A stretch of 64,000 nucleotides of DNA from Euprymna scolopes (Eukaryota): the NCBI GenBank assembly GCA_053919585.1, contig CM132783.1. One strand, given 5' to 3'. Made by a program: the position numbers and the translations under genes. Positions 1 through 64,000 of this stretch are shown piece by piece. Every line of letters starts with the position of its first letter. Positions within the stretch are counted from its first letter, which is position 1. The notes under the pieces are model-generated. The model ran no database searches. It was not told the DNA's origin and was given only the letters and a program-made list of their open reading frames with translations.

Positions 1-26
1 TATAAAGCAAGTTATGTTTATATATT

Positions 27-61
<35 letters not shown>

Positions 62-74
<13 letters not shown>

Positions 75-2063
75 TGAACGTCTGTACGTGTGTGTGTGTG
101 TGTGCATAGTGTCTGGTCATGAATAGGCTCCTATATGGTTTGCTATTTAAAAAAACTGATTACATATAATGATAGAAAATGTATCGAGGACCAGGAATGG
201 GTATTTTTGACATGGAAGACCGGTGGTTCATTAAAATTGTGGGGTATGCATTCGCGCCTGGCCCCCAAAGTATGGAAATAAAAAATAATAAAAAAAAAAA
301 ACGTTTACAAGGGTTTTTGATATAGATGTACATAAGAATACTTTGATAAGTATGTTTCAACTTAAATAGGGATGGTATAATAAAATTGTGTGGTCTGCGT
401 TCGTGCCTGTACTCCATATATGGCACAAACTTTAATAAAGACTTTTCATATCTATTTGCGTAAGTATACTTTGATAATTATGTTTCAGTTTGAAGAAATA
501 TGGTATAATAAAATTATTGGGTGTTCGTTCGCACCTGACCTCCATAGAATGTAAATATGTCACAAAGTTTAACGAGGTTTTTTAAAAGGGTTGAGGGTCC
601 ACAATAACACCTTAACTTTAATCTTAATTCATGTTAGCTTTTATTTATTTTTTTGAGTTGAATCATATTGTGTCGAATAAATTCACCTCATAAATTCACG
701 TTCTTATTAAAGTGAAGGCAAAAAAAAAAAAAAAGTTGGAACTTTAGACAATTCTCGACACAAATTTTGCATAACTCTTTTTTCTCCACTTGCACGTGGC
801 ACTCTTTCGAAAATAGATAAATAGATAGATAATAAAAAATAAGAACGTTACTTGTTATCGTGTAAAAAGAAGGAAAAAATCCTGCTCACGTGATTACATG
901 TCTTTAAAAACATTTACATAATTTTTTATTTTTATTTATATATCTGTTTAAGCTTTTTTCTGTCAGTATACTAGAAGGAATTAAGTTGATTACAACCCTT
1001 TCTGCGTGTTCTTTACATTACAATAGTACAACCCGGAATCCGACGGCGCAATACTACACTGTTCAATACTGTAAAACTGAAACGAAGCTGTTCTGCTTGA
1101 AAAGGGCGCTATTTTCTTATTCATATTTCTATCGATTCTTTGCTTTAAAAAACTAAAGTAATTACGTGTTTACTTCTTTAATATCCCATTTTGCTGTTTC
1201 GGATCATTTTACTAAAGTAAGTAAAGCTTCATTATTTTTCAAAACTGTTTTTGTTTCTTTGTTTTTCAATATTTCGTCGATATTATTTAGTAAGAGTGTT
1301 TAGTAGAAAAGCCAACAAACGACTACCCGAAAAAATAAATATACAAGAAATAAATGTTACCATAGTCAATAAAAGTTCAGTTCATGTTTTTGTTTTGAAA
1401 GAGTTTTTAATGCTCTTTACTTGAAATAATTTCAGCGAACCGAAATTAAAACGAAGTTTGAGGCAATAACTACTTAACTGAATTTTTATATAAACTACAC
1501 ATGCCATAATCGAATATTCCTTAAGCACAAAATAACGGAAAACATTAAAATATATTTATAGATATTCCTTATGTTGACGGAACTCTCTTAAATTGTTAAC
1601 ATAGAATGCTCAGGTGTCCCTCCTTCAAATTGAAAACGAGACTCTCCATTTCAAAGTCGCTGCCATTTTGATTTTTTTAAACCGGTTCGTGAATTACAAA
1701 AAATTTTTTTTTTTTTACAAACTACTTAAAAATACAAACTAATGAACTTTTCTACCATAAAAGTAACTTTTATTAACTATGGTAACATTTATTTCTTGTA
1801 TATTTATATTTTCTCTTTGTAAGGAAACATCATTTTGTTGGTCACTCTTGGCTACGAATGGAAACAAAGTTGATATAAAAAAATATATTTTCGCGAAAAT
1901 TATCTTTACTTTCATCATATTTTACTTAGGGTAAAATTTTTGAGTATCAAAATCTATCTCTTTACAACCCCCTCCTTTTCATAACCTATCATACTTTCAT
2001 CAATCACAGTCCATTTTCTGTAGGCTGTTTTTGAACCCAGTCAACGATGGGTACTTCTGCTAG
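62..2063 (+). mobile_element. Non-autonomous Helitron-like element with extra internal sequence
   Basis: 3' end is a hairpin CCCAGTCAACGATGGG followed by TACTTCTG-CTAG|T (CTAG 2060-2063). It sits in a (TA)n tract. 70-590 and ~1900-2063 align with the shorter copy at 59170-59922. Confidence 0.75.
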
Positions 2064-2351
2064 TATATATATATATATATATATTCACTTCTAAACTAAT
2101 TAATCATTATGAATTTTTAAAGCCAACAGACAGATGAAAAAGGTTCCAAATGTGGGTTATGTTTAGTTTAATTTAGTTTCATGCAAAGAAGTAAGAAGGA
2201 GGTGGAAGTTCCTGGTGAAGATTCAGATTTTTGTGATATTGTCTTTATTCCGCTTTTCAAATCTATCCTTATCACTTCCTCACTCCACCTTCTTTTGCCA
2301 ACTTGATCCTGCTACCTCAACTGTTCTACATCTATTAACCTAAGCACTATA

Positions 2352-2522
2352 CAGTGTAACCCAGATATAAGACCCGAATATAAGAAAAACGGATAAAAGG
2401 GAGATTTTATCTGGTCCCAAATTAGAGCCTATGTTAATGTACAGTGTAACCCGGATTAAAAAAACCCGGATATAAGAGAGCCATAGGGACCGGAGAAGAG
2501 GTCTCATATCCGGGTTACATTA
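2352..2522. mobile_element. Short pogo/Tigger-like MITE with duplicated left end
   Basis: TA|CAGTGTAACCC(A/G)GAT at 2352 and again at 2442; inverted ATCCGGGTTACAT at ~2508-2520. Confidence 0.55.
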
Positions 2523-3323
2523 CAATTCACTTTTTCAATGTGCCAAAATAAACGAAATTGTCATCTCCATATACTGTGTGCAGGACAGGTTTCGTTGATT
2601 TGCTCTCAGTAAAAGAATAAATAAAAATATTTGTAAAAAATGGTCAGATCAATTAGATTTCAAACACCTCCAAGAAATAAGCAAAATCGAAGAGAAACCT
2701 TAGGGCCTATACCAGTTGACTTTCGATGCACATAACATTTGTAAACAAGCAGATAAAATATTCGAGTTGTTCGGGTTTTGTCACAATGTCAATTTTTAAT
2801 ATAAGGAAAACTGTTTTACTTGGGGTTGAAACCTAATTGATCCAAATGGCTTTCTGCTGATCGAATTGGTCCGAATATTGGATATTTTTAAGGTAAGTAA
2901 ACAATTAGATTTTCAGATGAGTAATTATCATGTCAGATAGGAGAGGTATGTCATAAGAGTTTAAGATTGTGAAAAGAAATAGAAAATAAATAGAAAACAA
3001 GTGATCAAAATGACAGATGAGAGAAATCAGCTGTTCATTCATTCTTCAGAAAGGTAAATAATGCGCTTATTCAATGCATGTGTGTCTGTCTCTTTTTATT
3101 TCTATGAAGAATGCTTTTGTGTTAGGTATTAGTCGGGCAACATCGGGTAGAGCGTATTTATTCATTTATCTATCTATATATTGGTCTATCTAATCATCTA
3201 TCAAAGTAAATAACAGAGATTGAATTGTGGAAAACAATAAGTTGAGCAAACATGCAGGTGCAGAAAGGTCAAAGGGTCATGTGACATGTATTAAACAGTT
3301 GACCGGTCAGTTTGCACCAGAAG

Positions 3324-6002
3324 CAGGGTTGTGGAGTCAGATGGTAAGAGTCCAACTTCAACTCCTAGAATTCTAGGATGCCGACTCCGACTTCTTTGCT
3401 ATCTTCGACTGTGACTGATTACAGACTGACTTCCGACTCCTTGGCCCCTATGTGGAAATCTATTCTGTAAATTCATATACCAGCCTACCACACCTATTCA
3501 GCAAGCATTTTATAATTACTTTTCATGTATATTATTTTTTACATTGACTTGTATAATAAACACTCAACCAGCTTTATAGAATAAGTTAAGATAAAAAGGG
3601 GGATAATAAATTTACGAGGAAATTTTATTATCAGTTCAAAAAGGAATATTTAGGGACAGAAGAGGAGAGTAAATACATAGAAATTTTAAAAGAGGATCAA
3701 AGGAAAAACAAGAAACTATTCTGAGACTAAAGCCCCTTTCAGGACTGCCAGCAATCACTGTAAAAGAGTAATAAAGAATGTGAGAGAGTTGCATGCTCAG
3801 TCTGTTTAGTCCAAAGTAGCTGAGGAGGAGCTTGGTTCCCACCAGTTTTGGCAAATAACCTCCCGTATTTCCTCTTGTATCAGAAAACATGCTATGCGAC
3901 ATACAAATATCTGTGCGTGATGTTGCCAAACTAATCAAAACCTTGATTCCAGTAAAGCAACTGGCCCTTATAGCATTCCAATTATAGTGCTGAAAAAGTT
4001 TCAACCAGAACTAGCTCCCAGACTTACAAATCTGTTTAAGCATTGCCTTAAGGAGAACTGCTTTCCAACATCCTGCAAAACTTCAGTGTGCCCTGTATTT
4101 AGGAATTGAGGTGATCGGTTATCTTCTTAGTATAGACCAATAAGTCTCCTGTGCGTCATGAGTAAGTTGCTGAAATCTGTTAAATAGAAAAGTAGTCAAC
4201 TGCCTCAGCAAATAAAACCTTAGTGACATGCAATATAGATCTACAGCAGATGTGCTAACAATTATATCACATAAGATTAGCGATTCTCTCAATGGAGACT
4301 TCCTTTCTAGGGCAATTGCTCTTGACATACCAAAAGGCTTTGATAGGGTATGGTATAAAGGCCTACTTCACAAGATCTTCAGCTATAGTATAGTTAGAAA
4401 TGTCTTCAATTATTAAATCACAGCTCACAGTATTAATGCTGGAGTTTCTCAGGGGTCCATCCTAGGCCCAACTCTCTTCCTGATTTATATCAATGATCTT
4501 CTAAATCACATTCTAAGATCATTCATAGAAATTTATGCTGATGGCACTACCATCCATGGCAACACATCAAAGGCCGTAAATGATCAAGTTCTCTCTGATT
4601 CTCTCTCCTTTGATCTTGCGCGTGTGGTGTAATGAGGAAAGAGGTGGCTGGTTATATTTAATGCATCTAAAACCAAGCTTCTATCTTTAAGTCATCAACG
4701 CTCTGATCCCCATCTGGCATCAATTGAAATCGATGGCTCTCGACTTGAAATGAAGCTTCTGGGCTTGACCTTTACTCCTGATCTGAAATGGAACACGTAC
4801 ATCAAATCTGTTGCCAAGGTCGCTGGAAAAATGGTTGGATCATTCTACCGCTCGAGTAGGTATCTCACTGCTGATGCAATTCTCTACCTATATAAGAGCC
4901 ACGTATGTCCAAGGATGGAGTACTGTTGCCACATCTGGGCAGAAGCTACTAGAAAGACTTATCCTGCTTCAACAAAGTTCAAAATAGACTTCATAGCCTA
5001 GTAGGGGTGCCCTTTTCTCTTCCCTGCAAACTCTTTCCTACAGAAGAGATGTTGCGAGCCTGTCTCTACTTTATTGTTTTTTTCGTGGATGGTGCTCATC
5101 TGAGCTCCAATCTATGGTCCCCCCTTACCAAACTTTCATGAAAAACACTCATCAAGTTGAAACCACTATCAATAATTTCCCCCACTCTTTATCTGTGCCT
5201 AAATCTAAACGTAGATTTCATGAAAAAAGCTTCTTTCTTAGAACTGCACACTTATGGAATTTTCTTCCGTTTTCCTGCTTTCCAGCTGACTGCAATTTGG
5301 TCACCTTCAAGTCCAATGTAAAGACATCCTTGATCAACTGTCCCCTTAAGTAATCTAATTTACCAAATTTCCAAATTTCTAACGATTACTATGATATTGT
5401 CCCTTTGACTTTTGTACACTCATTAACCCTTATCCTCGAGTGGCCTCTGGGCTTTGATAAGTGGTGACTCCTATATGAAAAAAAAGGAAAAAGCTATAAA
5501 GGGCTATAGTAGCATGGGCTTCTTCTTATTGATTTAGTCTCGTTTCTTTCTGATGATTGTAATTCCCAATCTATCTCGGACTAATCCAATTGCCAAATTC
5601 TATTTGATTCAGGAAGTGGATAACTTTCGGATTACAATCCGATTGTTATCCAATGTAATTCAAAGTGATCAAAGACAGAATTTTCATTGATCCTGTGTGA
5701 CGTCACAACCAAAACGAAAACAGCTGTCCAAACAGGATTCGCAGTGATCCAATAGAACGAAATGTCTTGATGAAGTAGAAGCATTACAGTACAGTACAAA
5801 ATATGATATATCTCTAAAAATAAACGCAAAACCATACAAAAACTGCTAAATTGTGCAACTGGTAAAACCAAACAGAACAACTATGAAAAAAAAAAAAAAA
5901 TATTGGACTTTAGGAGCCGGAGTCTGATAAAAATTTCCGACTTCGACTCCTAGTATTCTTAGAAATCTAAATCCGACTGGAACCTCCGACTCCGCAACCT
6001 TG
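3324..6002. mobile_element. hAT-like non-autonomous DNA transposon containing a nested LINE
   Basis: TIRs CAGGGTTGTGGAGTC / GACTCCGCAACCTTG; subterminal CCGACT repeats at both ends; 8-bp flanks ACCAGAAG (3316-3323) and ACTGGAAG (6003-6010). Confidence 0.8.
3790..5487 (+). mobile_element. Decayed LINE, RT domain to 3' tail (CR1/L2/Jockey-group type)
   Basis: Frameshifted RT motifs ALDIPKGFDRVWY, GVSQGSILGPTLFLIYINDL, IYADGT and PRMEYCCHIW; tail ...GATAAGTGGTGAC plus A-run. Confidence 0.9.
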
Positions 6003-7189
6003 ACTGGAAGTATCCAAATGAGAGCCGGATGAGACATTAGGTGTTTTAGTCTAAATAAACCGAGTTAAGTTTAGTGAGTTGGGTCCGAGAAGTTGAGGAA
6101 ACAAGATGAGTTAAACAGGTCTCCCCATAAAGGGATAACGATCTCAAAATGGATGCAGAGGAACGCCACACGTCCAAGATCGTCGATTTCACTGCATAAG
6201 ACAAGATGCCTGGGAGTGAAATAAACGAAGTTATAAAAACATACATCATCTTGTGTCTGTCTTGCATGCGTGCTTGTTATAGTAGAACCCAGCTCCCCCA
6301 AGACTAATTTCCCAGACAGCGGCCAAAAAACAGAAGGCCATACAACAACAGGTATGTCGTTATAAATGCATTGTGAATCATATGTAATGCACACACATAC
6401 CCCTATGAAGATTAGATGAGTCACGGGCAGTTAAGATAGATATTTAAGACACAAGGACACTAGTCCGTTAAACAAGCAGTTAGATAACATCCAGCTAGAT
6501 AAGAACATAAAACACAACGTTTGTATCTAAAACAAAAACATGCACTAATATACTTAATAAAAATGAAAATTTTAATCAGCAAACGTAAATAACAGACGTA
6601 TTGGATGAGAATGGTTCTAGAGAAACAACTAGAAAGTTGCAAGAAATACAATCAGCAACCAAACACAGAAAAGACATTGTAGAATTCTTCACCGGCCTCT
6701 GGCAGAATGTCACTTTCACAATTTAAATGTTTTCTTTTTTGATAAAAATATGGTAATTTACATAGTTAATTGACCTTCTATATAAAAGACAATCATGCAT
6801 TAATAATCATTTCAATTATATTTTTTTTTAAATATTAAAAGTATTTAATGCAAAAAATGAAAAGTGTAAGCCACAAGTAAAAAAAATGATTTAATTGAAA
6901 ACGTAAATCATGAAGAGCAAATGAATGCATAAAGTCTGGAAACCGTAGAATCAAATTGACACTTATGGCATAAAATACTGCAATAGTTTATATGTAAATA
7001 TTGCTTAATTGAAGCAGGAATTTTCTAACAGATTATTAACTCATGGACCAGCAGCTAAACAGAACTTGAGAATGGACTTGTCCAGCTGAGCATAATGAAA
7101 GTTCAGTCTTTTCATAAACCGGCTTTTTAATGCTATTTTCTGTTTATTTATTTATAGCTCAACTGTTTAGAAAATTGAAGATTAGAAAC

Positions 7190-7445
7190 ATCACCTTATC
7201 TGTGCATATAGACTCATTGATTATTTTGCACCATGCCATCAAGCCCAAACTAATCTTTTGATCAAAAACTATTCGATGAATGTGGCACTTCAGAAGAATT
7301 AAGCAGTGATGGGGCTCACCTTTTGATTCCCACATATTTCAGCAGTTCCTTGAGACATGGTGTGTAAAGAACAGACAGTCCTCACCAGCATACTCTAAAT
7401 TTAATGGCAAATCAGAGTTTGCTGTAAAAAACAGTAAAAGCATAA
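7190..7445 (+). pseudogene. Gypsy/Ty3 integrase core remnant
   Basis: Manual translation with one frameshift gives KLFDECGTSEELSSDG / PFDSHIFQQFLETWCVKNRQSSPAYSKFNGKSEFAVK, resembling the rve D...E region (SDG...SNGxAExxVK). Confidence 0.75.
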
Positions 7446-7563
7446 AATATTCCAGGCGTCTTATGAACCAGCTTTTTAGTGTTCTTTTAAGATTTTTTGT
7501 TTGTAGCTCAAGTGATCAGACAGTCGAGCACTACTAAATTCAATAGAACCGATTTGTATTAAA

Positions 7564-7620
<57 letters not shown>

Positions 7621-7626
<6 letters not shown>

Positions 7627-8120
7627 AGTAAAATGTGTGTCTTTGTATGTCTCGCAAAAACTTTGGACAGAGGCGACGGATCCTCACGAGATAGGTATCG
7701 TTTTAAATCTCGACCCTACGGACGACAAATATAAAAAATTGGCTAGAAACATTAATTCCTTCACCCTAAACAGGGCAGTTTTCTACAAGGAGGGATTGGT
7801 TTTTTGCGTCACAATTTTTGCAAGTCATTGTATCGGTTGGATTGACTTTGCTTAATTTGAATGCTTTCGACTTCCGGTCTCATCATGGAGCATCAGTAAG
7901 ACATCAGATTTTCTTTCACTTTCTTTTCTGCCTTTACGTCACAACCATTTTTGTTTAACACCTCTCTCCACCCTGGCTGCCTACTGTTGTTTTGATTCCT
8001 CCCTCCCGCTATTACCACTTTTTTTAACACCTCTCTCAACCCAGACTTTCTACTGTTATTTTATTCTCCCCACCAACACACATCTCTACACACCTGAGTA
8101 ACATCAGGTACCTCTGCTAG
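7621..8120 (+). mobile_element. Non-autonomous Helitron H1 (first of tandem chain)
   Basis: Starts TC after (TC)n 7567-7620; 3' hairpin ACCTGA-GTAACA-TCAGGT then CTAG at 8117-8120; homologous to 43492-43922 (minus). Confidence 0.8.
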
Positions 8121-9027
8121 TCTCTATATATAAAAGGCAAAATGTGTGTGACCATTTCGTGTATGTCTCGCAAAGGCTTCTTTCACACACGCTCCCGGGG
8201 TTGTTACACACGCTCCCGGGGTTGTTACTATCGCTTAGAACTGTTTATATACCCCTTATATAATATCTACGATTTGGCAACGTGTGTAGCGTCTAGATTT
8301 ACTTACAGCGACTTTTACAAAATTATTGCTATTTTGGCTTCTCACATGTTGATTTGGCTTTTTTGTATAAAAAGCGAAACTAATTCAAAGCTGACACGGT
8401 GTTCTCGGCATCGCGCCGGGAACGTCCACAAGCAATCAGCTTTGATCAATTTGGGGCTAAACTTCTTACATCAAACAATTACTAATCCCCTTTCATTTGG
8501 GGAGCCTGTCCCCCCCCCACCATCATCTTGGGGAAGCGAAAACTGACCCGCATTGAAGCAAAGTAAACAAACCCCAAAAAGCTGTCCTGCATTAAATAAA
8601 ATACTGCTACGTCATCTCGTAATGCTCCTGCGATTACCTCATTAAGCGGCTATCTGTCAATCAAACCTCTTTCACTCGCCTTATAAGCCTTATTTTGACA
8701 CTCTAATAAATTCCTCTTACTCCTAAGTGGTTGGCATTTGTTTCACCTCCGCGCCAAGGCTTCCTGATTCAATCCCACCTTCCGACCAAAACTATTTTTT
8801 TTTCTTTTACATCTTTAAACACTCGGGCAACGGTTTTTTTTTTTTTACTTCGCTTATTCTTTAGATTACCCACCTCCTCCTACACACACAGCATTTTTCT
8901 TTTCGCTGTTTTTTTTTTATTGCTTTTGGTTTTTCCGATTTTTTTAACATCGTTTCAGGGTTATTACTTACCCCTCCCCATACACATACCTACAAACACC
9001 CAAGCAACGCCGGGTACCCTCCGCTAG
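8121..9027 (+). mobile_element. Non-autonomous Helitron H2
   Basis: 5' TCTCTATATATAAAAGGCAAAATGTGTG; 3' ACCCAAGCAACGCCGGGT...CTAG (9024-9027); homologous to 44385-45171. Confidence 0.8.
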
Positions 9028-9550
9028 TCTAAGATATAAAAGGCAAAATGTGTGTTTGTATGTCTGCACAAAATTTTTGACACATGCAACGAACACTGAC
9101 AAAATTGGTATTGTTAAGAAGATCGATCTCTCGGACAACAAATATGTAAAAATTGGGCAAAAAGATTAATTCTAAGCTGGTCAACTGAGCCGTGTTTTGC
9201 AAGGAGAGATCAGTTTTTGTGTCAACAGTTTTGCAAGTCATTCACACCTAGCAATTTCAACATACGTTTAAAAGATGTTATTTCAAAGGCCTGTGACATT
9301 GCAAGTGCATTGTGGGCGAGACAGCTAACACATTAGCTTTTTTCACCTACTTTTCCTCTTTCACGTTCCAGGTTCAGGCATGGTTACTGCGCCTATTTTT
9401 TTTTTTTTTTTTTTGTGCTCGTGCGGGTACTTGTTACTATTTTGATTGAAGAAAATTTTTTTCTTTTCTTTTTAAGGGCTGAGTTTAGTTGCTCAATAGC
9501 TTAACTATCCTACCTCTCAACACCTGGACTACTCCGGGCATCCATGCTAG
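9028..9550 (+). mobile_element. Non-autonomous Helitron H3
   Basis: 5' TCTAAGATATAAAAGGCAAAATGTGTG; 3' hairpin CCTGGA-CTAC-TCCGGG then CTAG (9547-9550). Confidence 0.8.
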
Positions 9551-10309
9551 TCTATTATATAAAGGGCAAACGTGTTTGTGTGTGTGTGTTCGTATGTCCA
9601 ATAAAAACTTTTGTCAGCCACATCATTACAGCAGGGACCCATGATCGTTAAAAAGAGCAATCTCTCGGGCAAATAATATAAAAAAAATTAGAAAAAATCC
9701 TCAATTATTATGTGTAAAAATGTTGTTTTGTTTGAAGGGGGAGATCATGTAAAAGTCTTGGTATTGATGCAGTTTGTTAATTGCGTGTGTGCAAACACGA
9801 GTTTCTGACTTTTGGTTTTAAAGAGATAGATTTGTTACGTGATAATATCAATCACGTCTTGGTCCGATTGATAACATGCTCACTTCCGGTCTTATCTTTA
9901 GAGGGTTCGCGTCAGGCACGCCTCATTTCTTTTTTTATTTTAAAAAATATTTTTAATAACACAATTTTTTTCTACCCTATCTTAACACGATAAGTATAAA
10001 AATGTTTATTTTTTAACTTTTTTTAAACTGCTCAACAATTGTGTTCTTTTATTTTCGTGTTTTTAACCCTATCTTTTGTTTTCCAAATTACCGTGCACTT
10101 AGCAATCCTCATCATTTTTTCTATTTATTATTTTATAACTGGAAAAACTCACTATGTCTCTCTGTCTGGCTCCATTTATTGCTTACAAATTTTGCTTTCG
10201 GTTTCCATTTGAGCTGAAGGCACCAAAGTTGCAATTTTCTTTTAATAAATTAAAATATATTAAAGCGGATCTTTTTTATGATGGGGCAACGCCAAGCACC
10301 GCCTGCTAG
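9551..10309 (+). mobile_element. Non-autonomous Helitron H4
   Basis: 5' TCTATTATATAAAGGGCAAACGTG; 3' GGGCAACGCCAAGC...CTAG (10306-10309). Confidence 0.7.
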
Positions 10310-10397
10310 ATATAAAGTAAAATTAGTACCCCCCCCCCATACCTTTTTGATCAATAGCTTAATAGCTGTTTTACTACAAGCTACATAAAACGATATG

Positions 10398-11232
10398 TTT
10401 TTTTTTTTTTTTACATAGGCGTCACCACTTATCAAGGCCGATCGGCCACTCAAGGATAAGGGTTAAAGAGTGTAGAGTAGTCAAAAGGACAATATAGTAA
10501 TCAATAGTAATGGAAGTTCGGTAAATTTGTTAACTTAAGTGGAACGGCTCATCAGAAACTTGTTCACGTTGGACTTGAAGACAACCATATTATAGACAGC
10601 TGGAAAGCAGGAAAACGGAAGACAATTCCACAGGCGTGCAGTTCTAAGAAAGAAGCTTTGATCATGAAATCTATGTTTAGGTTTAGGCACAGATAAAGAG
10701 TGGGGAAAATTATGGATAATGTTTTCAGCTAGTCTAGTGTTTCTTATGAAAGTTTGGCGAGGGGGGGGCATAGATTGAAGCTCAGTCGAACACTTTCCAT
10801 GAAAATAACGATAAAGCAGAGACAAACTCGCAACATCTCTTCTGTGAGATAGAGGTTACAGCAAAGAGAAAAGGACATCTCCCACCAGGCCACAAAGTCT
10901 ATTTTGAACCCTATCAAGGCAGGACAAGTCTTTTCTAGCAGCTCCTGCCCATATGTGGCAACAGTATTCCATCCTTGGACGTATCTGGCTCTTATATAGA
11001 TAGAGAATTGCATCAGCAGTGAGATATCTACTGGATCGATAGAAGGATCCGACCATTTTTCCAGCGGCCTTGGCAACAGATTTGATGTACGTATTCCATT
11101 TAAGATCAGGAGTAAAGCTCAAGCCCAGAAGCTTGTCAAAACTTGAGGCCTCCCCAAGACGAGAGCCATTCATTTTAATTGCTGCCAGATGGGGATCAGA
11201 ACGTTTATGAAGATAGAAGCTTGGTTTTAGAT
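10398..11232 (-). mobile_element. 5'-truncated LINE, same family as 3790-5487
   Basis: ORFs 10856-11173 and 10535-10825 (KLLGLSFTPDLKWNTYI, RPRMEYCCHIWAGA); poly(A) tail reads as the T-run at ~10398-10411. Confidence 0.9.
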
Positions 11233-12599
11233 TTTGGTTTATATTGATTTAAAAAAGAATTTCGATCGATTTTAGCGATTTTCATTTATAATGTAATCAA
11301 TAATTTATGTTTTGACTTAGTTATGATAAATATCCTTACTAATTATATATATGTACACACACATGGGGTGAAACGATAAAATTGTCGCCGTAAAAAAGAT
11401 GACCTGATTCCATTTCTGTTTGATGAAAACTGGTTTTCTTTTTGTTGCAGACCATCTACAGTTGGCCAGTTGTCTATAAATCCCAAAAGCGATAGGAGCC
11501 TTCTATCATGTCTGAAAGTCACATAATGTCCAGCGAACAAGATCGGAATTGTGTCGCTGTACAACTGTTACAATACCAGAAGCCTGTTCTTGTAAGCGAG
11601 TAAATATGAAATAGGATAGTCAAGGATTCGAACTTACGAAGCTAGATTTGGAATTGAGACTTCGAATCATAAGTTAAAATACAGAATGTTACTGAAAATA
11701 AGGAATGTGGAATTGCCATTGTTTAGCTCACACAAAATAGTTAGATATCTGTTTATTGAAAAAGGAATGTAATGATGAATTTTGTTTCTGTTATAAAAAT
11801 TAAAATAAGGAATATAAAAACGGACAATGGAAAATGTTATTTGTCAAGTGGGTTACGAAAATTAGGTTAGAGGGTCGGCTTTGTAAGAAACATGTGAATA
11901 ACAATGCATGCTTAAACACGGAGGCATGTCATGCCATGTGTTCTGAGATACCCGTGCTGGTCATGCAGTGACGTCATGAGTTATGAATTTAGTTAGATAA
12001 GTCAGGATCAGTCAGTTGGAACAAGCAAGAGGAGTTAGACGGGAGAAGCTAGAAGAGTCAAGGCACTCTCTGGGAAGCAAGAGGTTTTAGAGGTAACCAT
12101 GTAAACAACATTGAATCCTTGAAATACAGAATCATGTCCGACCGGTCGAAGAAATAAACGTATTATCATGTGTTTTTATAACTGCCGTCTTGTGTTGTGT
12201 CATTCTACCAAATTAATATGAACTTTGTGTTTATAAAAATGTCCAACTGTCAAAACGTAAATGTTAAATGCACTCTCTGTCTATCTATCAAGATATTCAT
12301 AAATCTCCTCTCATTGAATTACAGGCTTGGTTCTCCTGTAGTAATCTGTACCCTACCTGTCCGTCTAGTTATATATATAAGACCTGTCCCTTTATCTCAA
12401 CAATATGAACGCTCACAATGAATATATATAATATCTAGCATCTCACAACACTCAACAACATGAACACTCCTAAGACTGTCTATCACTCTAAGACTCTTAC
12501 TAACATGAACAACAACAAATATAATACATATGTCATCTTCTAAAATATAACCCCTATGTAACACAACTCATGCTCCCTACAGATCCAAGTTATAACAGG

Positions 12600-12930
12600 A
12601 CTATTGCAAGCACCCTCAAAATGCATTGCTGGATTGCTACGAATAAGAGGGACGTGCTCAGGGTGATGATAACAAAGTTTCCTGCCACTATTATGGTATT
12701 TGCTGTAGTTTCAAGTGAGGATCACATCACGCCACTTCAAGAGACTCAGGCTGTTTTCTCACTGCTCCCATCCTCTCCAGACCTGAATCCGCTGGATTAC
12801 TTTGTTTGGTTATACGTCAAGTACGTCACCAACATGACCTCCCTCAACACTAAAGCCAACCTGATTGCCACCATCCGCTGTGTTCCTGCCAGCACTTGTG
12901 GAAAAGTATACTCCCAGTTCTGGACATATT
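12600..12930 (+). pseudogene. Tc1/mariner (maT-like) transposase fragment, internally deleted
   Basis: ORF 12570-12938 contains TKFPATIMVFAVVSS and SSPDLNPLDYFVW. Confidence 0.85.
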
Positions 12931-13069
12931 TATTTTAAATTCCTATAATTTTCAAATTATCTACAAATATAAAGCCCAATGTTTGTGTTTTCATATAGAA
13001 AGTTTAGAAAATCTACTTAAGATCAAAAAGTGTATTTTTACGCAAAAGTTATCGAGTAAAACAATGGAA

Positions 13070-13470
13070 CTGATATCTAAGTGCACACTTAAGAGGGCTA
13101 TGAGGGCTTAACCCCTTTAAAACTTCAAATATATATACTATTTTTATGAAATTTAAATCATATGTATCAAATTTTCTGGAGAAGACAAATTAGTCTAAGT
13201 AACATGAGACCGAATCTCTTAAAATTTTTAAATATATCCTATTTTCATAAAATTTATATCATATATATAAAATTCTCCAGGGAAAACAATGGAAGTCAAT
13301 CCTAAATCTCTACATGTACGGAATATTTACATGCCCCACCCTCTAAGTGACCTTAAAATATCTGATTCTTATGAAATTGAAATCACAACATTTCACAATT
13401 TTTGGCTATAACAGGGAAGAGAAGAAAGTAATATGGTGTAATGAGCATAGTGAAAAGGGTATACTAAACA
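13070..13470 (+). repeat. Dispersed repeat with internal subrepeats, probably Helitron-derived
   Basis: Matches 58940-59160 and 60340-60540; the latter ends ...GTTTTCTTG-CTAG|TATA near 60587. Confidence 0.55.
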
Positions 13471-14231
13471 ATTGACCCACGAGACAAATAAGATAAAGTG
13501 ATGTTATTAGTTTAATCCATAAATTAGACTGTTTATCCACCCCTTTTCTCTAAGGCAACCAAAGAAGATGAAACATGTAAAACGATATCAAGATTTTCTT
13601 TCCCTCTTTTTCATTCACAAGTTGATATCAACTACTGCTGCTGCTATCTATATCATTGTTTGAGATGGCATCCATGTTTAGTTAGTGAAATATCAAGCTA
13701 AGTAAACAACAACTACAGCAAAAAGAACAGTTAAAATAATTTAATCATCAGAATTACTGAGTTGACAATTTTTGCAGATTATTTATGGGAAAGGCTTGGC
13801 TTGAGAGCGTTTAACTATCTTAAACAACTTCAGTTTTAATTAAGAAAGTTAAAAACTAAAAAGACATCTAGTGTGAATGTTAGAGAAAGAGATCGAAAAT
13901 CATTTTTTGATGAAAACTAAAGTCATCTAACACTCATACTAGTGATATTTTCAGTTTTCAGAGAGAACTGCCATAAAAGAGAAAAAAAAAAGAATGCAAA
14001 ACAAGATGAAAAAAGAAGACAAAGAGAGAAAAAGAAACAGAAAATGAAAAGTTATGACAGGAAGAAAAAAAAAGAGGACGGTAAATAAACTCCAGCCAAA
14101 TAGCGACAAAAAATTATGAGGTAATGCTCAAGCAATTTAGTAGGAATCAGCTTTTGCTGGGTTAAAAAAAAGTGGAATTTCACTCGAAAGCAGAGAACTC
14201 ACCACCCTAAAGATATTGACAATTTTGCAAG

Positions 14232-14720
14232 TCATTGATTGAGATTGTTGGACTGACTTCCTCATCTTGTTATGTCCGAGAAACATGCTCGGACATAACA
14301 ACCTACTGAGCAAACCAAGCATAGAGCTGAATGCAATTTGGACACCTCTGATAGAGAGGGAAAACCTTGAATAACAACATAGGTTTAACATTAACAAAAA
14401 CCAACTAAGAATTGTCCTAGTGACATATGGCCGAGACGTTGTATCAAAGTTTACAGTTACCCAAAGGTGCTGAGTTCAATCCTGAACGAAGGCAGTTAAA
14501 AGTAACATTCAAAAACAGAGAATCAGCATGGAGTCCGAACACGGTACCCCCGTAATAATAATAAAGGGTTGGGTTCGAGACTCCTAACAAACGGTTCCCC
14601 AGTTCGATACAAAACACCTGATGAAGCCGAAACGTTGTGACTATAACAACCAAGATGAGGAAGGCAGTCCGACAATCTCAATCAATGAAAACACCTCATC
14701 TCAAAAATACAGACAATTAC
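14232..14720 (+). mobile_element. Short Penelope-like non-autonomous element with HHR-like core and inverted partial copy
   Basis: CTGATGA-AGCC-GAAAC at 14618-14633; 14232-14270 is the reverse complement of ~14648-14688; related copies near 30850-31420, 51190-51380 and 62990-63290. Confidence 0.5.
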
Positions 14721-15116
14721 TTTGCAAGTCATATCCAGATGTGCTTGAATCCGAAGCATATTGAATGATGATGAAACAAAGACTGTTAGAAATTCATTAC
14801 TGTAACTTGTTAGACATGCCAGGCATAGACAAAATATGGTTAATGTGCATTTATTTTGGATAATTTTGTAAAATCTAAAAAAATCTTAGGTGTTTGTCTC
14901 ACAACACTTTCCATAAGCGTTATCTCTTTGACCGATAAAGTTATAATCTTTTCTTTGGCAAGCAATCTAGTTTTAATAGGCTGGAATAGATTCTTTGCCA
15001 ATGATGAAATTCTTTTTATAAATCAATTAAATGGGGGAGAAAAAAAGAAAAAAAAAAGAAAACACTCCTTTTTCTCACTCAAATCATGTGCTAAACAATG
15101 TGGAAAACTCAGCATC

Positions 15117-15625
15117 CATCATCATCATCATCGTATTCAGTTTAAAGTCCATTTTCCATGTGGGCATGTATTGAATAGCTTTTAGAAATTGACTTACAAA
15201 CTAACCTATCTCTGGCCAGGTATTTATTTATTTCTCTGAAGATTATCCTTATCACTTTCTTCCATAGTTTTCTTAATCTTCCCCTGTTCTACATCCACTA
15301 GTCCAACAATTCTCATCAATTCTTTCGATATGGCCATACCATCAAATTTTCCTTTTCTGAAACCTTCCTATACTTTCCAGACATAACCTTCCTCCGAGGT
15401 CATCAGAACTAAACCTGTCAGTAAGACTCACATTACAAACCCATTGTATAATTCTCATATCATTTCTCTCCATGAATCGCATGTCCAACTCTCACTGGCC
15501 AAGTTTCACTTCAATAAGTCATCACACTGTACACATGTGCCCAATAGAATCATTCCTTTATCCACAATGGTAGTGTTCTGTTGATTACCAAATACAGGAG
15601 TTATCTGAATTTGTTCCATCTATTT
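15117..15625 (-). mobile_element. RTE-type LINE 3' remnant
   Basis: (CAT)n tail-like start; degenerate similarity to 20570-20890, 47990-48230 and 51720-51860, the last of which translates as MYRSHTWSMRVEDMCCMERNNMRIIRCMC (RTE C-terminal style). Confidence 0.45.
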
Positions 15626-16764
15626 TGCTCAAATTGTGTGCTAAATATGGAAAACTCAGATAACATTTAGGATATTATATTTTGTTTTGTATGTTTGATA
15701 ACATATCAACACTTTCGGAGTATTTTAAGGTTGAAACAAATACATGTAAACAAACAAAGCGTTTCTCAAGGTTTAGTTTCTCTTTCATTTGATATTCTTT
15801 TCTTACAAGTACTCACATACTTGGTTTATTATTAAAAAGTTAATAAACTAAAAGGAACCTAAATAGCATACTAGTGGAATGTAAATAGTGTAACTGTTAA
15901 ATTCTTCCAAATTTCAAGAGGGAACCCTACAGTCTATTTATCAAAAACATTTCAGGCTTTAATTTTCTTCGTGTCCACAAAGCTCACAGTTCCTGCAAAT
16001 CCTCAAATGACTGAGGGCACTCAATCTTTGATCATCTTCGGGATTATCTATTATCTACACACACTTTCATTAAAATTATACATAACAAACACAAAAAGAC
16101 ACTGAATTCGAACTTTAATTTTCAGAAGAACCCTTTTATTCAGCAATGGGTGTTACCTTGATTTTTGCTAGCAGCAGTAAGAAGATTGGGGATCGCAGAT
16201 TTTAAGGGCTTTGTCTTTATTTCACTAGTTGTCGATTTTTAAGTCATTTTTATCATGCCTGATTGTGTCAGCTGCAAAGTTAGACTATCTAAATCTTTAT
16301 AAGATTTTGCCTTTAAATTCTGTGACGTAATGTTTGCCAAATAATATTTTCCCAAATTTAGCTAATATTCACTCTGGGTTCAACAAGTTGATCTCTGCTG
16401 ACCTTTTGCCTATCACATTGCCTGTTATTTTCAAAACAATTGCTAACCTAATATTAATATAATTAGTATCTGCTACTTGTACAATATTTAACACAATGCT
16501 TGATGATAACCTATTCTATCACAGCGCTTAAACTAGAGTCTGTGCAAAGTTATGCATTTATGTTCACAAACGTCAAAAATCCTGAACAAAAATTATTATA
16601 GTAATGTCTTTTCTATTTTCATTAAAATGATTTGGACCCTATTTAAACAAGATAACATTTTCTTATTTACCGTTTCATTTAAATGAGACAAATTTATAAA
16701 TTTTTGCAAATATTAGAATGAATGGAAGAAGTCTTTAAATATAAAATTTAGTAAACTGAATTAC

Positions 16765-18062
16765 ATAAGAGGATGGCTCATCAAGAATTTTTTAACGCTA
16801 CACTTGAAGACAACCATATTGTCGTCAGTTGGAAAGCAGGAAAACGAAACAGTTTCACAGTCGTGCAGTTCTAAAAAATAAGTATTGTTCATGGAATCTA
16901 CATTTAGGCAGACATAGAATCTACAAATTAGGGAAATCTACAAATTAGGCACAGATAAAGAGTGAAAGAAATTATTAATAGTGGTTTCAAATAGACAAGT
17001 GTTTTTTTTAAAGTCAGGCCAGGGGGGAACCATAGATTGGAGCTCAGACGAACACTTGCCATGAAAATAAGGATAAAGCAGAGACAGGTTCGCAGTGTCT
17101 CTTCTGTGGAAAAGAGATTTCAGAGAAGAGAAAAGGGCATTCCCCACTAGGCTATGAAGTCTATTTTGAACCCTGTCAAGGCAGGATAAGCTAATTCTAG
17201 CAGCTTCTGCCAAATTGTGGCAATGTACTTGGCTCTTATATAGGTATAGAATTGCATCAGCACTGAGATATCTACTGGAGCGATAGAACGATCCCATCAT
17301 TTTTCCTGCAGCCTTGGCAATGGATTTGATGTACGTGTTCCATCTCAGACCAGGAGTAAAAGTCAGACCTTGAAGTTTGTCCAAGCATGGACCTCCCCCA
17401 GGATGAGAGCCATTTATTTCGATCGATGCCAGATGGTGATGGAAAGATAGAAGCTTGGTTTTAGATGCATTAGAAGTAACCAGTCAGCCACTGCTTCCCC
17501 ATTGCACCACGTGATCAAAATCAGAGGAAAGAGAACTTGGCCATTGACAGCGTCTGAAATGTTGCCATAGCTGATAGTGTCATCAGCACAAATGTCAACA
17601 AATGATCTTAGGATGTAATTTGGGAAATCATTGATGTAGATCAGGAAGAAAGTTGGGTCCAGGATGAACCCCTGAGGGACTCCAGCATTAATACTGTGAG
17701 TTTCTGATTTCTGCCCATCAACCACTATACTTATCAACCTATCAGAAAGAAATGATTTAATAATTGAAAATACATTTCCAGCTATACAGGAGATTTTGTG
17801 GAGTAGACCGTTATGTCATACCATATAAAAGCCCTTTCATATGTCAAGAGCAATAGTGCTAGAAAGGAAGCCTCCATCAAGAGATTCGCTAATCCTATGA
17901 GATATAACTATTAGTATATCTGCTGTAGATCTAACAGAACGGAATCCATATTGCATGTCACAGGAGATTATTTTTGCTAAGGTGGTTGATAACGTCTCTA
18001 TTTAACAGATTCCAACAACTTATTCATGATGCACAGAAGACTGATTAATCTGTATTGAAAGG
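16765..18062 (-). mobile_element. Decayed LINE RT region, same family as 3790-5487
   Basis: ORFs 17414-17737 (INAGVPQGFILDPTFFLIYINDF, CADDT) and 16938-17384. Confidence 0.9.
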
Positions 18063-19299
18063 GAGATATATATATTATTTTTGATAAAGTTTAATTTAGT
18101 TCAGAAAAGTTTGGTAATCCATCATGGAAATATTTTATTTGTTTATAAAATAGTGCTCAATATCAAGTAGACCTACATATTTATTTAGTATAAATGTTTT
18201 TTTATATAGATATTTTGGCTACATATGTGCATACATGCTTCAGTTGCAATTATATTTAGGATAAGCTACCTCAAGCCAACTTTCAATATCTCAACCTTGG
18301 AAACTTGACAAATTGGCCCGATAAAGCTTAGTCTAAATAATGGCTGCAGTTGAAACATATTCGTACATATGTAGCTCAAGATTGTTAATGTACACAAAAA
18401 TTAATATCATATTTTAATGTGTGTGTATATGCATATCCTGATGCGTGCATATAAGCAAGCCAGTAGTTCCTATACTTTTCTTTTCAAACGGGACAAATCT
18501 TTTCAGTTCGTTAAATTACAAATCAGAAGCAATAAGAAAGAATTCCAAAGAAAGTAAGAGATAAAATCGCCATTCTTAGAATTTGGTCACTGATGGGGAA
18601 AATGAAAAGAAGGGCAAAACTTTATAGGACAGAACTTTGCTGACCGGCTGCCAGGGTCGGAATACCTAAAAGGAAAGGTGCCAAAGTATCCGATTTTGTT
18701 CCAGGAGCAATCAATTCTGATACAAGTTTTATAGAACACAGATTACAGATACAAGAGTGTTAGGAAAGGCAGATAATAATTCTCTGACGTTATTTGTCTC
18801 GAGCGATAATTATCGAAGAAGAAAGAAGAAAAAGAAGAAGCAGTTAATAACGAATGTCTATAATGTTCAGAAATGATGAATTGTGCGTCAACATTTATGT
18901 GGGTTTTAAACATATATGAAGAGGAAGTTTCAAAACATTTTATGATCTTTAACAATTCTGGTTCAAATTATCTCAAGTTTTAACAGCATTTGTAGAAACA
19001 GGTAAATTACGTTTCATTTTAGTGACCTTCTTATAAGAAAGTTATACACGGTCAAGTGTAGGCTTGATGAAAGTGTTTCTGTGGAACAAACTGGAATCGA
19101 ACCTGGTACACCCAAGTCTCCAGTCTGTCAATCACTCAGCCAGCATCAGCCTCTTCTCAATTTTTATCTTACATTTTCAGACACAAGGTAACACCCCCAT
19201 CTCCACACACAAACATAAAACAAAATTCACAATCCTTTCAAATTTTTTTACTGAGAGTCCATGCTGGTGAATTATAAAGCAGCGTCGGCTCCAAACAAG

Positions 19300-19650
19300 T
19301 TTTTCTTGATCTGTTCCATGAAGACAGTTTTCTAAATGATTTTGTCGTTCCCAAAGAAAGGAGAGCTCAGTCAGACAAATAATTTTAGAGGCATCTCACT
19401 TACACCAATAGCTGCAAAAGTATACAACAGGATGCTCCTCCTTAGAATAACACTTGAAATGGAAGAAATGACCGGAAGAAATCAAAATGGGTTCAGAAAA
19501 GCCGCTCAAAAATCAGTCAAATTTTGAATGTTAAAAGAATTATCGAAGGAGTAAAATCAAAACAACTACCGGCAACATTAATGTTTGTAGATTTTTAAAA
19601 AACTTTTGATTCGGTTCAAAGAGAAAAAGAAACACATTTTATTGCCATAT
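19300..19650 (+). pseudogene. RTE-clade RT N-terminal fragment
   Basis: PKKGELSQTNNFRGISLTPIAAKVYNRMLL...QNGFRK, then RIIEGVK...LMFVDF*KTFDSV. Confidence 0.85.
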
Positions 19651-19797
19651 GAAAAAAGGCTGATCTGAAATTGCATTATTTTTTATTGCTTAAGACATAT
19701 TTTAGGCAAGCCCTTGTGGTTCATACGTAACATGATTGACTAAAAACAACCTAGTTGTGGGTTTGAATCTTGCTCCACTTAGCCACAAAAAATTTAA

Positions 19798-19841
<44 letters not shown>

Positions 19842-20726
19842 AAAACAATAAGAATGGAAAGTGAAGTCACAAAACTATATATTAGTAAATATAGAATGGT
19901 TCATTTATTCAATAAGGGTATACAAACATTTAGCTGGGGGATAGAGGGGACGGTTATAGAATTGAACTTACTCTCTTCTTCTAACTCACTAAGCTAGCTA
20001 TATATATATATGACTTTATTACAATGTATAAAAATGTATGTATTGTTATGTATAATATGTATGCATATGTGAATATGATATCTTGAATTATTGTATACAT
20101 ATAATCTTGAAACTGATATTAATCATCCCGACTCTGATATCAAGGAATTAATAAAGGATCCAAGAAAATGATTAACTGACAAAATGTGTCAATAAAATAT
20201 ACTCGAATGAAATTCTGCCAAACTACAGAAATAACGGAAGAGAATTGAATTTTATAATTAAGCTGGTTTTAATGGAAAACAGAATTGTTCGCAAAAAATG
20301 AACAAAAATTAATGCCTTATATCTATGAGCAAAAATGAAATTAAATCCCATCACTATTGCGTTGAATAAAAATAAATTTCCATAAAAAGGAATCCAACTA
20401 CAAATAATTCTGATCGTCATGCAGTGTTGAATGTCTATTTTACATGCTGACATGTGTTGGATGGCTTTTAGAAATTACTTCTAAACTAAGCTATATGTAC
20501 GGGTCTTTCTTTATAGAGCTTTCTCTCAAATATATCGTTATCATTCAGTGCCCTGTTTTTCTTGGTCTTCTCCTACAACCGCACCTGCTACCCCAATTGT
20601 TTTACAATTATAACCACTCAAACTCTCATCAATTCATTTAACATGACCATACCATCGAAGTCTACTTTCTGCACAGATTTGCCAATACTGTCTAGATTTA
20701 ATCTTCTTATAAAGCGATTAGATGCA

Positions 20727-21180
20727 AGTCTGCCTTTTACACACCCATTGTATCATTCTCATGCCATTTTTCTTCATGCAACACATATCCTCAATCCTCA
20801 CTGGACAAGTTTAACTGTAATACATCATCACACTACATGCACATAGCTTAAAGACTCTTCCCTTGATTGACAGTGGTAATGATCTGCTGGGTAAAAGAAA
20901 CCAGTGACATTAACCTTAGTGGTACCCAGAAGTCAGGGGAGATTACAATGTTATTATTTTGCAGTTCTTGTTTGAGCCGAAATATGTTAATCTGAATTTA
21001 AGTTAGGAACTTACTTGTCAACCTGATACAAGTCATATTATGATGTTTAGATTTTCCTCAATATTATTAACTTACATATATAATGATAAAGGAAAGTATT
21101 GTTTTTGGTTGGAAATAAATTTTACTAAGTTCACAAAACAGACTAATTTGACTGTCAGTAGTTCATTTGCAACTATTTAT
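20727..21180 (+). repeat. 454-bp unique segment, copy 1 of a tandem duplication
   Basis: Appears identical by eye to 26033-26486 (offset 5306). Confidence 0.95.
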
Positions 21181-24100
21181 TTAGATACTTTTACATTATC
21201 GTCACTTTAGATGCTTTTACATTATCGTCACTTTAGATGCTGTTACATTATCGTCACTTTAGATGCTGTTACATTATCGTCACTTTAGATGCTTTTACAT
21301 TATCGTCACTTTAGATGCTTTTACATTATCGTCACTTTAGATGCTTTTACATTATCGTCACTTTAGATGCTTTTACATTATCGTCACTTTAGATGCTTTT
21401 ACATTATCGTCACTTTAGATGCTTTTACATTATCGTCACTTTAGATGCTTTTACATTATCGTCACTTTAGATGCTTTTACATTATCGTCACTTTAGATGC
21501 TTTTACATTATCGTCACTTTAGATGCTTTTACATTATCGTCACTTTAGATGCTTTTACATTATCGTCACTTTAGATGCTTTTACATTATCGTCACTTTAG
21601 ATGCTTTTACATTATCGTCACTTTAGATGCTTTTACATTATCGTCACTTTAGATGCTTTTACATTATCGTCACTTTAGATGCTTTTACATTATCGTCACT
21701 TTAGATGCTTTTACATTATCGTCACTTTAGATGCTTTTACATTATCGTCACTTTAGATGCTTTTACATTATCGTCACTTTAGATGCTTTTACATTATCGT
21801 CACTTTAGATGCTTTTACATTATCGTCACTTTAGATGCTTTTACATTATCGTCACTTTAGATGCTTTTACATTATCGTCACTTTAGATGCTTTTACATTA
21901 TCGTCACTTTAGATGCTTTTACATTATCGTCACTTTAGATGCTTTTACATTATCGTCACTTTAGATGCTTTTACATTATCGTCACTTTAGATGCTTTTAC
22001 ATTATCGTCACTTTAGATGCTTTTACATTATCGTCACTTTAGATGCTTTTACATTATCGTCACTTTAGATGCTTTTACATTATCGTCACTTTAGATGCTT
22101 TTACATTATCGTCACTTTAGATGCTTTTACATTATCGTCACTTTAGATGCTTTTACATTATCGTCACTTTAGATGCTTTTACATTATCGTCACTTTAGAT
22201 GCTTTTACATTATCGTCACTTTAGATGCTTTTACATTATCGTCACTTTAGATGCTTTTACATTATCGTCACTTTAGATGCTTTTACATTATCGTCACTTT
22301 AGATGCTTTTACATTATCGTCACTTTAGATGCTTTTACATTATCGTCACTTTAGATGCTTTTACATTATCGTCACTTTAGATGCTTTTACATTATCGTCA
22401 CTTTAGATGCTTTTACATTATCGTCACTTTAGATGCTTTTACATTATCGTCACTTTAGATGCTTTTACATTATCGTCACTTTAGATGCTTTTACATTATC
22501 GTCACTTTAGATGCTTTTACATTATCGTCACTTTAGATGCTTTTACATTATCGTCACTTTAGATGCTTTTACATTATCGTCACTTTAGATGCTTTTACAT
22601 TATCGTCACTTTAGATGCTTTTACATTATCGTCACTTTAGATGCTTTTACATTATCGTCACTTTAGATGCTTTTACATTATCGTCACTTTAGATGCTTTT
22701 ACATTATCGTCACTTTAGATGCTTTTACATTATCGTCACTTTAGATGCTTTTACATTATCGTCACTTTAGATGCTTTTACATTATCGTCACTTTAGATGC
22801 TTTTACATTATCGTCACTTTAGATGCTTTTACATTATCGTCACTTTAGATGCTTTTACATTATCGTCACTTTAGATGCTTTTACATTATCGTCACTTTAG
22901 ATGCTTTTACATTATCGTCACTTTAGATGCTTTTACATTATCGTCACTTTAGATGCTTTTACATTATCGTCACTTTAGATGCTTTTACATTATCGTCACT
23001 TTAGATGCTTTTACATTATCGTCACTTTAGATGCTTTTACATTATCGTCACTTTAGATGCTTTTACATTATCGTCACTTTAGATGCTTTTACATTATCGT
23101 CACTTTAGATGCTTTTACATTATCGTCACTTTAGATGCTTTTACATTATCGTCACTTTAGATGCTTTTACATTATCGTCACTTTAGATGCTTTTACATTA
23201 TCGTCACTTTAGATGCTTTTACATTATCGTCACTTTAGATGCTTTTACATTATCGTCACTTTAGATGCTTTTACATTATCGTCACTTTAGATGCTTTTAC
23301 ATTATCGTCACTTTAGATGCTTTTACATTATCGTCACTTTAGATGCTTTTACATTATCGTCACTTTAGATGCTTTTACATTATCGTCACTTTAGATGCTT
23401 TTACATTATCGTCACTTTAGATGCTTTTACATTATCGTCACTTTAGATGCTTTTACATTATCGTCACTTTAGATGCTTTTACATTATCGTCACTTTAGAT
23501 GCTTTTACATTATCGTCACTTTAGATGCTTTTACATTATCGTCACTTTAGATGCTTTTACATTATCGTCACTTTAGATGCTTTTACATTATCGTCACTTT
23601 AGATGCTTTTACATTATCGTCACTTTAGATGCTTTTACATTATCGTCACTTTAGATGCTTTTACATTATCGTCACTTTAGATGCTTTTACATTATCGTCA
23701 CTTTAGATGCTTTTACATTATCGTCACTTTAGATGCTTTTACATTATCGTCACTTTAGATGCTTTTACATTATCGTCACTTTAGATGCTTTTACATTATC
23801 GTCACTTTAGATGCTTTTACATTATCGTCACTTTAGATGCTTTTACATTATCGTCACTTTAGATGCTTTTACATTATCGTCACTTTAGATGCTTTTACAT
23901 TATCGTCACTTTAGATGCTTTTACATTATCGTCACTTTAGATGCTTTTACATTATCGTCACTTTAGATGCTTTTACATTATCGTCACTTTAGATGCTTTT
24001 ACATTATCGTCACTTTAGATGCTTTTACATTATCGTCACTTTAGATGCTTTTACATTATCGTCACTTTAGATGCTTTTACATTATCGTCACTTTAGATGC

Positions 24101-26009
24101 TTTTACATTATCGTCACTTTAGATGCTTTTACATTATCGTCACTTTAGATGCTTTTACATTATCGTCACTTTAGATGCTTTTACATTATCGTCACTTTAG
24201 ATGCTTTTACATTATCGTCACTTTAGATGCTTTTACATTATCGTCACTTTAGATGCTTTTACATTATCGTCACTTTAGATGCTTTTACATTATCGTCACT
24301 TTAGATGCTTTTACATTATCGTCACTTTAGATGCTTTTACATTATCGTCACTTTAGATGCTTTTACATTATCGTCACTTTAGATGCTTTTACATTATCGT
24401 CACTTTAGATGCTTTTACATTATCGTCACTTTAGATGCTTTTACATTATCGTCACTTTAGATGCTTTTACATTATCGTCACTTTAGATGCTTTTACATTA
24501 TCGTCACTTTAGATGCTTTTACATTATCGTCACTTTAGATGCTTTTACATTATCGTCACTTTAGATGCTTTTACATTATCGTCACTTTAGATGCTTTTAC
24601 ATTATCGTCACTTTAGATGCTTTTACATTATCGTCACTTTAGATGCTTTTACATTATCGTCACTTTAGATGCTTTTACATTATCGTCACTTTAGATGCTT
24701 TTACATTATCGTCACTTTAGATGCTTTTACATTATCGTCACTTTAGATGCTTTTACATTATCGTCACTTTAGATGCTTTTACATTATCGTCACTTTAGAT
24801 GCTTTTACATTATCGTCACTTTAGATGCTTTTACATTATCGTCACTTTAGATGCTTTTACATTATCGTCACTTTAGATGCTTTTACATTATCGTCACTTT
24901 AGATGCTTTTACATTATCGTCACTTTAGATGCTTTTACATTATCGTCACTTTAGATGCTTTTACATTATCGTCACTTTAGATGCTTTTACATTATCGTCA
25001 CTTTAGATGCTTTTACATTATCGTCACTTTAGATGCTTTTACATTATCGTCACTTTAGATGCTTTTACATTATCGTCACTTTAGATGCTTTTACATTATC
25101 GTCACTTTAGATGCTTTTACATTATCGTCACTTTAGATGCTTTTACATTATCGTCACTTTAGATGCTTTTACATTATCGTCACTTTAGATGCTTTTACAT
25201 TATCGTCACTTTAGATGCTTTTACATTATCGTCACTTTAGATGCTTTTACATTATCGTCACTTTAGATGCTTTTACATTATCGTCACTTTAGATGCTTTA
25301 ACATTATCGTCACTTTAGATGCTTTAACATTATCGTCACTTTAGATGCTTTTACATTATCGTCACTTTAGATGCTTTTACATTATCGTCACTTTAGATGC
25401 TTTTACATTATCGTCACTTTAGATGCTTTTACATTATCGTCACTTTAGATGCTTTTACATTATCGTCACTTTAGATGCTTTTACATTATCGTCACTTTAG
25501 ATGCTTTTACATTATCGTCACTTTAGATGCTTTTACATTATCGTCACTTTAGATGCTTTTACATTATCGTCACTTTAGATGCTTTTACATTATCGTCACT
25601 TTAGATGCTTTTACATTATCGTCACTTTAGATGCTTTTACATTATCGTCACTTTAGATGCTTTTACATTATCGTCACTTTAGATGCTTTTACATTATCGT
25701 CACTTTAGATGCTTTTACATTATCGTCACTTTAGATGCTTTTACATTATCGTCACTTTAGATGCTTTTACATTATCGTCACTTTAGATGCTTTTACATTA
25801 TCGTCACTTTAGATGCTTTTACATTATCGTCACTTTAGATGCTTTTACATTATCGTCACTTTAGATGCTTTTACATTATCGTCACTTTAGATGCTTTTAC
25901 ATTATCGTCACTTTAGATGCTTTTACATTATCGTCACTTTAGATGCTTTTACATTATCGTCACTTTAGATGCTTTTACATTATCGTCACTTTAGATACTT
26001 TTACATTAT
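21181..26009 (+). repeat. 26-bp satellite array, 185 full units (TTAGATGCTTTTACATTATCGTCACT)
   Basis: 21181-25990 = 4810 bp = 185 x 26; nearly invariant, with variants only near the ends. Confidence 0.98.
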
Positions 26010-26032
26010 GTAATACTTTTACATTAGATACT

Positions 26033-26866
26033 AGTCTGCCTTTTACACACCCATTGTATCATTCTCATGCCATTTTTCTTCATGCAACACATATCCTCAA
26101 TCCTCACTGGACAAGTTTAACTGTAATACATCATCACACTACATGCACATAGCTTAAAGACTCTTCCCTTGATTGACAGTGGTAATGATCTGCTGGGTAA
26201 AAGAAACCAGTGACATTAACCTTAGTGGTACCCAGAAGTCAGGGGAGATTACAATGTTATTATTTTGCAGTTCTTGTTTGAGCCGAAATATGTTAATCTG
26301 AATTTAAGTTAGGAACTTACTTGTCAACCTGATACAAGTCATATTATGATGTTTAGATTTTCCTCAATATTATTAACTTACATATATAATGATAAAGGAA
26401 AGTATTGTTTTTGGTTGGAAATAAATTTTACTAAGTTCACAAAACAGACTAATTTGACTGTCAGTAGTTCATTTGCAACTATTTATTTAGATACTTTTAC
26501 ATTATCGTCACTTTAGATACTTTTACATTATCGTCACTTTAGATACTTTTACATTATCGTCACTTTAGATACTTTTACATTATCGTCACTTTAGATACTT
26601 TTACATTATCGTCACTTTAGATACTTTTACATTATCGTCACTTTAGATACTTTTACATTATCGTCACTTTAGATACTTTTACATTATCGTCACTTTAGAT
26701 ACTTTTACATTATCGTCACTTTAGATACTTTTACATTATCGTCACTTTAGATACTTTTACATTATCGTCACTTTAGATACTTTTACATTATCGTCACTTT
26801 AGATACTTTTACATTATCGTCACTTTAGATACTTTTACATTATTTAATACTTTTACATTAGATACT
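26033..26866 (+). repeat. Copy 2 of duplication: 454-bp flank plus 13 units of the A-variant 26-mer
   Basis: 26487-26824 = 13 x TTAGATACTTTTACATTATCGTCACT; same degenerate tail as array 1. Confidence 0.95.
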
Positions 26867-27029
26867 TTTACCTTATTATACCTTGTAAAACTTATGTAAA
26901 AGCATAATATAACAACATTTTCAGAATAAATTCTAAAATTTCTTAAACAAAAAACAGGAAAAAATATTTTATTTTAAAAATATAAGATATATTAAAAGAA
27001 AATAAGAAACTCCCAAAATTTGTTGCACG

Positions 27030-27480
27030 AATGCACTTTTCTTTCTAATAACCGTTAGCTATTGTCAACATTTAATGTAAGATTTGCAATTTTTGTTGCT
27101 GATTGTGTACAGCAATTTTACCTGACTTACGAAGGTCACTCATGCTGCTGAATTTTCTATAAGAATGAATTCATCTCTTGATAATGCTCCACAGGTTCTC
27201 AATGAGATTCAAGCCAACTATTTGAAGGCCAGCCCATAAGAGAATCTTGAACAAATCCGTTTTCATTCAACCAGCATTTAGTAAACTTTGATGTATGACT
27301 TGGTGTGTTCTTTTGTATAAAGATCATGGATCAATGCTTAGGTAAAGACTAGTTATGAAGATATTCAAAGAAATGTTGATCTAGAAAATCACAGTAACAT
27401 TTGGAATTCATTTTTACCCCATCTGTCACTTTAAGTGAATTCACAAACTCCATACTAATCATCCCAGCTCATATCATGAT
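27030..27480 (-). pseudogene. Tc1 transposase C-terminal fragment
   Basis: Minus-strand translation gives FIQKNTPSHTSK and LNLIENLWSIIKR (Tc1 QDNAPxH and DLNPIENLW motifs). Confidence 0.7.
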
Positions 27481-27859
27481 GGCATTGCGCCTTGTTAGTA
27501 TTTAAAAAATTGTCTCGAGTCACTCATCCACGAGTCTATTCATCAGACTTATTGATGGTGATCCTTGATTCATTAATAAAAAACACTTTACTGAAATCAG
27601 TTTTTTTTTTTTTTTTTTAATTCTGCTCGTCCAAGGTTCTTTTTCTTAGTGTTTATATATAGCCTTTCCTCAAGTAGCAGTGGGTGATTTGCATAAAATC
27701 ACTTATGGAAATTGCATAAAATGTCTTGTTAAGAATATTTCCAAATTTTTTCCATCGGCAAACTTCATAATGTTTCACACTTTGTTTACCTTGACAATCC
27801 AACGGATCTCTAGCGGCCTCAAATATATTTCGGTTTCTTATTAATTCTCTTTAGATATA

Positions 27860-28592
27860 TGCTGCTTGTGCGGAGTTCGCACTGGTAATCAGTGTGAAAA
27901 AGACAGTTGTGATGCATCAGGGTGACGCATCACTAATCACCATCAATGGCCACAAACTAGAAACTGTCAAGAACTTTGTGTATCTTGAATCCAACATCAA
28001 CAAGGGAATACCCATTGAACAGGAGCTACAAACGCACATAGGTAGAGCAGCGTCTACTTTCAACCGACTACGTTCAATAAATACCTCACTTCTCACACAA
28101 AATGCCGCATCTACGAATGCTGTGTTCTGAGTACCCTACTGTATGGAACAGAAACTTGGACCACGTATGCTCGTCACGAGAAAAGACTAAACGTCTACCA
28201 TCTCCGATGCTTGCGACATATCATGAGCATCAATTGGTGGGATAGAATCACCAACGAAGAGGTGCTAAGACGTGCCGGCAGCTGCTCCTTATTCCAGACA
28301 CTCAAGATCTGATGATCGAGTTGGCTTGGATACCTGCGCAGAATGCCCGATGGCCGTCTCCCTAAGGATATCCTCTACAGCAAACTAGCAAATGGAACAA
28401 GAAGCCGCGGTCGCCCGGTACTGCGCTTGAAAGACGTGGTCGAACAGGATCTGATCACTCTTAGCATCGATGTGAATGTGTGGGGGGAGTTAGCCGAAGA
28501 CAGACCAGCATGGAGGCGTGCCTTAAGTAAGGGTGACGAAGGACTTGAGAACCTTTGGTTTGAGAGGTTGGCACAGAGAAGACAAAACTAGT
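27860..28592 (+). mobile_element. RTE (BovB-like) LINE 3' part
   Basis: KKTVVMHQ...LETVKNFVYL...IGRAASTFNRL; LSTLLYGTETWTTY; MPDGRLPKDILY...RSRGRPVLRLKD...AEDRPAWR. Confidence 0.9.
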
Positions 28593-30849
28593 GACTACAT
28601 TTACTGTTGCTTGCATTAATCTTTCATAGATTGCTTGCCATTATTACATATGCGATAGATTTCGCTTTGTTAAATTCCTGAATTCAATCCAAGACTTCCT
28701 ATTTGACATATTTTCTCCGATGATCCTTATTTAAGTCATTTAGAAATTTGAAGCAAAAACTTTCTCTGGCTAATTTCTTTGATTATAAAGTTATTTTCAT
28801 TCAGTGTTAGTTCTTGTTCACGAGCCATGACTTACCTTTGCTAATTTCTTTGATTATATTATTCCTTTCCTTCTTTCTTAGTTCTTTTTTCACAAGCCAT
28901 GAAACTAAATTCTAATTCTTGCAAATAATCTACTGGCATTACTAATTGCTATAATTACTGCAAAAATACTAAATATTAATCTGAAATTGAAAATTGGAAC
29001 CGAATTGTTTCATGATTATTCTCTACACCTAGTAGTACAAATTATTTAATCCGATAACATATATGTATGAATTTTACATAAAATATTTGATAATATCTCT
29101 TTTACATATAATCTCTAAACGCAGTTTATATTGAAATAAATTGAATAATATATATTTTGGTGTTAAGAAGTTGTATAGATACTGTATAGCAGTTAACGTT
29201 CGTTAGACCCTAAGCCAGGTCCTACTTTTCTGACGTCAGAGAAATGACAGTGCAATGATTACGTAGATATGAAATGTGCACCCAGTTCAGATTCAGAACA
29301 TAAGGTCAGACATTCTATTTGAGAAATTGGCCATTCCAAAACTTGATGTCCTCATAAAGGAAAACAGTCTCCACTGGTTCGCATTATATTGTTGCACATA
29401 CACGTCTTGGAAATCCCATGGCAAGAGAGAAACTGTAGAAGAATAGCAAACACACAGCCACACACACACACATACAGTGAACTGTACGTAAGAACACACA
29501 CACACACACACGTATATGTAAGAACAGTGATAAACACACAGATCCATAAGAGAAAACGTAAAAGGAAACACTTAGTAATAAATGTAACAGCAAGGGGTAT
29601 ATCAGCACTCGCAGAGATCTAAGACTGGATAGCAAAAAGAATGACGGATGATCCTAAGAAACATGAAAAAAAATCATCAAGTAAGACCGTAAACAGTGGA
29701 AAATGGAGCATAAATGATAAACCATAAATGAGTGTTTAAATATCTTTTTTGTCATATGCTTTTAAATTAATTTTGTTTCGAAAAGTTCTGAGTTAAAAGA
29801 TTTCGTTTTGTGAATCTTGCAGTAGATTAGAAGTTAATGCGACAGACGACCAGGCATAGGAAAGTTACCGAGTTCTTCATTATTTCCATTCATTGCAGTT
29901 TGGCAATGCGATTCAGACAAATGTTACAAAGCAAATGTCTCAAATAGTTACCGGCTTTCTTTTTCCACTTTAAGATCCACTTTCCTCTTCACTTTCAAAA
30001 GCAAATTAATTTTACACAGAAGAGGGTTAATTCAAAATATTTTCAACCAATGAAAATCGTTTTAAATTCCCAAAAGTAACAATCCTGTATCAAATTAACC
30101 AAAGCCTATAAAAAAAGTTGGTTCTGGATGCCTCGATTCTTAGCATCAACAACGTCCATTCTAGAAACATTGAGTGCCTCAAGGTCACTATCTGCACTAC
30201 AAATCTTTTCTGAAGAAAAACAGCTATTTCCTTGTTTGGTCGATCTCTTTAAGAAAGAGAAAAAAAGAAAGTCTCCCTTTACCATGCTAGACAAATTGAA
30301 GAGTGATTTTTTTTTTTTAGAATTATAAAATATTCTTGTATGTTCACTACTAGAGAAATTCCAGTTTTATTTTAGTTTAATTCAATCTCTCCTTTACTAC
30401 ATTTTCTGCAGAGATATAATCAATTGGCCAAATGAGTTTTGGAGCACTGACCTCTTAATTAAGTTTTCAAATGGAATGGGTTTTGGTTCATAAATATATA
30501 TTCAATTTGAATAACATTTATTTTGTGATTCAATGTATCTGCTATTTAAAGCGATGATAAAGTTCAGTATCATGAGATAATAATGCATGGAAAGCAAAAC
30601 GCACATCGTTTACAGGCGAATAATTTTTATAAATATTTGGCCACTTAAAAAATGAATGAAAAGCCATAAGGGTCATTTAGAATTAGTTTATAAATCATGT
30701 CAGGCATGGAACGAACCAGCAATGGAGAATCATGGCAATGCATTTAAAATCACTGACACAACATACACAAATTATTAAATACCCACACAAAATAAAAATA
30801 ATTTGATTATCTGAATATATTAAAAAATTAAATATCAGATTTTATCCGG

Positions 30850-31420
30850 ACTGTTTTTCTTTATGTTTCTCAATTTTTGTGATGAAGTTAGATTATTTGG
30901 ACGACTGTTCTCATCTTGAGCGTTCTTTTTAAGTGAATGCAATCTCTAATATTTTTCAGGTGTATCTTGTCGAATTCATTGAATCTGCACAAAATTTCAA
31001 ATGGAAACCTTTATTTAATCCACCGGGATAGCAGACCCCAATTCCATCAGTTATGATCGGGTAGAAGTCTTAAGTAATCCACAACTGTATTTTTGGTATA
31101 AACTGCCTCTTCAGCCTCCAGAAGAGTGTCACTTAAAACTGAACTTTACTTAGTACTTTATCTGCTACATCACCTAGTACTATGTAAAATTCAAGTGTTG
31201 TCTGGTGATTGAAGGTTGAATTCTCAGTGAGGGCAATACGAAGAATAGAATTGTAAATTATTCAAGACTTATACCCAATCATAGGCTGACAAAACAAGAG
31301 CATGCTACTACCCCGTGGATTAAATTCCATGCAGATTTTTGAGTTTGACAGAAAGATTCCAGAATTCAACAACATACACCTGAAGAAGTTTGGAGGTTAC
31401 ATCATCTGAAACGTCATGTT
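30850..31420. mobile_element. Head-to-head inverted pair of short Penelope-like elements
   Basis: Plus copy has ACACCTGAAGAAG...TGAAACGT (31376-31414); 30900-31030 is a degenerate reverse complement of the same unit. Confidence 0.5.
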
Positions 31421-31792
31421 CTTTATTTCTTTACAGTAAACAAGTTTTTCTTTATCAATCAATTAAACAAGTTCCAAAGTATTTTCCAAAAGGATTTAAA
31501 ACCAATACTTGTTTAAAAGTACTCAATACTAGGTAGAGCTTTATGCATATTGATTATGCAAACGTTTGTGTTGCTTATGCTACAGTCGTCATGTTCTAGG
31601 GATAACAGCTCATTTGAGTTCAAAATGATTATGAAGATCAATCCAGAAACTGCACTGCTATTGTTTTTTGTTTTTGTTTTGATTTCTGGTTTGTTTTCCT
31701 TGTGCAAGTTATTTTCATCGCATTCTGGTGAAGTGGGATCATCAGAACGCGATTGCAATAACATAAGCCATAGAAATGTATTAACACTAGCA

Positions 31793-33340
31793 CAGTGTCG
31801 TAGCAAGGGGGGGGGGTGATAAATATAAGTTCCAGAGCCCTTATTGCCATTGACGCGCATATCTGCATCAGTCCTCATTGAATGTCCGTTTGCAATTTTA
31901 GGCTAAAGCCAACCTTTTTGTGATCAAGATACACACTGATGGCAAAATGTGTATTCCATTACATATCATGTAATGTCTGTGCTTGAAGATTTTTATAGTG
32001 AAGAAAGACTTTGCACCGAGACAATCCCACTCTCTTAACAACTGCCACATTGAACCAAAAAGAGCAAGTTGACATCATTGGATGCAGCAATCGCCGCAGG
32101 TTTTATATCAGGGTTTTCCTTCTCCTGGAGAGGTTGCCTTCACCACGGCTTACGGGAGCCCTCTCCACTCACCATGCCATTTTATCCATGACTAGGACTA
32201 CGGTTGCTGGGCACCAGAGCATACTCCACACACCGGTGGGTCATATATACCGCAGCTGACAGGGCCTAGGCTCCTTTGGAGGTTTCTGTCAGGGTTAAAA
32301 GAACCTTGGCCCACAAGGCAGTGGAGGTCCAGCTATACAGCGCAGGATACTCGCCATTCATCAGAGCCCCGTCTGCATGGCAGAGGTCACGACGTGCACG
32401 TGGGGTTGATTTGTTTGGGAGAAGCACAGAAATACGCTAAGACATCTGTGTGCTTTTAACACACGTCCACACCAGACCTTGACCATATATGTGTATGTAT
32501 GTATATATATGCATGCATATGTGTATACATGTATGTATACATAGTTTTTTTTTTATAAATTTAAGTTTGAATTTATAAATTTAATAAATTCAAATTTCAA
32601 ATATTCTCATTTAAATTTATAAAAAAATGCTTTCTAAAATGTGTGACTTTCCATCTCTTAAATTTTGTGCTTAAACCGAGCGATTAAACACGAGGATTTC
32701 AAAAAGCGCCGATACAAGACGTTTATTCCTCTTCGAGATGCTCGACCTCTTAATAATAACATTATGAAGTAAAAGAAAAGAAAACTACATTGGACTATCC
32801 TATCTTTGAAACAGTCATATTATTTGGCAAATATTCGGACTTTAATACGAACAAAAAAGTAAATAAAAATTATTTTATCATTTCATAACATTTTTAGGTG
32901 TCCAAATGTTCTCATTTAAATTTATTATTATATTTGTTTGTGTAGCCAATTAGTTTAACTTTTATTTATAATTTGAATTATACGTTTTTGTTTGGAAAAA
33001 AAAGTATTTTATTTCTTTTGTTTCATATTAACGTTTACATATTTCCCTTCAGATTAATGTTTACATACTTATTATTATTCAACTTATTGAAAAGAAATTG
33101 TTAAATTAAATTTAAATTTAATAAAAGAGGAATTGTGCAAACATTAATTTGAAGGCAATTGTCTAAACATTAGTTCAATGAAAATAAATATTTTGAGGGC
33201 TTTTTGGAATTTTAAAGGTTTAAACAGGTTGTCATATGCCAGCAGTAGGCGGGGGGGGGGCAAAACAGGTAATCATATGCCAGCACCGGGAGCAAATTTT
33301 ATGACCGCCCCAGGCAGCAAAATATGATGCTACACCACAA
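31793..33340. mobile_element. hAT-like non-autonomous element with nested repeats
   Basis: Perfect 8-bp TSD CACTAGCA (31785-31792 and 33341-33348); imperfect TIRs CAGTGTCGTAGCA / TGCTACACCACAA. Confidence 0.8.
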
Positions 33341-33639
33341 CACTAGCATATTTACTTAGTTTCTTCAGATTTCATAAGTATTACTAAATTGTTTTTAACC
33401 TGCAGGATTTTTCCTGGCCATCATTGCATGCTTCTAACTTTACACCTGAAAAAGCATGGGAGGAAATGTTAAGGATGGGTTCGGGAAGTCAATTACTAAA
33501 AACCATCGAACACATGCCAGTTTATAAAACAGGCGCATTATGAATTATCTTATGAATTCTTGACAATGAAATACCTTGCTTAGTGATCTAAGTGGTCTAT
33601 GTTTGGAAAGCAGCGACTTTTTTGAGGAGTGGAGGATTC

Positions 33640-33830
33640 TTTTTTATGGAAATCGCTCCAGACAAGGCATGAAGCCAATTTATGTAAGTAGCTAAAAATA
33701 CTACTACTAGGTCAAAAACTTGCCAACGATAAGTGTTAGATGGAATAGATTCTAGACTAGAAAACAGCAATTCTCCCTTCTTTGTCAGAATCGTCGGTCA
33801 TGGAATATGAAGACAAAAGAACAATAAATG
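33640..33830 (+). repeat. Unclassified dispersed repeat
   Basis: Shares blocks ATGGAAATCGCTCCA and GTTAGATGG...AGAAAACAGCAATT with 53840-54040. Confidence 0.6.
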
Positions 33831-34278
33831 AAGCAAGAGGTACAGAGTTTTATTACATCACATGTTTCAAAGAAGAGAAACAAATAAAGAAAATCCGTTT
33901 AGAATTCCAATTATTCACAATTACGATGACGAATGATTTCAGATTAGAATTTCCAGGCACGTTTTTCTTATTCATTGCTGCTTTGAAATAACGAATCGTT
34001 GTGATAGCAATTCTGGAAAATCTCTTTCTGTTGAATTGAGGTTGACCCACCACCACCAAAAAAGCAAGAAATTTGAAAAGAAAAAAAAAATGTAATTAAA
34101 CGAGAAATTCGTTTTAGTTAACGTCAGTAATTGGAAAATTTATTTCCCAAGAGTTTTAATTATTTTTTTACAGTGCTTGTGCAGTACAATGGGATCTCAA
34201 AACTTTGATGTACATATTTAAAACTGTTGTATCTGTGATCAGTGGAATTGTATCATAAGGTTACTGGTACAATCCTAA

Positions 34279-34318
<40 letters not shown>

Positions 34319-35218
34319 AGCAAAACTCTTCTGTGCAATCAATCAAGCACATCTTAGCTGAGACTTCTAAGATAAATAGAGACATCATTAATGATTATTA
34401 TCCTCAAAATAATAATCTGGGTAGAATTTGCCTTTCTGATCAGTCTATTGTCAGAGGATTAATTTGTTTAAGAGAGCATCTGAGAAGAAAGTCATATGAT
34501 GAAATGAAATTCATCATTAAAAACCGAGGTTATTGTAAAGTCTAAGCACATGAAGACAGCCAATGAAAATAGATTATAAATGAAGCATGAATAGAATTCA
34601 ATTAGTTACTTTCAAAGTTATTTTTGATACTTTGTATATTTACAGATCTACTGACATATTTATCTATCTACTAGAGGAACCTGTGCTAATTCCACAGTGG
34701 ACTCGTATGTAGTATATTGATCTTGGAATTCTGTGAATGTTTAGCATAAATCGAGACGCCCAGATATTATTGTAGTTTTTTTTTTTTTTGTTAAAATTGC
34801 AAAAAGTATTTATCTAAGCTAGCAGGGACTCACAGTGTAGCCCGGTTTTAAAATACATTTAAAACATGATATTTTAATTTATGCAGTTTTCGTATATATT
34901 ATTATACAGTAAATTTTCTATTCTTATATATTATAAAGCTGTTATTTCAAAAACACACACACATGTATATATATATATCCATACGGTTTGGGTGCATCAG
35001 CTATAATCGAAACCGAAACCAAAACTTATGAAGAATTCTTGGTAAAATTATTTATTACAAGAAATGGAAGGTCATAACAATTAAACGACAGTCACTCGGA
35101 AGAAAGATGTAAGCGTGACACACAAAATAACACACACGCTACTGTATTAATATATTGATGAAGCGGTCATTAAGTTAGACGATCTCCGTTGTTTTATATG
35201 CTATGATTCAACTGCCCC

Positions 35219-35405
35219 ATTTAGCACAATGGTAAGAGGGTCTGCCAATGAGCTGGGAGACTAGCGTTCAACCCTTGGTAAGGTTATACTAAAAATTTTT
35301 TAAATGGTACTTAATATCTCTTGGTTAAACACACAGCATTTTAAGAGGAGTATCAAGCATAAATGGAGCCATTGGGTCGCTGTCAACTATGGTTGATCAC
35401 TTTAC
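35219..35405 (+). mobile_element. tRNA-derived SINE (Meta-domain-like), degenerate
   Basis: A-box-like TAGCACAATGGTAAGAG, B-box-like GCGTTCAACCC, followed by GGTTATACTAAAAA...AAATGGTAC central block. Confidence 0.6.
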
Positions 35406-35559
35406 ATACACTGATTTATGTGTAAGAATAAATGCTTTCGTCAGCTGTGTTATATATATATGTGTGTGTGTGTGTACTTATGCATGAATGTGTATATGTT
35501 AAGGTATTTGAGGGCATTTGTTTTCGTAATTTATATTGAAAATATACAACTTAATGATT

Positions 35560-36307
35560 TTTTTTTGCTTTGAGAAGATCCCATGGCATCTGCTACTTTA
35601 ATAAAATGAAAAGACGCCGTAATAGTGTCTGTAAAAGCATAGTAATTGAGAAATTGCAGGATTTCTAAAAGTCGCGAAATCTTTCATTTGCAAAGTTAAA
35701 TAGCTAAATAGTTGTGATGAATTGGCCATGAGCAAGAGCAAACAGCATTGTTAACGTTATGACTCATTCAGAACAACTGAGTTTGTCAGAAGTGTGATCG
35801 ACGAAAATCTTGGGACATCAATGCGACATCTTGTAAAAGATCTTCAAGTGTCTGAAGAAACAATAAAGAATGTTGTTCATCAAGATTTCGGATACAAATC
35901 ATACGTTCTTAGGCGAAGTCAGTTCACGTCTACAAAACCCCAAGAGAATCGTTTAATGCGTGTAAAACAACTTTTAAACAAATTGAGGCATCCAGAAGAA
36001 CAGGAGTTCCTTTGGGTTTTATCCGATGATCAGGCCAGATCTTAATCCTTTGAACTATGATGTATGGGGCGTTGTTGAAAACGAAGTTAATAAGCATCCT
36101 CTCTGATGGAAACAATAGCTCGAGCAATGAAGGACAAAAATAAAGGTTACTTTATCAAAAATTGCAGTCACTTTCCAACTTTGATACAAAATAAAGCGTA
36201 GATTAATATTATATTTGTTTTATTAAAAGAAAAGTGTAAATTTCGACAATTCAACAGTTTTATTTTGTGTTTTTCTAAAAGTGTCCCCAGATTACTTATG
36301 CACCCCA
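35560..36307 (+). mobile_element. mariner/maT element, internally deleted
   Basis: HTH-like IDENLGTSMRHLVKDLQVSEETIKNVVHQDFGYKSY; PDLNPLNYDVWGVVE at ~36035-36080. Confidence 0.8.
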
Positions 36308-36946
36308 TGTGTGCATATATATATATATATATACATATATTGACAGTAATAACTGACAGTATAGAAAAAGTAACAAAGCAATTCTTATGCAACTCTTTCA
36401 CAATCACAATTTCCTGCAAATATTCTGTTTTCAGGCAAAAAGACACATTTTGTCAGCATTTAATAAATAATATAATTTATTTTATTTGCCCTCACTCTTT
36501 ATATTTGCATAAATTTACTCCTCCTACGGATCCCGCAATCACCGAGTCTTTTTTTCAAAGCTGTACATAAATATCACTGAAAAAAAAAAAAAAATTCGCC
36601 TTCTTAGGCAATCTGTTACTACTTTCTAACGTTAGCCTATTAACTAAAATTAACGACCGCTCCTTTATCTTGCTTGATTTTACGGGAAAACGAAATACAC
36701 CGCTATCAGCAGTTCAATATATAGATATTAACACTATAATCAGAATAAGAGTCTTTTTTTTTTCAAATACGAAAAATACACCTCATTTGCAGTGTCGATT
36801 TTACATACATATAACCGAAAAAGCAAGTTTACATATCATACGGCACCTACATATAGTTTACTTCTTTAGGATATAAAACCATATCTTGGCAAGAACAAAT
36901 TTCGTTTAATCATCAAAGACACCTATTCATGCTATATTTAGAGAAG

Positions 36947-39900
36947 ATGTGCTACTTTATTGATTGTTGTAAGAATTAATGAAGAAAGTAATAAACTCAC
37001 AACCGGATGTTTACTCGTCGACTCTCAGAGACAGTGTGTAAACGTGTCACTAGGCATAGGCTCGACGCATTCATTCAGTCAAAAAGAGAAAAATAATAAA
37101 AATTAATTAGCCAATGGGAGCGGGGCGCGATAAAAATAAAATGTAACAATCAAAGTGTCTGTAGGGGCCGGTAAAATGAGATAAAACCCAAGATTTTTGT
37201 AACCGGGAAACAAGATGCCAAGGAGACAAGACACAGGTGCAGTCAAGCAGGAAGTCACCCGCTTTCGCTGTTAAGAGCCGGCAAAGACTCCTCTTTGTGA
37301 CCGCTACTCGACCACCAAAAAATGAAAGAAATAAGTACTCTTTATGAACATTCTTCCTCTTTTTCTCCGTTCATTCCAACGCCTTACTTTGTATTATTTT
37401 GAAAGGTGACGACACATGAAAATGAACTTTTTTGAACACTCGCATTCAATCTAGTCTTTTGTTGATGATAAAAGTTATTCAAACCTTAAATGCTCATAGT
37501 TTGTTTTGTGTTAAATGGAATTTCTATTTTATGCTTTTTATGTCGTAACACACAACAAACGAAGCTATAAATGGTGCCATTCCGACGTTTCTGCTCGTAC
37601 TTTGAAATAAAGAAATTCAGCGTGTTCCTCTTTTTAGTCACTCTAATTGATTAAATTAGAGTGACTAAAATGTTAATTAATTACGAAGCCGCTTTTTTCC
37701 TCTGGAAAGAAAACGTTTCTAAAAAAAAAAAAAAAAAAAAACTGCTGAAATAATATTTCTAGTATTCTTTAATATCTCTCCTACCAAAATCTACAAGATC
37801 GTCGGTTTCGGTAAAAATCCCAGGGCTTATGCATGCTACTGTTGACAGGTAGTTTGCTATATGCGAGGTTCAGTTTGAGTTGAGGAATATATCCAATGAG
37901 ACCACAAAATTCTACCATGTCCTCTCAAACCTCTCTTCAGATTAAATCTCAGACCTGATCACTACCACCATTAACTTAAAGCTGAAAGAAGCCGTAGTAA
38001 ACATGCATGAACAATCAAAACCAGAGTTGTTCAACAGATCCATTGCCACAACTATGGCAGGAAACCCGTCAACTTACCAACAGGAACTGATAGCGATGGC
38101 CAGTAAAATAGGTGTTGGAGAGGAACTCATGTGGTACAAATTCATGTAGGCACTGCCGACTGAAATAACCTCGGATAACAATAGTTAAAAAAAAAGCCTC
38201 TGCAAATAGTAGCTTTTCTGAAGCAAGAATATGTACATAACGTGACCGCACCACCACCACAACCAAATGCCAATAGACACACAGTTTCAACTGGTGCTGC
38301 CCCAAGGACAATTTATAATGTAAGACCTTTTTATGAGGACCAAAAACTCCAAATATGTCAAGGACACATTTACTTTGTCGAGAAATCAAGGACCTGTAAA
38401 TCATGGTGTAAATGGCTACAGAAATCTAATTGCAAAATGATGCCCACATCAAGATCATCCTCCCCTGCCAGACAAGCTAGCCTGCAAGCTTTAGAAAACT
38501 TAGAATGTAAGTTGAAGTAGTAGACGACAACTTGCAGCTATTTGAGGTTGCAACTAAAATTGAAAAAAAAAACAATATGTTTCATAATAAACACATCAAT
38601 CCTGTGCATCTCTCAGCAGCAAATGGGGAGACCATAAAATACTTTCAGGAAATGCAGTTGAACATTGTTATTCCAGGCCTATGTCACTCATACTCTTAGA
38701 CTGTTGTAATCGCAGACACTTTTAACCCTCTTAAAGGATACAGTCCCTCCTTCAAAAATTCCCCAAACTCACTAGACCACGCAGTGAACAATGTCTGGCA
38801 TCTAAGTAACTCACGTCATAGACACTGGAGATAATGTTCCAACTTACACCAAAGTTCAACTGTTCAAAGAAAAATATGAAGAAGCAAAGCAGGAGTTCAC
38901 AGAATTTTAAAAGCTGGTATAATAAAACCTTCAAAATCTCCATGGCCCTCACCAATCCACCGAGTTTCAAAATCAACTACAGGGAAATGGAGAGCGTGTG
39001 ATGACTTCAGACAACTCAACCACCAGACAAAACCAGACAGATACCGAATCCCAAACATCAACGGCCTCAGATCCAAGGTTTCTGAGAATTTATTTTAAAA
39101 GATCGACCTATTACAGGCCTATCATCAAATTCCAATTCAAAAGGCTGATATTGAAAAATATGCAGTAATGACGCCGTTTGGTCTTTAATTTATGCCATTT
39201 GGATTGCGAAGTAGCAATTTGATGGATGTTAGCTGTGTTTTTGTATATATCGATGATATTTTGGTGCTTTCCGAGTTAGAAGAACAACACCACAGTGACC
39301 TGAAAAAAAGTTCAAATAATAAAATCTCCATCGACAAATGCCAATTTTATAAACGAAACATTTAACTTTTGGGCAAGTTCTGAAGAACTTAAGCCAACAG
39401 TACAGAAAGTTGAAGGTATAAAAAAAAAAAACTTCCCAGAATCAACAGACTTCAAATCCCTCCAACGATGCCTGGGAATGGTGAATTTTTACAGAAAATT
39501 AATTCCACAGGCTGCAGATGTACTACTGCCTCTGACTGAAGCTATTAAACAACACTGCAGCTAAAACCCTGGAATTAGGCCCACCTGAAAAGGAAGCATT
39601 TACCAAAATAAAAGATAAAAGACACCCTTGCCGAGATATCTGCACTGACACGCCCCCACTCCAAATGCCACACAATACCACCTAGTCACAGATAGCTCCA
39701 ACTATGCTGTAGGTGCAGCACTGCACCAAATAATAAATGGTGAATCAATCCCTGTTGGATTCTACTAGTGAAAACTATTGGAAAGCCAAACGAAATACTC
39801 CACCTTTAACAAAAAACTTTAACTATTAGCGGCATACCAGGCAGTCTTACATTTTAAACCACGAATAGAAAGTAGAAATGTTACACTGTTCACAGACCAC

Positions 39901-41330
39901 AAGTCACTGTCTCTAGCATTTAAAAAAGACACCAACGTAATCCGATATATAACAACGATATCTATCAATTATCATGGAATATGTTGTATCAGAAAAGTAC
40001 AAAAGTCAGTTGAAAACTTAGGAAATACAAGGGTCATTTATCTGGTGTGACTTAACATCTACTAAGATATCTTAGACGTATACGGACTTGGGCAAAAAGC
40101 GGCCAAGGTTTTTCCCAAGCCACTGTGTTTACAGAAATTCGACTACTCCTACCAAAATTTATAATAAACCAGGGAGATCCGAATCTATATAGAAATGGCA
40201 TAAAAAGAATTGCCAAAGAATGCAAAAGTTCGACACGGGGTTACTCTCAGAAAACTACATATAATGCAGAAAGCATTTATACTGGAAAATCCGAAGTCTG
40301 CAACATATGAATGGCTCCGAACAGATAGAATCCGAAAGCCACTGGAAGCTTTGTACTCGAGCCTACATAGGGTCATCCAAAGATAAAATAAACACTTCCA
40401 AATTGAAACACAATCCGGAAAGAAGCAAACAATTCCAATAGAAAAACTAAAACCAGTTAAATTCTATGAGGCCAAAACAACGGTAACACTGGTGACAAAA
40501 ACACCAAACGGTGGGCAAAAAACGAAAATACTTCAGGACATTCGGAATCTCAAACACAGGATGCACAAGATCTACCTCTAGAACCTATTGTCACACGTTC
40601 AGGCGAACGTGTTCGCTTTGCAAACCACAATGATCATATTTACTACATTTAAATGAGGTTATAATAAAAATTCACCTCTTGCAAAAATTTCATAATAGTA
40701 AGAAACCTAAACACACTGCCAGTTACCAGTACTCTCATTTGGGGTTCTCACAATAGCTCTGCTATTTCACGACGCAATGTATTGTGGGGATTCATGAAGA
40801 AAGTATAAGCTCCCAGCCGGATGTTTACTCATTGGTTGTCAGAAACAAAGTTTGTAAACGCGTCACTACGCATAGGCTCGATGAACCCATCCAGTCAAAA
40901 AGAGGAAAATAAAACAAGATTTAATGAGCCAATAGGAGTGGGGCGTGAAAATTTTTTTAACAAACAACGTGTCTGTGGGAGCCGGTAAAATGAAAAACCC
41001 AAGATTTTTGTAAACGAAAGACAAGGGTGCGGAAAATCACTTGCTTTCGCTGTTAAAAGCCGACAAACACTCCTCTTTGCAACCGCTACCCGACCAAGAA
41101 AAAAGAAACAAGGAATAAGTACTCTTTATGAACATTCTACCTCTTTTTCGCGGTTTATTCCAACGCCTTACTTTGTATTATTTTTCAAAGGTGACAACAC
41201 AGAAATGAACTTTTTGAACGCTCATATTCAATCTAGTCTTTTTGTTGATAAATGCTCATAGTTTGTTTTGTGTTAAATGGAATTTCTATTTTATGCTTTT
41301 TGTATGTTGTAATGCCCAACTGAGACTAAA
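36947..41330 (+). mobile_element. Decayed Gypsy LTR retrotransposon, CsRn1/Kabuki-type
   Basis: Diverged LTRs ~36947-37569 and ~40757-41330. PBS-like TGGTGCCATTCCGACG at 37572 (degenerate tRNA-Trp complement). Gag FAICEVQFELRNISNETTKFYHVL and CHCC motif CQGH...CKSWCKW. RT motifs FRQLN...PDRY and YIDDILV; RNase H VTDSSNYAVGAALHQ. Integrase core largely deleted. Confidence 0.9.
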
Positions 41331-41669
41331 TTTGTTTTGTTTTTCATTTTTATAATAAAGAAAAACTTTATACTCTTAGTTTGTGTCATGTTAAATGGAG
41401 TTTCTAATTTTTTTTTTTTTGTTATAATACACAACCAAAGCTGTATAGTATTTTCAGGAAATTTAACTAACTTGCTTGGATTCTGCATCTTTGGATTTTA
41501 CCATCATTGGGAATTTTACCCTTCACCAGAGTTCTCATTCATGTGAAATCACTTTTTTATTCACCCTATTCCCTCTGCTTGATTTTTGTTATCAAGTAAG
41601 ATCAATGACTTGTAGTTTCATTTAATACTTTTGCAAGAAAAATCCGATCCCGCATTTTGCTAAATCCTA

Positions 41670-41717
41670 CCCTCTGATGAGAAGGAAAGCATTTCTCCGA
41701 AACTCCATGGATTAAGG
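41670..41717 (+). ncRNA. Minimal type I hammerhead ribozyme motif, near-canonical
   Basis: CCT-CTGATGA-GAAGGAAAGCATTTCTCC-GAAAC-TCCATGGA-TTA|AGG; palindromic stem III; one mismatch at 15.2/16.2. Confidence 0.6.
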
Positions 41718-41835
41718 ACTATCCACTTATTTAGTGTTTCCTTTTTAAAATTAAATATGTTTTTAACTCTTTTTGAAAGTGTTTTTAACATGCTTTATTA
41801 ACTACTTATTATATATATATATATATATACGCATG

Positions 41836-42046
41836 CAGGGTGACCCCCCAAAAACGGGCCCCAACTCTAATTAGGCCCCGTTTCTTAGTGTTTTGTCCGA
41901 ATTAAATGAAAATTTGGTCATAACTAGTTTATTATATTCAGAACATCACATCAAAACACTAGGGTCTTTGGCCTTTATTTCTCCGTTGACTGTAAAATGC
42001 TTAGAAAAACAATTGAATGTCCTATTTTTTTTGAGGGGAGGTCACC

Positions 42047-42049
<3 letters not shown>
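41836..42049. mobile_element. Tc1/mariner MITE
   Basis: TIRs CAGGGTGACCCCCCAAAAA / TTTTTTGAGGGGAGGTCACCGTG in (TA)n context. Confidence 0.7.
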
Positions 42050-42080
<31 letters not shown>

Positions 42081-42214
42081 AAAGAAAGAGAAGACCATAT
42101 AAACCTATGTTGTAATACATACAGATTTATTCATTTATTCAATAAAGGTATACATCAATTGGGGTGTAGGGTAAATGAGAACTCTTTATACCATGGTATT
42201 TCGAAGCCTAATGC

Positions 42215-42560
42215 TTTTTTTTTCACCACTTATCAAGGCCCGGAAGCCACTCAGGGATAAGGGTTAATTCCAAGTACAGTACGTTAGTGTGGAGATTGAT
42301 GAAGTTAAGGGGGCGGTTCATTAGGAATTTGTTAACGTTGGACTTGAAGACATCCAAGTTGTAATCAGGTGGGAAGAAGGCAGACGGAACAGAGTTCCAC
42401 AGTCGTGCAGTTCTAAGAAAGAAGCTTTGTTCATGGAATCCACGTTTTGATTTAGGCACAGATAAAGAGTAGGGGAAATTTTTTACAGTGGATTCAGCCA
42501 GACGGGTGTTCCTCGTGAAAGATTGGCGAGGGGGAACCAGAGATTGGAGTTCAGTCGAGC
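42215..42560 (-). mobile_element. LINE 3' end, same family as 3790-5487
   Basis: ORF 42223-42459 PKSKRGFHEQSFFLRTARLWNS; conserved tail and A-run. Confidence 0.88.
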
Positions 42561-42837
42561 TTCTTTCTCATCAGAAGAGCAGAGGAAATGCTAGGTAACA
42601 TAATTAGGATGCGACGGCTAGTGATAGTCACATTAGGAGCGAAAAATATTAAGACTGAAAAACATTGATCGCTGTGATATAGGAGGAGTATAGTTTTTAT
42701 TATATAACGCAGGTAAGTATATGTGATGAGACTCTCGGAGAGAATACGTTAATTGAAGGAAGATGCTTATTTAATCAAATGTGTTAATATAACTTGAGGA
42801 GAATACTTAACACAGATTATATATATATATATATATT

Positions 42838-43491
42838 AAATAGAACGGTGACAATAATTCATTATGGTCAGTAAGCGGAACATTTTTTATTAAGCAACAA
42901 TCATTTTTATGGAACAATTGTCAGACCATAAGTCTGGAATTATTCCTTTATGCATCATAGTCATCAGTATTACTACTTTAAGTAGTGGTGCTAATACTTG
43001 TTGTTATAATACTGTTTTGATTTTCTATATTCTTCATTTTTTTTTGTTTTTATTATTAGCGGAGAGTGGGGGGGGTGCCCGGGACGTAAAATATGCTTAA
43101 ATATGATATTTTAACTTGTCCAGATTTCGAATATCTTATTATAGAGTCGTAATTAAAAAAAAAAAAGTATTTGGATGCCATCAGTTAGAATCGAAACCCA
43201 ACTGTAGCATTAAACACTGGTGACGTTACCACTGCACCAACGTGTTGCTTATGAACTGACTAAAATTAAAATCAAACTAAGATGTACAAAATTTATAACG
43301 ATTTATTTTTAATTTTGACCAGTCTTTGACGCCTTAAAAACTATTTTAACCGGCTAAAGGCCAATAAAAGAATGGTCCATAAAAAATCCAATCATTTGAG
43401 GCCCCCAGCGCCGCTCTGTAACTTTTAGTTTCGGTGGAGATAGAGTTTGAAAACATAGACAGACGGACATATAATCTTTTATTATATTAGA
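42838..43491 (-). mobile_element. Helitron-like element M1 (5' end clear, 3' end uncertain) with tRNA-like insert
   Basis: Minus-strand start TCTAATATAATAAAAGATTATATGTCCGTCTG at 43491; tRNA-like TTGGTGCAGTGGTAA...GGTTTCGATTCT at 43178-43243. Confidence 0.5.
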
Positions 43492-43922
43492 CTAACCTGG
43501 GTGGCCGGGTGTTTAAAGGTGTGTGTTGAGCAAAAAAAAAAAAAAAAAAAAGTGGTAGTAGGTAGGCAGCCTTGAACCTGTACCGCGAAGGAGGAAAAGA
43601 ACGTGAAAAAAAATGTGACGTCTTTGCTGTTGCGCCCGTCGCTAAACCGGAAGTGACGAATGTTTAAATTAAGGCTAGTCAATCGAAAACAGGGGACGAC
43701 TTTCAAAAATGTCAGCGAACAAAAACCTCTCCCTGCATAAACGTGCCCAGTTGAGGGTGAAGGAATTAATGTTTTTAGCCAATTTTTCGATATCTGTCGT
43801 CCAAAGGTACGAGCTTCAAAACGATACTGATCTCATGAAAATCCGTCGCCTCTGTCGAAAGTTTTAGGCAAACATACCTACATACATACATTTAAACAGA
43901 CAGGTGAGATTTATATAATAGA
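43492..43922 (-). mobile_element. Non-autonomous Helitron M2 (H1 family)
   Basis: Minus 5' TCTATTATATAAA at 43922; 3' CCCGGCCACCCAGG-TTAG abutting M1. Confidence 0.75.
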
Positions 43923-45486
43923 CTAGAGGGTGTACCCACCGTTGCCCTGGTGTTTCGAGGTGTGTGTGCTCTTAAATAAAAAAAAAGGTAGCATCGAACC
44001 CGAAGCCCTGAGGCGAAGTTGGAAAATAAAATGTGAAAAAAACATTACACGTTAACCGCTCGACCAGCAAGAATGAGTTACTGAAAGAAGTTTGAATTCA
44101 TCTAAGTAAGAGAATTGATAGGTGCCTGCACTAAATGACGTCAAGTGGAAGTCGTAGAGTTAACATTTTGTGTGAGCGTTATGACAACGTAAGCAATAGC
44201 TATTCAGCAGTGAACATTTTCTGCGGGATAGTTTTTAATGAGGTCAATAACCCGGTTTGTTTGTTTGTTTTTACCTAACTTTGGGGGAAAATAGCTCCCC
44301 CATTTATTAGGGGAGTGGCTCGTCTTGAAATGAAAGCAACCGTCTGATATGACGACGGTAAGTCGACATTGACCAAACGTTACATCTATAAATATAAAAG
44401 CGCAAATGTATGTATGTATGTATGTATGTTCGCTTTTTGCATATGTCTGTAAAAGGCTTTTTTCCGAGAAGCGGTCGGTCGGCTCACAACTTCTTAAAAC
44501 TTTTTATATCACATGTAAATCATAATATCTATGAGTTAACAACAGAGGTCGCCTGTCTATTTAATTTGCTTGACTTCGGAAAGATAACTATTCAATATTT
44601 TTTGCTCACCGCATGTGGATTAGGCTTTTTCGTATAATAAAAGCGGCACTAATTCGGGCTGTATTTTTCCGGTCATGATCGCTGGAAATGTCCGAAAGCA
44701 ATCAGATTTGATCAATGTGGAAATATTTTCCTTATATCAGACAATTGCAATTTGGACAATCCCCTTTTTATGGGGAGCTGGTCCCCCCCTCCCAACATCT
44801 TTGGAAAATACAAATAAAAAAAGCGTTCCGCAGTAAATGAAATATTACCCTGAAGTTGACCTCATTAAGTCATTAAAACGGGCACTTGCCAATTCTAAGT
44901 AATTAAATAAATTCAAACGTGTTTCCGTTAGTATTTCGTGATGGCCCAGTGGTTACCGCCGCACGTTTTTTTTTTCACACTTTAATTTCAAACTTTACTT
45001 CAAGGATTCGGGTTCGATCCTTAATACTTACCTACCAAATTTTTTTTTTATTTTAACCTCCCCCCCCCCCGACACAAATACCCGCATGACCACATACACC
45101 TCCAAACACCCGGGTGACCACACACACCTCCAAACACGTGGGCAACGCCAGGTACCCCCCCCTCCCGCTAGTCACTTTCTAGAGACCACTGGCCATGGGC
45201 CAGGATTCGAATCGAGTTTTGCTTTTTTTATAGCGAAAAACAAAAGCAAATATGCGGCAATCCCAAAATGTCGAATGTTTAACGTTTCAAAATCGGGCAA
45301 ATTAAATAGACGGGCGACCTCCATTCGTACCTCTTAGATATTATGATTTTGACACGATATAAAAAGTTTTAAAAATGAGCGATGGCCTCGAGAAGCCGCC
45401 AGAAAAAATCCTTTTGCGGACATACACAAAAAGCGAACATACATACATACACACATTTTCACTTTTATATTTATATTATAGAGAGA
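43923..45486 (-). mobile_element. Non-autonomous Helitron M3 (H2 family), split by an inserted Helitron
   Basis: Minus 5' A|TCTCTCTATAATATAAATATAAAAG at 45486; 3' ACCAGGGCAACGGTGGGT...CTAG at 43923-43926. The halves rejoin across 44384/45172. Confidence 0.75.
44385..45171 (+). mobile_element. Non-autonomous Helitron P (H2 family)
   Basis: A|TCTATAAATATAAAAG ... GGGCAACGCCAGG...CTAG|T; canonical A|T insertion with no TSD. Confidence 0.85.
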
Positions 45487-45696
45487 TTATTTGTAATAGT
45501 AGTAGTGATTGTAGTAATAGAATTCTTATTCACAGTATTCTTTGCTATTTTCCCTATTCTCATTATTACTGCTGCAATTATTCTAATGACTATCATTTGC
45601 CTTTGATTAATGTTATTGTTTCATTTATTGCCATTCTATTTATTTATTTTCTGAGTTAATTGTACTATTTTATTGCTATGGTCAGTTTTGTTAGTA

Positions 45697-46206
45697 TTTT
45701 TATGAGTATTGCTATCATTATTTGTATTGTATTTTTATGAGTATTGCTATCATTATTTGTATTGTATTTTTATGAGTATTGCTATCATTATTTGTATTGT
45801 ATTTTTATGAGTATTGCTATCATTATTTGTATTGTATTTTTATGAGTATTGCAATCATTATTTGTATTGTATATTTATGAGTATTTCTATCATTATTTGT
45901 ATTGTATTTTTATGAGTATTGCTATCATTATTTGTATTGTATTTTTATGAGTATTGCTATCATTATTTGTATTGTATTTTTATGAGTATTGCTATCATTA
46001 TTTGTATTGTATTTTTATGAGTATTGCTATCATTATTTGTATTGTATTTTTATGAGTATTGCTATCATTATTTGTATCGTATTTTTATGAGTATTGCTAT
46101 CATTATTTGTATTGTATTTTTATGAGTATTGCTATCATTATTTGTATTGTATTTTTATGAGTATTGCTATCATTATTTGTATTGTATTTTTATGAGTATT
46201 GCTATT
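45697..46206 (+). repeat. 35-bp minisatellite, about 14.5 units
   Basis: Unit TTTTTATGAGTATTGCTATCATTATTTGTATTGTA; lies ~70 bp upstream of a Helitron-type 3' end (CCTGGGCAACGCTGG...CTAG 46273-46276). Confidence 0.95.
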
Positions 46207-48414
46207 AGCATTAACATCACCAGTAGTTATACAAGTAGTATTACAATTTCCTGGGCAACGCTGGAACAATGGCTAGTATATATATATATATATATATATA
46301 TATGCATGCCACTAGAATCAAACAATGGAAATTCAAGCGAGGTGTGCTTAGGGATTGCATGACCCTTTCTTCCCAATTAAATGTATCCATTGTCATTCTA
46401 TTGCACATATCTTTTTACAAACATATACACACGTGTTCATAAGGAATGTTTAAAGGATGAAAATCCAACAAGATGTGTAGACACAAACAGAAATAACTTG
46501 ACAAAATTTCGTAATTCGTTTGTTATTTGCTTATTGTCTTGTAATTCTGAAATTTTACATCTGATTCTAACTTCATATGACTGAATGAATTTCTTTAATT
46601 TTTACATTCATATTGAATAGTGGCCTGAAGAAGTTCAGTTAGCTTCCAGTTAAAACTGCCACCGTCTGCTATTGTGCAGTAAAATTTATATATTAGATTT
46701 TTGTGGAAATCATATATCAGTTTAAAACGAACTGTGATATTGAAATTTTACTGTTTAAAAACCAGACAAGTGCAGAATTTAGAAAAAAAATTAATGCATA
46801 TTTATTAAAATTAGATGCGAATTTACGACCTACAAAAGAACCTTAATCAGAAAAGTCTGGATAATATTTTAGTAATAAAATATTTTAAACAGTGGATTTT
46901 TCTAATATTTTAACATATAGGTGCATAAATGAGCTCTTTCACACTGAATCGGACATTTAAAAGCTTGATAAAAAATACTACCATCAACATGGCACGTAGA
47001 AAAAATATCTTGATTTTCCTGATGATATAGGTCGAAAATTCGTATTTAATTTTAATCAATAATGTAGGGAAACGTGCGACTTACCTAACTAGCACGTGTG
47101 CATAATTCAACGGCTCGGTCGTGGAATGAAATGAATGAAGAAGAAAGAAACAAAAATGGCTGCCTTATCTCTTTATATGCCTGCAATGTGACCACCCGAT
47201 ATGCAAATGAGATGCTCCTGGTTGGAAATAAAAGAAGGTTGATTTTTTAGAGGGACGTTCATTTTGAAGTTGGACTTCGAAGAAATATTTTGAATTAGCA
47301 GAAGTTCATTTGGTGTTGAGAGAAGGTGCGTTACGTATACAGAAGTTTGGAAGTTGGAAGTTGGGACAACAGTGTCAACCTTAGCAACGAAATTATTGGT
47401 GTGACGGGCGGAAGAAATAACACTCAAGTTATTGAATTATAAATAAATATAGATATATTTTTTTTAATTATAATTCTGAGTGTTTACCAAGAGAGTATCA
47501 AGTATCATTTCCAAGATTTTGGCATATGTCGACAACAAGACCTCTTTTTGTTGCAGTCAAGGAATAGAAGGCTTATTTTTGTATCCAGCAGCGGGGAAGC
47601 AAATAAGGAACTTATTTGGAAATTTTGGAAATGTGTTGAAATTTTTAACAGGTTATAAGGTGTTGATGGAGTAGCAAAAGAGAGATCCCTGTTATAGAAA
47701 AAAACGTATAGTGTGGGATTCGAAACCTGAGAGATGACATAAAATATTGAAATTTAATAAGCGACCATTTTGTCAACACGGCCATCAAACGAATAAAAGA
47801 AGTCTGTCGTTTTAACTAACTAAAAACGTTTATGAGTTTAGTGAAAGGACCTCAGCAAACTGCATAGATCTAAAGTAGTTTGTCTAAAATACACAAATAA
47901 AAAGGTCTAAAAGGCAATACTAGAAATATTGGACGATTTGTTTCTAATGCTATTTTTGTGTATTTTTAATTTTTAAAAATGTTGAATGCAGTGAGATGAT
48001 GTTAAACCTAGCAAGTGAGGGTTGAAGACATGCGTTACATGAATAGAAAGAATATGAGAATGATATAGCGAATATGAAATGTGATTCTCAAAATTAGGCT
48101 TAGATCTAACGACTATAAGGAAAAATGTGTGCAGAAAAGTAGACTTTGATGGCATGGCCACATTGAAAAACTGGATGAGAGTTCTTGGGTTAGTAGATGA
48201 AGAATTGTTGAGATAGAAGATTCAATTTACAAAGAAAACATAAAAGGAAGTGATAAAAATGAACCCGAGAAAAAGAGGAATAAATAAAGATCAGGCCAGA
48301 CGTAGATTACTTTGGAAGTCAATTTCTTCAAGTCGTCCAATACATGCTAGCATATAAAACGAATGTTCCAATGAATCTGATGATGATGATCTCTTTCTAC
48401 AAAAAAGTTAGGTG

Positions 48415-48439
<25 letters not shown>

Positions 48440-48445
<6 letters not shown>

Positions 48446-49785
48446 AAATTTTGGCAGCAAGTCATTATTCAAGCACATCTGATTGAACACGACAGAGTTC
48501 TTTTTTCCCGATTTTTCTGAATATCTTTTCCATTTGCCGAGCAGTCTTTTTATTTCAACCGGCATATTGTATAAAATGGCACCCAAAAATTGTTCAGCCA
48601 TATTCTATTCAAACGCTTGAATAATAAAATACCATTGCTCGACATATTAGTAAATTCAAGCAACCCCACTAAATACATAACCTGAACATACAAAAAAACC
48701 CACCAACAATAATGCAATAATCTTCAATTACTATAGTGAATGCCCAGAAAAATAATAAAACTGCACTTATAAAACATTTTATTCACCGCTAATACAATAT
48801 AGCATCAACCTGACAAATATTCTACAAAGAACTAACAAACCCTAATAAACAATCATTTTTCAAATAAAATCGTCAATACATACATAAAACTATTTAAACT
48901 CACTCCACAATAAAACAAGCCCTTACAAAAACTACACCATAAAATTATACTATAAAACCAACTACACACTAACTACAAAATAGATGAAAAAATAATTACA
49001 AACCCAATCAAGACCCACCAGACCCACCGACCAGAACAAAAAGATCAAACTAATAATAAATTATACTAAATTTAAAACCTCCAATTTAATAATTAAAAAC
49101 AATAATAATACTAAACTAATGTAGTGTATGAATTTATTTGCCTCTTCAAAGAATATCTCCGAACCCACTCTAAAAACTCATACAACGCATACATAGGCCG
49201 CACCACAACAACACTTTCCTGACGACTAACATATTATTTAGCTGACAATAGCGCCATAAAGCATTTAACATCCCATGATAAAAACCTACACTCATCTGAC
49301 ATTAGAAATATCTTAACTAACAATACTAAAATATGATACCTTAACAATTGCCCACGACGACTAAAATTACTAGAAGTCATACTCATCAAAAAACTACACC
49401 CCCTTTTTAACCGGATCTCATTTAACACCGGGACAAATATACTAACAGTATTCAATAACTAACACGAAACTAACTGAATAAATTATAAAATAAAAAAATC
49501 GAAATTAAAAATAAAAATAATTCGCCCCTAAACACCCACCTTTTATAACCAATAAAAAAAAACTATAAATACAGCAAGCAAAAGAAAAAGATGACAATCA
49601 CTCCTGATGATAATCAAACGCACCAATAGAAAGCGCTTGAGTAGAATATGACCGAACAACAACTTTTGGGCGCCATTTTATACAACATGCCGGCTGAAAT
49701 AAAAAAGACCACTTGGTGAATGGAAAAGATATCCAGAAAAATCGGAAAAATAACTGTCGTTTTCAATCAGACGTGCTTGAATATG
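48440..49785 (+). mobile_element. Penelope-like element remnant: GIY-YIG endonuclease, pLTR and inverted upstream pLTR
   Basis: NVVYEFIC...YIGRTTTTLS*RL...SAIKH at ~49115-49265; 48440-48618 is the reverse complement of ~49631-49785; minus ORF 48347-48601 has a PLE N-terminal-type FNQMCLNNDLLPKFT; flanked by (TA)n. Confidence 0.85.
49600..49642 (+). ncRNA. Minimal hammerhead ribozyme in Penelope pLTR
   Basis: ACTC-CTGATGA-[18 nt, decayed stem II]-GAAA-GCGC-TT|GAGT; stem I ACTC/GAGT; palindromic stem III. Confidence 0.7.
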
Positions 49786-49820
49786 AATATATGTATATCT
49801 TTTTAAAATAAATATAAATA

Positions 49821-50039
49821 CCGTATATTTTGGCGTATAAGACGACGCATAAAGTTAAACAGTCATCTTTAAAAAACAATATTTCATAAGATACCGAGTG
49901 TTGCAATCTCGTTGAACAAATATGGTTTCATGATTTGGCAGTCGACTTATACAACCTATATATTATAAATTTATTAAAATTTACCCCAATTTTGTCCTTG
50001 TCTTATCTGACGGTCGCCTTATATACCGAAATATGCAGT
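49821..50039. mobile_element. pogo/Tigger-like MITE
   Basis: TA|CCGTATATTTTGGCGTATAAGACGAC versus GTCGCCTTATATACCGAAATATGCAG|TA. Confidence 0.7.
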
Positions 50040-51999
50040 AATCATTTTATACCCATGTTTCATGCTTATGCAATCATCACTGTAGGAAGTTATGATCAGT
50101 GCTGGTTGGGAGATTCAATCCCATTCATAGTCACCCATGACTCTTTAGGCTAGCATTCTATCCCAAGACCACTAGCAATTAACACAAATCGAGAGAAATT
50201 AAATGGCTATAAATGTCAAGTCAGTGAACATACATAGTAAACAGTCAGAGTAACAACCGGAAGTCGGAATATTGCATAGGTTGCCAGAATGGTATCAAGG
50301 CGAACCAACGCTGGTTTGACAAATATCCAATTATACTACATGATCAGATTTATGGACACCCTGCAGTCATTGCAGTCCTATTGTAAAGGAAGCACTTAAT
50401 TGAACAAAATAAAAACATTTCATTTCATTTTGCATTTATTTTGCATTTTCATTTATCATTTTTTAACAGCAGTTTAGCTTCATGGGAACGAAATAGAGAC
50501 CCGGTCAAAATAAATTATCAAAAAAAAAGCAATCTATACATTTTTTTTAGTTCAATTACGAATTCAATCAAATTTATAATGATTTCATTCCGTGGAGGAA
50601 ATGAATATCTCCTCAGTTTGAATGTGAATCGTGTAGATCTTTTAACAGGGTGATCATTCATTTGGTGTTTTGGACAAAATTCTTCATCTTGAAACTCTAG
50701 GAATTGGTAAAGTGCAATGATAAAATGTATGATGAATTTATGAAAATATTTGTTGTGCTTTCAGAATATATAAATCAAGAAGAAAAAAATTGTCACATAA
50801 TTACTTTAAACTTGTTTAAATAAAAATACAAAGTAACCATGTGCTTTTGTGTGGAATTCAACCTGGATAAGTTGAGTCAGTTTCCCCGAAAAAAGAAGGT
50901 TCGAGGAAATATTAAATTCACAAGCATTCGGCTGTCGTATGCATACCCCGATTAGAGAAGGGGATATTAATCAGGTTAACTTTTGCATTTTTGTAGGGAG
51001 GTGTAGATATCCTCCCATATACAACACCTTCTATTCTCACTGGCCGTGTTTAACTACCATAAACCATCGTAATGCATGCATATGTCTGCTAGACTCTTCC
51101 CTTGGTTGACAACGGTAATGTTCTGCTGATTAGTAATAACAGAGGTTCACTGAACTTCCTTCATCTATATAATATTTCTGAAGTTTTATGATGAGGATTG
51201 ATAATTCACTGTTCTCATCTTGTGTGTTACCCTTATATTTCGAAATTCCGTGTAGATTCACCAACCAGAAAGATTTTGGAGTTCGACAATACACACCTAA
51301 AGAAGTTCAGAGCTTATATTGACTGAAACGTTGCGTGAATAACACTCAAGATAAGAACAGTAGTCTGAATAATCCAAGTTACTTCACCCACTGCTACTTC
51401 TAGCAATCCCACTAGCATCTGATCCATGGTTCAATTATCAAGCCAACAAAACTTTTTGCCAACCTCAATAGTTTGCCATCACCATAACCCAACAGTTCCC
51501 TTCAATAGAATCTAAATAACATCATTTAAAATTAAATTATCATTTTTGTTACTAATAACTAGGGCTATGTTTGGATTCTCAGGTATATATCCATTGATAT
51601 CTTATGTTTTTATGTAGAGTGATGTCATTCTCAGTTGTCTAATATATACTAGAGAGTCAAAACAATGAAAAGAATATGCCGTTGTCATAGCCCTACTAAT
51701 AACTAATCTGCAAAGTGTTACCATTGACAATCAAGTAATGCGTCAGACATGCATGTACAGTGTGATGTATAGAAGTCACACTTGGTCAATGAGAGTTGAG
51801 GATATGTGTTGCATGGAGAGAAATAATATGAGAATAATACGATGCATGTGTATGTGGGTCTTTAAGACAAGCTTAGATCTGATGACCAGATGAAAAGGTT
51901 AAATTTAGGCATATCAATATCTGCCTTCATGTAGGTTGATAATAGCCAAGACAGTGGCAATGTACATGTTTCCGATTAGTTGAAACTCTTTCTTGTTTT

Positions 52000-52595
52000 A
52001 ATAATTTGTTTAATAACTTGGTTTGGACAGGTTTCCTGGATACAGCTATGATTCTGCTCAGGAAAGATAAAAAACGATTACGTAAAAGCTGGGTTAACCA
52101 GATAAAGATTGAAACTGGCATGTTGTACCTGTCTGCAATAAGTGGCAAAATTTTGTTCTCAAGCATATTGTGGGTGCCACCATCTGGATTCTTTCTCTCC
52201 CCGCCCCGACAGCTTTATTCCACATGATGAGCAGACACTTTAACGGTAAGCCATTGTCTTGGTTTCCACAATTTTACCTACAAGAAAAAGTTGATGAGAA
52301 AGAAAGACCAAGAAGGTTTAGAATTGATTTCTCATTGAGAGCAGAGTCATCCATAAGAATCTGAGAAAGAAAAAGGACTGCGATTGAAAGAGAAAAGCCG
52401 AGTCTTAACATGACTAAACAAAAGCCATTTCTTACCCCCAATCCATAACTGAACCCAGGTCAACTTCTAGATAAACTGCATATTTCAACCGAACCGAGGA
52501 AGATGGGTGAGAAGCAATACAAAAATAGGTGGTGTCATCAGCATAAATGTTAATTTTCTCAATAATATTCTCTTGAAGGTCATTTATATAATTAC
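52000..52595 (-). pseudogene. Old LINE RT fragment
   Basis: Minus translation YINDLQENIIEKINIYADDTT at ~52530-52592. Confidence 0.7.
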
Positions 52596-53332
52596 TTACT
52601 AAATATTACTTCGAGAAACAGCACTTAGCTTGATATTCCACCAGACTAGATGAATTCTTGTCCTGAAATACTTTAAAAGCAAGATACCACAAAAGTGATA
52701 CATTATCGTATAATTAACTGGTCATTCGGAGAGAGGAAAATCAATGTTTTTCACTTCTATCTGATAAAATTTTTATCCTAAAATGAAAAAAAAAAAATGA
52801 AGACTAATTTATTTATTTTAAATTTCAATGAATTTGTAAAACCAACGAAAAGAAATCATTAGCTTGCTTTGTTTTTTGGCTAAAATCAATGTATAGACCA
52901 AACCGGAAAACAGTGGATGATATAGTATTTATAAACGGTTGGGAAGGTCTTACAACGTTTTTGTTTCGTTTCTTTCCTCACTCCCATTTGAATCTTGCAT
53001 ATCTATAAATAATAAAATTGACAATCAATTTTGGTATATCTTAAGTAGGTCGGTCCCCTAGTGTGAATGTGATATTGTGGCGACTGAGATGGTTCTAGTT
53101 AAAAGCAGGATAGACATTTGTTAATATTCATGACCATGGATAACCAAACGACATCCATTTTCCTCTAGACGTGTGCCTAATTTGTTGTAAATGCTATTTT
53201 TTTATATATATAATTTTGCAGATAAATATTTCAAAGTGTAGTATCTGTTCTGATACTACACTCAATCTTTTCTGGCAGTGAAGAAGAAATCTTAATCTAC
53301 TGCAATTTAAAATTTGTTGTTCTCATCAAGAG

Positions 53333-53372
<40 letters not shown>

Positions 53373-54437
53373 GAGATGTGGAGTTTACCCACATAAAAAC
53401 CGACTTTGCAACTAGATCCTGAACAAACCAACCACTTTTCCTCTTGTTTGTAAAGCTTACTTCGCATGACTGTTCAAAGAATGTATATTTTTTTTGGTCT
53501 TGTTTTTAGATTTGAAGTGGTTTCCTATACAACGTTTGTTTGTAAACAGTTCTCTTTTAAAAAATCACTCACATTTCGCTTTACTGTTACCCTTGGGAGC
53601 TTAGGATGAAAAAGCTGCCGAAAAAGAGTTGCATAATGTAAACATGACCATTAGATCAGTTCAAAGTGAACTTTCCTTCCCATAATGCCCTATCCTAATA
53701 TATATGGAGATCATTTGGTTCGATAAGCAACGAGAAAATGTCAACCACTATAATGCTTTTGATTCTATGAAATAAAATTGCATAAACTATCACCAATATT
53801 GAGCACTTTCCTCTAATAGAAACTAACAATAATTTTCTACTTTTTTTCATGGAAATCGCTCCAATAAAGAATGAATTCACTTAATATAAGGAGCTAATAA
53901 AAAAAAACATTACTTCATGGTAAAAAAAAAAATACAGCCAACAATATGAGTTAGATGGATAGATTCCGACCCAGAAAACAGCAATTTTCCCCCCTTTATC
54001 AGAAACATCGCTTATAGAATGCGAAACCTAAAGGACAAAAGGGAAGGGAGAGTTACAATACCGTCGAAAATAGGTTCTCCTTATCAATAGACTAAAACCA
54101 AGTGATTAACATTTGTTTCCTTAGGCATATCCTCTCTATATACTTGAATCAAAGAAAATACATGCTAAAATATACCTTAGTTCTGAAATTGCATTGTTTG
54201 AAAAACATTGTTTTTAATTGTTTTAATTAGCCTTAATTTGTAATTAACTGAATAATAATTTCTCTTAGCTTTGTATTCCTCTCACTATGTTGTTTTAATC
54301 ACTCTAATATTTCTTAATGTCTCTCTAAGAATAAGAGTAACCCTTTTCCCAGCTGTGTGATTTTTTAACAATTTTGGTTCAATTTATAAATACGTTACAA
54401 TACCATAAAAATTTCATGTAATTTTCAGAATCTTATT

Positions 54438-54475
<38 letters not shown>

Positions 54476-55982
54476 GTTTAACAACAAACTGCATAGTTTA
54501 AAAAAAAATTCTCAGTAACATCAGGTAGATACAGCTAATATAAATGCAAACACCTATGTGTAGTGCATACAGATATGCATGCTATAATAAAACTACAAGA
54601 CCGTGCGTCCCAAGACGGATACAATTCTCAGAACAGAACAATATTGAGCCACTTTTATGTGACCTTACAAAAATTAAAATCAAGATGCAGTAAGTAAAAT
54701 CTCATTTCACGAACGTCTTGGAACTGAAACAATTCAAATTTTGAACAAAATTTCCAAGCAGAAAATACCTCGATGTTCTAATAAAATTTCGATTCCCGAA
54801 CCACGCCCACTGCAATTGAAACATACAGTCAAATGACACGTTTACAGTTCTGTGAAGAATTGCTACTTACTTTTTTTTTTTTATTCAAATCTTTTTTTTT
54901 TTTTTTTTTTAATCAATCTGGGTTGTTCTCTTCTAATCCGGGGCTTTTTCATAGCAACTATATTTTTAACACCTGCTAAGATTTAAAATAAAATATTTTA
55001 GAATGTGTAGTAAAATGGTAAAATATCTACTAAAAATAATCTTAATTTATAAAAAGAAAAGTTCAATGAATATGTTTTTATGAAATGAGATTTTATATTA
55101 TACATTATAGTTAATGTTTCAAACAATAATATAACTGATGATTAATAATTTGGTATATTAACCTATTAACACCTAAAAAGAGCCTATATATAAGAATTAA
55201 TGAATTAATCTCTCTTACATTATTTTTTTAATAGGAAAATATGCTTCGGTTTTAGAATTCAGATTTAGAAGAGCAGAATGAATTATGTTCGGCAACAGAG
55301 GTTCTATTGTATAATGATAGTAAACCTTAGGTCTAAAATCTTTACATCAAATATAGCACACACTATGACCCCTTTCGTCTGACATCTGTATTCCAAAATT
55401 CATAATCGGTTAATTAGTTTAAGAGTCAATGCCATGCATACATATATAAACATGTACACATACCTAATTTTATGTAAATAGTTTTTAGTAAAAACTAATT
55501 TTTGTTCAATGTGTGTGTATAAAGAATCGTTATATTTTCATCCAAAATGGCAAAGTGTTTAATGTTTTTTGACAAGAACGTACACGAAAATAACTTGGAA
55601 AAAATTAAATTCGTATAATTGAGGAAAATGTCTACACTGATTTTGTTTTCCAAGAAATTGAATTCATTTTTTTGAAAATGTCTAGCAGTGCATGAAATAT
55701 CTTTAATATTAGAAAAAAAAACTTCAAACATTAATATTAAAAAGTTAAAATGAAAATTGAATTTGTCATCTACATGAATATAAATCTACATAGCGTTTTC
55801 TTTTGCATGCAATTTATAGAAAAAATAGTTTTCCAATAATGGTCAGAATTTTTATAATGATACGCTGCTGCCAAAAATAAAGTGGCAACATTTACAGTTA
55901 TTGAATAATGTGTCCCCTTGCTTGAATAACCGAATTCTGTCTTGTTGGGCATCTTTTTTTAAAGTTTAAAAGTTAAACTTTA

Positions 55983-56117
55983 NNNNNNNNNNNNNNNNNN
56001 NNNNNNNNNNNNNNNNNNNNNNNNNNNNNNNNNNNNNNNNNNNNNNNNNNNNNNNNNNNNNNNNNNNNNNNNNNNNNNNNNNNNNNNNNNNNNNNNNNNN
56101 NNNNNNNNNNNNNNNNN
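55983..56117. other. Assembly gap
   Basis: Run of N. Confidence 1.
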
Positions 56118-56161
56118 TATGTGTCCATCAACGTTTCGTCTTTATTTCGAGACTTCCTCTG

Positions 56162-56210
<49 letters not shown>

Positions 56211-56362
56211 GGTCTGTCTGCATATCTACGTTTGCTTTTTTGTTTTTATTTATTAATCCTAATATTTTTTGGTACTTACACAGAGAAGGTGCCGTATTAT
56301 TTTTATACTATTTTCAAATTAAATTCAAGTTTTACGGTATCATTTGTCACGTAAAAGTACAA

Positions 56363-56740
56363 CCCCCCTTTCTATGTTAAGAATGGGGTTCTAAATCCTA
56401 ACGTTATTATTTCAGCATGGTACCTTCTCAGCATTGAATTAATTGAAATTAAACATCCAATAACAAAATAAAACACCATTTTAAAAATTCTATTTAAATA
56501 AATCATTTTATAAAATTCAATTCATCAGAATGCATTTGGTTTCTATGTAAACAAGTAAAAAAATAGAGTGTCAACCTTTAAAGGCAGTTATTGAATAATG
56601 TGCACCTTTGTTTGAATAATCGGATTCTTTTGTGTCCAACATTTTCTGGGGGTATTTTTTTTTTTGTTAAAATGGTACTTATGTAAAATATGGACCTTGC
56701 TAAAATGTTATTTAGAAACTCATTCTTAACATGGGGAGGG
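56363..56740. mobile_element. MITE with ~30-bp TIRs
   Basis: CCCCCTTTCTATGTTAAGAATGGGGTTCTAAA versus TTTAGAAACTCATTCTTAACATGGGGAGGG; internal block also present at 55870-55955. Confidence 0.6.
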
Positions 56741-59169
56741 CGTTTTTTTTTTTATTGATTCTGTACTTTCACTCTATAATTTAATAAACAAAAGATACCA
56801 CAAAAACCGAATTTAACTTGAAAATCATATCGAAAACAAATAGCACTGTCTGTATTTTGTCTCAATGCCATACAAATTTAGTATTTCATTTCTATACCTA
56901 TAAAAGTTAAAAATATGCCAGTCTCTGAAAAGGTTCATACTACCAGGGACTCTGTTAGATTGCAACACAATTCAAAATGTTATGGTGCTCATGTTCATTG
57001 TTGTAGTGCTTTTTAAAAAAAAGCCATGTCAAAGGAAATATTTGCCATCGTGGTTACATATCTAAAAGTGAAAGGGAGAAAAATACCCCTTTTTCATTGC
57101 AATAAGACTGGATATATATTGGTTGCTGTAGAATCAAAATGACACGACAGAAAGGTTCCAAATAGTTTCCAATTGACAGAAAATCTCTTGTTTGAATGAA
57201 GCAATATTTATACACTAAACTGTCCATTCATGAACCAGCAACCAATCAAAACTCAGAATAAACGTGCCCATCTAAGCATAATGGAACATTCTGGCCTTAA
57301 TATAAACCAGCATTTTATTGTTATTGGCAGTTTTACTTAGTTACAAACAGTCTTTCTTGTACAGTCTTGCTTAAAAATAAGAGATGCCATTCTTACCATG
57401 ATGACGATTCAATCTCGGCAGTCAGTCCAATAGAAGTGGGCTATTATGATTGATGGTTATCTTTCTTCTTAGTCCAAGGTGGAGTTCATCCTCCTAGGCT
57501 TTGCTTCCCCTCTTTAGAATGGTGTTAGGTTATTGCTAGCTGGTTTAGGCACTCCAATCATTTTTGCAAAGTCAGAGTGTTACTTTTTCTGTGCTGGCAC
57601 ATCATATCCCATTTTCCGAGCCTGTGTCACATCTTTCTGTGATGGGAAGGTAAATAATCAGTTTACTTAGTTATTTAACTGATCATGAAGTTGAACAGTG
57701 ACTACTAAATTTTCTAGTTGGGTTAATTAATTTTACATGATTTTGCTATGAACCACATGTTGGTTTTAAATATTTAGATAAACAAATTAGCTAGTACATA
57801 TATCAAAAGGGTAAGATATGGGACTTAAGGATGGAAAATATTATATACAAAAGATCAGAAAGTCAACAGTGACTTAAAATAAAAATCGTGAGAACAGAAG
57901 CAGGAATATAATAATGGGGAAGTGACATAGGAAAAAGATCTCAGTCTAAATAAAAAGTGATTAAAAATTATGTAATTATAATTTAATATGGGCAAATTAA
58001 CTTATAACTTGAAAAGTTTTACACTTAATAATTACTTATCTATCTCTTCACCCATGATTTAATCATGGCTGTAATGCAACTAAGCAGCAATTGTGCAGTT
58101 AATTAACTCCCTTTTAAATTAAGCATTAATGTGACTCAATAAACCTTTTGTTTACTCGATTATGAAAGTCGAATTGTTTTGTCTGCTCTTTAAAAGCAAT
58201 GAGTATCTGACGACTTTGATTTTCGGCTCTTTTAAACCTAAAACACATCACAGAGATAAAACATACACAGCAAAGATGCCATAAGAGAATACAGATATGA
58301 TTAGTTAATTGCTACATTAAATATATCAGAGCTTGATATGCCTATATCAGATTAATTAAGGACTGAATGATTAATATCCGAAAAATACAGTGTTTGGAAA
58401 TAACTTTGGGATTATATTCTAGAAGTGTATATATGTCTGGAAATGCTAATTTTCTGATATATATTCTATTGGAATAAATAGTGGTTATCTAATATGTGCA
58501 CTTATTTCCACATATGAGATAGATAAATACTATTGCTATGATAGGATCACGGGTAAAGTAAAACTGGGTCTGGTGTTGCATTATTTACCAACAAAATTAT
58601 GAAAAGAAATGGCATAGCAAAATACAAATAATGCTAGGCTCAAAAGTAACACCTGAACATGATCAGCAGGCGAGGTCAACATGAGAGATCTTAGTATTTT
58701 CCGAATGTTGACCTATGAAGTAACAGAATACAACAAATCAAATACAAGTCAATAAACATAATCAGCATGAACCGTGTAGAGAAAGAAACGAAATTTGATT
58801 AATACAAAACATTGTTCTTTTACATATTTCTGCATATCTAAAACACAAAGTATGTGTGAGATGTTCGTGCGTTTCCTATAGAAAGAACCGTTAGAGAATC
58901 TACATAAAACATGACTGTATTCTCATATAAAATGTACCAGGGAAGACAATGGAAGTGTTCCATAATCTATAAGTGCACACCCAGGGCTAGCATGATGGCA
59001 TAAGCTCCTCAAAACTTCAAATATATCCAATTTTTATGAAATTTAAATTATATGTTTAACATTTTCTAGGAAACAAAATGGAAGTAGTCACCAAATCTCT
59101 AATTGCTCTCCTAAGCTAAAGAAGCTATGGAGAGCAAGCCTTCCTTTAAAACTTCAAAATTTATATATA

Positions 59170-59922
59170 TGTAATATAAAGCTGAACATCTGTGTGTGTG
59201 TCTGGTCACGAATAGGCTCCTATATTGTTGACTATTATAGAAAACTGATCACATATAATGATAGAAGATTATCGAGACACAGGAATGGGTATGTTTGATC
59301 TGGCATAATGATTCATTAAAATTGTGTGGTCTGCGTACGCGCCTGGTCCACAAAGTATGGAAATAAAAAATTTAAAAATTAAAAAAAAAAAAACGTTTAC
59401 AAGTGTTTTTGATATTGATGTACATAATACTTTGATAAGTATGTTTTAACTTAAATAGGGATCGTATAATAAAATTTTGGGGTCTGCGTTCGCGCCTGGC
59501 CTCCATAGAATGAAAACAGGCACAAACTTTAATAAAGACTTTTCATATCTATCTGCGTAAGTATACTTTGATAATTATGTTTTTGTTTGAAGAAATATGG
59601 TATAATAAAATTATGGGGTGTTTGTTCGCGCTTGACCTCCATAGAATAGAAATATGTCACAAAGTTTAACAAGTTTTTTTTTTAATATAGATCCACAGAA
59701 TATTGTGATAAGTGTTTCAGTGTGAATAGGTATGGTATAATAAATCATGGGGTTTATCTATTTTATTTTTACTTTCATCATATTTTGCTTTGGTTCTGAT
59801 ACCCCCAAATTCAACCCAAATTTACAACCCTTCCTTTTCATAACCTATCATACTTTCATAAATCAGAGTCCATTTTCTGTAGGCTGTTTTTGAACCCAGT
59901 CAACGACGGGTACTTTTGCTAG
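59170..59922 (+). mobile_element. Non-autonomous Helitron, same family as 62-2063
   Basis: 3' CCCAGTCAACGACGGG-TACTTTTG-CTAG|T (59919-59922); inserted in TA repeats inside another repeat. Confidence 0.8.
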
Positions 59923-60288
59923 TATATATATATAAGAGAAAGAAAATTAAAACTAAGTTGAAATTTACAATCAAAATTTATTGTTTTATTCTTATTATTA
60001 TTCTCATCAGATGAGATAAATAATAAGAATAGCATCTTTGAAACTCCGTGGAATAAGGAATTTGTAAATTGTTTTATGGAATATTCAGTTGAACAATAAA
60101 TTTTGATTGTAAAGTTAAACTTACAGTTTTAATTTTCTTTCTCTTATAATAAGCTCTACTCTCTATTGCGTATTGAGCTTTTTTTCATTCGGTTGGGATT
60201 AAATTTTCTATATATAAATACTGTTATTTATATTAGTTTGAAGTTTACCATTGCATATATTAGGTAAACACTACATCCCTTTCTTTTC

Positions 60289-60340
<52 letters not shown>

Positions 60341-61071
60341 ATTTCTTTGGAAAGATAATGGAAGTGTTCCTGAATCTATATGCCTCCACTTCTGTGTGAT
60401 CCATTACAAAGTCAAATAAATCGGATTTTAACATGCTATTTCAGAGAGATTTCCAACATTTCAGCTTTTTCTGAGGAAATGGACAATAAAGAAAAAAAGA
60501 GAGTAATATGGTGTTATGAGCATAGTAAAAAACGGACATGCTAGTGATCTTTATTCAATCTCTAGAAACGTTAGGTTTTCTTGCTAGTATATATAGAAAC
60601 CCTACTTATCAAGTTGAGCATTGCTGTCAATAACACCACCTACTATTATTTAAAATATTTAGAATAATGCAAAGCTCTTAGTAAATGAACAAATGAAGCA
60701 CTGTCTAGTAGCGATCAATATTTATATAAAAACAATGAAATATCATTTACCAGTAACACCTGCGCTGTGATCTAGTAGTTAGAACTGCCGACTAAATGAC
60801 TGTAGGCTCTATCTCTGTATTGGATGGGTGCTAGTCTTGCCACACTGAAGAGATATGATACAACAAAATAGTTTATCTGTAGGAGACTCTCTCTCATATA
60901 TATATATATATATGTTGTTTGTTTTGATTTTAGCGATATGTTTTGAATGAATTCAATTATTTACGAAAGCGCATTTTTACCTAAATGCGAGCTGGGAATA
61001 ATTTTCCCTTTAACCAATTTGGTACCCCCACATGGGGAGCGGTATATATATTATTTTTAAAATGTAATTAT

Positions 61072-61112
61072 CCACCGACACGTGTTTCGTCGTCTACGAC
61101 TCATCAGAGTGG
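61072..61112 (-). ncRNA. Minimal type I hammerhead ribozyme (minus strand)
   Basis: Minus: CCACT-CTGATGA-GTCG-TAGA-CGAC-GAAAC-ACGT-GTC|GGTGG; all core nucleotides intact; predicted cut between 61077 and 61076. Confidence 0.88.
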
Positions 61113-61122
61113 CTGAATATAG

Positions 61123-61161
61123 CACTCTGATGAGTCGTAGACGACGAAACACGTGTCAGTG
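61123..61161 (+). ncRNA. Minimal type I hammerhead ribozyme (plus strand)
   Basis: CACT-CTGATGA-GTCG-TAGA-CGAC-GAAAC-ACGT-GTC|AGTG; stems I, II and III pair; predicted cut after 61157. Confidence 0.9.
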
Positions 61162-61186
61162 GATAATTACATTTTAAAAATTATAT

Positions 61187-61553
61187 TAGTGATGGGACGA
61201 TTCCAATATTTTTCCTGATTTCATACAATTACCGATTCTGATTCTTTACAAATCTCTAAATATTTAACAATAGAGTTTTTTTTCGCTTCCTGTAAAAACA
61301 CATAAAATGTACATATATTTTTGCAGATGTAAAAACATACTTGTGTGTGTGTGGGGGGGCATCTATAGTTTTAATGGTAGTTTAAAATAAATACATATTT
61401 ATTATATCATCATTAGTTATCAACAATGGGAGGCTTTATTTTAAAACAAAATCAAAAGAATCGTTTTGAAATTGGAAAATAAGCAAAATTTTTCCGATTA
61501 CAATACCCCCAAAAGTTCCGATTTTCCAGTTCCAATTAATCGTCCCAACACTT
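61187..61553. mobile_element. hAT-like MITE
   Basis: TIRs TAGTGATGGGACGATT / AATCGTCCCAACACTT; subterminal CCGATT repeats. Confidence 0.65.
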
Positions 61554-61739
61554 TATATATATATTATATAATTAAATAAAAATTATATAATTATATAAAC
61601 AATATAAGGAGACAACACAGATTGATCAACATTTCAACATCTCTACACACATATTGAGCACTTCTGAAAAAAAATATTGGTTTCGAGTTAATATTAACAA
61701 TATAATAAAAACAGGCTTCTTCAGTATTTGACAAACTAT

Positions 61740-62010
61740 GGATACCAACGAAGAGGTGCCTGTGTATGAATTTTTCTGTGGCGGGAGGTGCGCAATCTCC
61801 AACCACTCCTCTCCTGACTCAACATTGTTAAATACCAGTGGCAAGTGAAGTGTCTGTATAGGACGACGGGAAACAAATGTCAAGATAAGTGGAGAGTAGA
61901 TACAACGCCTAGAATTCCCAAATAGTCACCCATCTGGTACTAACCAGGCTCAACATTGCTTAACTTCGGTGATCTGATGAAAACCGATGTGTCAATGCGA
62001 TTTTGCCGTA
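61740..62010 (-). mobile_element. 5S rRNA-derived SINE (SINE3-like) or 5S pseudogene with tail
   Basis: Minus 62010-61902 reads TACGGC...GATCACCGAAGTTAAGCAA...CTGGTTAGTAC...GATGGGTGAC...TGGGAAT...GTTGT, a diverged 5S rRNA, followed by ~160 bp of non-5S body. Confidence 0.75.
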
Positions 62011-62989
62011 TATATATATATATTAAAAATATACTTTAACTTAATATATACACACTCATACATAGAGAGAGAGATGCAGAGTGAAATATATGATTGATGA
62101 TGGACACGCACACATATAAAATATTACACACAAAATCAGTAAAATATATTTTAAAAGATTTGATTTTGATAAACATTTATTCTAGGATGCTAATTCTGTG
62201 GCCCACCTGGAATATAAATTGTGAAGCTTCTATCTAAAAACAGAGAAAGTAATATGCTATGAGTTTAATGAAAAAACACACACACATAATCCTCATTTAA
62301 TCCCGAGCAACGTCGGGTGTTAGTAAAACATAATCCTGAAGTTATGCCATCGATTTTACAAAGAGACTGCATATTTTTCATTAATAGAATGAATCTAGAG
62401 ATTCTCTTGAGATAAGAAAAAAAACATATATATTGGGTAGGATGAGTGGATTTTCCTGAAGAGATCATGACACGTATACGAAGCTGGAACAAACAAATGA
62501 CTTTGCAAATAAAAAAACGAAATGATCAAATACTCTGCATCTCTTTTCCCTTCGTATCATCACGAGCAAACTAATTTTATAGAAGATTGTGGTTTTATTT
62601 TTTCTTCTTTTTTTTAATATACGTCCAAGTTTATATTATAAGGCTATAATAAAATGATGACCTGCGACTCAACTCACAAGGTAGAGACGTGATCACTTCC
62701 ATAAATGCAATAAATAGAAGTTACTGTGCGATATTACTGAATTGATAAAAGTATTACAATTCATTCTCTTTCATCAGCTTCATTATAGTCTTACGTCCAA
62801 ATCATATTGGAAAATTAGTTCTCGTTGGACGATTAATGCTGTAGGATAACCTGGGGTGAAGTGAGCCACCCGGAGTGGTTTTGATGATTATATTATGCAT
62901 AGTTTAGACAATTATCTGATCATCCCATTCCCAAACAAAACTCTGCCAATGTAGAATATTCCAGGTTTGACGGTGTTCGAAAATTGTAT

Positions 62990-63290
62990 AAGTTTGTTCT
63001 ATATTTCGTTTTATCTGCACTATTCGGACTACTGCTCTCATCTGAAGTTTTGTTTTCACAACATTCCGATCGATGTAACCTCCGACCTTCTTCAGGCTTT
63101 TCTTGGGGAATCTGCATAAAATTTCCATAAGAACCTTTTATTTAATCCACGGGGGCAACCTGCTCTCCTTCCATCAGACATGACCGAGTAAAGTCTTAAG
63201 TATGTTATACCCGAGACATAAGAATTAAAGGCTGATTTATAGCAGACATCCTAACCGAGTTCTACAGTGAGGTTTTTGTCTAAATTGCAT
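62990..63290 (-). mobile_element. Short Penelope-like non-autonomous element with degenerate HHR core
   Basis: Minus CCTGAAGA-AGGTCGGAGGTTACATCGATC-GGAAT-GTTGTG; CCCCGTGGATTAAAT block shared with 31311-31325. Confidence 0.5.
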
Positions 63291-63678
63291 TTAATTTTCT
63301 GTGTGTTTATTGGTACAGTTAAGGAAACAGAGTACCGATGTTAGAGAAAATAAGCTATTAGAGTAAAAAACCCTTTCAGCATTTCGGGACCTCTTTTTCA
63401 CCAATTCAAGTGATATATTTATCTTTGTCAGCTCATTCCACTTTTCTAAGAAACTACTGAGCCGATATGGCTGAAACTTGTATCGACCTTTAATGTGCAA
63501 CGAACAAAGTATGGACTATGGATTTGATGGACAGTTAGGAATTAACAAGGATTAATAGGAATTAGTAGTTATTGCAAAAATGAGTACAATTTTAACCATA
63601 TTCAACTATCAATTTGGGATAAAGCATTCTTTTTAAGTCAAGCTATAACTTTTGTCTGTTTTAGTGGGCTAAAAAGTC

Positions 63679-63709
<31 letters not shown>

Positions 63710-64000
63710 TACTATTTCATTTAATCACATAAATTTATATAAGATATCATTTTATGTGTAAATTTTCAGTATTTACTTCAATACATAAGTAGAGCTAGGT
63801 AGTAAGTTATGAAAATATATATGGTAATCAAGCTAGACAGAATATTCCGTGTTTCATCTTCGTGAGAATTCGTCAGGCTTATGAGAAGATTTGTGGTTAT
63901 TGCGCATTTTTATATAAGCACATGGTATTGAATTTGCTAGTAAGCCGATCAGCTTTTTAGTTGTAACCAGCCAATGGTCGGGCACTTACAGGACAAAGGT

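What the first reader, a model, noticed from the sequence alone, without database searches (positions are those of the whole stretch)
61053..61181. 129-bp palindrome encoding two intact back-to-back hammerhead ribozymes, one per strand
Seen: arms 61053-61111 and 61123-61181 (59 bp each, one mismatch at 61076/61158) flank an 11-nt spacer in a TA-rich site, with no ORF. Each strand carries a complete minimal type I hammerhead: CUGAUGA, stem II GUCG/CGAC, GAAAC, palindromic ACACGUGU stem III, a GUC cleavage triplet and a 4-5 bp stem I. The single arm mismatch still keeps stem I paired (U-A on plus, U.G on minus). Known: minimal HHRs with palindromic stem III occur in Penelope-like pLTRs and retrozymes and cleave as dimers; ribozymes in both polarities inside a rod are typical of viroid-like RNAs. 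Inference: this is a tiny, young, non-autonomous 'ambisense-ribozyme' mobile element, probably two inverted mini-pLTRs. A read-through transcript of either strand makes the antisense arm first, so it should fold into a hairpin that masks its own ribozyme (self-inhibiting, and a potential Dicer substrate). Transcripts starting in the spacer would leave the ribozyme free.
Basis: partly seen in the sequence, partly recalled or inferred. Interest (0 to 1): 0.9.

Follow-up and report, generated by a model that had tools for sequence, protein, structure and literature searches.

The report
Head-to-head retroelement junction with hammerheads
The 129-bp palindrome is real and each arm carries a complete small hammerhead motif, but it is not a mobile element in itself: it is the junction where two shortened, oppositely oriented copies of an abundant ~305-nt ribozyme-bearing retroelement were laid down together, a known insertion signature of Penelope-like retrotransposons.

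Summary
Observation confirmed. The arms are 61048-61111 and 61123-61186 (64 nt, 97% complementary). Each strand carries a full minimal type I hammerhead core.

Interpretation mostly not supported. The palindrome is not a self-contained 'ambisense' element. It is part of a 273-bp insertion (60914-61186) in a (TA)n tract. That insertion is a 5'-truncated copy on the minus strand (Y 3' part plus the 129-nt X segment) joined head-to-head to a second, inverted 5'-truncated copy of Y.

The parent family has a ~305-nt Y-X unit. The genome holds 3,085 exact copies of the 31-nt ribozyme core. The family shows:
- constant 3' ends and variable 5' truncation;
- copies longer than one unit;
- an inverted 5' arm in 11 of 29 unbiased copies;
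- (TA)n targets.

Inner breakpoints differ between loci, and 18 of 19 palindromes carry X on one side only. So each palindrome was made at insertion, not propagated as a unit.

This matches the published Penelope-like element (PLE) insertion architecture. The genome also holds very abundant young PLEs with the same head-to-head layout. The autonomous partner was not identified.

As RNA the palindrome would fold into a -100 kcal/mol hairpin that masks the ribozyme. The ribozyme is of the dimer-dependent kind.

First-stage notes of this scan flagged similar elements elsewhere in this genome. Verdict: a new member of a known kind, of modest interest.

The parts
60898..60913 (.). (TA)n tract: the target microsatellite on the 3' side of the main copy
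   Evidence: Read directly. The same (TA)n flank is seen in nearly all other copies.
60914..61043 (-). X segment of the parent Y-X unit (reference 176-310), ending at 3'-end site B (..AAACAAC AT..)
   Evidence: At least 1,621 first-look matches in the genome; the best 40 are 98-99% identical. Mapped onto a natural reference unit.
61044..61123 (-). 3' part of Y (reference 96-176) of the main 5'-truncated copy.
   Evidence: maps 60909-61123 as one colinear antisense match at 98% to reference 96-310. Rfam RF00163 gives 27.9 bits.
61123..61186 (+). Inverted 5'-truncated second copy of Y (reference 108-171). Its outer end is at 3'-end site A (..AAAAATTATAT). It holds the plus-strand hammerhead (61121-61163; cleavage after 61157), with helix I cut to 4 bp by the truncation.
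   Evidence: 97% to the reference; 1-nt overlap with the main copy at 61123. Rfam RF00163 gives 26.0 bits.
61553..61570 (.). Continuation of the right-hand (TA)n target tract, separated from the palindrome by a nested 365-bp element with terminal inverted repeats (61188-61552)

Best explanation
The palindrome is a by-product of one retrotransposition event of an abundant, non-coding, ~305-nt hammerhead-bearing retroelement.

The element. The unit is Y (175 nt, carrying the ribozyme about 30 nt before its AU-rich end) plus X (129 nt). It belongs to the Penelope-dependent, non-LTR 'retrozyme' kind.

Shown by sequence comparison:
- The window insertion spans 60914-61186 inside a (TA)n tract.
- It consists of a 5'-truncated minus-strand copy (Y from reference 96, then X) joined head-to-head, 3' ends outward, to an inverted 5'-truncated copy of Y (reference 108-171).
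- Across the family the 3' ends are fixed at two AU-rich sites: A at the Y/X junction and B at the end of X.
- The 5' ends are variable.
- Many copies exceed one unit.
- About 38% of copies carry such an inverted arm.

Inferred mechanism:
- A multimeric or circular Y-X RNA was copied by target-primed reverse transcription at a staggered cut in (TA)n.
- Both DNA strands acted as primers. One started at site B and the other at site A.
- Both cDNAs stopped early within Y. Their ends were then joined by short microhomology (1 nt here). An internal quasi-palindrome at reference 89-104 is a hot spot for this joining.
- The enzyme is most likely a Penelope-like RT/GIY-YIG endonuclease, which is abundant and young in this genome.

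The ribozyme:
- In source transcripts it would act as a dimer between neighbouring units through its palindromic helix III, releasing unit-length RNA.
- Inside this palindrome it is a passenger. Any read-through RNA folds into a ~64-bp hairpin that buries it.
For: Structure of the window copy:
- the conserved X sequence flanks the palindrome on one side only.
- the window copy maps as reference 96-310 (antisense) plus reference 108-171 (sense). 18 of 19 distinct palindromic loci have X on exactly one arm.

Family features (X-anchored, unbiased sample of 29 loci):
- 5' ends range from reference 1 to 219.
- 9 copies are longer than one unit.
- 11 have an inverted 5' arm. In 8 of the 9 whose main copy ends at site B, the arm's outer end lies at site A. 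The main exception is reversed: arm ends at B, main copy at A.

Joints and arms:
- of 27 inversion joints, 16 have 0-8 nt overlap, 5 have filler, and 6 sit on the unit's best quasi-palindrome (reference 89-104, 14 of 16 self-complementary).
- the two arms of a locus are more alike than arms of different loci (0.939 against 0.928; permutation p about 2e-4), with 7 shared private variants. This fits both arms being made from one template at insertion.

Copy number and orientation:
- 3,085 exact cores in the genome against 0 for the control. All 4 close opposite-strand pairs among the first 100 listed are in -/+ (head-to-head) order.

PLE machinery in this genome:
- 14,709 GIY-YIG candidates. Many sit at the C-terminal end of ~806-aa open frames in 2.9-kb tandem or inverted clusters.
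- L073 shows two 5'-truncated copies head-to-head plus full copies, with arms 99.6% identical.

Literature:
- PMC8557442: PLE insertions are 5'-truncated partial tandems, 'often' with an inverted 5'-truncated copy adjacent at the 5' end, and often target (TA)n.
- PMC11167929: a PLE protein cleaves and extends both DNA strands and starts reverse transcription at internal RNA sites.
- PMC4209133: metazoan/PLE hammerheads have a short helix III with a palindromic loop and act as dimers.
- Preprint 10.64898/2026.07.22.740005: animal retrozymes derive from PLE pLTRs.

Folding:
- the homodimer forms an 8-bp intermolecular helix III (-28.5 against -20.2 kcal/mol for two monomers).
Against: - No sequence similarity was found between the Y-X unit and the one abundant PLE family examined. 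Rfam detects no hammerhead in those PLE copies. The autonomous partner is therefore unidentified and PLE dependence rests on architecture alone.
- No RNA-end, circular-junction or cleavage evidence could be obtained. Only assembled contigs were available for the RNA runs.
- Independent short-read contigs break at the repeat, so this particular junction was not verified outside the assembly.
- The ribozyme scores below Rfam's gathering threshold everywhere: at most 33.2 bits against 34.
- The within-locus excess of arm similarity is small.
Confidence: 0.8

Rival explanations
1. One reading: the ~130-140-bp palindrome is itself a small non-autonomous mobile element (MITE-like, or a pair of mini-pLTRs that moves as a unit) carrying a ribozyme on each strand.
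For: More than 40 loci match the whole palindrome at 84-96%. All sit in TA-rich sites.
Against: - Inner junctions differ between loci. Arms break at reference 85-113, and some break inside CUGAUGA (L013, L020, L027).
- 18 of 19 loci have the 129-nt X on one side only.
- The 'loop' is always just the overhang of the longer arm.
- The parts X and 5' Y are 97-99% identical between copies, while whole palindromes are only 84-96%.
- No defined target-site duplication is seen.
Confidence: 0.04
2. Same by-product origin, but the enzyme is a LINE rather than a Penelope-like element. The inversion would then arise by classical L1-type twin priming of a SINE-like RNA.
For: - Twin priming is known to give 5' inversions with microhomology (own knowledge of L1 biology).
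- No similarity to the examined PLE was found.
- An A-box-like motif in Y hints at a SINE-type Pol III head.
Against: - There is no poly(A) or LINE-type tail.
- The two arms duplicate the same part of Y instead of adjacent parts.
- Partial tandems longer than one unit are frequent (9 of 29) and inverted arms very frequent (11 of 29).
- The targets are (TA)n, and the hammerhead with a palindromic helix III is a PLE hallmark (PMC8557442, PMC4209133).
- PLEs with the same architecture are abundant and young here.
Confidence: 0.1
3. Assembly fold-back artefact at this locus.
For: Independent short-read contigs do not span the junction.
Against: - The same architecture occurs at dozens of loci with different unique flanks.
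- Inverted ('opposite strands') joints of the family occur in contigs of independent runs.
- The unique flanks are confirmed in a 2019 run.
- The two arms differ at two positions, which a fold-back chimera of one molecule would not show.
Confidence: 0.02
4. The hairpin is a domesticated small-RNA (miRNA, siRNA or piRNA precursor) gene.
For: - A near-perfect 64-bp hairpin of -100 kcal/mol.
- Sub-threshold hits to miRNA hairpin models.
- Family sequences are abundant in RNA libraries.
Against: - The miRNA hits are generic hairpin matches far below gathering scores (for example 33 against 51, and 35 against 245).
- The junction is not conserved between loci.
- No small-RNA data are available.
- The arms decay like neutral DNA: 15 of 59 arm instances lack a complete core motif and 26 of 59 are not fully intact once the stems are counted.
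Confidence: 0.04

Closest known systems
Penelope-like element (PLE) insertion architecture: pLTR partial tandems with an adjacent inverted 5'-truncated copy (Craig et al. 2021, PMC8557442; Frangieh et al. 2024, PMC11167929)
   Same: - 5' truncation.
- Partial tandems longer than one unit.
- An inverted 5'-truncated copy at the 5' side with 3' ends outward.
- (TA)n/AT-rich targets.
- Fixed internal start sites for reverse transcription.
- A hammerhead in the repeated terminal part.
- The same layout is seen in this genome's own 806-aa PLEs (L073).
   Different: - The element is only ~305 nt and non-coding.
- No sequence similarity to the PLE family examined.
- Two alternative 3'-end sites are used asymmetrically by the two arms.
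Metazoan non-LTR retrozymes (Cervera & de la Pena 2020, PMC7229834; Li, Clavereau & Pollet 2026 preprint)
   Same: - A short (170-400 nt), non-coding unit bearing a type I hammerhead.
- Copies longer than one unit, implying a multimeric or circular RNA template.
- Co-occurrence with PLEs.
   Different: - Long tandem arrays and circular RNAs were not shown here.
- Most copies are dispersed, 5'-truncated and often inverted.
- The hammerhead has no recognisable loop-loop tertiary contacts and looks dimer-dependent.
Minimal/dimeric PLE hammerheads (Cervera & de la Pena 2014, PMC4209133)
   Same: - A complete core with G10.1-C11.1.
- A 2-bp helix III with a palindromic 4-nt loop.
- A predicted 8-bp intermolecular helix III in a dimer.
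   Different: - Helix II is the canonical 4 bp rather than the long bulged helix II described for many PLE min-HHRs.
- Activity is untested.
L1 twin-priming inversions
   Same: Two cDNAs primed from the two strands of one target, joined head-to-head with microhomology.
   Different: Here both arms copy the same segment of the template, which needs a multimer, a circle or two RNAs. The frequency is much higher, and the 3' ends are at internal AU-rich sites rather than poly(A).
MITEs
   Same: Short, palindromic, AT-rich insertion sites, thousands of copies.
   Different: No fixed internal sequence, no defined TIR/TSD unit, and a one-sided attached X. The pattern of truncation is RNA-mediated.

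Membership tests
Hammerhead ribozyme, type I (Rfam RF00163) | Conserved core: C3U4G5A6N7G8A9, G12A13A14, A15.1-U16.1, H17 cleavage nucleotide, G10.1-C11.1 | tested here: met
   Both arms carry CUGAUGA / GUCG-UAGA-CGAC / GAAA / C-ACGU-G / UC.
Hammerhead ribozyme, type I (Rfam RF00163) | Three helices around the core, open at helix I | tested here: met
   Helix I is 4 bp (plus) or 5 bp (minus), helix II 4 bp, helix III 2 bp plus a 4-nt palindromic loop. Helix III is too weak for a stable monomer fold (-3.5 and -6.7 kcal/mol, and not the minimum-free-energy structure).
Hammerhead ribozyme, type I (Rfam RF00163) | Score at or above the curated gathering threshold (34 bits) | tested here: not met
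   26.0 and 27.9 bits in the window. The best family copy scores 33.2. None reached gathering in 40 loci.
Hammerhead ribozyme, type I (Rfam RF00163) | Self-cleavage | not testable with these tools
   RNA data were contigs only, with no end information.
PLE-type (Penelope-dependent) non-autonomous retroelement / non-LTR retrozyme | Variable 5' truncation with fixed 3' ends | tested here: met
   5' ends range from reference 1 to 219. 3' ends lie at reference ~176 or ~310.
PLE-type (Penelope-dependent) non-autonomous retroelement / non-LTR retrozyme | Partial tandem (pLTR-like) copies longer than one unit | tested here: met
   9 of 29 X-anchored copies span 347-515 nt of a 305-nt unit.
PLE-type (Penelope-dependent) non-autonomous retroelement / non-LTR retrozyme | Inverted 5'-truncated copy adjacent at the 5' end | tested here: met
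   The window copy, and 11 of 29 unbiased copies.
PLE-type (Penelope-dependent) non-autonomous retroelement / non-LTR retrozyme | AT-rich / (TA)n target preference | tested here: met
   (TA)n flanks in the window and in nearly all loci printed.
PLE-type (Penelope-dependent) non-autonomous retroelement / non-LTR retrozyme | Sequence similarity of the terminal part to an autonomous PLE's pLTR or 3' end | tested here: not met
   No BLAST match (word size 7, E up to 0.01) to 14 PLE loci of the most abundant family. Other PLE families were not examined.
PLE-type (Penelope-dependent) non-autonomous retroelement / non-LTR retrozyme | Unit-length circular RNA or long tandem arrays | not testable with these tools
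   Contigs only.
tRNA-derived SINE | tRNA-related head with A and B boxes | tested here: inconclusive
   ARAGORN finds no tRNA and Rfam gives no tRNA hit even at E up to 10 on 116 nt. The A-box match has 2 mismatches and the B-box has 3. There is an 8-bp acceptor-like stem but no cloverleaf, and a weak resemblance to a B2-SINE-derived model.
MITE | Fixed unit bounded by TIRs and a target-site duplication, propagated as a whole | tested here: not met
   Variable inner junctions and a one-sided X.

The most novel reading that the evidence does not exclude
The Y-X family may be a natural record, thousands of events deep, of how Penelope-type enzymes integrate. In this reading both strands of a (TA)n cut prime cDNA synthesis at two discrete internal RNA sites: site A for the inverted arm and site B for the main copy. 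The two cDNAs are then joined preferentially at a quasi-palindrome. This would be in vivo support for the dual-strand priming so far seen only in vitro. The resulting perfect hairpins could also feed small-RNA silencing of the family. A further possibility is that the element is driven by a tRNA-like Pol III head, which would make it a Penelope-dependent SINE.
Probability: 0.25. Interest if true: 0.55.

Novelty: new member of a known kind. Interest (0 to 1): 0.3.

Why it matters
The finding turns a seemingly exotic 'double ribozyme palindrome' into an ordinary and explainable structure.

It documents a young, abundant family (at least 3,000 intact ribozyme cores) of short hammerhead-bearing retroelements in a large genome, probably a mollusc's. 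Such short elements are poorly annotated in these genomes.

Three features are useful raw material for working out the still unclear integration mechanism of Penelope-like elements:
- the asymmetric use of two 3'-end sites by the two arms;
- the junction hot spot at an internal quasi-palindrome;
- the high rate of inverted arms.

The case also warns annotators that such junctions mimic miRNA hairpins and 'ambisense' ribozymes.

Tried and rejected
- tRNA head of Y: ARAGORN and Rfam give no tRNA. Box matching is weak. Left as inconclusive.
- Autonomous partner: GIY-YIG loci were fetched. The abundant 806-aa PLE shows no BLAST similarity to Y-X and no Rfam hammerhead. Only a degenerate hammerhead-like stretch is seen at the ORF start. 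Partner not found.
- RNA evidence: four RNA-library runs hold the family's sequences at high summed depth. They are assembled contigs without strand or end information, so nothing can be said on cleavage or circles.
- Independent DNA: the unique flanks are confirmed, but contigs break at the repeat and raw reads were sampled at about 2%, so the junction itself is unverified. One weak contig joint (60852 to 61187, 22-nt side) was not interpretable.
- Compensatory covariation in the helices: none seen. The family is too young and variation is mostly single-arm point changes.
- The viroid-like 'both polarities in a rod' analogy was rejected, because the two ribozymes are the same sequence duplicated in inverted DNA copies.

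Full report
**Observation**

The sequence is as described.
- The repeat finder gives arms 61048-61111 and 61123-61186: 64 nt, 97% complementary, 11 nt apart.
- The 31-nt hammerhead core occurs once on each strand, at 61127-61157 (+) and 61077-61107 (-). None is expected by chance.
- At a permissive threshold Rfam's Hammerhead_1 model aligns end to end on both strands (27.9 and 26.0 bits), below the gathering score of 34. The default gathering scan of the whole window finds only a 5S rRNA copy at 61897-62013.
- All core nucleotides, G10.1-C11.1, a 4-bp helix II, a 2-bp helix III capped by the palindromic loop ACGU, a GUC triplet and a 4-5-bp helix I are present.
- In raw DNA reads of the species, 136 of 157 reads covering 61076 carry the other base. 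The G on the minus strand is therefore a minority variant of the family.

**What the palindrome belongs to**

The genome is 5.9 Gb. A search with the palindrome gave 1,253 first-look candidates, and about 40 scored loci cover all of it at 84-96% identity. Printing 30 of them showed three things.
- The outer ends of the arms are constant (..GGATAATTACATTTTAAAAATAAT followed by (AT)n).
- The inner ends break at different points in each locus. Some arms are cut inside CUGAUGA (L013, L020, L027).
- A further conserved sequence (X, window 60914-61043) adjoins one side only.

X alone has at least 1,621 candidates, and the best 40 are 98-99% identical. Loci anchored on X reveal the parent unit:
- Y, 175 nt, starts CATTTAAG. 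It contains a stretch with an acceptor-like stem, then the hammerhead, then an AU-rich end.
- X, 129 nt, follows Y.
- Y and X alternate (Y-X-Y..) in loci such as L035, L049 and L053.

The 5' part of Y has at least 2,081 candidates at 97-99% identity. The exact 31-nt core occurs 3,085 times in the genome, against 0 for the reversed control.

**Anatomy of the window copy**

I mapped all fetched loci onto one natural reference unit (from L045; Y = 1-175, X = 176-304).
- Window 60909-61123 is one colinear antisense match to reference 96-310 at 98%.
- Window 61123-61186 is a sense match to reference 108-171 at 97%.
- The insertion is therefore 60914-61186. It is a 5'-truncated minus-strand copy (Y from 96, then X) joined with a 1-nt overlap to an inverted, 5'-truncated copy of Y, with 3' ends outward.
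- (TA)n lies to the left (60898-60913). It also lies to the right, where it is interrupted by a nested 365-bp element with terminal inverted repeats (61188-61552) and resumes at 61553.

**Family rules**

- 18 of the 19 distinct palindromic loci carry X on exactly one arm.
- In the X-anchored sample of 29 loci, which is unbiased with respect to the palindrome:
  - 5' ends range from reference 1 to 219;
  - nine copies span 347-515 nt of the 305-nt unit;
  - eleven carry an inverted arm at the 5' side.
- 3' ends fall at two AU-rich sites: A (reference ~176, the Y/X junction) and B (reference ~310, the end of X). When the main copy ends at B, the inverted arm nearly always ends at A. In L049 the roles are reversed.
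- Of 27 inversion joints, 16 have 0-8 nt of overlap, 5 have a few filler bases, and 6 sit on the unit's strongest quasi-palindrome (reference 89-104).
- The two arms of a locus are slightly but significantly more alike than arms of different loci (0.939 against 0.928; permutation p about 2e-4). They share 7 private variants, against 64 single-arm changes. This fits both arms being made from one template at insertion and then decaying independently.
- Of 59 arm instances, 44 keep a complete core and 33 also keep helices I and II. No compensatory changes are seen.

**Mechanism**

The pattern is constant 3' ends, variable 5' ends, copies longer than a unit, frequent inverted 5' arms and (TA)n targets.
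- This is what Craig et al. describe for Penelope-like elements. [quoted passage not shown]
- Frangieh et al. showed in vitro that a PLE protein cleaves and extends both strands of the target. It starts reverse transcription at internal sites of the RNA (PMC11167929).
- I infer that a multimeric or circular Y-X RNA was copied from both strands of one (TA)n cut, at site B on one strand and site A on the other. The two short cDNAs were then joined by microhomology.

The genome holds the machinery.
- PF01541 (GIY-YIG) gives 14,709 candidates. Many sit at the C-terminal end of ~806-aa open frames spaced 2.9 kb apart, in tandem and inverted clusters.
- L073 shows two 5'-truncated copies head-to-head, each followed by a full copy, with arms 99.6% identical.
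- That PLE family shares no detectable sequence with Y-X and has no Rfam-detectable hammerhead. The partner therefore remains unidentified, and PLE dependence is an inference from architecture.

**The ribozyme**

- As a monomer the hammerhead fold is weak (-3.5 and -6.7 kcal/mol) and is not the minimum-free-energy structure.
- Two copies cofold into the classic dimer with an 8-bp intermolecular helix III (-28.5 against -20.2 kcal/mol for two monomers).
- This is the behaviour described for metazoan and PLE hammerheads with short palindromic helix III (PMC4209133).
- It fits a role in cutting multimeric source transcripts to unit length, as proposed for non-LTR retrozymes (PMC7229834; preprint 10.64898/2026.07.22.740005).
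- In the palindrome a read-through RNA of either strand would form a hairpin of -100 to -104 kcal/mol.

**Expression and independent data**

- Contigs of four RNA-library runs, two of them poly(A)/oligo-dT and labelled mollusc or invertebrate, contain family sequences at high summed depth. They include inverted joints at other positions.
- Contigs give no strand, end or circle information, and DNA carry-over cannot be excluded.
- A 2019 DNA run of the same species confirms the unique flanks but breaks at the repeat.
46 or more large scaffolds, 5.9 Gb and the mollusc labels suggest a decapodiform cephalopod, but this is only an inference.
- Cephalopod genomes are known to hold Penelope expansions, and Rfam hammerhead hits have been reported in one (PMC8967140, PMC6962438). 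I found no description of this family.

**tRNA-like head**

- First-stage notes on other parts of this genome speak of tRNA-headed hammerhead elements, some 'inserted as tail-outward inverted pairs'.
- For this family, ARAGORN and Rfam find no tRNA.
- There is an A-box-like match with 2 mismatches, a B-box-like match with 3, and an 8-bp acceptor-like stem.
- I leave this point as inconclusive.

**Verdict**

- The 'ambisense-ribozyme mobile element' reading is not supported. The side guess of two inverted pLTR-like pieces is essentially right.
- The structure is the head-to-head junction made when a short hammerhead-bearing retroelement was inserted in the Penelope manner.
- It is a new member of a known kind and of modest interest. 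Its main value is as data on the PLE integration mechanism.

Noticed in passing
window 61897-62013 (-); L018:1211-1329; L020 about 1440-1500; L046 about 1290-1400: A 5S rRNA copy (76.8 bits) abuts a (TA)n tract about 700 nt from the insertion. 5S-related sequence, one full copy and two partial, also lies within about 1 kb of three other family copies. This suggests dispersed 5S retro-copies or 5S-derived elements that use the same (TA)n targets.
   Followed up: partly
window 61188-61552: A 365-bp element with 15-17-nt terminal inverted repeats (AGTGATGGGACGATT..) is nested in the (TA)n tract right of the palindrome. Its left part (61186-61281) is highly repeated in DNA and RNA runs. It is probably a MITE.
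   Followed up: partly
L073 (G000:C12:14495600-14505500) and L074 (G000:C13:17110000-17119900): A very abundant, young Penelope-like element family: 14,709 GIY-YIG candidates, ~806-aa open frames and 2.9-kb units. Copies are arranged as full and 5'-truncated copies in tandem and head-to-head, with inverted arms 99.6% identical over 4.3 kb.
   Followed up: partly
L073:7040-7090: At the start of the PLE open frame there is a degenerate hammerhead-like stretch (CUUGAAGA, a 5-6-bp hairpin, then GAAAC). Rfam does not detect it. It recalls the published case where a PLE ORF starts inside its hammerhead.
   Followed up: no
L040:1748-1780; L053:1162-1324: Two atypical joints. In L040 the outer end of the inverted arm is at reference 87, neither site A nor site B. 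L053 has a head-to-head joint at the very 5' start of Y plus a further inverted piece. These hint at additional start sites or nested events.
   Followed up: no
window 60852/61187: One contig of a 2019 DNA run joins 60852 to 61187, skipping 334 nt, with only 22 nt on the shorter side. It is too weak to call an empty-site allele.
   Followed up: no
window 1-64000: No open reading frame of 180 aa or more on either strand in the whole 64-kb window.
   Followed up: no
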